Of a DNA stretch of 64,000 nucleotides, positions 1 through 64,000 are shown one piece after another. The notes beneath the pieces are model-generated. The model had not been told where the DNA came from, made no database searches, and saw only the letters and a program-made list of their open reading frames with translations. Source of the DNA: Raillietiella orientalis (lineage: Eukaryota). A program made the position numbers and the translations under genes. The stretch is taken from NCBI GenBank assembly GCA_036172245.1, contig JAYWIR010000064.1:372001-436000 (forward strand), given 5' to 3'. Within the stretch, counting starts at the first letter, position 1. The number at the start of each line of letters is the position of its first letter.

Positions 1-887
1 CCCTGAATCACTACTCAAACTATTTCAACGGTTTCAATCCTCCATTGCACGTGTATTAAAAAGTGTGCTGATTCTGTTTACATTTCGATTACGTTCGTTA
101 ATAAGTTCTTAAAAATTACTGTATCTGCTTGAATAAAGGAGTTTTATCGAAAACTAATCATGGATTTCACCCCACCAAAGGATGATTAAGGTGCCGGAAA
201 ATTACTAAATAATTAACTAAAACAGTCGAACGGCATGTGCGAACATACTGTACAATCTCTTCGCTCTCATTTTTGAAAGTGAGCACGAAAAAACGGAAGA
301 CAACGCATAGCTTTTTTGAACTTCCACAATACCCAACTCCACGGTAAACTTTCGATCTCTCCCCCCAAAGGGCAAATGCCCGGGGTTCCTATTTCCCATT
401 TCGAACTTAAAACTAAACAGCAAGCTACTTAAAATCGAATTGCTTATCGATGTCAATTAAAAAGGGACCGCTCTAACGCACTTAATTCGCTTTGAAGATG
501 AAAAGAGTTTTTTCGCCAACAAAATCTTTTCTTCGGTCTTTAACGAACTGTTAAAGATATAACATACGATTCCATTGTGGTCGCTAATTACAAAGCCATT
601 ACGAAAAAATCACACTTAACAAACTAATTTAATTCTATTACATGGAATGATACTGACAACTGAGAAACATTTTTTTGAATAGTAGCGACACTCTCTATTT
701 ACATAATAATTGCGTGCGATCTGACGCTTCATTTAACACATGCATGATGATCAACGGCACCACTGGAAACCAATTACCGATTTTTCCCTTTTCTTCCTAA
801 TTCGATATTCCTAACGGTTCTTATCTCGCATTGAAAGAACAGATTACTTGAAATTTTGATAGACGCTTCTCGACGCTACCTTCTTAA

Positions 888-1337
888 CCCTTTGGGTGCT
901 GTGGACGCAAACATGGGTTCGGCGAAACTTAGCGACGTGTACTATGGGCTCTTCTATGCGTTTGGCCAAATGCTTTGACCTTGCCCTCGAGACACGAGCG
1001 GACACGATTCGTGCTTGAGGTGGACACATACACTCGCGTTCTCGTAATTCCTTCAGCAACGATGGTAAACAGAATTCCAGTTATACCGGCTGACTGCTCT
1101 CGCTTTTTTCAGAGAGTCACTTCTCTGGAAGAAAAAAAAAAAAGAGAATGCAAATATTTTAAATTAAAATATTTGCATTCTCGTGGTGTAAATGAAACAA
1201 TTACAATCAGCACTTTATGCAGCCGATGGGTACCCCCCGATAAGGGCACGCGAGGAAGCGTTCCGCGTCCACAGGGATCTCCACTGCGTGCCGCCAACAC
1301 GGAACGTTCAAATGTGGTGAGCTCCGCACCTAAAGGG
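888..1337. mobile_element. Non-autonomous piggyBac-type MITE (~450 bp)
   Basis: TTAA at 884-887 and 1338-1341 (target-site duplication). Terminal inverted repeats are CCCTTTGGGTGC (888-899) and GCACCTAAAGGG (1326-1337; reverse complement CCCTTTAGGTGC), an 11/12 match. TTAA plus CCCT...AGGG ends are the piggyBac signature. No transposase ORF inside. Confidence 0.65.
1144..1182. repeat. Perfect 19-bp inverted repeat with 1-nt spacer
   Basis: GAGAATGCAAATATTTTAA-A-TTAAAATATTTGCATTCTC. It also explains the mirror peptides RECKYF(K/N)LKYLHS in the ORFs on both strands. Confidence 0.95.
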
Positions 1338-2649
1338 TTAATAAGCTCTTCCTAATCATATGGTATTTTCTTTCTGCTTCATGTATATTTCTGCTTCACG
1401 TAATGAATGTATAATTAAAGACTGCTGCTTCAAGAATTTTATCAGCACTCGTACAATCTTCACTAATCGATGAAAGATAGCCTTCTCTAGTAATGTTCAC
1501 GTTAGGCGTGGTTTTTAAACGCCTTGAGCTTTCAAGACCGGGATCTCTACAACAGCTATTGTGTTGATAGAGTACGCTGATCGCATCTACGACTGAAAGA
1601 TGTAGAACCCAGTCCAAAGTTTTCTGTCTCAATTATTACTTCCGCTACTAAGCAAAAACTTAGACCTGTGATTTAGCGAATTCGTGTGTTTGTGCGAATA
1701 GGACGATCGTAAAATTTTACGTTCTTTCCCTATATTTCACTTTTTAAGTGTTCTTCAAATTCAATTTATTTTTTTTCCCCTTCCTCATATGATGATATTT
1801 CCTGCTGATTGCCATTGGCCTCTTACTGAAATTCTCTTTTTGCACCAGCAGCAAATTAAACGATATTCAGCAGATATGGCAACATTGATGATTAAGTTTA
1901 TGAAAACGTCATTTGACGGAAGAATTGCCGCAAGAAAGCAAAAAGGTACACGGTAAGGTACACGCAAAAGGTACACGTATGGCTACAAAAAAAGGAAAGT
2001 AATTAGCTCCTATAGGAAGATTCCTATGCTTTGATATATTTTCAAGAGCCACATCTCTTGCATTTAATCAGTTTTTCAATTCAATTCATTTAATTACTAT
2101 CGAATATAAGTCATTTAATTAGTGGCTTATATCCGATAGTAATGATATGAGTCTTTCCTCGGACATATTTAGGAGGAAAACGCAAGACGTTTCCAAGGGA
2201 AACGCGAGATGAAACTTCACTATGGAATTCAAACATCGGTTCGAGCCAGGAACAAATTTGTTTTTGCTGCAGGGGCAAATTTCAGTACAAAACCGAAAAC
2301 GCAGCTAAGTACCAACTTAATCACGATTGCATGAAGCATGCAATCATAACAAAACACCACACACCGTTTTAAAAAAAATAAATTTCCAGTACAATTATTA
2401 AATTTGATCAACATGGGGAAACCAGTTGTGAGGAGGAAAAAATTGAAATGCTCATCAAATTTATTTTTCAAAAGAGTAAAAGAAAAAACTCACGGATATC
2501 GAAGAAGTTCTTAAATAATTTACCTTTATGTGCTCCAAGGTTAGTGGCTTTCATGATTTTGATCAGAAGTTTTTTTTCGGAACCGAAATGTGCCTTAGTT
2601 GACTACAAAATAAGTTGTTGTTTTAGTAGCAACTCAACATTTCGCTTAC

Positions 2650-5600
2650 GGTATTTTCAACCGCTGAATGAAAATCAACAGAAGAATGTTCTCGAATCAA
2701 GGGAGGAAATCCACAGAACTTATTGAAATTCAAATCGAGAATCATATTTCTCAAGCAAGATGACATGATTTCAGAAAGCAATTCTCTAAGACTGGTATCA
2801 TCGGATTTATCTGCTTGTCGGTTCACGTGATCCAGCTTTATAGATACCTACAAGCACATGGAAAAGGAATTCAATACAAATGATAGAAATAAACACATGA
2901 TGATCAGTGCATTGGAAAACTAGAGACACCATATTGTACCGGGAGCATTTTCTATTTTTCAAGTGCCACATGCTTACTGGAAAATGCTTTTTGAATCCTT
3001 TTTTCCAACAAGTCTTACACGAAAGAGAACACGTAAATGGATGTCCAATTGTAAGAACTTTCTCCGCTTACTGGAGACACGACATACATTTTCCGCATAA
3101 ACAACAACAACAACAACAAAAAAAAAAAAAACACCTAAGGCATTATTCCCGAATGACTGAGAAGTTGCAATTTGCAATGAGGCTAAATACACATGAGAAT
3201 GATATGTGACATTCCCGTTGTTGATATGTAACCTTTGTTTCCCTTTGCACATTCTTCTCTTCGACACGGAATCGATGGCAAGTCTTCGATTCGACAAAAA
3301 TTAGTAGAATGGGCAATCATATTTTCCTTAGAGGCAAAATGGTTTACTTACTTATGTGCACTAAGTTATAAACAGTGCACAACTTCCACTTTCTAAAATT
3401 TTGCATTGGCATTTGAAAAAATCATTAAGTGTGTCTCTCTGAATGGATAGTCAAATGTAATATAGAAGATATTAATTTTCAAAAACATTCCACAAACATA
3501 ACAAAATTGAAGAGAACTCTGCCAAAAATATGAAAAATGACCACAAAAGAAAATAATTAACTTAGACGTTGGACCTTGGGAAGGAAAATTCAGCTTTTCA
3601 ATGTGAGAATTCGGGGGAACCGAATGATCAGTTTCGTTGCTGAAGTGCAGAAAAGAGAATAAATAACCTTAAAGAGAATCCTCAAAGAGAATGCATGGAT
3701 TATGGAAAACAGAAAGAGTTTCCAAGGCAAAGAACGAAATGGCTGAGATTCTCACGAAAGTACAGCGAAAAGTTACAATTTTTAAGAAGATGGGAAACGG
3801 AACATGCACAATTTGGAAGAAGTGAAATACAGAAACGTAATAGAATTTTGAATTTTTTAAGTAAAGAAAAGGAATCGGGGAAAGATTGGTATTACGTGAT
3901 CACGTGGATAATTCGAATACGCGTAAGAGCTAAGTTTAAAATTTTGATTCGGAAAGGGAACATTTTGGATGCATTTGGGCTACAATATAACACATCATAA
4001 GTCCTGTGTAGGTAGGTATGTGTATATATCACATACCCTACACAGGACTATACATATATAAATTCCTATAGATATATATATACACACACTGCGAACTCCA
4101 GCAATTCCCTAATCTATATAACAAATAACATTTTTAAAAAATTGCGTAAGCTTTATCCGAAATGACTGAAACTTTTTCCTCACGCATTACCTCCGGCCAT
4201 CCATCAAATTTGGCTACACCCAAGAGTTCTTCTGTGATGAAAGCCAGGTTAAATCTCCCCTTCAATTTTCCGTCAACCAGATACTGTGATTCTTGAGGAT
4301 TCACACCATGGTGCCGGACGACACTGCACAGCAGCTGGCCACGAGCGTCACAATCACAGGTCATTCGCTAGTCACAAGAAGAAAAATCACTGCATCTCTA
4401 AATAAACGTGAATCCTTACAATATACTTGTCCTTACATTCGTTTTATCGCAAAGAGCATTTTAACGCTTCGCATTTCCTTGGAATGGGACGGGAAAAAAG
4501 TTTGTATGAAAACATCGTGATCAAAGGGCGCAAAAGTTTTCAGTTAGATGTCGCAAACGAAACGAATCAGACCAAGTGAACCTGAGGTGGTGGTGGTGAT
4601 TTCCTTCACCTTCCTGAGCGAACATCGAGAAGGGCAAGGAAAGAATGATTTCACTGAAAAATGTAAACATGCAGCAGCTGATCTTCGGAGATGACCAGCT
4701 GAAGCTATCACACCACGATAAACACGACATAATTACAAACAGAATTGTCGGCACTGAGGACGCCTATGGCCTCGGGAAAAACGCTGGCTGCAAACGGCCA
4801 CGGAAGAGAAAACTAAAATGATCACGTAATTGTGAAATACCGAAAATGTGTTTCATGCGGAATCTGTAAATCTGAAGACTTTTTGCTTTAAAGGCACAAA
4901 CCTCAAACCCAGAGCTCCCAAGTGCATTGGTGAAGATCGGTGAGCAAATATTGCAGCCATGTACAGAAAAGAGGTCACACTCAACACCGAATGCGCTACT
5001 CAGCCGGGTTAACAACATTCTAGTACTGCAAATTATCAACTTCGTGGGACTACCGATCCACGGATACTTACTAAGACGAATTCGTTTTCGGGAAACGGGG
5101 ACTGACAGCTACAAAGAAGGAAATTGAAGAAATTTTCACAAAAATGGCACGGATACTCGAGGAAAAAAAAAAGGGGGGGGGGATGCCTTCATTTCATCAC
5201 TCTTGCAGAAACACATAAACAGGAAAGGAAATAAACACCAATAATCACAATGGAAAGTTTTCCATGAAATACCTTGACATCCACCTGAACCACTTTTCTA
5301 CAGTCGTATTGACACGACTCCTGGAAACAAAACCTCATGGAGGAAAAGATAACCATCGAGAAAAAGGAACACCGAGCAGAGAACGCACACGCATACAATG
5401 CAAAAAGTCAGCACCTCATATCAATTCAGGACACGTTCCACTTTTGATGTATTCGATAATGATTTATTTGCCGTAATAATAACGAATAAACGAACACCGG
5501 AATCACTAAAAGAAAAAAAGAAAAGAAATCAATGCTTTTATGATTCAAAGCCATCGAATGAATCCACATTTTACCTAGTAGCACTTCCGAAATTCCATTT

Positions 5601-8600
5601 CATGAATTTAATGTTACAAAACGAAGAGGCACAGTACAAAAGAACTGTGCAATCTAGCCACATGAGCTGAAAAAAACAGTGTACGCAAGGTCGTTCACAT
5701 TAAAGACTAGCTTCGGATTAAACTATAATAAATGCAAATACATGGCTTAAATAATTAAAAACAAGGATCAATACCATGTAGGAAAAAGCAATCTTTTTCG
5801 CTCACTATCCGCTCCAGCCAATCGTAATGACAGATTCGATGACTCTTAAAAGATTCATCTCCTGCTTGGATTTATACTACAGATTGGAGAAACTACTACG
5901 TAATTACAAAATCGCATTGCAGTAACTTTTCATTAATTGATGAATATAAAGGTGCCTACCGACAGCACACCCTTCGAGACTTTAGCAAGCAAAGTGAGCG
6001 GTCGAAACGTACGGATGGATTATCAGAAATGAGCGCGGGAATGTGGAGGACACAAAGGTGGTGCACAAAAAGAAATGGAGAGTTTCAGAAAGGTCGTGGA
6101 AAACATTTCCATACTTACAACATTGTCGTTGGGCTCGTAATTCACGAAAGAATTCCGCAGCAGGGGCACCAAAGGTGCACACTTTTCCGACTGCGTCAGG
6201 CTCACCTCCAAACCGCTCTGCAAAGAGAGAGGAAAGGTGCATTCATCCGTTCGGCTGCACTCCTGTGCAAAAAGGTGATACAACACGCACAAAAATGCAA
6301 TTTTCATACCGTGTATTTTCGTAAGTGAAAATCTTTGGGGGAAAAAATTCGAACCTGCTTATGGTCACGTCATGGATTTCTATTCAATTTGACTTTGCTT
6401 ACCTTCCTTCGCTTTTCGATTTTCTTTTGCCGGTAAAAACTTGACACCCTACACACTCAGAAAAGAATAATCACGTGCACACGTTCATTTTGATGATCAA
6501 TGGAACCAAAAAAAAAAAAAAGCAATGAAATACAGAAAACAAAGAAAATAATTTTCTTCATAATTTACCTCAGTGCTGGATGCTAAAAAGTTGTGAAAAG
6601 CTTGAAGGGAATTTCGAAACAGCGAAGGCAACGAAATGAGTGTAACTGTTGATGTAATTCGTGAAAATGTGATAGGAAGATTTCCTCGTTTCTATAAAAA
6701 TACAAAAGCGCCTATTTGTTACGGGCATTGGGTAAAAAACCAGAGCTGACCAAGCCAAGTCTCGAAGAGACGAAAGCATGGCTCCAGATATGTCACCACG
6801 GATGTTAAGGTTATTAAGAAAAGTTGGACTTTGGAGTGAAGCCACAGTAATAAGAAAATATTCGGCAATGTAATTGACCCGAATTTTTAAAATCATTTAG
6901 GGATGAAAACAAATAGAAACAATAAATTACGGAAACAACACTATTTCTTCAGAACCAATGTATCATTTCTATCACAGAGAGTTGCAATGCATGTTTCAAA
7001 TAAAATTTGATTTCCATATTAATCATGGTGGTTTATATGCAGCCAAACATCAAGAAAGAAAGATATTTTGCACTGAAAGAGAAAAAAAGAATACATGAAA
7101 TGACGTTTTTCCAACGAACGAAAAGCATCGTAATAAAGGATCCCAGCTGCTCCCGAAAAAGGCACGGAAACCTTAAAATAAATAACTCCAAAATTCATTT
7201 TTTTGCGTTTTTTTTTTTTTTTTTTCATTCCAAAACCAAAGCACTGCTGACCACAGCTACTTCAAAACTGATGTCGGCAAAATTGTTTGTAAAGCAAAAC
7301 TTGCAGTCTGATAAGCAAAAAGAGTGCACTTCATATCAAAAAACAAAGAAATAAAAAAAAAATAGCTTCGAGGAAATGCAAAATCGTCTTGAGAAAGACT
7401 TTGATACATAACATAAACAGAAAACAAAAGGGAAAAAGAAAAGCTTCCACGTCTATGACATATGTAGCGGTCTCCTGACGATCCATTCACAAAAACAATT
7501 ACGTCACTAAATGTTTGCGGGACTCGGATCTGGAGCACACCACAGAGACAAGCAATGGGAACAACACGAGCACTGACTGATGACAGTTTCCACGAACGAA
7601 CAACGTGCGAATCGGAAACAACCATTCGACAAGGAATGATAGGAAGAACCAATACAGGGCATCAACATCATGCTGGATGGAAATGTAGCACATGATAAAT
7701 ACAAGAAAACGGACAAAGTTGAAATCTGGGTGGCAGCTTGAATATGTTCAAACGCAGCACCTCAAGCAGCAATTTTAAACAGCTGTTGGTTGAGATTAAA
7801 TGTCCCATTTATTTAATTGGAAACCATCATTACAATCTATACATAGAAAACGTTCATCGAGAATACAGACACTTCGAATGTTAATGATGCTTCTTAGATG
7901 AAAACAATGCTTCAACTACATAGAAAATAACGAAAAACTATTTATCTGAAATTACCTAAAGACCTGAATTTAGGAGCACTTCAGAAAAAAATGCACAAAT
8001 GTGAAACATGTACATGTATGTATGTATATATAATTTACGAATTTCGCATAGCATTGCTGATTTAACACATTGCTGGTACACTTGCTGTCTTGGCTTCTCA
8101 CATTCATTCAAAATGACGTAACTCATACCACCGGAGAGAACACCCATTTAGGATTGGGAAAATCAAGTCAATAACTGCAAGGAAAAATGAACTTTCACTT
8201 CATTTTCATTTCAATTCAAATCCATTTATTACAGAATCCCCTTGAATTTTCACCTTTATGCAACATTTAAAATCCCATAGAATTATTCAAAAAAAAAAAA
8301 AAACGGGCTCGGGACGATTTATTAACCAAACAATAATTTATTGGATGAACTTGGCAGTTCTGTTTTCCTGGTTTCGCACATATTCATTCATGTTTATCGA
8401 CTATGAGAAACGAATCATTTTGCCTTGAATTCACTTCGGATACCACTTTGGAATGCTTGTGAAAAAGGAAAGACTGTTCTGGAAAATGCATTTGATCCTT
8501 TTTGATTTTGCTGTTAGTAGCATAACAACGTATTAACCATGCCAGAAGACATATTTCTCTAAATTCATTTCATTCATGAAATTAATTGAATACTGACTGC

Positions 8601-11316
8601 AGCTGACATTGACTTACTGCTTCTTCAATGAATACAAAAATTTTAGTTAACATGGCATTACACGAATATTACATGCTATTTAAAATGCAGTCTTTGGGAG
8701 GGGAACAAATCCTACCATCCTACAACACAAAATCTTTCCATATCGAATAGATACGGAAAGATGAATTCAAACAATTTAAAAAAAATCTACAAAAGAATCA
8801 TTAAGAACTAATTCCTTCAAATAATTGAATAATAGTCAAATCAACGCTAAACTTTCTCATATCAATCAAACTTCCACGGATAGACGCAGAATTTTATAAT
8901 CGTGGTATAATCAGAATACACCAAAAGTGCGAAATATAATTTTTCCTTTTTTCTCAGATTTTACATAAAATGGCGCAGAAATGGTATATATAAAATATTC
9001 GAATATGACAAAAAATCAAAACCATATTTGCAAATCCCATATATCAAGTATGTACTATTATAAAACTTCACATACGATATAAGTCCGTGAAAAGAACTTC
9101 ATTGGCATTTTTATATGATCTCTGATCTCAAATACTCTAAATGTGAGCGTAATACAAAAATTGCATACAAATTTCATTTTGCATCGCGATGACTCGGAAA
9201 AATTTTTGAGCTGAATATCACTCCTGTCTTGTATTCCTTTTTACAGGTTTCCAGTTTGTATACAAGGCTGTAAGGCGAACTAGGAGATATAAGAATCTTA
9301 AATTCAAGGATAATTATTCAAAGAATAAAGAATGGCACGAAAGCACTTTGTCGAAAAAGAGCAATAAACACTGGCAATACAAAAAAGAGTTCAACCCTAG
9401 AAAAATGATGATGAAAAGAAAAACGGTGCAGAAATCTTTAAAACTGGTACAGGAATAAAACTGTGAAATAAAATTTGATTTGATTTCAAAACAACATAAA
9501 AATAAACACTTTAGCAACGGTTAAGTATAAATGCAATATACATTTCTTTCCAATTAAATTAGAAATGCTCTAAATAGCAAATGGCGCATGAAAACAAAAC
9601 TCAAGATAATTTTAAACTGTACAAACACAGCAAAATCAGCATAGTTTGCCTCATAATTTGGTGGTCTCTCAAGTGCATCTTTATTTTTGATTTTGAAAGA
9701 ATTTTCATCTTTGTTTTTTTACTGTTTTCTGTGATTTGATAACATGATTACATGTTTTACAAGAATGCAAAGGTTATTTCACATTTGTCTAATCAGTTCA
9801 CAAAAAATGTTTATAGAAAAAAAAAGGCTAAAAAATCTTTAAATGAAACCTTACGGAACCAATATTTTTTGAAAAAATAAGGTTAAAATAACGATTCCTT
9901 TCGTTTTATGAAGATCCTTCCAGGAAATACTTTAATCATGTATACATATTCACGAAATGAGTTAAGTCTTTATACATGTCAAAAAGCCATTTCATTAAAA
10001 TTTTTATTGATCTCACAAAATAATATCAATGAAGTACAACAGATTAATCAGCTGATTACTATTTAGTCACAGAGTTCTTAGAATGCCAGGTATCAGATTT
10101 GAGCACAGTACTGAGGAGGTTCCAAAAATCCTAATTAGCATAGTGTAATTCTTCAAATAAAAGTTGAATCAACATGTTCAATAAAATACATTGTACTTTA
10201 ACTTGCTAAAATTTACTGTTGAAAGCTGATGTTTATAATCAGAATAAAGATGCCAAATAATTTTAATCAAACAAAAAATCTCTTGCAATCTGTCCAAAAT
10301 GATTTTTTGCATACAATGGTGCTAATACTGTAATAGCAGTTACACAATAATAGAGTAACACACAAATAATAAAAAAAATTGCTGTTACCAAAGCAAATTC
10401 ATTTCACAAAGGCAAATAATCAAACTACTCTGAAATTACATGATAGTTAAAGTAATTCTGCTTCTTTTTCTGTCCAAAATTTTGGGCAGAAAACATGATG
10501 AAACAGAGAAAGTTCAAGTTCCTAACTAGAAAACTTTGTCATTTCATTTATTTTGCAAAACATCAATCAGGACAGATCAGAATAAATCAGAACCTGTAAA
10601 CTGTGTTCCGAGATTTAGAAAAACTTAGACTTAGTTTAAAGTTGAAAATATGCCTGATTACTTATGGAATAATACATCCATTACTTAACTTTTAAGATTC
10701 AATTTATTTTCTTCCTTACCTCTGCAGCTAATTTTCGCACTGCGTTATGGAAATTGTTCAACCAACATTGATTAATTTCCTTAACTGCTTCTTTTCCTTT
10801 TTCTGAAAACAGCCACTGGAATACATTGTTGCACCAAGAGTTACATTCATGACTGGGCCCCATTGCCATAGGTGGATCACATATTGGTCTTTGTTTCTCA
10901 TGGTTATAACTTCCTAAATCATATCTGTTCTTGAAACCAAGCTTTCCATCTTCATTTACATGTTTTTCCACATTCAGATTCAGCTGTACAGCTGGGATGA
11001 TACCTTTTTTGACATTCGAATCTGCATGGTCAGAAGTGAGTTTCTCTCCAAATTTGCTTTCATTAATGGGCAATCCATCTATTTTACCAATGGAATTCCG
11101 TTTACTTGGAACTTTTGAGGTTTTGAAGAATGATTGAATTATAATATCAGAAATTACATATATAAGACCACAAAATATCACCCAGGCAATTAAAAAACTT
11201 GTGAGTAAATCCATTACATCACTGGATGAACCTGTTTCCAATATATTTACACAACTTAACAGGTATTTCTTGAGGCTGTTACTAGCAATCCTCAGCTGCA
11301 GAGAGACTGTACTCAT
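2650..11316 (-). CDS. TMEM24/C2CD2(L)-like ER-anchored SMP(-C2) lipid-transfer protein, 5' part (C-terminal exons not found in the window)
   Basis: Phase-0 compatible exons with AG/GT ends: 10720-11316 (ATG at 11316 or 11214; TM segment LLTSFLIAWVIFCGLIYVI; GPSHECNSWCNNVFQWLF), 6119-6217 (SGLEVSLTQ...YEPNDNV), 4191-4367 (RMTCDCDARGQL...AKFDGWPE), 2650-2847 (VSIKLDHV...LRNMILDLNF). Order and motifs resemble the arthropod C2CD2/TMEM24 family (Drosophila CG10737 type), recalled from memory. Confidence 0.65.
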
Positions 11317-14300
11317 ACTTCAGAACATTAGATGAAGCCAAACCTATAAATAGAGTAAAACACAGAAATAGCACTAATGATTCCTGCCGGAACAAGATCC
11401 GGTATCTTACAAGAACCAAGAAAGGAATAAGGAAATAGGATTAATAGAAAGCACAATTTTGGGAAGTTTAACTTAAAGAGGATGCCAATTTGCAATATAC
11501 TTGTACTGAACTCATTACTTTTTATTACTTATCTCCTTGCACCTCAGAGGAGCGGCAAACGTTCGCCAAATAAGTGCTTTCCGACCAACATTCATTTTAG
11601 AAAAACCCATTTTCGAAACGAGCATTTTAGCAGCACGAATTTAAGGAATCATAGAGAATATATCTTATTTTTACTCATCATTTCTGTATAGATTTGCAGA
11701 TGAAATTAAATATTGCTCACCAAGAGCAGGTTACTTATGCTTTTCTTTTATGACTATACTTATTTGTGTATTAATGCAGATTCCTCTACTACTTCCGCTA
11801 ATCATTCACAATTTTTCAATCAAATGCTTACCGCATTACCAAGCACACATTCTTCATCGTATCAATAACAAAGTTCCAAAATATTGCATTATTTCATAAA
11901 ACACATGTTCCTTCATAGGAACAACGAAATCAGATAATTGCAGATGACACTAAAAAAAAAAAAAAAATTTGAAAATCAGTTTGCTGTATTTCGAATCCTA
12001 AGAAAGGCTTTATTCATGTCATTTTTCAGTTTTATTAGCTTATCGATTAGAAACCTACTCCACTAAAATATAAGCACTACTTCCCACAAAAAAAAGCACA
12101 ACAAAAATGACACAATTTAGAATGATAAGATAATCATGCATCAGCAGATGGCTTAAAGCATTTACGGCATGAGTTCACTTGTGAAGATCGCAGTTTGCAA
12201 AAACTAAACAAATTGTAAAAAAAAAAAAAAAGTTTTTTTTTTTTTTTAAAGAATCTTAGAAACTCAAGAATGCATCTCAAAAAGTACACACACTGACTGT
12301 TTCATGCACTTCATTTATCCAAAATTAATTCTTTCCATTGAAAGGCATATGTTCTACGCAGATCAGAGCAAATTTCTCAGCATCGGGCTACTTCTGATGA
12401 TCATCATTTACAGAAAATTCTATTCATTCGGATTTTTAAAAAAATTCAATCGAGTAACATGGTATTTCTTCAAGTACGGATACAAATGTAAGAATTCTAA
12501 GTACCATTTTCTCAAGGGTTCTTAGAGCCCGCAAATGATAAATATTTTTGACTAATCGATTATTCACTCATAGATAATTCACATTACTAATAACTTTCCG
12601 TCTTTTTTTTTTTTCGAACATAAATTTACTGCATCGAACTAACTTTGATGTACTCATCATCTGAGTCAATCAATAGATCCAAAGAATGCAATGTATTCAT
12701 ATTCTTGAACGATGTTAATCCAACGCAACACATTCATTAACTATATTTTTAAAGTTTTAGAATTTGCTTTCGAATCTCATTCTTCAGATTTGCGACTTGA
12801 TTATATTTCGTTTATATGCTTGATTTGTATTAGTACGGTATTATTGAACGCTGATTATAAACGAATATTTTCACATGAGCTGTACAACAGTATTTTGTGT
12901 AGAACCGCAGCCTGGAAAATCTCTTACGTCGTACACTCCATTTAGTGAAATGGATTTGACCTTCATCTGCTTCAAATTTATTTACATACTTATGGATTTT
13001 AACCACGCTTTTATAAATGCATGTAGGATCACTTATTTGCAAATGCTCCGACTGTTTTTTGAATCAATTGAGTCTCCAAATGACAGTCTATGAAATCCGA
13101 GAGCAAAGTTTGTTGCAGTGTTTTTGTAATTTCTAATTCATATTGGCATTCCATGCCCCAAACTAAGTTAAGTATTATTTGGAATTACTGTAGTGATGGA
13201 AGATAAATAAAGAAAATAGATTTGATAATTATTGTTATTATCTGTTGATTTTATAAGCATAACTATATTTCATTCCCTTACTGCATACACTTACTAAATG
13301 TCGATATTTACATTTATATATATGCTGTGAAACGCGTTAGATGTCTCATTTCATATTTGGTGGCGATCTTAATTTCCTAACTAATGATAGACCTACTTGA
13401 CACAAAATCTTAGTGTTTTCGAAAAATTGCCTATCTTGCTTGCAAGTGATACCTAATAACAATTTGGACACGAGTGCATCTATTATAAGAAATTGAAAAA
13501 TATGAATACACAAAATATCTATTAAATGCACAATACAGAAAGTTCGCTCCCCAGAATACACAGAAAATCCCGAATTCATTACCAAAATGTAAGAACCTTA
13601 TTGTCACCCTTGCCGTAGCCCAAAATATTCCACAAGAAATTTGAACATTACCATCCAAATGGGGCACAGTGAGAGCAAAAATACAGGTCTTTGAATTCCT
13701 CTTCTCCTTGTTCCGAGATCCTTTGTCATCCAAGTGCCACACGAAAATTTGAGCTGACTCTAACGTCTTTCTATACCTAACTTTATTATTGGGTAAACCT
13801 GACCCACGTACAAAGTTGCAGAATATTTTATGCTTATGGATTCATACAAAAAGGTTCAATGAAATAGGAAAAATTCAGAAAAAGATCAAAGCTTCAATCT
13901 TCTAAAGGTTCAAGCAAGATAATCCCTGAAAAGGCGAGACTAGAAAAGCAACAGAATGAAGAAACTACGATTTGCTGAAGTTTTTTGGAAACTCCAGATT
14001 TGGGGAAGATCACTTCCAGTCGATTAGTTTGTAGTTTCCCGGTAAAAATATGCTCTAAATGCAAATTGATTTAAATGGGTGTCTTCTGTGATTTGTGGTT
14101 AGTGAAATATAAAAAATTCTTTGTAATCTGTTCATATTGATGATCGGAGAGTAAAAATAAGAATTTTCTTTTTTACAATTGATGGTTGAAATTTGATTTC
14201 ATACTTGAGTGGTAAGTTAAAACAGTAGGTGACTCCGTCTGGATGTGGATTTTTCTACAGACACCGCTGTGAAACATGAGCCCAGATGAAAAAAAAATAC

Positions 14301-17300
14301 CCATATACACTCGTAAAATTTGCTAGTATCTATATCTATAAAGCAACTTTATATTGCATGTTACTTGTTATAAGTAATCTCTTCATCACTTATTACCGTG
14401 TAATATGAATCGCGAAAGCTTCAATACTTTTGTGAATAAATAAATATTCAAACCTTGGTAAACAATGATGCGCTTTGCATTTGACAAACTTCTGCTTTAG
14501 CCACATACTTTGATGCTAAAAAAAACACGAAAAACATCTCGTTGCCAAAGATTAAATTTGAAATCATGAGTAATGTGATGAAGATTCTTCAATCAATCCC
14601 TAAAATAAAGTGAGAGCACACTCACTGTACTACACAGATTTGGAGTTTACTAATGCAAAGTACAGCGGGCAGGTCGTAGACAAATTCATGATGGGAATGT
14701 TCAGCTAAAATGAATATTATGAGAAATGGTAACGAAAATCTTGTCGGCTTGGTCGTCGGCTCGCTTCGTTAGCTGAAGAACGATCAGAATTACTGATTTG
14801 GTTACTTTATCAACATGTATGAGGCGGGCATGGTTCATTTCTAGGTTTCGCTCTTAAGTGGCAGTGCAAATTACTAAATAAATTCCTGAATAATTCCATT
14901 GCAATGCCATTTACCAATTTGAAAACCTAATAAAAGTGTGCGTGAACTTTCTCATTGAGTGCATAGTCGCAGTGGTAGACATTGTGGTAGGAGTCTCCTT
15001 CCCTCCTCCCAGAAAAGAGCTACAACCACATTTTCCGAATCGTACTCAAAACCGTTTATTTATGAGCTAAACTGCTATCTAATTAAGTCAGATGCAAGAT
15101 GCATCCATCCACGGTGGTACGGATTTTTATCAAGCTTTATGTCAATAATAACCATTGCTTGCTAAAAATCAAATTTCTTAACATTTGTTTACGGAAGAAA
15201 GGAATTCCTGGCATAAACTCGGGTTTATAAATTAATCCAAAAATAAAATCATAAATCTGTCTGCTGTATATTTACTCTCCTGAACATTACCTACTTCATG
15301 AATAGGGTCTATTTTTACCGTTTGTTTCTTTATTTTTGTTGCTAGTGAAACTTATCCAATGCTGGAAATGGAAAATATGCTAATAAAAATACTGCAGTAA
15401 AAAATGCTCTAAGAGATGTTATGGCTTTGAAATTTTGCCCCCAAAGCTATATTATCAAGATAAGAATAAGAAGAAAATAACTGTATAGAGGATCAGTTTG
15501 ATCCATGTCAAAATCTCACCTTAGTAGTACCAGGCAGACCTTAGCGTGTTTAATTACTCTCCATAAAAAATGAAAATGCTCGTTTCTCAAGTGACAAATA
15601 AAAGCAATTCATCCGTAAATTTATGTATACATACTTTTTCCATAAATTTCTGATGGAACTTTCTTCTTTTGGAAATTTTGCGAAAATGTATAGGTATATT
15701 ACATACTTTTCTTGCCTTCCTTAACATAAACTTCAATTGTTTTAAACTTGAAATATTCGTTCACCTCATTAGTTTTATTTCTCTTGTTTTCTGAAGATAT
15801 TAAACCATCGTTATTTACATCTTGAAGTGATTCAATTTTAAAGTTAAAAAAAAAAAGGATTGATCTGCTGAAATTAGGAAGGTTTGACAGTTAATCGAAA
15901 TACTTAAGAAAAACTAGTTTAAGACTTAATGTAATTCACAAATGCAATTTTCAGTGTATCCATGTTTAAAATGAGTGATCTGCTTTGTAATTATTAATTC
16001 AACTGTGCATATGCTACATAAATATGATTATAATAATTATTATGATTTATGCAGATACTGGTGTCATATTTGAATAAACTTGCTCGCTGCACTGAGCTTT
16101 TGGATGTCATTTGTTGCAATTAGTTTGATTTTTGAATTATTCTGGACTTGTGCTTGAAAATATTTCAATGAAGTGTTCAAACAGCTTAAAACCACAATGA
16201 AAATCTCTTCGTTTCTTGAATCGATTGGAATGTTAAAATCTGTCAAGTTCTACTTCGATGCTCTTTACATACTAGAATGAATAAAATGGGGAGAGCTAAT
16301 GTTAAACTGTTGTTCTACGTGGGATGTAAATGCCTGAGATTCCCTTTGCTTTCATTATTAGGTCTTCATGGTCCTGTTACTTTGAATCGATTTAGATCTG
16401 GGTTGTTCTCGAACGATATTATCATAGAATGAATGCAAACCTACTTTCTTGATTATCATCTCGTTTGGTTGTTTCACCGTTGTTTCATTTTCCTCAGTGT
16501 AATTGGAACAAAGACTATATGAAAAAATTCACATGAGGAATAAGGCATTCAAATCTTGAACAGTTTTTGGATTTGAATCACATATCGCCTCAGTAAGGAG
16601 ACCTGCATATAACATTTGCTTTAGGAAGTGTCTTACTGTTTTTTTGCTGCCAATAAGATGTAGCAAACGGTGTCATTTTTGCAAATTAAATATTTCCAAA
16701 ACATTTCCAGAAAATCATAATAATCCAGATGTTTGGAAGTTTCAGATTCTCTTTCTCAATGTCAAAGATTTGGATTCTTGTTTGCAGAATATTAGCAGCA
16801 CTGGGATTTCACAGGGATGAGTATCAAATTTAGTTTTAGCTCCTACTGATGGATCTCATGCATTCGTGATTTTTTATATTGTAGATGCACACTTTGGAAG
16901 AAAAGAAGAGAAAACTAAGAATTTCTTTGGTTTGGTTTATATCTCTCCCTTGTAAAGAAGTTTGCAATTACATTTAAAATTCCTTTTTTAGCTAAGTTTT
17001 ATAAAAACCTAATTTGGGGGGATTCTGAATACAAAAGCTGTGAAGAATGTTATTCATGGCCGTTAAAGTAACGTTATATTCTGTATTTTCCGAAACCAAT
17101 CTTTCTTACATGTTATGAAACCAGACCAAACTCATAAAATGTTCTTACGAATAGATGACGTAGCGATTGGTTTTCTTGATGCTGTTTTTGTAAATCCGTA
17201 AATTTGTAAGCCAATAAATATACTTCATCCAACGTTTCTTTTGAACTTTATATTTAAGATCAGCTTATTCTGCTCTGTACTACTGAAAGAGGATAAAGGA

Positions 17301-17540
17301 ATGCAAAATGGGTGTCGAATTGAGTCGACTGCATTCGGTACAAACTTTTGAAATGAATTGATCTCAATGGATGTTTTGCTCATGATCCTAATAGTTGATA
17401 TTAAACGTAGTATCAGTAGTTGGAAATTCTTTTGCATGTATCGAAAGATGAATCACAAGTAATCTTTCAATATACAGCATATAAATGTAATGTAATTTAG
17501 TACTTTTTCAATTGTTTGCCTCTGTGCGTTCGTATTGATG

Positions 17541-17581
17541 TTGGTAACCACCAATCACATATAATGTTTTGAAATTGGCGC
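17541..17581 (+). promoter_or_regulatory. Putative promoter of the Cut8-like gene
   Basis: TTGGTAACCA (17541-50), CCAAT (17551-55), TTTGAA CHR-like (17568-73) and TTGGCGC E2F-like (17575-81), about 100 nt upstream of the ATG at 17682. Confidence 0.35.
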
Positions 17582-17681
17582 TTGATATTCGATCGTAGGA
17601 GCGAATCATGTGTGGGTTAGAACGCGGGTTAATTTAAGCGTTAATTACTCATTGGAAACTGATTAGTGTAAGTTCATAGTG

Positions 17682-19210
17682 ATGGCTGGAAGAACTAGAT
17701 TAGGTAGGTTTTGCTGTATGGATTAACTTTGTTTGTCTTTAACTATGCCTTTGCGTTGCAGAAACATTACGTGTGTGTTTTTTTAAAAAGTGTATACGTG
17801 ACAAGGAACCACGAACATCCGTTTTATTCGTGTTTGCGTTGATAATTTTACAAGTCCGAAACGTAATTGGGGATTTCATTCCAGTCCATGCAATGGACTA
17901 GTATCGCTTTCAGTGGAGTGTTGAATATTATTATAATTCAAGCGTGTAATTATCAGCTTTCTTATTCGCTAGATGTGAAAGATGCATTTTTCTCCTAAAA
18001 TTCATGCTTGCATGCGACATACGGACTTATTCGCCATTCTTGATCTGGAATATTTTAGCAGCCCATCACAGCGTAGAGCAAGAGTTAAATAATGAAGCCG
18101 TTTACTCAATTCCCACAGCCAACCTAAATGTTAGAGATAGAAGAATTCCTTTCTCCATGCTTACACCATCACCAACACCTTCTCCTGAGGAACTGATTAT
18201 TAAATCCAGGGGAAGAAAAATGACTCCAGAAAGTTGGAGTCCTATTTGCCAAGAAAAAACTTGTCCTCAGCTGAACACGACTCCAATTAAAATGAATTAC
18301 AGAAATAATGTTCCTGTACGTTGCAGCCCGAGGAAGCGGCTCAATCTCAGTGAATCATTTCCTAACAGTGACTCAACTGCTAACAGTACAAAAGGAAGAA
18401 AAGTCTGTTGCTTCACCTACGAATATGCTTTTTACTTGTGTTTTCATTCCAGGTAACCACACCAATAAAGAGAAGAAGGGTAAAGTGGAATTTGTTTAAT
18501 ATTTGCAAAGCACCATTAGCTTATCAACTCAAGGCACTATCAAAAGAGCAGTTAGCTGGAATTATTCTCACCGTTGGTGAAAATCATCCAGAATTACAAA
18601 AGGTATTCCAGTTTGCTATGGTAATGTGATCATTCCATCTTTTTTTAAGGAATTGGATGATTTGGTTCCTGATCCTGATTTGAAACCCTTGGAAGAGCAG
18701 CTTAACAAACTCAGGACAAATGTTTTCCGTGCTTTGCCGAGTTCTCGCTTGAGTTGTAAAACAGATTCTTTAGCCTACCAGAGGGTAGCTGTTCATTTGC
18801 AAACTTTCAAAGTAGGTGACGAGATAGCACTTCAATTTACTCACCAGTGTTCAGGATACTTGCATAAACCAGGGCAAGGAATTGGTAGAAAGTCAGTCTT
18901 GGAACTCTGTACTTGAGTATGTGTTTATAGCCTGGGATTATGTGAGATCTACACCAATCTGGGATAATCCACCTCATAATAAAATTCGGGATCAGTGCTT
19001 TCGAGCGTTAACATCATTTGCCATGAAAGCCTTAAAAAAACTTGATATCACATCTCCAGATTGCAGTGATCTCATCACCAGGTTTGAAAGTTGCGATCTT
19101 TTTACCAGTGTAGCATTTGTAAATATGGTAGATTCAGTGAATTGAAAATGGATAGTGATACAATGGATCATTGTATCACATATTTATGGTCTCAGGAAGT
19201 GGTTTCATAG
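17682..19210 (+). CDS. Cut8: Cut8/STS1-family nuclear proteasome tethering factor
   Basis: Exons 17682-17703 (first exon less certain), 18059-18402, 18453-18603, 18650-18811, 18855-19081, 19132-19210 (TAG). Introns of 355, 50, 46, 43 and 50 nt, all GT-AG and phase-consistent. Motifs PLAYQLKALSKEQL...HPELQ, PDPDLKPLEEQL...NVFRALP, AYQRVAVHL, W..V..TPIWDNPPHN match the Cut8 family. AATAAA near 19354. Confidence 0.75.
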
Positions 19211-19916
19211 CAACTTGGATGTTTGGACCAGACTTAACATTTGTCTTCAAGAACGAAAAAAAATAATATTATTGAGGAACAGTATATCAGACTTTAATGA
19301 CTGTTAGCCATTAAACCTTCAGTGACAGCAGCTAGTTTTATATAGCTCTTGTAAATAAAATACTTGATCTAAGTATGTACTTTCAGTGTTTACATTTTGC
19401 ATATTATTTCTTGAGTTAAATGTTTTTCAATATAGAGGAATTGGGATTATCAATAGTGATTGCGATTAAAGATGACTAGGTATCTGTATAGATGTTGCCA
19501 GATGAATGCAATAGGCTGGATGGAAAAAATCCACTTTAATACCTCACTGACAAGTGAATATTCATCCATTGCTGAAAAAAAATGATGGTGCATCTCTTGC
19601 ACCACCATATATACTTTAAAAGCAAATTCCTCTAATAAAGTTGCATATTTCAAGGTACTTCGACAAAAGGTCCTGAAAGACTACATTACCTCTAATTTGG
19701 TGAAATTCTTGTGACACTCACTCTCCTTCGGGTACTTCCCACCATCGTATGGATCTGATTACCTTAATTTATCAAATTTATCAGGTTGAGATTACTATTA
19801 GAAATTAATCATTGGAATGATTAGTAATTAGAACTTATTGAAAAGTTGCCGACTTTGCTCGATAAATTAGTCATCTACCGAACTGCAAACTACTTTGTTG
19901 CTTGAAGAGTGCATGA

Positions 19917-20339
19917 ATGCTTCTTAGTTTCATTTGCAAATATTCACTTGGCGCAGATACCGATTTGCGAGACGGAGAACAAGTTACAAAAGGGGCACTA
20001 CACTTTTTACGAACAAAATTAACTGTCGAGTCGGTTTTTCTCACTCTTCGGTGTGCGTACCTGTGGAGAAATGTTCCTGATGGAAGAAATACAGCTGCCC
20101 TGGTAATGCTTCAAAATATCCACAGGGAAATTTTGGACAAAAAGTGTTTAGGGCTCACTGAGGCCAAAATGCTTTCAGCTTTACTGAATAATAAAAAGCA
20201 CTGCCAAGTTCGGGCACCGAATAAAAATACACTTTGTTCAGTTTCGAGTACGCATGCCATCAGATTTCGCGTTTCTTATTACTGTCGTACCTCAACATGT
20301 GAATGCTGTTTTCCAGGGCGAGCATTGAACAAAGGTTAG
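19917..20339 (+). pseudogene. Possible BTB/BACK-like coding fragment (orphan exon or degenerate gene)
   Basis: 140-codon ORF. QVTKGALHFLRTKLTVESVFLTLRCAYLW...MLQNIHREILDKKCLGLTEAKMLSALL has the hydrophobic spacing of a BTB-BACK junction. I could not build a consistent exon chain. Confidence 0.25.
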
Positions 20340-20541
20340 GATGTTTCGTTACCTTAAATTCAAGGTTTTGTGGTTATGTACACCCGCGGAAACAAAAATG
20401 AAAACCTTTCCCGCAAAGCCAAACGTATGAGAAACATATTCTCCATAACCGATGTTCCCTAACTTATCACCAACTCCGCTGGCTATAATTTGCAGCCGTA
20501 ATAAATTCACCAGGATGATTTTTTTTTTTTTTTTTTTTTTT

Positions 20542-20607
20542 ACCGAGCAAGTCGTTTGACCGTCACTTTTCCGAATTGAAAAGGTACAGTCAAACGAATT
20601 GCTCAGT
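20542..20607 (-). ncRNA. Pre-miRNA-like hairpin (66 nt)
   Basis: 30-bp stem with a 6-nt loop. On the - strand it has 25 Watson-Crick pairs, 2 G-U pairs and 3 mismatches. No match to the conserved miRNA families I recall. Confidence 0.35.
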
Positions 20608-21826
20608 TTACGTATTCAGAATGTCGAAATTTATTTCAAAGAGAATTAATTAACGATATTCAAATTGAAAAGTTACATAACACAATTTCTCGAATCTGAG
20701 AAAACTTGGTCAGACCACTTGGGCAGAGACACCCATTAGAATTCCTGATGACTCCTGACACTATTTCAACTTTCCATTATTATTATTTACGATACAGCTA
20801 CAAGGCATGATCGAAAACGTTTCCCAGACTTTCACTGATATGCGTCGTGATGGTACTTAAAGTGGGTGAAAACCTTCGTTTAAAGTCCTGCTGGTGTCCA
20901 TGCTGTTCCAAGAACTTTAGAGGAAGGCCGTGTTATTTACGTACACGAGACTTGGAAGGTATACGTAAGTCTACGAAGATGAGAATGCCATTTTCTCACA
21001 AGTGGACCGATGATATCCTATTACTATTTCGCTGCCCCTGGGATTCAGCTGTGAACTTTCTCCTGAGAGGTGCACGCGCTGTTTCGAATCCAAGAAGGCA
21101 GCCGTAAAACCCTCGCAAGATCCCAGCTGCCACGCACGGGGCTCGATGACGCACTTTCGACCTCTGCCTCAGGCAAAGATCTTAAGTTGCAATTAGGAAA
21201 GCATCACATCTTAAGTTACACACCACCTTTCCGTTTGCGCGTTCTTTTGAAAGAACGGCAAAAGTAGCACCGTGATTTTTCGATCAGTGCACTTTCATGA
21301 CGGGACGAGGACGATCACACATCCAGTTATAATTATTTAGCAACCACTCAGTTATGTGTTTGAATTTCTCCGAATACGATTTCATGTGGATAGTCGGTTT
21401 CTTTTGCAAGCGACATCGGAAGAGAGATTGACCTCTTAATGAGTTGGCCCCGATAGGGAGAACACGCTCCAAACATTCGAAAAAAATATCTTGAAGCGAA
21501 TGTCCGAAGACGTTGTCGCCCAAGACAAACATATGTTTTGGTATATGCCCATGTGCAAAAATGCACAACTCACTTCCGGTCTAAAATGTCCATTGAGGAT
21601 GATTGCTTCTAGCAAAATATCGCGGAACGTGCAAGACTTTCGGGGGAGATTCTTACATGCAAATTCCCTGAAAAAAAACAAACAAATGAAGGCAAATTCC
21701 TGTAAAAAAGTGTATTTCCTAAAGTAGATGCTTGGCAACTTGTCATCATAAAACTCTTTTTGCCATGCAAAAATGCGTCCAACAGCAGCAATGTCAGCAA
21801 CTCGAATTGCGTCGCCCATATTTGTG

Positions 21827-24689
21827 CTATGTTTCTTCTTTGGTCATTTCGGAAGGCTTGAGACGAGGGTACAACTAAGCGAGATTAGATGAATTGGTAC
21901 CGGCGCGGACCGCTCACCCCTAAGAGATTACGTGGAACGTAACCTTCCTGATTTTCCATGGACGCCCACCACCACTCTCTTTCGGAAGCATCCCCTTTTC
22001 TCAATATAACCAGGCAGCTTCCCTCTTTGAAACTCAGTTCATCCGCATTGTGGGCGACATAGTCGTAAAGAGCGTACACCATCCCGTTGTTCATACATCC
22101 CAACTTTTCCTGAATACCTGGAAGGGAAATCATAGTCTACGAAGGGCAAGGGCAACAGGACGGGCCCGCGTACTTGTGAGATACTCCGAGCAGCCGTCGT
22201 ACCCTTCTTCGCCAGCTTCGCATTTTTCCGCAGCTGTTTCCAGATCGCTGACCGTGGTGGCGAAAATGCATGCACCGTGTTCTACTAGATACTTGATTAT
22301 CTGCAAGTTGTTACAGGAAGCCGCGCAATGCAGAGGAGTCCTAAAAAGATAAATAGTGATTTGCTGAGACTCCACTCACCAGCCATCACTATCCTGAGCA
22401 TTGACATCACATCCGTAGCGTACCAAGAATCGTACGATGTCAAAATGACCTGCACAGACGGCATTGTGAAGGGCGGTAATGCCTTCGTCGTTGGAAGCAC
22501 TGGGATTCGACACTTGGAGCACACACTTTCGAACCAACTCCAGTTCCCCTTCCAAGGATGCGTCCAGCATAAGGGCCAGGGGGTCGAAACTAACGTGGCG
22601 ACGAACAGAAGTTTTAATGGGATTCTGTCCTTTAAGGTTTCCCTTTGGCACATCAAACTGTTGCGTAGCCTTTTGTTCGTTTGCAGCGTTCAGGAATTCG
22701 TTACCGTCACCGTAAAGGGGGAACTTCGAATGCCTAATCTGATCGGGGGGGGGACCGAGGTCTGTGTGGAACTTCTCGTACTCGGCTGTCTCCGCAATGT
22801 TCGAACGCGACTTGTCGGTTTCGTCGTTGCTCAAACGTCTCTCTTGTTTTTCGACTGGGAAGCCATCGTCTCTGAAATTGTAACAGGGCGTGTCCTTGGA
22901 AATCAGAATGGTATTGGTGTTGGGAATTCCATTGCTCGTGATTTCATCATTGGGTAGCTTCTTGTCTGCTTTCAAAATTAGCAGGCTTGAAGGATAATTC
23001 GGAGAAATGCTTTCGTCTTTCAAACCACTACTACGGTGAACGGGAATGAATGAGAACAGCATGAATACAGAATTTTGCAGTCCCGTCGGTGTACCTTTCT
23101 ACGGCCTTATCGATATCAGGAAAGTGCAAAGAACCATCGATTTTCAACGCAGGACTCTGGCGGGGCGGAATCATGGGTTTAAAATCGGATGATGGCTTCG
23201 GAGGTAAGATGGGCTTCTTAATCAAAACTTTCGGGTTTGCACCTTTTTCATAAATGGAAGGTTGGGAAATCAAGGAAGATTGAATTTGTTTCCCCATAAT
23301 GTCCTAAAAACATACGCTTGAGTCTGTTTTGTGGAACGTTATTAAGATTCTTTGAAATTTTCAGCTATTGTATGTAAAGTATTTTAGCATGCCAAAAGAG
23401 CTGGTTTTATTGACCTGTGCACCTGAATCCAGAGTAAATAGATTTACAGAACTGTTTTTTATAGGCACTGTTTGGAATACCGGAAATACTGTTGTTGGAG
23501 CAACGCTATGAACAGGTTTCTGAAATATCCAAAAAATGCCCAGTTAGTTAATTGAATCTAGAATTGTTCCAAGGCATTTTACATAGAATGCATCACATAT
23601 AGGCATCGAATTTGCATAGGATTTCTTAGAAGTGAAAAGTACACGTGCATTTAATCGGTTCCCATTGCCTACGCTATGAGCAGTTGTACAAACAGAGATC
23701 ATGAAAGAATAGATGATGGAAAATTTCTCTAACTAGTTTTATTATTAGTGCTCAGTAATTCAATACATGCAAAATAAATCACAGATCGCGTTTGTTTTGC
23801 TATAAAAAAAAAAGGCGGAGTTTTTTGCCTTACCAAAGTCATGCTTCTTCGAAGCACAAAATCTCTTACTACAAAATAAAGTATGATGGAACCAAAATCA
23901 GACCCCCTCCACTTGAAAGCATGCAAAAAGTTGCAATACATGAAAGCTGCTGATGGCATCTGAGAAGCTGCATATGGAAAGCAATCACCTATGTAGAACA
24001 TACTAACTAAGACAGAAGATCTGTAAAACTATTCGTGTGGTGCAATCGAATCAGAACTGAGGAACGGCTGACCATTTCGTTAGGTATCATCAATCACTCG
24101 ATAGGATTCCAATTCTTTGCTAAAAATGCATCTCAAGTAAGGAAGTAAAATAAATACATGATTAGCAAGGGAGATATCTGGGGGAACATTATTCTGAAAT
24201 AAAGCTGTAAAAGATAATATCAGAACAAGTGTTAATAAAGAACATTCGGTATTCCTTTCACACTGATTTCGCCTTAATTAATGTCCACGCTAGTCAATTC
24301 GCTGATTTAGCATCCACAGTTTCGATACACCACTTGGTCTATGATTCTGATGCCGTAGAAAACAAGAAAAAGTTGAAATTTTTATATAAAAGAGTGGTCA
24401 TGTATAAAAAGGCGGAGCAATAACCATAGATAAAAGGGGCCAAATAGAAATAAAAACCATCAATAGAAAATGATGTGTAACAACTGAAACGATGCTGTAT
24501 CAGGCAAACATCCACATCTCCACAGTAGAACGATACGCCAGTGGTTCAAAAGCAATCGAGAGTTTCATACCCTTTAGGAAGGAAATGAAATGCTAGTTGG
24601 GAAGCCTTCAAATGCATATGAAAGAGTTCGTATCATCAACAATAAGACAAAAACACTACAAAGAATATGTTAAATGAACTGTGTGCATT

Positions 24690-24778
<89 letters not shown>

Positions 24779-27700
24779 GCGAGGGAAGGAGAAGCTATGG
24801 GATTGATTAATGTATGAAATTCCTAACTACAACTTTGTGATGTTTTCGTCTTTCTCCTTCTGGCAGGCCGAATTACAGAATAGGCACGCCAAAAACGAGT
24901 GAAAGATAGAACGCCAGGATTCAAATGTCGAGACTTTCTCCAGAAATTGTACAGGGATTCAGCAGTTTGGAAATGCATACAGCATCTCTGAAGAAACGAA
25001 GCGACGATTTGTCTCCTGGTACTTGAAATTTTTTAATAAACACAGCATTTTGAATTCCTTACGTCGTGCAATAGGTAACAAGCAACTGATTTTTTTTTTT
25101 ACCATCTCACAATAAGCAAAAAGCGTCTTTTTTTTAAAAAAAAAGAAAAAGAAAAGAAAAGTGAGAGATTAAGAGCACCGATTGCTTGCTTTTGAGGATG
25201 TGAAGTTCCACATACCTATGGGCATCTCTTTGGAAACGATCGCACTGTGACCTAAGACAGGATCTTCCGCTTCAGGAAATAAGTATTTCCAATTACACAT
25301 TAAAGGTGTGATTAACGAAACTGTTTCAACACTTGCACTCCATACGAATGCCCTTGTTTTGTTGAGGTTACTACAAAACTCGATTAGGTGATCAAATTCA
25401 GTCACTTTATCCCTAAAGCTTTGCGACAACGGGACCGAATATCGATTAGAACCGAAGCAAAAGACAAATAAATAAGTGAAATTCCGAATGGATTTCCATA
25501 GAATTACTGATAGATAGCGATTTGACTCAATAGAGGAAACAAACCCTGTATGGGACCTGTACGCGAAGTGGCATGCAAAGAACCAACGATTTGTTGCTTT
25601 TTCGAAGGAAAAAAAAAAAAAAATCGACCTCCAACTATTTTTTTTCTTCTTCGATCACTAACCACGTTTCATACCATTAAGCAAGCTAGGAGAATCAACA
25701 TCTCAGTCTGCTCGCTTATGTAACGAGAACAACGAGCACAACGCGTCAAACCGGTTAAAAATTCTGTGATTATCAGCATTACAAAAAGCAGGAAATGCAA
25801 ATAACTTTTCTTTTCCCCAGGAATTCTGTAAGAAGAGAGAGGTGCATAGTTAAACTTGGAACGCATCCCGATGCCAGCATGCATTTCCCCCCCCCAACTC
25901 GCCCTGATGGCAATTCTGTACATGGAACTACAAACGGGGAGGTAGCGAGCGGAGGCTGAGTACCAACAGTAGTGATCTCGCCGATGCCGTTTCGCTTCGT
26001 GCAGACGCTGTAACTCCGAGAAAACGTGTCGTATATCGCGCAGAGATCGAAAGTCTGTACAGAAAATACTTGAAAACCGCGTGCAAACATCGAAAGATTT
26101 TAAAGCGAATCGCTTCGGCAGTGCTCACGATCAATCCAACTTGATGTACAGTTGAAAGGTTCACCGTCTGCAATTGGTCCGTTTCGTTATCGGGAACAGC
26201 TTGTATTTTCAAACTTGAGTAGGGGATGTTGTCAACCGGAGACCCTCTGAAAAGAAACACATCAAATGGACAACTTGAATCCGAACACTCAAAGAGACAG
26301 TTTGCGCACTGTGCCCACAGTCGGCAGGCATGAAGCTTATTTCAAGAGAGTTTCAAAAGCTACCAAAAAAGATTCAACAAATACGAAAGGCTAAGGCATG
26401 TTATTCACGACTTGAATAAAAGTTTCCAACTCTCTGTCTGATGACAATTATTTCCAAGCATTTCAGTTCTGGAACTCGCAATTACCTTATTTCATTTCCA
26501 CGACTGCGTAAACGAAGGACTTCAACATACATTTACCTGAAGTCTGGTTTCATGTTTGGTGGATTAGCTTTAGGCGGAATCTATCACTCGTTCAAATTTT
26601 CCCTTAGCGTATGGTCAACTTCGATAGGTGATTTTCGCAGCAAATAAGCGCCCCTATTACTGAGAAGTTTCCCTCAACCTTCCCCATCGTCCTAGACTTG
26701 TCAGAAGCGCTATGTTATTCATCAAAAGAAGTACGCCTAGCAGACTGAATCACTGCAAAAACCATCATTAGCGTCCAGACAAAAAAAAAAATCTACAATC
26801 CTGTGCACAGTTTTCCTCTTATGAGAGAATTTCTCTCTTGTTTTTCAATTCCTCTTACATTAAGAGAATCCATAGCGACTCTTCCATTTCACAATTCTGC
26901 AAGCAGGATTCATATTGAATTTCAATTTATTGCTTTCAAGCTCCACAACGTAGAGATCAGCTGCTGCATTCTGAGGTTCCATCTCGCTTTTTGTGCTTGG
27001 CGATTGTGGCTAAGTGGGAATTCGTGGATCCTGAATATCAGCTGATGTATTGGTCGAATAAGTGCTCTTCTAATTCTTCTTGTATAAAGAGAGCGACAGA
27101 GAAATTGCTTTAGGGCGTCCGCATAGATTGGAGGACAATGCTTTATCGGACAAATTACGAAAGCTTTCATTTTCAGTCACATGTGGTCACACAATTCAGT
27201 GTTCTTTGCAACAAATCTAAATTCTACACTATTCACGAAACTTTGACATCTGGAAAGTGGATAAACAGAGCCCCAATCCGATTGGGACTCCTTCACATTC
27301 GCGATAAGGAAGTGTCACTCAATTATTATGAACCCAATAACAACACAAAAACTGCACCATTCCAATGCCTCTGTACATGTACAGTTGCTCATTGGCATTC
27401 CGTCTGACTTCACAATGCCACTTCATTATCGATAACCACATCAACAACCACTTTGATTTTGTATGATGGATACGAAAATGAGGACCTCCGACGATAAAGG
27501 GGGAAGAACAAATGAAGGAGGTGTTCAGAAAATCTGCAATTTCACAATAGCATTGTGATTTAGTTGCTAAAAATGTTATTTGAATCAATGACACTTGAGG
27601 GATTTTTCTTCGTATTCCATCTTCTACGATCATTACAGTGATTTTGGATCTAATGTATAACGATTTTAAAATTCTAAATCGACGTCTGCATTAGGGATGT

Positions 27701-30700
27701 TCCGTTATGTCACGGCAAACGAATTCCAAAAAGTCCTGGAGATTTTAGAAATCCGTTATGTTCCTCCGCTTCAGAATGCCTAACTTGGCAGAGTTTGAAT
27801 CACAATGTTCGAGTTCGTGTACTTCGCATGCTGCACAGATGCACGTAATTTAATGATTATGTACTTAGATGGATAGAGTATTACGCACCTCGGAAAATGA
27901 TGTGTGTCCTGTTGCATGTAAATACAGACTGGAAAAATCACAACGAATTGGAGGATTGCAAATGGAGTCTTTATATGGGAACGTGTAGTGATTTCACAAT
28001 AATTTTATTTATGGATTTTAAATTATAGCCACATTATGAGATTTAAGTCATTCGCTGATTTTGCAATAGTCATTTATGCAAACAACAGTGTTACAAAAAG
28101 TAAGCTAAAGCAATGAGGAAAGCAAACGATTCCATTTTTCATCGTTCTCAAGGATCTGTTGTCTTTATAGCGTCAGTCATACAAATACATACAACAAATA
28201 CATACTTTGTCTCGGGTTGTTCTTTGATTTGAATTATTCCAGCAGAGTCGTCTGACCTCCACTTATCGATGGACGGTTGATCTTTGTTCTGAGTGTTATG
28301 AACTCCATTAGAAAAGACCTCTTTGGCTTGTTTCAGAATAGGCACAGGAAGTTTGACACTGGATGGCAAAGTTTGGTATTTTGGATCCTTTTTGCTGAGT
28401 CCAAACTCATCCCACTCTTTGGCTTTCTGTTTCAGAAAAAAGTTGTTCTGGAAGTCATCGTGTTCTTCTTGTTCTGGCTTCAAGTGTTGGTACGGTTCGA
28501 CTGTAGCGATGTTCATGTGGATGTCGTTGGTATTTACGTTTAAACCATGGTGAGTCTTAGCGAGGCTCGTGGCTGTGATTTGGTTAGCAAGATGTTGGTT
28601 GAGGATCCGTTTGCGATGCAGTCTTTGCTGCAGCTCTGCAATTCTTTTGTCTATCCGTAGGATCTCCCCTTGCTTTTGACTCAAAATATGCTTTTGCTGT
28701 GCTATGCGAATGTTTGCTTCATCGTTCATTTTATTTCGATTCTAAAAACAAGAGGAACTCATCTTTATTTTTCGTACCCAATGTATGTTTGATAACAGAA
28801 ATGTTTATATGAAAAAGGGCAAAACGCAAGATATGGAACAACAGACACTTAACCATTAGTTCTTGACGCAGCCTTTCCAGTTCTATAAATCCAGGAGAGC
28901 CATAATTGCGATGAAGACGTCCTTGCTTTAATTCCTCTAACTGCTTCGTTAGTTCTTCAACTTTTGCTACCGCCAAGGACAGTTCTTTTTCCTTCTCGCT
29001 GAATAGTGCTCGTATGGATTCCAGATCTAATGCTAAAGAGAATATGAAATCATTGCCATTTAAATAAATAAGAATCAACTCGAAGAAGCTCCATTACAGT
29101 CTGCAAGCCACAGTCATTTTTCATCAAAAGAGATGATTCACTGCGTGCACAGTATAAGATTGTCATTTGATCGCGTCGCAAGTAATATAATAACCGTGTA
29201 AATGAGACTGTGGAACACAGTGTTCCAAGGTGTTTAATGAAAATGACCGACGGGCATCATAAACGTATTTCAGTGTAGTTTTACTAGTCATCCTATTTTG
29301 ACCCGAAAGACTAAGGAATCAACCAAAGAATTCAAAGAGATATCGAAGTCCTTTCAACTTATTTTGATCGGTGACTGCATAAGGCAATACAAACCAACTC
29401 CGGGATGATGCTGGCCAATAATAAGCTTCCTAATTATTAGAATTACTCACTTGTTAAAGGGGTTCTAATATTATTTTTTCTTTCCTGATATCAGAGCTCT
29501 GACTAAAGTTGCAAAATACACATACAAACACAATGCCTTTTCATATGGTACTTCCTTACTTTCCTACATCAGGAAAATATCAAGCAGAGGCACTCAGCTC
29601 GTTGAGGTATGCATGGACAGAATTGTGAAAAAAAGAAAAAATATAGAATGGCAAAAGAGCCTCCTCGGTGCCGAACTGCTCGGCACTTAATATGCAAAGA
29701 TAAAAAAAAAGTATCCATCTAATGAGGCCCTATCCATATCACACACACGATATGATGGATACAAAAGTCTGATGCGATCGACACCTCCATACACAGCGCA
29801 GCAGATGAAACTTGACAAATCACCTGAGGATGAGAAATGCATGCAATATGCACTGTTTACAATCTCCGAATTGGTAGCAACCGATAAAGCCATCCCATTC
29901 AAAATGTGGGAGTCTCGAGAAACTTTCAACTACACTGACTTTCAAGTTCCGCATTCGTGCTCACTGATGCTGTTGCTCATTCGTGCCGATCCTTCGAGGT
30001 GTAGCATCATCCCGCAGCGACTGGAGAACGAATAAAAGCAGCTAAAGTAGGGGTACAGGGATAAGGGGGAATGCATCAGAGTTGGGACTTGAACGGCAAC
30101 GTGCCCCTGTGTAGATCGCGCTAGGAGAGAACTCGTGGGAGAATGCCTTCGCTAAAATGATGCGAACGCGGCAGAGCTCAGTTTCCAAAATGGATGGGTA
30201 ATCAGTGAATGCAGCAACACAAAGTGTCAAAAGCAGTTTCTGAAGTGAGAAGAATGCAAGCTTATCCAGCTTGAAAACGACAAAAGTAGATGCCAATAAA
30301 AGGTTACCCAAATAACAAACTATACCACTGGAAACTAAACTAATTCTATAAGTAAATACTAAAACTACTCAGCTATATCTTGGAGGCAATAAGGGTTTCG
30401 GTAAATTTGCTGCTATCGGTGTTCTTCAATCAGAAGCGGTGAAATCATTATCTCTTGCAGAGAATGAGGAGAGTGATCGATAGCACAGATTTCTCAGCAC
30501 ATTTTTTTGAATTTTGGCATTCATTGGTGCACTCAGATTATGAATCCTTGTTTACTTGAAATAACACGGAGGATCAAAGACTATGAAGAGAGGGAAAAAA
30601 ATCCTCTTATTTACCACAAAGCTAGATCAAATGGGAACACAAGATCTGTTCATCGTCCACTATCCCTTCGGAACAATTTTAGTTTAGGAAAAGCTTTCGA

Positions 30701-33700
30701 TCCGCTGGGTGTAAATAATGAAGTGTGGATAACGAATTCAGTTCGGAGCAACATCTTTACTACGAAAACCTAAATATTTTGGATCGCTGACTCTGCTCGA
30801 TTTTGCAAAGTCGACACACAACACGCTTCAACTGGTAAACCTGACAAACTAATTCAAATATGATTAATTAAGATACCCATTAAATTCCCGCTAATCAAAC
30901 AGCACTTTCCCCCCTCCCCCCTACAAGAACGTGAACTACGTTTCCATAATGAGTTAATACGTGCCTTAGCATCATCGAATTTCAGTTGCCATCAGTAGAA
31001 TTTGTCTTTCCAGTCACAAAGTTTAGACAAACTGAAAAATCTTAGGCACGCGATTGCCGGTCTAGTAAAATAGGCTACCCTAATGAGGATATGCTGGGCA
31101 GTGGGTAACTGTAGCTATAAAGGATTGCTTCAAAGTCATCTCATCGGGATATACCTCCTAATTTTGCTTTACGGGACCAGTATCGTTTTTGCAGGAACAC
31201 ATAAACCGCTGCTGCCCGACTCTTACGGAATTGACCCCCTCTTCAGAGTACTAAAGCAAAATTTGCTGTCGTTTCCTTCCTCACGAGAAAGTCCGACACG
31301 AAACGAACAGCCGAATATACGGTAGAAATCACGAGTGGGGATGCCAATCCCCGCAAGCTATAGCTGTCGCAAAAGTCTCCGCCAACTCGATAACTTTGCT
31401 GATCAAAAATTTACAAAGCAGCGAGACCTGTAATGTCAGGAACGTAAAAATTGAGAATCCTCTGATCGTCAGAGTTCGCCATAACTGAGAATCCGTGGCA
31501 TTTCGAATTCGTCTTCAGCTGCATCTTTACGTTTCAATGTCTGCAAACTAGTCTTCCACAGTCTCTCCGAATCTTTAATGCTTCCCCAAGATCTTTTAAG
31601 AAGATGACTCTATCATCCACTGTCCAACCCAGGACGCTGTACGGAATTTCTAAACTTGCTAACATGATTCGCAAAGCATGGCATCTTAGATGATCGAGGA
31701 ATCTTTAAAAATTGCTTGGAAAACTTCTTTGCATTTCATGGTATGACAGTTTCATGCTCTTTCTTCAACGTTGCTGCTGTTGTTCTGTTACTGATTTCCT
31801 TGTAGGAGCAGAGGGACCGAAGATCATGGCGATGAACATACGTATGAGCAGGAAATATAACAGGAATTTAAAGATTATGCAAAAACGTTGCAGATCTTAG
31901 CCAACACGCTGCTGATAAGGAAGCAAAACGAACAGCGAGATCTCTGCTGAAGTGGGTGGTCAACGTAGGAAAAAGAGACACTTCACTCAGCGATCGGTAT
32001 CGTCCTCTAAAAGCAATGGGTGCATTCTCTCCCACCTCCCGGGCTCCACTTCGATTTGCCTCTGCCGCTCCAATCTGCATCTCCCGTCCTCAATGGTTCA
32101 ACCTTTCATGGTCTCAAAGGCCACAGAGCAGGCATTCCCAGAAGCCACAGAAAGTGGTCCCATTCGAGATGAGAGAGACTCTTCAGGACAAAAGATGAAT
32201 TATCACTCCTTTGTCCTGAATGACCATGCTTAGAGAAGAAGGAAAAGGAGGCATCTCTTCTGGAAGGGAAAAGGACCTCAGATCTGAGAGTTTTTCTATC
32301 CAGCAAGCGGGATACGTCTAGCTCAGAAAAAAAGATACCGATATCGATCTTTCCATCTCCTCTTCCCAAACGTTGATTCGTTATAGCTTGTTAGAAAATC
32401 ATCTCCGTTAACTTCGAGGTTTTTCACACCCAGAAAATCCTTTTTCTTTCTTCTCTACCTCCCTCCATTCTGAGCACTTAGAAAGGGGAGGTTTCCAAGA
32501 ACAGAAGGAGAGGAAATCTGTTTCCATTCTAAATACCGCCGCTGCTGCGGAGCAGGTGCCACAGCATCCATTCTGCGGCCACCATTCTTCAAGACGAGTT
32601 ATCCCTGATCTTCCAGATGATAGTTCATGAAATAACCAGCAAGAGGTGCACTCCTTCCGAGGGAGGGAGAAGAGGGAGGTGAGAGGGAACCGATTTTTCG
32701 CATGTGCTCTCTCCACGTACTTTCCGCTTCTTCTTGATCAATGGTTTCCAGTTCAATTCTCGATTCCTATACGGAATCGGAGAGTTCAGCTTCCTCTCGC
32801 CTCCGGAAACATCGTAGATCATCCGTGGGTGAACCCCCTCAGAATTTTCTGAGGCTATGCTGCTGCAGAAGCAAGCAAATGAGACACGCCGTATGATTAG
32901 AAGGTAATGGTACACCACTGGTCTATTTAATCCTTTAGAGTATCATTATGCGGAGCGATGAATACTGGCATGAAACACACCATGCGTCACTCAGTCCTGA
33001 TTGCGAACAAAAAGTTCCCTCCAAAACCTACAGAAACTCTCCAGGAGTTTCCCATGTAATCAACTTTTCTACTCGTTTCAGCTAAGATCAAATGTGGAAT
33101 GAAAAAAATTGGTATAAAATATGTACAGACTATGGTACGAACTTCACAATCTCCTCACATGCATAATACGCTTGTCAGAATGCAATATCCACACATGACG
33201 TAAATAATTCTTAAATGTTCCCTAGAGAGCAAAGACCGCGAAATCAACTGCCTCCAAGGACAACCAATATTCGCAACATTGGTTCCCATTACCAGCAGTA
33301 AAACATGCAAAAATCAGTGCATTTCTTAATATCTGCCAATTATCCAAGTCCTCACAAATATGAGAAAGCACAATATTCCTTATTTTTTTTAAGAAATAGG
33401 CCAGAATTATTTAATTTTTGAATAGGAATCATAAATACAAAAGTTGTCAGTGGATCGAGTTGAATTTCCCAAACTCTTATTTTTTTTTTAACGTGCACGT
33501 TGCAAACGATATAGGAATGAGAAATGGTTTTATCCTACTCCATTACTATTGACACTACGATTTATAAGTACTTACTGAGAGATATGTTATTCACTTGGTT
33601 ATGTCCTATCTGTCCTCTTAACGCCTTCAGCTTGCAGATTTTGAGTTCGTGTTGTTCTACTTTTTCTCGAAGTATGCGAAAACGCTCTTGTTCTACAACC

Positions 33701-33840
33701 GTGTCCTGTTCTTTTTGCCGAAGATATTTCAATCTCTGCTCTTTGGCAACAAGAAGTTGCTGCTGTGACTCTATCTTTTGCTGCTGTTTATCAGCCATTT
33801 CCTTCAGTTTCCAAACATCCAATCCTTTTAAATATGGAAT
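21827..33840 (-). CDS. ASPP: ASPP (apoptosis-stimulating protein of p53; PPP1R13B/TP53BP2 family), ankyrin repeats + SH3; 5' end unresolved
   Basis: Exons 33576-33840 ([29 protein letters not shown]), 28854-29032 ([23 protein letters not shown]), 28206-28741, probable 26141-26246, 23415-23519, 23095-23303, 22380-23030 ([20 protein letters not shown], with PP1 RVxF motif; [16 protein letters not shown]), 22174-22340 ([11 protein letters not shown]), 21918-22117 (SH3: VYALYDY...EWWWA...GYVPRNLLG), 21827-21874 (LYPRLKP...TAG). All joins are GT-AG and in phase. Confidence 0.93.
24695..24774. repeat. Compound microsatellite (TG)21(AG)19 in an ASPP intron
   Basis: Directly visible in the sequence. 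Confidence 0.97.
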
Positions 33841-36285
33841 CTAAAGGGAAAGAAACACGACATGTAAGAATTTATGCAACACAATTTCTTAAAGTTTCAA
33901 GTATTTCTGCAATTTGAATATCAATCTATTGTTTCTCACATAATCTAAAGTGGATGCTACAACTTGAAGAGAAGAATACTGATTACGCCCTCAATATTTG
34001 TACAGCGCTATAGACTGTGTAAGAAACAAATCCCCAAATCCACCGTAAAGAAGGAATCCCTAATGTGTACAGCAGGCGAAAGTTTCGATGTTCAGAAAAT
34101 ACTGGACAGCGTACTGGCACTTCAGCATGCTGGACACAACCGTAGAAGGACGTAGCAGAAAAAATTTCGGGAACAGTTGCCTCGAAGAAGAAAGCTCCTA
34201 CCAATGCACTACCAGTCTGAAGTCATTGAGCATTCTTTGTTACTGATCGAGAAGTCTGCCATCATCCATGATCACTCAAACTCGAACTTAATGATCAGGT
34301 TAGCTCAATGCTATTGTGGCACAAACTCATGTCCATCTAACCCACTTTGTAAAACGAAATTTGGTGATCGATTCATCTTCCATTTTGTGAAACAACCGCT
34401 ATTAGACTATTGAGATTTTCTCTCTCCGTACATCCATGAATGGACTTTTTTTTATTTTTTCTGTTAAATCCTTTGAAGAAAGGAATTCATACAAAAATTC
34501 AGTGCGCTTCTCCACAAATGATTCGAAATAAGCTACCAGTTTCTAATGGTCTGTGAGAATACGACCCACCTCCTAATAAAACGCAAAGTAAGAAAACAGC
34601 CAAGTCTTCAAGTTTTCCGTTATCTCAAGCATAACTGAGATTTACAGCGGCTTCTTAATTCCAAAGCTAAAAAGTATGCTCGCTGGAAACGATAAGCATT
34701 ACTCGAAATGTATGGTTATTTCGCAAAATGGAAATAATTTCCACACAACCTAATTCATAATTGTAAGTGCAAACCTCAGCCAATGACGTTTGCGTTATTT
34801 AACTTGACAAGGATAACATGAATATCTATTCATTGTGTTAAGAGATCCATCAACTGAAGAGTCCTCATTATTTGCCCAAGTTGTATGCGGCATCGAATAG
34901 ATCTAGACGCTTCGGAAATCACCTTACGATTTGGTGTTGGGTCACCAGTGACTCTTGCCGAGTTACCAATCCGAAATTACATGACTACCAGGTCGATGCC
35001 TAATTCAAAGAGAGACGTTTTTGGATCGCAACACGATGAGTCCCGTGCGGGGCAAAGGACTTTTTGCCGACAAAACACACCCGAAATTCGCCATTTTTTT
35101 TCCCCCCCCTTTCGATCCGCCCTGCATTTTGCAGCTGAACCTGAACTTCTGAAGAATCATTGGGGGTGTCCCGGATTTAAAAATCATGTGGAGGAGAAAG
35201 AGGAAAGCCGGCGATTAGAACGGAGAGTCGATGGACCCGGGAGTGGTCCACCGCTCAAAGGAGAGAAGGGAGGCGTAGAAGAAGAACCAACTGATGAATT
35301 CGTGAGGCTTCCCTCTTCCGAAGAGGAAAGCCCCAAAGCCAGAGAGAGCCCCCAAAGTTCCGCGCTTCCAAAGCCCAGCCAACCACGAAAAAAAATATTG
35401 GGATAAGACATGTACGTATGAATCCATCACATCGGAAGCCACCTGTTGGTGTGAACCAATGGGATAAGAGAACAGAGATGAAGGCATTTCCAAGCATCAC
35501 AAGGTGTTAAATTATACAAGTAAGCTCTTTCGAAGTTCATGAGTTGTCTCACACATTCGAATAAGTTCGTTATTCTATCAATTTGGCATATCTAATAAGA
35601 AACGTTCCGTGTAAAAAATCCTTGAATCAAGCCTTTTCGAAGCATCGTCCACAACTGCCTTTCTATTTGCCATTTGGAAATAGCACAACGGGAAGGATAT
35701 GCCACTTTCGAGGAACTGAAAAATTTCGCTTTCAGTTCCTCTTATCGAGAGATCCCCCCCCCCCTCAAAGATTTACGGAAACAAAAAAACGCAAAGGATC
35801 ACTTTCTATTATAAACAAAAAATGGGGAAATTTGAAATTTATTTTTTAAAAAATGAGGAATAGAGTGGGAGGATCTCGAAACCTGCCCAGTATATTACCT
35901 TGCCGCTGGATACTGTTTCCCTCATTCCACATTCCTGAAATGAAAACAAAACAAAATCGAACTTTGCTTCAAAATTTGATTCTCAATATGCAAATGAGTG
36001 CAAATACTGTTCGATGGGGGGGGGGGTTTCGGTGTTTATATGGAAGCTTATCATATCAAACTCACGTCTCCAATTATCTCAAGAATTACTAGTGATCGGT
36101 CCCAGGAACTCCTGGAACACTAACAGAGAATTACTGCAATCTTCAACCAACACAATTTGACAAGGGAAAAAAAAAACTTCGACATAAATCCATAAATACC
36201 ATCAAGCAATATTTAATAAAATTATCATTGAATCGAGGCAGATTTTTTATTTACAATAGTTTCATATTTCACTTTCACCTGGATT

Positions 36286-36319
<34 letters not shown>

Positions 36320-36579
36320 CATTCAAATAAAGGGGAGATTACTTATGCGAATTTTTTTTTACAAAAAAAAGCATCATCATTTTCTTACTAATGCACAACT
36401 AATTAAGAATCTCTTTTCCGAATCTACTACTCGAGGTTCGATTTTCAGAAGGTATATTTTTTTTTTTCTTTGAGCTAAATTATTAAATGTGTATTATGTA
36501 AAAGGCATTCCTGCAAATGTAATTGATAGCATCACCTCCAGCAGACGCAAATGAAATACCTCGTAATCTCGAAGGAAGC

Positions 36580-37380
36580 GCATTAGCATGCATCGCAGGT
36601 TTGTACGTGCGTCGTCGGTACGGAGGACACCACGTTGGCGGATAAGGACGCGCGAAGAGCCCACGTCCACCCCGTCTTAAACTCGAAACGGTGGAAGATG
36701 GAAGGAAATCGCCTCAGATCGTGAGATGCGAGATTCGGGTCCCGGGAATCTGGGTCCCGTTCTCCCAGCCGGTTGTGCAACGGCCGTCTCCCTCTCGCGT
36801 CTTACCTGTGCGTCAGCGCGCAGACTCCTCCACCGCGGCGGGGTGTACGTTGCTATGACGTCGGCTTACTTCCCCATGGCTGCTGCGCCCTCGGCTGGCA
36901 ACCGACTTGGTGGTTTCCCGGGAGAGGGCGCGAAAAACTCTGGGTGTCCGAGGCGGCAGGTTCTCATAATGGGGGGTGGGGTGGGCGGGGGTGGACCGAA
37001 ACGGCGGCGGACACGCAGCACACTTCACTGCAAGCAAGCGCTATTCCGCGAGTCTGACGGCGGCGGTGGCACATTTCGAACGCGCTTCCGGCGCGCGAGC
37101 TCGCGTGTCACTGTGCCCGCACCTGTTCTCCATTTTACCTGTCCGAGTCTGCACGCCTGCACGCGCCCGTTCAACAAAGTCGAGTGCCACTCTCACGACT
37201 CGATGATTGGTCGATCTGCGTCCTGTGGAATGTGTAATCGGAGCTACGCGAACGCATTCACGATAGAGGAGAGAAAAGCCGTGTATGCATTGCATAGGCC
37301 GTGGAGAAAATTGCTCTTTAAAATGCATGTTGAAATGCATGTACGTCAACGTACGTGTACGACGCTCGCGTACATCACAC
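36580..37380 (-). promoter_or_regulatory. GC/CpG-rich island; probable ASPP promoter and first exon
   Basis: Sharp CpG-rich block 3 kb upstream of the first recognisable ASPP exon. Strong - strand donors CAG|GTAAGA (intron starts 36805) and AA|GTAAGC (36869). Kozak-context GCAGCCATGG at 36877. Confidence 0.5.
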
Positions 37381-37454
37381 ACATAACAGTTTCCTGAAAG
37401 CTCTACACAAGAAGAGCCTCTTATCCCATTTTTTTTTTCTTTTCTTTCTTTTTT

Positions 37455-37492
<38 letters not shown>

Positions 37493-40400
37493 TACGAACA
37501 TTCGAGAAGTTTCTTCTCGGATTCCTCACTGGTAATTCCGATGCTGCTGAGGTAATAGGGCTCTGCAGCAACATCGGAAGTAGGTTTCGAACATTCAAGA
37601 AGCTGCAGCAAGCAGCCTGCGCGGGATAACTGTAAAGTGCTGATGGTTTCGGAGGTGGCGAAATCTCTTGAAACAAAGATCAAGCGGCAGATTTTTTTTT
37701 TTTTTGTTGCTGTTGTTGTTGCTGTCGAATCTCTCGGTTCAAGAAAACAGCAATTTGGATGAAGCATTTCTTGAAGATCGACTTTGGCATCGATTGCCCT
37801 TCTGCTCTGCCGTGAGGAGGCACAGTGCGTGGGCGTGGATGCTTTTTTGCTCAAGAAAAACGCGATCCACACGTCCTCAGAGCTCATGAAATGCATCGGA
37901 TCGAATTCAGTGATAGAAATGAAAACTTAGGTTTCGGTTCACCATGATTCAGTCGGCAGTAGGGATGTTTTCCCATCCGAATCAATAAATCATTTGTAAA
38001 TCGAACGTCGTGCAATGACTTTTTTTATATCTACGACAAGATTTCAGTAACGGTTAGAAAATCGTAACATAAAGGCATTGAAATTAGCTTGGATTTACCA
38101 TAATCTTTGAACCGAGTCCTTCAGTATGGCTGCCATTACTTTTCCGAAACTCGGACTTCCCGGATATATTAACATGGGAAGACATGTGAAACTCGAAAGA
38201 AAAAAAAAAAACTTACACGTGTTTCGTCACGACTACTTATGTAAGTGAGATCATTTCAAGCTCACGCTTCTTTTTTCTTTTTTTTTACTTGTTCGTATTC
38301 TCGCATGTTCAAACTTATGGCTTACTATATCTCGAATCTGCTTCCAGACCTGTTCAACTGGGATGATTTTCTTTATTTTCCTATTCAATCCTCTGATTCC
38401 CCAGATTATTTACTTCCTCTGTTCCTTTACTCATTTGGTTTAACAAATCTTTAAGAATCTGCAATGAGCAGCATTCCATGATTTTGTCGCCATGATACCA
38501 CCAACGGTCTTCTTTTCACCGATATGGTGCTAATGGAAGATTTTGAACACTATTTTCTTTATTTTGGAATCAAGTAGTTGATTTCGTAGAATCAGAGATT
38601 CGATAGAGGCTTATTGCCATCACAATCGTCAACTCTCAATTTCAAATAGAAGTAGAAGCAGCAGTGCAGCAAAAGATGATGATCGTATTATATTAGCTAC
38701 TTATATGTCAGAGTACAAAAGAGGATTGGTTCCTCCAGCAGACGAAGCATGATTAAAATCAATCCTATTTAATATGGCAATCTTCACAGATAAATACTGT
38801 TAGTGAAAATTAATGTATCCACCGCTAATGGGTTTGAGGTCTGGTCTTAGTGTCTATACACACAATGGAATGACGACAAGTACGTCGGAGAGTCCCTTAG
38901 AATTTGCATGTAAGCTCGCAAATACAGGAACTATTCACAGAGTTCTACTGAATTCCTTGGCACTGCCGTTTTCGCTTCTGCTGGAGTCGTATTCTTATTG
39001 GTCAGTTTAAATTTCACATTACATAACGACTGGAAAACTTTTCAAACCGAAAACATTTCCAGACTGCTGAAAGCAAAGTCCGGAGGGAAAGCATCTTTCA
39101 TCTCATAATGCTGAACTAACCAAAAGGAATTGCCACAAAACGATTTTTAGCAAGATGTCAAGAACAGGGAGGCAGTCTGTGTCACCTGTGCCTACTCAAG
39201 TGGGGGTTGTCTGCCCCTTTTGTCCCGTGTACCACCAACTTGGTGCCCCAAATTCCACCTTTGTGTAAGCTGCAAGGTGAATCGAATTTCGTTTCACTTG
39301 CCAGTGTTTTGTCACCTTGTCCATTCCATTTGTTTGGCCATCTTCGTGGTTTTCTGGTTTAATGGACCATTTTTGCGGAAAGTAAAAACAAAGGTTTTTG
39401 CTTTATTTTTAAAAGGTTTTGCTTTACTTAATTTTGGAATGGCATGAAGTTGCCAAACGGTAGCGGTAACAGTAGTAATAATAGAGAATAGAAATAATAT
39501 CAGCGCCGACACTGTTTTCAGTGAAAAGTTAGAATAAACGTTGACGAGATCTTTCAGAGCTCTCACCATGGCATTTAAGGAAGTGCTTGTTTGATTGGCA
39601 TCGATATTTTTCCTCTTATTTAACAAAAGATTGGACTTGGCTGATTTCCTGGCCGTTCGATTCTTCGCCACGTTTTCAACAAACGGTCCAATTTTCAGAG
39701 TCAGGAGTTTGTAACTAATGGATTTTCCATAACGTTGCCAAATTATTAATCTGAATTATTAATCTACCCTGCAAACCTTGAAATCATTCAGGAAGACAAT
39801 TGAACAACATAGCAATGTTCGGCAGTAAGTGAAGATGTTAATCCGCATGAATGCAGATACATCATCTTGTTTGCCTATGGTCTTCGGCCATCCGACCATA
39901 TCTGTGAAGACTGTTTCGTCTTCATTCGGCAATCACCATATGCTGCATCGTTTTGATCCGAGACCTGCAAACTCCACACTTTCGGATTCTGGAGAGCTTC
40001 GACAAGCATCTTCAGGGTTGGGAAGCTGCTGCGTTTCTTGCAGTGTGGAAGGCGTGTACAAATTTTCTTCCCCTTCGAAGTTTGCTTCGAAGTTTTCTGT
40101 TTTCAGTTTCTGTTTCGTTCTGAGCTTTCACGTCTTCCACGGGAAGTGCAGATGGTTGTCACCTCACATACTCACAAGAAGAGCTTGAGATTGATGAACA
40201 CAGGTGCGCAAAAGACTGAGCTTTGCTTGAAATGGAAGCTCAAATTGCTTTGCAGCCCTCCTGAGATTCCAACGGTTACCAAAGTGAGGTCTTCTACCAT
40301 CGCATTCTCTCCGGGACTTCAGAAGCGAGATACCGCAGCCAAAGTAAGCTACTTTGGGGCAAAGTACGCACCGAGAACATGATCGAAAGTCCGATTCCCG

Positions 40401-43400
40401 TCTTCAAGAGAGAGTGCAGCCTGCTTTTCAAGGCCCGCGATGCCAAGAAGACTAAGAAACTTTGAATTTAGGTAAAAAAGAGAAGAACAAGCATACCTAA
40501 CGTTGTTAAAATGGAGTATCTGAAGCGCAACGCTGAGCTGGCAGCAGCAACGATAGCAGCAGCATTTTTTTTTCTTTTTTTTTCATTCTCCTTGTCTTTT
40601 TAAGGGAGGGAAGGGAAGGCAAAAGGGGAAGAAAAGAATAAGGACACTACCCATGCACTCTCAAACGGAAGTGGACGGCATGAAAGTCTTCAGCTACTAG
40701 GATCATTCTTAGGCCTTGGAAGTCCTCGGACTAATTGCCATAGGAAATGTGACCGAATTCCAAACGACTGCTCGAGTCCCGCGTAAGGAGATGCATGAGG
40801 TTGATGGAAATGAGCTCGTTGGACGCATTTGGAGAGAGTGCCTTGTTCGAACAAGTGGACATCCACCGAGATTCGGAAATTCCGAGTTTGAGGAAGGAAA
40901 GAACGCACTCTGCCACCTGCTCTCAGTAAACATCGGACTGATTCCATAGGGGGGTTTGGGATGCTCTCCGGGTTTCCACACGAGAAGGGGGCCGAATCGC
41001 CACAGGAGCGGGAGGTTGGGAGGTCGCTTTCGTAAAGAAATCGTTTACCGAGGTCACATCTTCAGTGCATCCTTCTTTTCTATTCATCTTCCTTCCTTTT
41101 CTGCCTCTTTGGGAGCCGAGATGCCACCTTGGATTAGATTCTCCATTGCACCATCATTCCTGAAAGGGGAAGTTTCATCAGCAGGAGAGACTTCATCTCC
41201 TCTGCCTCGTCCACAAAGGGTGCCATCTGAAAGTTTCCTCGGCTCCTGCGTCTCCTGCGGCACTTCGGGATGGCATCTCCACTCGCTTATTCCCTCTTTC
41301 TCTCGGTGGCTTTCCGTGCGCGAACCCGGAGCGAGACGGATTGCAATGTCCTTCGTTCGCCCCCTCATCATGTCCTTCCAGCGACTGAGCTCCTACTTTT
41401 TCAATCCAAGTCTTGAATTCGAACGGGAGAACTCATGAATTTTTCCCTCCTGAAGGCAAAGGGAGTCCTAAGACAGATGCGAATGGAACGAGAGTGGAAA
41501 TACTACTGTCCATCAGTATGTTCCAGGCACGCATTCCCCCTCGACGTTCCAGCTGCAAAGAGTGGGATACCCCTTTCCTAAGATTCTCTCTTAGCTCTTC
41601 GCTTCTAGAGGCAGCTGCTGAAGCGAGGCGTTCGCTTCCACTGCAAGGGGATGGCCCAGGTGGGGAAAACCTCGAGACGCAGTGATCCTCTTCAGATTCA
41701 AGGTGGTCCAGGGAGGATGTATGAGCGTGAGCCTGGGGAAGGGAATTGGTCTCCAGTGAGATCTAGGTCCCTTGTTCCCTTCACCCCACTCATCCCTCCC
41801 GCGTCCTTGGAGGGGCTCTTTGGCTCCTTGTTCGATCCCACACATATCTAACGAGGCAGTTCGTCCGAACGAACCTGATGTATTAAAAAAATCCTGCTAG
41901 TTTCGACCGGATCCCTTCCTCTCGGAACATCCCCTTCCCCTCCCCCCTCCGAATCCGAAATCCATCTTCACAAATTCGGTGAGCATGGGATTTCACAACC
42001 CTACTCCTTGGAGATGATTGGGGTTTTCAAACCATCTCCATTCCAACAGTAGAGCGCATATTGGACGTGACCGTCCAATATCGTCTTCCCCTTGGAAAGA
42101 AGGAAGGAAGGCAGGAAGTGCATCAGCAAAGTCCAAAGAAGAAGCAAAACGACCTTAGATTTCGTTGGTCCTTCTAAAGGCTTCCAGGCGACCTATTCCT
42201 TTCCCTTCCTCTCCTTCCCCTTGCTTTGCCCCCGTTCGGAACGAGTTTTGAAATAAGGGTGGAATTATCACCCAAGGATTCGCACGAACTGCTAAAAGCG
42301 ACTATGAATGGAAGAAGGGCAAGAATAGGGAAGGCCCTTTGTCTCGCTTCTTCTGTACTTTGACTTTGTCGCCTGCCTGCTTCAACCTGCTTTTATTCGA
42401 TTTCCATCCCAGTCTAAGAAGTACCTTGAAACTGGATTCGATCGTCTAGCTGCTTCCAGCTGGAAGTTCCATCTCCAGAAAGCCTCACTTCTCGCATTTT
42501 CAGAGGTTAATGACGTTTTTACAGACAAGCAGTGAAAAATAGGAGTCCTCCTCTTCCATACGTCCTTCCACATCGTCTTCTCTCACATACCAAATGTATC
42601 TGCAGTGTCAGGTCACCATCGTTCGCACCTCCCTCTCCTATCCATCTCCTCTTACCCTTCCTTCCCCTCCTCCTTCCCTTACCCGGGGACGACTTTCAAA
42701 ATACCGAGTAGAAGGGGCATGAAATAAAAGGAGGGAAACAGAGACTGGAAACCGAGCGAAAAGTGAATTGTTCCTTGAAACCAAAAACGATTGAGGGTCG
42801 GTCCTTAGTGAAGCACTCAGATAATCACAATTGAGGGTGCCAAAACGCCTCATCCCAGGATAAGAGACATCAGACCTGGGCAAAGTTCAAATTTTCGAGA
42901 CAATCCTGAGCAAAATGAATAACTAACGACATCGAAAGGGAACCAGTCAGAGGGCGGAAAATGCAGGAGAGGCACTTGCATGCTTGGTCCGAAGTTATCC
43001 CGTTGAGGGCATGCTTCTCTCTCATGTGGGAGAGGAAGATAAAGAAACGGTGGGGGAAAACAGTCTGCCGCAATAAAAGAGGGTGAGTCGAAGTACTGGG
43101 AAAACACAGGTGCGAAATGGCAACTGTCAGTGAGATCTCTCCACTCGTTACCATAGGAGAGAATAGATGGAGATGAGGAATAAAGAAAAGGATACAAGCA
43201 AGCTCCTAGTCTACTTTCAACCCTTCGCTCATCCGTATGATATTAACAGTGGCTTGGAGATAGAGGTGTTTCTGGCCTCCTGCTACCTCTATTGCTCGGC
43301 AGTGCAGGACTCGAAAAAACGCAGGACGCACGTGAGAAAACTCGGTAGTCCACGGTGCCATGTGCCCTTTCAAGATTCCTGAGTCCCTCTCTCTAGCAGG

Positions 43401-44641
43401 CGCTCCAAGAAGCGATCGGGAGAGTCCAGTATCTGCTTGCCTTACCAAGATAGAACAACTTTATATTCATGGGAAACAGAGGAAGGAGGAACCATTTTCA
43501 GCTATAGACTGACGCTCTGTCTTTAAACCTTCTTCCGCTCGTCTGTAAGATTTCAATCCTTCCCTCTTTTTACATGGGCTTAGTCCCTTTGCCACCATTC
43601 CTGATACGTTTTTCTGCTATTGCCAAAGGATCCCGCCACTGCCGCCGCCATCCCCAAGGAAGACTCGCAATCAGCAGCCCAACCTGGTCACAGCACACCC
43701 GCGACGCCAGTCCGCAAAGGTCATACAGGCAGTGCTGGTGATCGGGCGTGCGTTTCTTCTTCCCCCTTCATCAGGAATAAAAAGGAAACAGCACGCGAAG
43801 CTGTGGGCTCTCTCTGGACGCTTCATGGATGAATTTCGGCGGGCTTACTGATTGGCCCAGAAGGCCGGACTTGCCTATTTTAGTGGAGTTATGTCCAACC
43901 GACATGGGCAACCCAACGAACTGGGGTCTTCTTGAACACCGACCAGAAAAAGCCTTACCGTTAGAGACCAGGATGCAGAGATTGTTTTTTCCGATGGAGA
44001 GAAAAAACCTTGTACTCTAGCCTCCCAATTGTTTCCATCCTTGTATTTCGTGAGACGCAGTTTTTGGATGTACTCAGGTATTCAAGTGTACGACGAAAGA
44101 GCCTGCGGATAAAAACACTTCCTAGTGCAACGAAGCTTGCTGGGATCTTCTCGAAAGATGCCCCATCGGTGGAGCAATCACTGCTGCACAGAAGTTAGGT
44201 GAGCTATAAAGAGACCCAATAGAGTTCCAGCACCATGCACACTTCCACCCTGTAAGTTTAATTAGAGAATTTAATACTAATCCCAAGGGTGTAAAATAGA
44301 TGATCTTTACTTAACTACCTACAAACTTCGACAGTCGTAAAAAAAAAGATTCCCGAGATTCCTTCGTGGATTGCATCATAGATCCCTTATTTTGTATGGG
44401 ATCTTGTGCATCTTCTGCAAAAAATATTGAAAAGATGAACAGAAAATGAAAATGTGAAACAACTGATAGAAAGAACCAGATGGAGTGCTAAGAATGAGAA
44501 GACTTGGGATTCCCACAATTACGAAAAATATCATAACGTATACGAATTGGGCCGTAGGCAACTGACTAACGAAAGCTGTCTAGTAATAAGTAATAAGGAA
44601 CAGGGTAATATATCACTTTTATTAAAACTCTCATTTCGCAC

Positions 44642-47600
44642 TCACGCAACATATATGAAAGTGTTAATATCTTTCTCATCTCGTCTCATGTAGTTTTTTT
44701 CGATTAGCCACTCAATTTGTTCTTTTATCATTTTTCTATTAGGAAGAAACATATTTTTCAGCATATCCACTAATTCTGAATGCAGCTGAGAGTGTGTAAC
44801 ACGCTTCCTCATTTTCATGATTTTCCATATGGCTTCCTATTAATTAAGCATCATATGCACAAACCAAATGAAATTTGCGAGAAATACCTGAGTGCGAAAA
44901 ATGCGCAACTGTAAAACGCTTTCTACATCTTCCTTATGACTTTTTTCGGTCAGTAACTGAAGTCGACCAACCAAACTCAGTTTACCTCGTCTCTGTCCCT
45001 TGCCATTCTTCCTAATTAATTAATTAACAAGTAAACAACTAAATATATTTCTCTTACATTAGAACAAATTCCTGATTAATCCAAAAAAGAGTATTATCTT
45101 GGAAATCTTTGAGAGAAGGCACCTTAGGTTCATAAAGTAAGACTTGCATCTTCAGTTTGGGGCATGCCACTAAAGACTGATTGGGATACATATATTATAT
45201 TATTAACTAACTTATCCTAACCCAAAGAGTTTTTCTGAGCTCAGGATCCGGTAATTCTGTTGCCAGTTTCAAGCTTTCATAAGAAATTCTATCTAAGTGA
45301 CGTTGATTCCATGCAAACAAAACAGCCATTTGAAAGGTAGTCACATCCATATCATATCTTCCAACAGCATTCACAAAAGATATCTGAGAGACACATTCTC
45401 TCTCTCAAAAACACATATCACTTGTAGCACATATCCATACAGTTCCATAAGACATATGATGATGCCATTGCAACTTTCTTCCACTATGTTTAAATCTATA
45501 GAATTCTTCAACCTCAGGTATGTAATCTTCCAGTTCAATTGGTAGCGTTACTTGCACCCGCTCACTGGGTCTGGACCATGCACCAGCATGTAAGATCTTA
45601 ATATTAATGTCTGAAGAAAAAATGCAGCAAATGTTACAGGTTAACACCAGCATACCAGCAGCTCCTTCTTTGCTGTTATACTCTTCTTTAAACTGTCTGT
45701 TGAGATCATCACTGACTTTTATATCCTGAAACATGCGGGCTAATTTATTTACATATTCAGCAGGCATGCCGATGTCTCGAAGCCTAGAAATACAATTAAA
45801 TACGCTTTCAATGATTTTCACAAACCATTCCACCATGAGTTCTTCCTTTTCATAATCTGCTGAAGTATCTAATATTAAACGACGAGTCAAATGGGCTTTA
45901 TGGAATTTCATGAAGACATCTTTGTTCTGCACATATTTGAGTACAAGTAACTAAAATAGCATTAGAATTCTCATAAGTGTCCTTCAGATGCCTCTTAGTA
46001 CTTCAAGTCAATGTAATTGCAAGCCATAAAAAACAATATAAATGCGATCTTTGCATTAATGGCTCTAATTAATTTAAGTTTTACATTCTTAAAGTGAATA
46101 CATAATATATTTATTACTTTTGTGCATTGTGTCATATGTAATGCACAAAATTTGACAAATCAGACAGACAATCCACTTTTCACTATTCCTTGATTCCAAT
46201 GTTCCTCGATCATCATTTACTTTCAGTATTAATCACTATTTAATACAGTTTAAAATAGTACAGTGATTTAAGCTAATGACTCTAGTTCACTTAAAAATAA
46301 TCCAATGTTGCCTTTCTATCTTCCCATACTTATAATTATTTCTTTTTCATTTTATGAACAGGTTAGATTGTAACATTCTTTCTATTTTTGCAGTCATCTC
46401 TCTTCCATGAGAGATCATGGAACTAGACAGATCGCATTTTTTAAGAACATTAAAAACTAAAACTGCAATTACTGCACAAACTCAGCTCTACTTTCTGATT
46501 ATTGCAAATCCCAATTTTGACAAATTAGCAATAAGAAATGTTTTCCAAAACACCATTACTACAATGATACCATCTCGTGAAGTTAGTAATTTCATAGTAC
46601 AATGATGTTATTATTTTTAATCACATTCTTTTCTTTTTGTGTGCTTAATGATAATTACGTGAAATGAAAAGAAATATAGTAATGATGAAATGCAAATAAA
46701 TTAAACATCTAACAGAAATTTTTAAAATGGTTTTACCACATCCTTTAATTTCTTTTCGATGTCTTCGGAAGTCATTTTTTTGCTATACAATGTTTTTCTC
46801 AAAAGAAGATCACAGTAAATGGCCAATAATTCTGGGCATTTTGATTCAGGTACTGAATGCATTTTTGAAACAAATCCCTTTTTACCTCTTAGAAATCTAA
46901 TCAGTGCACTCTTGTTAGTCTTACCTGTTTAGCAGGTAATTCCAATTTAAAAACGGTGGTATCATTGACTACTTTCTTGTATGCTTTGTCACGTGCTGTT
47001 AGAAAGCGAGGATCATCATTGAAAGCCTCACGAACCAACCGACTACTTGAGCTAAATAAATCCAATAGTTGCTCAACGTATTTTTCAGAATCCTAGGCAA
47101 TCAAAATCAATAGGACCCCATTTAATTTCAGCATTACTTGAGTGATAATTTCGGCTGAAGCTAACATATCAGATAGCCCTTTATTAATAATGCACTGCTC
47201 TAAATCATGAAGCATTGGTGCAATACTATCTGCAACACGGTCCATCAACTTAAACATAAGTTTCAATTCTGAAAATGGAAACTTGCCTATAATTCTTGTA
47301 CCAAATACTCTCTATAAATTAAGTATTAATTAGTACTCTAGAAATTAATCTGTTGATAACTGATGCAAAACTGAAGTGATATGATAAATTTCTGGAGTAA
47401 TGAGAATATGTAGAAAAACTTTAGCACAAAATTTTAATAGGCATTACAGTATGAACTTTACACATCATATCATTACTCTGTGACCATATAAAACCATTAT
47501 TAAGATAGTCGTGAGCTCTCATTGTTTAGTACAAAACAAACTCATTTTAATTACTTTCTGTTTCATTTTTTTGAATCAAACTGCTGCAGTCTGCAAGAAT

Positions 47601-49559
47601 CGTATCTTTGAAAGCTGTCACCAGCACATCCACACAACAGTTGATGAGCTGAAACAAAGAAGTTCTTATGAACACAATGCATATTAACATAATATGAAGT
47701 TGGAAGTTGCATTGCTAACAGCACTTTTTTCAAATATGGAAAGTTCAAAATAAGCATTTCAAAGAAGCACTAGTTTACAAGAAATACAACTAAGTTAACT
47801 ATCATCAAAATCCTGTCAGAATAATTAGAAAACAAAAAAACTGTAATCTGAGAACATTTCACACAAAATCGATATATCCAACTGCTAATAAGATGGTTTG
47901 AAAAATCATTACATTCAAAAGTAAAATTAAAATTAAATACATACAAATATTCATGATCATTCATATGAATATATACCATAAAAGTTTTGATGATCACAGA
48001 AATTACAAGAATTTTCCACAATGAAAACCCCAGTTTTGTTGGGAGTTTCCCTTTAGCAAACACTTGTGCAGGACTAGAACTTAAACTATTCTCAAGCACC
48101 AAATTACATACTGCATTAACTAATAAGAAAGTTTTGAAACTTAATAGAATACAATTTTTAATTGTGTTTTTGGACAGAAGAAAGAAAGAGTGTGAAATGC
48201 CAGCATTAAAACCTAATCTAAACCTCTGGATGAACAATTATACTTTGATAAAAAATAAACGCCTTCTACAAATGGTTTTGCACCATTTGTAGAGAGTACA
48301 TTACAGAGTGGTACACAATGATACTGAGGGACTGAGTGAAGATATATTAAGCAAATTCTTCATATTGACAAATCACCGGATAGATCTAAATTTAAATAAA
48401 CAAATACATCATTTCTTTAGAAGAAATGATACATTATGATACATTACATCATTCATGGAGTCACTTGAAGTTTCCAAGTACCGCTGACCTCGCAATTCTT
48501 CTTCTCTTAGTTTCTGATCAGCAAATTTAAGATATTTTTCTACACCATGTTCTTTTAAATATAATGGAGCTTGAACCTGATAAAATGATCTAGTAGCTTC
48601 AATATATGCTTCTTCAAAATTCTCACGATAAATTTGCAACCGATCAGCAGTGTTAGAACATAAATTCACTAAAATTACGATTAATAATTTTCTGATGATC
48701 TATCCACTCAATAGCTATTATACATTAAATATAACTGTTTATCACTAATTATGCAAAAAAGTAACATTTAATACCATATGATTCCCTTACTCCAATAACC
48801 AATTGTGAATCAAAGGCTTGACCATTACGCTCAGCATGAACTAATTTCATTGCACAGTCCTGCAAACGTTGCTTTATATTTGAAAAAATAGTTTGATTCC
48901 AGGTGTCCAGCATTAACTTGGAAAAACTGTTTGATAATTTATCAAAATATGCATTAAATTACCTTTCGAACTAGATTTTCCTCATTCTGACTTTTTTTTT
49001 GAACGGAACTATTAGATTTTCCAGCAAGCAAATTTTCCAGCATGCTAAATGGTAAAGGCAAATAACGACACTGAGTGAAAAATTTGGTCCACTCCAAAAT
49101 ATATGTTTTCAACAGTGCCTGATCTTCTTTGTTAGCCAACACTCTCTAATATCATTTAAGACAAAAAATACATTAAAGATCACGCAAGTGCATTGAATCC
49201 AAAATTATTGTGTGAAAGCAAGTTTTTCACTTACTATTTGAACTTGCTTTATGAAATCAAGAATATCTTCTTGCAACTTTTGATAAACCTTTGGTGAACT
49301 TTTATCATCCCAAATGCAAACATTGTGTACAACCCAAAACAGATTTTGCCACTCGGATCTTGATACAGAATGTTGATGCAATAATTTAAGTATTGTAGGT
49401 CTCATTAAGGGCCATTGTTCCTCAAAGAGTTGTGGATTTTTTTCCTATTTGAAAGAGTGCACTTTTACAGCATCTTATCAAGAACAATTATCTTTCAACA
49501 TTATTGAAATAGTTGAAGCAAAGATTATGCGATTTTACCCTTGAAAGTGCAGCTGACAT
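44642..49559 (-). CDS. CUL5: Cullin-5
   Basis: 16 exons: 49539-49559, 49235-49444, 48963-49145, 48775-48916, 48448-48668, 47555-47648, 47138-47268, 46925-47092, 46737-46877, 45826-45950, 45656-45783, 45441-45610, 45222-45383, 45058-45176, 44888-45011, 44642-44836 (TGA). Diagnostic CUL5 peptides: MRPTILKLL, LMLDTWNQTIFSNIKQRLQD, DDPRFLTARDKAYK, PESKCPELLA, QNKDVFMKFHKAHLTRRLIL, C-terminal TFIYVA. Confidence 0.97.
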
Positions 49560-50773
49560 GTCCTAACATTATACAGTGTCTGTTGTGTAGAATATGAATA
49601 ACCTTTTTGAACACTTATTGTAAGTTCATTAATCTACATTCCATCATTATTCAACTTTTTTACTTGTTAATTACATGCATTATCTAGAATTAAAAAAATA
49701 TCTCAAAGGAATTGTCACGGAACATCTCAAGATGTACACACATTGCTTCCAAAAAATTTGCTGTTGCATGTTGCAATACAAATACTTTGATAATACAATT
49801 TTACCTCCTTGCCAAATGCTTTTTTATACATACGTATCTGTAACGCAACGATAGCCAATTCAAGTAAACACTTTTTATTAGTTGCAAAAACTTCAAAATA
49901 TTTGTTCCATGTACAATCTTGGCCAATCTACCTGTTAAATACGCATCATTGCAATATTACAATTCATGTACTTAATTCAATACGCTAGCAAGGGAATTTT
50001 AGTTTTCATGCAATTGCCAGTAAATTGAGTTTTGTGAAGCTTAATCTTCACAGTTACGATACAGGATGAGACTTTTGGCCCTTATCTTAGAAAACCATCT
50101 GCTAAGGTTATACATGGGAAACTAAAATACAATGCTATATTTAGATGCAAATCAAATGCCCCTGTTTTAAAATATTTGCAAAGTTCAGCTAATTCTTTGG
50201 TCTAATGGAGGTAGACCAGTGAATGAAAATTTGAAACGGAGCTAAGAAATGTGAGGAGGGTATATCTTTGTTTCTCTTCTTTTCTGGAGAGAAGGATCTT
50301 ATTTGGTTTTAGAAAACAAACGGTTAACGAAAACGAAACCATTTCACTGCGAATACAAGTGAACACAGGACTTTGAGCTTTTGACTCCTGCAATAGAGCT
50401 AACTTGCCCATAACGCATACATTCGAGTCCAGAATCCGTACGGGAAAATGGACTGTACATCTAGGTAAGCGTACTGCATCCTCAAACGGCGCACCAAGCA
50501 AGATATACTTCGTGATTACTCTTGCATGTTAGTAGAGAAACAAATAAAATAGATACTTCACAATCCTATTCATAAGGGCAATCTCCGCCTTTAAGGGTTC
50601 ACATCTTCCATTAATCAACTTCAACCTTTATAACAGGGCTTTGCTGGAATGCGTAATATCGTGCGAAATGAGGCACACGTTTTCTTTTGTTGTCCATTGT
50701 GACCGAGTTTTCAAAGGAATTATGTATCATTAAGTTTATGGTATAGCATTGTGAGGAATAGAATATAAGTTAC

Positions 50774-50930
50774 AGTCTGCGCCACTCCCGATTTTCCTGG
50801 CAGCCGAGCATTCGACGGAAAGCGGACTACGAGAGAGCCCGAGACGAGCCCGCGCGACGTTGGTCACGTGATGCACACGACACGTTCGTGCGGGAAACAC
50901 ACCGACACTGCGTGCCAACACACCATCTGG
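50774..50930 (-). promoter_or_regulatory. CpG-rich promoter / non-coding first exon upstream of CUL5
   Basis: CpG-dense block with GTCACGTGA E-box (~50864-72), TTTCCCGC E2F-like site on the - strand (within 50888-99), CATCTGGCA motif and a possible donor GTAACT at 50773. Which gene it drives is not certain. Confidence 0.4.
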
Positions 50931-51940
50931 CAAAAGCTTACATTTCAAAGTACGAAATTTCCTTCTCATCATGTCAATGCACAAAAAAAAAAAAAAAACA
51001 GAAAAAAAAAAAAAGAAGACGTGCAATCCAATGCAGCAAAGGAAACTGCAGTTCCCCCCCCCCCAAACCAATGACGAGAATTACCCAGGTTTCAGGTTTA
51101 CCCGGGTGCATCTTCGTCTCATTTCCATCCCACTTCCCGCGGATTCCGTGTGAAAACGTTTGAAATTTCTTCGGTTCCAGGTATTCAGTCAATGAAATCT
51201 GGGCCTTCCCGAAGGAATGACAAGCGTAACGGCAAAATGTTTTCAAGAGAGACTTCACTTGCAGAAAAATTTAGATTATGCCTTGCTTTCCCTGTCAAAC
51301 CTTCCTTTTCCGGTACGAAATCACGAGAACTTGCGAATCGAATGCCCTCCTCTTCGAATTGCATGTCATTTACTTAATAAGTCAACGAATACACGTTTCA
51401 AAATCCCTAATTAAAGATGTCGATGAATGTCGGATTTTTTTTAAGGCTATGAGATCATTTGGCGGAGGGGGGGGGGAGTTTATCCGGAATTAACTGAGAG
51501 GAGCATCACAAAAAATGCCTTTCATGTGAAATCGAGGAAAACTGAAAGTTGTCTTCGAAAGAGGATGCGTTGAAGGATTTTTGTACTGTTTTATATAACA
51601 ACTAACTACTTCGTAAATAGTATTGCGAGACACATATAAAAATGCATGAAACGATATAAGTTTCCGCCTCGGAAGACAGCATTCAACGAATGATTCGTTG
51701 AATACTGTCTTGATGACACATGCTTAAGCACACTGAATCCATTAACCAAGATTCAGATCTCAGAAAGTGGAGCGCCATAGGGAAGTTTTGAGGAAAAATA
51801 TTTTCATCGCAAATATATCTTAACTGCATTAGGGAAGTCAGGTTTCCTGTCTGCGCATAACACTGGAGCGCATGAGATGTTTTCAGATGAAACAGAGAAA
51901 ATACGGTGAAAACATGTTTCCCGCACCTACTCTTGGAGTG

Positions 51941-52412
51941 TCCCAACCTACAGGCTGGCTGGGATCCGGGAGGGATAGGCGTTTAGCCTATCCCTCTCGG
52001 ATCTGAGTGCAAAAGAACTTCTGGTCGGGTTCTCCAACAACGGAAGGTTGACCAAAGTATCTATCGTGGAGGTATTCTGCTTTCTACGAGCGGCAATGGT
52101 CGCCGGATACGAACTTGAAAAGAAGAACTATCTTCAGGATCCCATACGGATATGCAAGCACTTAGTGCTCAAAGAGCGAAAATGGGCACACATGAGTGCT
52201 TGCGAAAAGCAAGAATTACACGAAGTCGCAAAAAGGATGTGTCAAGCCCGCAAACCGGTACCCCAACCCCACCCGCATGTCCCCTCCCTTCCTCCACGTT
52301 CGATCTAGGGCTACCATCCCCTGTTGCGGATATTGTATTCGAGAGAATCAATCTCTTCCAGAGATAGAAATGTAAGTTTATTATGAGTAATAAACGTCCC
52401 GGCGCAACCGGG
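51941..52412 (+). ncRNA. Candidate structured non-coding RNA of unknown family (~470 nt)
   Basis: Near-continuous series of stems, including an 18-bp hairpin (51963-52003), a three-way junction (52057-52110) and a 19-bp bulged hairpin (52153-52204). G-U wobbles occur on the + strand and the linkers are A-rich. Confidence 0.4.
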
Positions 52413-53460
52413 TAAGAAGAAGAGAAAACACGGCGAAGTATTATTTCACTGCCTCGTCAAGATGTTTGGAAACTAAACAAATTCTAGTAAAAACTTAATC
52501 TTGCTAAAAAAATAAAATAAAAAAAAAGGTACTTGTATGCGCGCGGCTTGTATATCGTGATTGTTTTGGTCTGAACTATCAAAAAACAAGAGGTCCTCAC
52601 AGAAACGATTAAAAAGTATGAACTTTTCTTTACACTATCCGAAGAGCATAAACAAGACCTTTATTTCAAAGACTGGAAAACATCGAACGTGTTTACAAAT
52701 TTCAATGGAATCTGAAGCATCATTTTCCTCTAAATACACATAAAATTAAGGAAAAAGATTTATGATTCTTCCAAAATTCTCCCTATCTACAACCGTTTGC
52801 AAACATTGCTACCTCGGTAGATATACCCGTAAGTAAACACAATGAAGGCTTCAATCCAATCATTTATAATAAAGGTAAATCTCTTCGAGTTGTTAGATGT
52901 GCCAGAATCATATCCATATGCCGTCAAAGACAAAAGAATTAACTTTAACCTTCCTTTCATCGTCAAAAATTAATGATCGCATTGAAATTTGAACACTGTA
53001 TGCAAGTCAGTGCCGTATTTATTCAAAAATAAATTACAACTGTTTATTCACTTGAGAAAATCATGAAATTCAACTCCACAGATACCCAACCTTTTTTGAA
53101 TTACTCACTGAAGATGTTAAAGTAAATAAATTATCTTAAGCAATTAAATCATCTACATACCCTAAGCTGTAAAGCAGTCCTCACAACCATGAATTTATTA
53201 AAACCATTTTAACATGAATATTATGTTACCAAAAGTATATTCGATAACTAACAAATTAATTATGCAAAACAAGCTATTGCATGAGCGATTAAATTACTTT
53301 TGGATTTGTATTCTATCTCCCATCGTAGCCAATCCACTTTGCAAATTATATTTCTAATTCACTAAATGCATACATTAAAAAGCATGAGATTCACATTTTA
53401 TCATCCTGTGTTGCTACAAAAATTGAATGTGTTTTCCTTATTTTCCTGCTGTTGTGGCAG

Positions 53461-53541
53461 AAAATATTTCATATGGTCTTCTATAGGACTTAATTTTTAT
53501 ATGAAAAATTAAGTCCCATAGAAGACTATGTGAAATATTTT
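53461..53541. repeat. 38-bp imperfect inverted repeat with 5-nt spacer
   Basis: 53461-53498 versus the reverse complement of 53504-53541: 35/38 identical, all three differences are transitions. Confidence 0.92.
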
Positions 53542-56504
53542 CATATAAAAAACAATCTGTTTCAATTTCAATCATTTCTGCAGCCTAGTAGTTTCTCGAT
53601 AGGAAATCGGAGCAAAACTTGAAGAACGCCCATAAACATTACGTAAATTTCAGTAGTTCGATTTGAGAAAATTAAAATGTGAATTCAAGAATCGTTTTCT
53701 GGATCTACCAAGCGTTAAAGAAGTTTAATTTCCAAGAGTCTACTGACTTAATTCCGAAATGTGCAACCAAAAAGAGTTTCGAAAACTAGTTTTACACAGG
53801 GTAAACGCACGCATTGAAAGCTTACTTTTAAGACAGGAGAAAAAAAAAAAGAAAAGAGGATCAAGAAGAGTTAGTACTCGGTGTGGAATGCATAGCAATA
53901 GTCTCTGCACGAGAAAGAATCTGGAATCCTAGAAGCAATCCATCTCAATAATCGAAAGCTATGGAGTCAAACTCAATGCAAGAGTGCCGATTGCAAAACT
54001 CTTCGGAGAAACTGCATAAGAAGTTTTCTCCCAGAGGACTATTTAGATTCAACATGCGAAGAAGTTATATTTAAGAACACGGAGAGATTGATAGCACAAA
54101 TATTCACATGAAGGAAGGTTTCAAAGACGCAGAGCTGGATTGCAGTTATTCCGAAGAGATGTGGCAGAAGATTCAGATCCGATTCAGTCATCATCAAAGT
54201 CATCTTCGTAAATGGGAGAGAGATTATACAAAAACTGTAGTCGTGTACGTGAGAGAAGATAGCAAAACGAAACTCATTCCAAGAAAGTGAAATAAGCAAA
54301 ACAAGGAGTCATAGATATGGTGAAAAGCATTTACCAAAACTCAATGAGCATCCATCTCTTGATTCAAATAAAACAATTTTTTAACACAATAATTTTGCCC
54401 TAATAACATGAACAAAATTCGGTTATTCTGATTTTATAATTAACTGATGACAAATGTAAACATATTAGCTCTACATTAAAAACCTAGTCAATTAAAACAA
54501 ATAGTTTGAATTTTTTTTTTCCACAGCAATTTTTAATTCATAAAATGTTCGGAGAAAACAAGCAAATGAGGTCGTTCTTTTGAGGAAGACTTGCTTATGG
54601 TTGAAAACATCTATATCTCTTTACGGTAATTTGGTGAAGGCAACCCGTTTACAATTATCTGCAGTAGGTAGATAGCAGATTAAATTAATCATCATCGTGG
54701 AATGATGAGCAGATAATACAACAATAAATTCTTCTCCAGTGAAACAGGATTTGCTCATATTTAGTAGTCGTACTGTTTATGGTCATAAGTGGTTCCAAAC
54801 CGCATATACTCCAGATTGGCAACACAGTATGAGTCGTTTTCCTTTTTTCCGTGGTTCAAAACACCTCGCTTGTACATGCAGGAAAAAACATAAGCCACTT
54901 TATGGTTTTTAATGATTTATGTCTCAATGAACTTCTGAAGCATAGGCTTACAAGTAGAAAACAGTTCTAAAGACGAGGAGCAAATCAGGTCACGAAGATT
55001 GTGGCTTGTTCGTCAGATTAAAGTAATGGAATATTTTCAAGAATAGAGTTGCTTCAAACACAATTCATGGAAAACATTGAAATATGTCGAAAGTTTAAGA
55101 GTTAACCTTCAGAAGCAATTTGATTAGAGCAAATCATCATTTAAGATGCTGAAATGATGCGAGAAATGATGCAAGAAATGATGTGAAGATATCGCATGCA
55201 CTAGTTTGAAAGAATCATAAAATGAAAGAAGTGTTTAAGAATCCCACTAAAAGAATAAATACACTTCAATTGTATAGCAGCAAGCTTTTCCATTAGTTAA
55301 TAATAACACAATTTCTTCTAAGTTGGTTTTTTTATATATCTAGGATTTCAATACATATATATTTTTTTAAATAAAAATATATTTTACAGCTAACGGTGTT
55401 CCATCTGATTTTAAATTTCTAAGTGATTATCATATCCCAGAGTCCTAATATTCGTGCATTCATTCTGAGAATTCGAAAAATGCCAAGTTTGAAGTTATAT
55501 CACAAGATTTTCACATAAAGTAACTGAATTCATATCATAATACCACTGTTTCCTTAATTTCCTGCCACTGATTTTGAAAATATATAGTTGTGAAGTAATA
55601 TGAAATTGTACTTAGGGAATATCATTTATGTATTCTAGGGAAGCGTTCATTATGTCTACTCAGATTGAATAAAGAAATGAAAACTCTGTCACATTTTGAA
55701 CACTTATATTCGTTATTTACCATTCCATTTTCCTAGACAAAAGATCTCGCGCTACATTCTGCACGAAGACGCTAAACGAGTCAAAACTTTCTTTACAAAG
55801 GTGACAGAAATATGGCTATTATGACATTCTAAATTGTACCGTCAATGGCAAACACGTGTCGATGAAGTACTCACTTTATTTAGACTCACAGCAGTTGCAC
55901 TGAGTCTATCTTTCAGCAACCAAAAACTACATAAATATTTCGCGGTTTCCGATTATGTGAATATATTTACAAAGTGACCTGTAAGAAAAACCAAAACTTA
56001 TCGCCACACTTTTAATCCTCAGTGCAAAAGTCTCATCAGCCTTGCTTCTGTTCTGCCATCAGAAGATTGTCAACACTAAGCACGATAAAAGGGTATGAGG
56101 AGCCTATGAAAAGTTCCTCCGTGTAATGCATTATTAAATTGTATACTTAAACAATAGAAACGAACAGTCTCCAAATAATCTTGGGACCTTTCATATACTT
56201 ATCAAGATTTTCCGTTAGTCAATAATTACAAAGTTTCCTCTAGATTGCTTTTTTTTGATGTGAGTGGGATCATAACATATATTTTCATGTTTTCGATCAT
56301 GAGTCAATTGTCATCGTATCATTTGTTTTGAAGTAATTCGTGCATTATTAATTTAATTGCTGTTGTTTACTTATGGGATTGTAATTATTTCGATGTTATG
56401 ATTTCAATTACTAGTGAGAATTACTATTTTGCATTATTATCCTAAATGGTTTGTTCATTTTTCCATTTAATGTTCCTAAACATGCTTGAAAATTTCTCAA
56501 CACG

Positions 56505-56604
56505 AATGTTTTGAAATTGGATCTTTTCCGTGAAAAGTGACTTGGTTACCAATAGCGAAATTCTGTACCACATGCACCTTACAGTATATTATTTGCGAAA
56601 TTGC
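56505..56604 (+). promoter_or_regulatory. Putative DDX10 promoter / 5' UTR exon
   Basis: AATGTTTTGAAATTGG (56505-20), TTGGTTACCA (56542-51) and CACATG E-box (56569-74). A donor GTAAGA at 56605 can pair with the acceptor at 56697, just before the ATG. Confidence 0.4.
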
Positions 56605-56709
56605 GTAAGAACTGCAGATTAGTTTAGTTAGTGGTTTCATTTATAATTTCTATTCAAAGCCCTTTGTGCTATTGAACTGTGAAATGTTCGTTTTTAGGTG
56701 AAGGTTTGG

Positions 56710-59308
56710 ATGGTAGAAATGAATGAATCGTATGAATCAAAGGGTAACTTTATTTCTACAAAATCTAACCACTCTTCTCATGGCAAAGAGTTTAACGAAA
56801 GCAAGCAGTTTACCAATACGAAGGATGAAGTAAATCATTTGAATTTCTTATGTAACGTGGTAAGAGCAAGCGTTTGTTTTATCACCTGTGTATTTTCTCA
56901 TTTACTGTGGTGTATGGAAAAGCTGTGTTACGCATAAGCATCGCATGTTTTCATAAGGCTGATTCTCAGTTACATCCCAATTGATATCATTGTTTTATTT
57001 GTGCAGATTGCTAAGAAACAAGTGGAGTTATTTGATGACCTTCCACTTTCCCACAGAACCAGGAAAGGTTTAAAAGATTGTGGATATGTAACTCTTACAA
57101 AAATTCAGAAGGAGGCCATTCCATTAGCACTCAGTGGTGTGGATATTTTGGGGGCAGCGAAAACTGGATCGGGGAAAACATTAGCCTTTCTTATACCAGT
57201 GAGTGTGGATTGGAAAGGAATTTTGATATTTTTAATGTAGATGTTAGAATTATTATTTCGTTCATCATGGACATATTTTGATGGAATAGGTGCATTGATT
57301 ATTACGCCAATTCGAGAACTGGCTTACCAGATATTTGAAGTGTTGAATAAAGTGGGAAAATATCATGATTTTTCAGTTGGATTGATAATAGGTCTGACTA
57401 GCAAGAATAGTGCCACAATTAAAATCGAGAAATTTTTAGGAGGGAAAGATTTAAAATTTGAAAGCAAGCGACTGGATCATTGTAATATTATAATTGGAAC
57501 TCCAGGAAGATTGTTGCAACATATGGATGAGAATCCCTTGTTTGATTGTCTTCATTTGCAAGTGATTATCTTGAAATTGTTTACATTCAGTTATTATTTT
57601 GTTAAAGATGCTTATTTTAGATGAAGCAGACAGAATATTAGATCTGGGATTTTCAAAAACAGTGAACAGTATCCTTGAAAATTTTCCTAAGCAAAGGCAG
57701 ACACTATTATTTTCTGCTACACAAACAAGGTAAACTTGCAAAAAGGAAAATGAAATATTCATGCAATTCATTCAGGAATGTGAGTGATTTAGCAAGACTT
57801 AGTCTTCATAACCCAGTCTTTGTATCAGTGCATGAGCATTCAATTCATAGTACACCCAAAAAGTTAAATCAAAGTTTTGTTTGCTGTCCTTTGAAATTAA
57901 AATTAGATTTTCTGTGGTCATTTCTTCGTGCTCATTTGCACCAGAAGATTCTTGTATTCATGAGCACCTGCAAACAAGTGAAATTTATATCAGAAGTATT
58001 CTGTCGTTTGAGGCCTGGGATCAGCATTCTGGCACTATATGGCACCTTGCATCAACTGCGCCGTATGGCTATTTATGATGAATTCTGCCGAAAGGAAAAT
58101 GTAGTATTGTTGGCCACAGATGTTGCAGCTAGAGGATTAGGTGAATTGTTTAATATTGAAAAACTACCCAGAAAACAATAATTTTGCATTGCAAAGACTT
58201 TCCACATGTGAAGTGGGTAATCCAATTTGATTGTCCTGAAGATGCTGCAACATATATTCACAGAGTAGGAAGAACAGCTAGGTACAAGGATGATGGTGAA
58301 GCAGTAATGTTACTTCAACCGTCAGAAGAGATTATTTTAACATATCTCGAGAAAGCACGCATCCCCATCCAGGAGATTTGGTTTGTTGTAATTGTATGTT
58401 TTCTTGCATTTTCTGTAGTGGTTTTCAGTGTTAACCCTAAGAAACTTTTGTCTGTGCAGAAGAGACTGCAAGGAATGTTGGCTAAGGATGCAGAGTTAAA
58501 GCAAACTGCTAATGCTGCTATTGTGCACTATGTTAAGGCAGTGTTTTGCATGCCAGATAAAAAGTTATTTAATGTGCAAGAACTTGATCTAGCAGGTTTA
58601 TCTCAGTCATTTGGACTTGTCATGCAACCTAGAATAAGATTCCTTAAAAAAAAGTTGCAACCTATTACCCAAAATGTATCTTCATTTGTGCATGAATTTG
58701 ATGACAGTGATGATGATGATACTTTATTTACCAAAAAAAGTGGTAATCCTGAAATCCAAAATATTCCAGAAGTTTCACTTGTTAAGAAGTCGCAAACAAA
58801 AGTGCTTACTAAAGCAGCTCTTGCAAAAAGGCTTTTAAAGAAACGCATTCATTCCAACAATCACATACTGTTTGGTGAAGAAGAAAAAGTGAGCTTTGAG
58901 GTGATTTAGTTTAATTTTTGTTATCTTTTGTCTCTAGTTGTATTCAGACATACATACCTTGCCTAGAGATGCAGCACTGGAAGAGCAGTCAGCTGATGGA
59001 CTAGATCTGACAACTGCACGCCAAGCTCTTCAACTTGAAGACAAGCATGACAAGAAACTGTTTCAAACTCGTATCAGAGATAAGCATAGGTAGGTACTCG
59101 AGATAAATTACAATAAGAGTGTAATCCATGCTTCCTTGCAAGGAGAGAAAGACTGAGAACTCGAGCCACTCAACAAATTAAGAGGGCAAAGCAGGACTGT
59201 GGAGTTCAGCTCAGCATAACAAATGATGAGTTGAGTGATACATTTGAAAAACCAAACTCCCAACTTCATGATGATGAAAAATTAGTACTGAAATTATTAA
59301 ATAGATAA
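56710..59308 (+). CDS. DDX10: DEAD-box RNA helicase DDX10/DBP4
   Basis: Exons 56710-56829, 57007-57198, 57241-57391, 57440-57561, 57608-57729, 57776-58140, 58197-58380, 58429-58888, 58938-59089, 59143-59308 (TAA). Motifs [97 protein letters not shown]. Confidence 0.95.
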
Positions 59309-59343
59309 CAAGTTTATTTTACAAACAAAATACTGAGTAGCAT

Positions 59344-61535
59344 TTAGGTCACTTTAGAATACAGTGGAAAATCAGCTAAGTATACTTTATGAAGGGCTTT
59401 AAAGGCTGGATATAATCCCTTATCACCGGTACGCTGATTTATGCCAGTTGCATAGCCATTCCAATGATTGCCAGCAATGTTAATAAGATCACCTGGCTGC
59501 AGTTCAATCTCACCCTTTTGCATGGGCTTGTGAGCAAAACGAGCAACATAATGGTGGACACTCTGTCCCCCATAATAATAAATGTCATCCAAAGATCTAA
59601 AAGCTTGGGAAGCATCTACATGGTGAGTTTGCATCAGTTCATATGCCAGTCGACAGACCTTGAAACAAACAAGCATGATAAATCAGTGTGTGCAAAATTA
59701 CCTGTGAAGAGAATGTGCACACTAGAAAATCACAGTGTGATAAAAAATAAATATCTTTTACAATGCCTTTCAAAGATTCCTCTCCGTAACGTGTGTCTAA
59801 CCTGGCTGTCTTGGCTGTTGTGGGTTCAGCAATTATTCTGTAATTTGTATATCTGAAATATGGATTTTTTCTTTTTCATTTTCATTGATTTCCCACTTTT
59901 GTCGAGCCTCCTCAATAACTTTTGGCTCATCAGAAGATAAATATATGGTACGTATGCTCTTATTTGTCTTCAAAAGTTTAATGTCAAAGTATTCTTCTAC
60001 ATGTTGCATGTATTCATCCAGAGGATGAAAATCAGCTTCTAGACCTACTTTATCAGTGCGCCTAACATGAACTCTACACAGCATTAATTACAATACTAGT
60101 TATGTTCTACTCACCCCACAATGGGTCGTGTAAAATTATATTCTTGAGCTAACTGATCAAGATATTCCTGAAATGTTGGTTGGAATCGCATCAAATAAGC
60201 AGCTAGTTGTCCCAACCACCAAACTATTGGCCTGCTATGCCAATTTGCCACTTTCTTCCCAATATCTGCTGGTACATGTTGTGGCAAGAAAGATGGAACA
60301 GGATTCAATAACTCAACTATAGGTAAAAATACCACTTTGGCTGAGTCACTTCCTAAAATTGACTTGCACATGCAGAAAATCACTTTTCAGCTAACCTGGC
60401 CAAGTCTGTGCCACTTCACCAGGATGCAATGCTTTGCAGGTATCACTGACTGGCAGGAAGATAGATTCCCATCCTTTGGAACTGTAATGCCAACCTTGTG
60501 CTTCAAGTATCAAAGTTCTTTGAGTACCATAAGCTACTAATAAACAATATAATAAATGATGAAACTGGCATCCAAATCCACAACCCTATTTTAATGAAAA
60601 TTTGTGCCCTTCCTTGGATTATCTACTTTTACATACTTTGTTTAAATGACAAACCAATTTTCTTGTTATGCTGCAATTTTTTGGATTCTGCAAGTATAGA
60701 AGTCGCCGTCTGATTAAACTGCTCAAGTTTTCTGCAGCAACCTTGTTCAAAAGTTCATTTTCATTTTCCTCATGCAAGGTATCCATGTCAGACTGAATAA
60801 CCCTCCAAAGGAATCATGGTCAAAAACTTGTATGGACTTATGACTATGATATAAGCTGGCATTCCTTAGCTTTGTCATTCATAAAATCTTTAATACATCT
60901 CACCTAATGTATTCAAATATTTTTTCATAACTTAAAGCTAGCTTTTGTTCAAATTCTTTTTCATGTTTTTCATCATGTATGTAGCTCGTGCCTGAGTTTT
61001 TGATATTGATGAATTCGGATTTAAGGAAATTCCCCAATTCTGCTATCTCCATCGTAATAACTTTTGAGAGCCAGTGACCATGTATATTAGGATGAACTGC
61101 TTGATCTGATGATGATAACTTTGATTTTGATTGAAAGTTTTATCTACCTTGACTAATATTCTTATGTATTTCATGATAATTATAAGATACCAGTTCCCTT
61201 GAGTTAGATATTCTAAAATGCCAAAGTAGTTCAATCATTTCATGTATTTACTGAAACTACCAATTTTTATAGCAAATTGAAAGAACATAACTATTTAAAT
61301 TCATTGAAATTAATGCTCTAAAAAAACTTACGGCGTGAGTTTTTTTAATAAGTGACTATTTCTTTCTTTCAGATCTTCTAAATTGCTTAATGCTTTCTCG
61401 AGTTTCTGTGACAATTCATCCTCTGATGAGCCGCTTATATTACTGAATGAAACAACAGATATCCAAATAAGTATAAGCCACAGCAATGCAACTGAAAACA
61501 CTATTTTCCAAAAGGGCATCAGTTTTTTGGGCATT
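59344..61535 (-). CDS. FUT8: Alpha-(1,6)-fucosyltransferase (core fucosyltransferase)
   Basis: Exons 61332-61535 (type II TM anchor), 61148-61212, 60904-61105, 60637-60802, 60396-60585, 60115-60352, 59897-60073, 59702-59852, 59344-59658 (TAA). Motifs LQNPKNC...[45 protein letters not shown] and the SH3 GNHWNGY. Confidence 0.96.
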
Positions 61536-62344
61536 GTCCACTTGGTTACTGTTTGCAAATGATATGACTTACAATAACTCTGAATACAATCTTAACGTTG
61601 AACCGGTCCTCAAGGCTACTGTATCCATGATAAAAAGATTTGGCTATATAAAACGTCCTAGATCAATCGAGCACATTGCCATTGTTTCATGGCAGTTTCC
61701 AAGGGCGCAATTTAAAAAACAAAACGTAGCAGAAGAGCAGATTTTAAAATCATGACATGTTACTCACTATTATCATTAATTTTGAGCACGGCTGCACACG
61801 ACAATTATATCCTGAATTCAAGAAGGAATACCAGTTTCTCAAGGCAAATGCCTGAAAAGCTTGCAGGTAGTAAGAAAACTAGGCAGAAACTCATAGAAAA
61901 CAGTTCTTTAACGTGATCAAAGACATCAGAAATGTAGTTTTAAGACAAAAAAGTAAACTTAATATTTTTCAATCAAGTTGTTCTTAAAGTTCATTTTATT
62001 TTTTTAAAAAGCAAGAGATAGCTTTAGCTCAGCTATCAATATCTGAAATTCGTACGAAATTTTTTTTGCTTGGCTTTCTGTATAATCAGTTTCAATCCCA
62101 AAGTAGTTTTATAATATAAAATTTTATAATACATATATTCTTTTTTCCCTGGATGGCTAACTGAGATTACTAAGGAATTTAGCAAAGCTTTAAAAAGCAT
62201 ATGTCCTTTATCTTATTGTAAAACTCAACTTTAATTTTTTATAGAATAACTAAAATAGATGGATGTCTATAAGAGCTGTCTAATGCAAATTAATTCATTT
62301 GCTTATTAAATACTTAATGTTTTTATTTAATACTCATAAAATCT

Positions 62345-62560
62345 ATCTCGACTTCATATTGTAGTCTCCTGTCACAATGGCTATAACAATGAAGTGAGAT
62401 TCAAGGATGTCTGGGCACTTATTTATCACCAAGTCCTTGAGGCGTATCCTGGACCTCTCATGTCCTCACAGAGCGTTCCTCAACAGGCCCCCGGGGCTTG
62501 GCGGAGTAGGGGGGCGGACGGACAAAAAACACGGGCCGGTAACTGCATTTGGGAATTTGG
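62345..62560. other. GC-rich structured island (ncRNA candidate or transposon end)
   Basis: Consecutive hairpins at 62345-62400, 62401-62440, 62451-62465 and 62484-62500 in an AT-rich background. PSEA-like AAATTCCCAAATGC on the - strand from 62558. Confidence 0.3.
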
Positions 62561-63938
62561 TACATCATTTTAGGTTCTAAGGATAGCATTCTGAAGTGAA
62601 ACTGAAACTTTCATTTACATAGCTTAAAGATTTAATGATCAATCAGCGATTAAGTATCATATATAAAACGGTAAAAGTTAATTCTGGGATTCTGTATTAG
62701 TAGACAGAAATACATACTTTACTAATAATACGCGGTAGTCCGACAGTCTGAATTAAGCACGTGTAAAGCCATTATTATGATTCTATTATTGTCAGACATC
62801 ATCAAGGTGATATAAGAGAAGAATCCGTTGAGAAATTTAGTAAACAGAGAATTTAGAAAATGAAATTTGGAGTGTTTCTCTTTGCCTTGTAGCTTCCATC
62901 ATTCAAATGTTAATCTGAATGATGGAAACCTAAACCTCATTGCCTAAACCTCATTGATAATGAGAATAGTTGCACAATTTTAAATTACAACTGCAGTGAA
63001 TAGCTTGTAAGACTGTAAAAAGTGTTTTTGAAAACTGCTATTATTGATCACGTCTGAGAGCCTACTCATATTCAAGGTATGAATGTAATGGATACTCCCT
63101 ATCGATCCTAAGATATTGAACGGATTCCAAATTTACTGTTTCTCAATCACAATTATCCCTTCTCAAAGATAAGAAACATTTGCGTATTGCCACTTGGTTT
63201 TCCTTTCATTACATTTTTTTTTCTTTCTCAAAAACAGTATGCAGCTTTCAGCCTTCGCTTTCCACATTAGGTATTTTGTAGTTGAAATTAACGATACATG
63301 TTTTTTTAAAATCACAGTAAACCCATGCTGGCTTACTGTCATCGAATTCCTGCTTGTGCTCGAATACATGCGTTTGCCCACCACATTATTTCAATAAATA
63401 TTTTTATTTTTTACCGTACCGATTTCTGAATGGATCACATGGGTGATCTTTCCAAGCGTTTAATTCCTGATTTTAGCTGAATCGCGCCTGGAGATAAATG
63501 AAGGCTTTTTGAAAAAATACATCTTATTTTGCTAACATTCTGTTTGACAATAGTGTCGTCACTGCATCATTTTATGCGTACTTCTTGAATGTTAAATCCC
63601 TAATTGTATTTTAAAAAAAGATTCCCCTTCAGATCTAGACCTAGATATTGATACTGTGTGATGTAATGTTATGTAATGGCAAGGAAAGAAAGTTTATAGA
63701 GCGAATGGTTTGAGAATTAAGAACTCGAGGCACACTGTTCCATGTTCTCCACTCGCGAGCGCAAGGTAAACCGAGCATTGGTATCGACGCTGTAGGTGCC
63801 ATGCTTTCGGGAATCCGATCAAAGAATCACGGTGTTAAATTATTTGTCTTAAAAAAATCCTTTTGAAATGAAAGTAATTGGATCAGTTTGGTAAGTTATA
63901 TGTGTGATATTTGGTTTTTTAATTTGCAGGTCTAGCTT

Positions 63939-64000
63939 ATGAGTAGCATGGAGAATCTAAGAACTTACATAAAGTTGAGAGAGATGAACAATTTGTGGCA
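63939..64000 (+). CDS. Probable start of another gene, truncated by the window edge (MSSMENLRTYIKLREMNNLW...)
   Basis: Clean 39-nt GTAAGT...TTTGCAG intron at 63891-63929, then an ATG at 63939 with the frame open to the end. Product unknown. Confidence 0.35.
   Translation, partial: MSSMENLRTYIKLREMNNLW

Follow-up and report, generated by a model that had tools for sequence, protein, structure and literature searches.

The spacer between CUL5 and DDX10

The window, by which we mean the whole 64-kb stretch of DNA analysed here, carries a hairpin-dense island at 51941-52412. The original prediction, made from the letters of the sequence, had named CUL5 and DDX10 as the flanking genes, and protein comparison bears out both names. 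The exons of CUL5 fall within 45405-49444 on the minus strand, and the one at 49229-49441 is 60-75% identical, over the alignments, to arthropod cullin-5, for example to Centruroides- and Daphnia-named proteins. DDX10 lies on the plus strand. Hence the two genes are divergent and the island sits in the spacer between them.

The only DDX10 relative found (P0001, 839 aa) aligns by tblastn from 56998 onward, and the start of this exon is placed at 57007 from the sequence. The exon upstream of it, 56698-56859, is well spliced, and its first residues are VKVW against VKIW in P0001. A lysine-rich candidate for the first coding exon has its ATG at 53759 and its donor at 53801 or 53873, and is plausible as exon 1 of DDX10. 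The tttcag at about 53649-54 is a possible acceptor 5′ of this probable ATG.

The island begins about 1 kb past a CpG-rich stretch at 50.8-51.0 kb, which probably holds the CUL5 promoter, and ends about 1.3 kb ahead of the likely DDX10 start. The observed/expected ratio of CpG is 0.84-1.28 over 50270-52860 and 0.24-0.59 in the CUL5 body. Gene-body methylation is known from invertebrates, and on this ground the pattern may be read as an unmethylated spacer adjoining a methylated gene body.

On the minus strand, 50975-50942 would encode MMRRKFRTLK before a GTAAGC donor and is a candidate first coding exon of CUL5. Its end recalls the start of the orthologues, which begin with MAAMLKDK or MLKDK. 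The candidate is doubtful as exon 1, being out of phase with exon 2, which runs from 49444 downward. Either the assembly could be in error here or the true first exon could lie elsewhere; a pattern search returned just one further candidate, at 49831.

Every stem that had been listed for the island is present where it was placed, including the 18-bp hairpin, which is made of 17 Watson-Crick pairs and one G-U pair. The positions and folding energies are collected in Table 1. Two further observations of the original prediction are also accurate: the plus strand is without TTTT across 51884-52563, and the donor-like GTAAGT and GTAAGA stand at 52372 and 52412, at the 3′ end of the island.

A canonical G-quadruplex motif, GGGAGGGGACATGCGGGTGGGG, occupies 52267-52288 on the minus strand, which is the sense strand of CUL5. 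The 64 kb holds only two others.

Table 1. Positions of the hairpins, the 3′ terminal elements and the putative insert boundaries
Feature	Position	Strand	Folding energy (kcal/mol) or basis
Upstream copy of putative target-site duplication, AGAGAAAATACGGTGAA	51894..51910	+	best ungapped match
Putative retroposed insert, 510 nt, non-coding	51911..52420	+	bounded by direct repeat; GC rise
18-bp near-perfect hairpin, 5-nt loop	51963-80/51986-52003	+	-36.5 on +, -31.7 on -
Bulged hairpin	52017..52058	+	-13.9 on +, -11.8 on -
Small three-way junction closed by GTATCT/GGATAC	52057..52110	+	-18.7 on +, -10.3 on -; 5 G-U on +
Small stems	52122-35, 52351-65, 52376-95, 52398-412	+	presence confirmed
Long interrupted hairpin	52153..52204	+	-25.5 on +, -19.9 on -
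C-rich stretch closed by CCGCAA/TTGCGG	52248..52329		-14.5 on +, -25.3 on -
Helix GTTTATTA/TAATAAAC embedding AATAAA(C)	52376..52395	+	fold
Terminal GC hairpin CCCGG-CGCAA-CCGGG	52398..52412	+	fold, pattern search
Short purine tail TAAGAAGA, part of AAGAAGAAG, gap between hairpin and repeat	52413..52420	+	read from sequence
Downstream copy of putative target-site duplication, AGAGAAAACACGGCGAA	52421..52437	+	matches 51894-51910

Folding and strand preference of the island

The whole island folds to -167.1 kcal/mol on the plus strand (z = -5.27) and to -178.4 kcal/mol on the minus strand (z = -6.46), and none of 100 dinucleotide shuffles equals either energy. When energies are regressed on GC content, 4 of 270 same-length windows of the 64 kb are as good on the plus strand and one of 270 on the minus strand. 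Without the 18-bp palindrome, z drops to -2.89 on the plus strand (0/100 shuffles equal it) and to -2.54 on the minus strand (2/100). Thus about half of the folding signal comes from this single palindrome.

A strong local hairpin was defined as a 54-nt window reaching -14 kcal/mol or lower on either strand. Such hairpins fill 6 of the 17 windows in the 510-nt insert of Table 1 against 156 of the 2352 outside (p = 6e-4), or against 103 of 703 when the outside windows are matched for GC (p = 0.03). The 5′ half of the insert contains all six. The hairpin richness of the island is beyond chance, but moderate. Comparison with shuffles, which had been proposed as a check, does confirm better folding on the plus strand; the effect is weaker than claimed and not strand-specific, with the minus strand folding even better.

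About ten G-U pairs had been counted on the plus strand and taken for a strand signal. The count holds, as the plus strand forms 13, but the signal does not, as the minus strand forms 10. Within the 5′ half the numbers are 11 and 4, and all four large 5′ hairpins are more stable on the plus strand, whereas the C-rich 52248-52329 is far more stable on the minus strand. Among 155 other hairpin windows serving as control, there are 240 G-U pairs on the plus and 259 on the minus strand, and 74 windows are more stable on the plus and 80 on the minus strand.

That all four of these hairpins prefer the plus strand hints at a plus orientation and is no evidence of selection. With 13 against 10 G-U pairs and a whole island that is better folded on the minus strand, the plus-strand RNA signal of the original prediction is not established.

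Direct repeat, 3′ terminus and searches for relatives

A 17-nt direct repeat, AGAGAAAAYACGGYGAA, brackets the island, its two copies being identical at 15 of 17 positions with both differences transitions. It is the best ungapped match between the 30 nt after the 3′ hairpin and 1.4 kb upstream. The downstream copy starts 8 nt past the terminal GC hairpin, and 30 nt separate the end of the upstream copy from the island start, a start that was picked without knowledge of the repeat. Scores as high arise in 5 of 500 shuffled flanks, in 6 of 600 natural 30-mers matched to their own upstream 1.4 kb and in 4 of the 81 natural control flanks that are A-rich. We infer that the joint chance of this score and of the position at the island start is of the order of 1e-3.

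A target-site duplication was sought as a repeat of about 7-20 bp adjoining the 3′ tail. The repeat found is of this size and place, which is suggestive of a duplication flanking the island, and not proof of it. A duplication of 15-17 nt rich in A is a typical trace of target-primed reverse transcription by an L1-type endonuclease. With its 15-17 nt length and A-rich start, the repeat would fit the targets of such an endonuclease.

Between the two copies, GC content per 50 nt is about 50% against 30-44% in the flanks. An alternative 3′ end at the A-run 52506-52527 was rejected, as it is without a following direct repeat (best score 7).

The 3′ end of the insert runs in the order GTTTATTA-tgag-TAATAAAC, two bases, CCCGG-cgcaa-CCGGG and then TAAGAAGA. 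There is no poly(A) tail at this end, only the TAAGAAGA. The AATAAA lies 17 nt past the first donor (52372) and 18 nt ahead of the hairpin end. An AATAAAC followed closely by a GC hairpin is matched once in the 64 kb where 0.01 matches are expected. With an upstream TTTATT added, the pattern is unique in the window and appears in none of 100 composition-preserving shuffles.

Known structured RNAs gave no match. In a 3.5-kb search, the covariance models of Rfam 15, those of telomerase RNA included, show no match to the island up to an E of 1. They yield two hits at noise level (E of 2.4 and 3.5) over 571 nt, and have no match at the gathering level in the whole 64 kb. The failure of the original prediction to match snRNAs, RNase P/MRP, SRP, 7SK or ribozymes is thereby upheld. 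As to a tRNA-like head with A and B boxes, ARAGORN reports no gene in 51000-53000, and the Rfam tRNA, 5S and 7SL families are absent.

An open frame of 109 codons spans 51979-52308. Its only Pfam match is to DUF4031, at 17.3 bits against a cut-off of 25.6, and phmmer finds no hit for it among 1.84 billion representatives. In the ESM Atlas, its best score is 0.75 and its recognition 1734, the recognition threshold being 2300, a value reached by 91 of 100 known-family proteins. Frames as long turn up in 258 of 2000 shuffles, and 21 of 40 natural windows matched for GC also have one. Judged by these comparisons, the frame is not protein-like.

Reverse transcriptase and endonuclease were sought in three-frame read-throughs with stops written as X. 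No Pfam family, of these or any other kind, is found at E up to 1 on the plus strand of 50401-52412 or the minus strand of 51401-53202. The 33 long ORFs in the first 45 kb of the window are also without reverse transcriptase and show only host Cut8 and ankyrin exons. The lack of a remnant is expected if the insert is a 510-nt 5′-truncated copy or a SINE.

Neither blastn nor nhmmer finds a second copy of the island in the window. A metagenome scan with the 3′ module gives 18 loci, with a longest alignment of 39 nt at 77%; none aligns past the search pattern, and all are counted as chance matches. A viral scan with the 18-bp hairpin gives no locus.

Three other kinds of element were considered and rejected. 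Helitrons have a CTRR end and LTRs have TG..CA ends, and the insert shows neither, so that it is taken for neither a Helitron nor a solo LTR. None of the 20 inverted-repeat pairs listed joins the ends of 51911-52420, as the terminal inverted repeats of a DNA transposon or MITE would.

Interpretation and further features of the window

The 17-nt direct repeat and the terminus of AATAAAC helix and GC hairpin favour a retroposon. We tentatively read the island as the relic of one old retroposition, namely a 510-nt, non-coding, 5′-truncated and tail-less retroposon in plus orientation. Judged from the sequence, it would most likely be the 3′ end of a non-LTR retrotransposon of the stringent type, or else of a non-autonomous element with a borrowed tail of this kind. 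A retroelement UTR had been among the options of the original prediction; the repeat and the terminus favour this option, and the family itself is suggested by likeness.

The element RNA would have carried a hairpin-rich 3′ region, closing with the AAUAAAC helix, then the GC hairpin, then a few bases of AAG-type tail. The element's reverse transcriptase would have recognised this 3′ end and nicked an A-rich target. The RNA would then have been copied by target-primed reverse transcription, an early stop leaving the 5′ truncation, and repair would have duplicated about 15-17 nt of the target. The hairpins would accordingly be decaying leftovers and not a host function.

The insert GC above that of the flanks also counts for this retroposition, and so does the greater stability of the four 5′ hairpins on the strand that has the AATAAA. 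Counted against it are the lack of a second copy in the window, the lack of a reverse transcriptase or endonuclease remnant, the imperfect and A-rich repeat, whose score a few A-rich flanks also reach, and the strand data, which give no net plus-strand excess of G-U pairs and a whole island better folded on the minus strand. The CpG ratio near 1 counts against it as well, being promoter-like and so leaving room for a host regulatory role.

Conserved 3′ stem-loops, which PMC3747384 describes as the usual recognition handle of stringent-type LINEs and their SINEs, are a further point in favour. The same paper names the 3′ UTR of R2, an eel LINE/SINE pair and LINE1-1_ZM with ZmSINE2/3 as tails of this type, LINE1-1_ZM belonging to a monocot L1 lineage. 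A stringently recognised 3′ end is rare in the L1 clade, with three SINEs having L1 tails against more than 800 L1-clade LINEs (PMC3747384).

As far as they are described there, such tails resemble the island in a non-coding 3′ region, a stem-loop near the terminus and the lack of a real poly(A). The retroposons of this type resemble it in a short AAG simple-repeat-like tail, a putative target-site duplication and a presumed 5′ truncation. The island differs from full stringent-type LINEs in having no reverse transcriptase remnant, and it is likened to them by layout, not by alignment.

With processed pseudogenes and 5′-truncated L1 retrocopies, the island has in common a putative 15-17-nt A-rich duplication, an AATAAA near the 3′ end and an intronless body. 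It differs from processed pseudogenes in that it is without a poly(A) tail and without an identifiable parent gene or protein. With tRNA-derived SINEs, it shares the size class and a GC-rich, hairpin-rich body, but not the tRNA-like head.

The whole could also be neither functional nor an element, the palindromes having clustered by chance in a GC-richer spacer and an A-rich repeat happening to flank them. This is unlikely, yet has to be reckoned with, given a GC-matched hairpin excess of only p = 0.03, z values of only -2.9 and -2.5 once the 18-bp palindrome is removed, other windows of the 64 kb that fold equally well for their GC, and the 4 of 81 A-rich control flanks. Chance, however, has to place the repeat exactly at both edges and beside a terminal module that is unique in the window, and to give whole-island z values of -5.3 and -6.5. 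A host origin is distinctly unlikely. The DNA or transcript would then be promoter-associated, as the non-coding first exon of a lncRNA, an upstream exon used alternatively at the 5′ end of DDX10, or antisense RNA made upstream from the CUL5 promoter. In that case the hairpins would either be incidental or act in regulation as GC-rich palindromes. The CpG ratio of 50270-52860 is what an unmethylated promoter spacer would show, two of the four GTRAG donors on the plus strand in 50.5-54 kb are those at the 3′ end of the island, the G-quadruplex motif is on the CUL5-sense strand, and the possible acceptor precedes the likely DDX10 ATG. But the probable coding exons of DDX10 are at least 1.3 kb downstream (53759 onward, 56698-56859 and 57007 onward), and the AATAAA just past the first donor and the flanking repeat are left unexplained.

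Instead of stemming from a LINE or SINE, the island may be a cellular RNA copied by LINE machinery, be it the 3′ portion of an mRNA or a non-coding RNA with structure. Such a retrocopy explains the direct repeat and the plus orientation equally well, the 18 nt from the AATAAA to the hairpin end resemble the spacing of a poly(A) signal, and a 70-codon ORF has its ATG at 52097 in a context judged favourable, with GGCA before and G after. Against this stand the 3′ end, which has TAAGAAGA in place of poly(A), the ORF, which is without relatives in the 1.84 billion representatives, with the recognition of 1734 and a length found in 258 of 2000 shuffles, and the lack of a matching Rfam family; we hold a retrocopy to be highly improbable. 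Least probable of all is an undescribed structured non-coding RNA gene on the plus strand, which was the headline of the original prediction, with selection at the RNA level. It draws on folding that beats shuffles, on the four 5′ hairpins stabilised on the plus strand by G-U pairs (11 against 4 in that half) and on the plus strand free of TTTT. Yet the minus strand folds better overall and nearly matches the G-U count (10 against 13), no Rfam hit beyond noise comes up even at E up to 10, no homologue for covariation emerged from the window, metagenome and viral scans, and the flanking direct repeats point to an insertion. The headline thus finds no support in the Rfam searches, the scans for homologues or the strand counts.

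The weakest form of such a gene is a telomerase RNA, an option that had also been raised. A template was sought covering at least 1.5 repeats: the longest match to (TTAGG)n is the 6-nt AACCTA, with not one 7-mer in agreement. As a template, CCCCAACCCCA would specify a repeat of the TTGGGG (ciliate) type, which to our knowledge is not expected in arthropods. With this single 6-mer fit to a TTAGG-type template, the telomerase option is very weak.

The retroposition that we prefer would, if true, be an ordinary finding that adds another decayed retroposon tail between two genes. Its wider interest would lie in the structured, tail-less 3′ end of an L1/Tx1-like element. It also advises caution: before a GC island dense in hairpins is called a new RNA in an AT-rich animal genome, target-site duplications and copy number need checking. 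An undescribed family of tail-less non-autonomous retroposons, or a copy co-opted as a structured promoter-upstream RNA of CUL5/DDX10, is a bolder and very unlikely version. There, an RNA of about 0.5 kb would serve as a multi-hairpin scaffold whose plus strand was selected for recognition by an L1/Tx1-type reverse transcriptase.

Other palindromes lie in the same spacer. At 53460-53542, some 220 nt ahead of the probable ATG of DDX10, an inverted repeat is near-perfect: its 39-nt arms are 92% complementary around a 5-nt loop, and it folds to -47.4 kcal/mol on the plus strand. Rfam returns sub-threshold hits to plant and animal miRNAs on both strands of it, the best at 35.9 bits against a gathering threshold of 180, and a foldback or a palindrome of MITE-like kind is its probable nature. 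A second palindrome at 51673-51711 has 19-nt arms, 95% complementary, with a 1-nt spacer (-19.5 kcal/mol on the plus and -24.2 on the minus strand), and is located 200 nt upstream of the insert, outside the direct repeat. A third inverted repeat, 51054-51074/51455-51475, is tipped by C11 and G9, 380 nt apart and 76% complementary; it could mark the ends of a small spacer MITE.

Elsewhere in the window, two blocks are rich in GC (0.47-0.62), at 40000-44000 and 36580-37050. Both strands carry long open frames that overlap there, and several windows within the blocks fold unusually well for their GC. No significant Pfam match is found in these blocks, DUF6062 staying below its cut-off (22 bits against 27) at 37041-37487 on the minus strand. 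Downstream of DDX10, 59344-61591 on the minus strand holds exons with an SH3-like end, which we take to resemble an alpha-1,6-fucosyltransferase of the FUT8 type.
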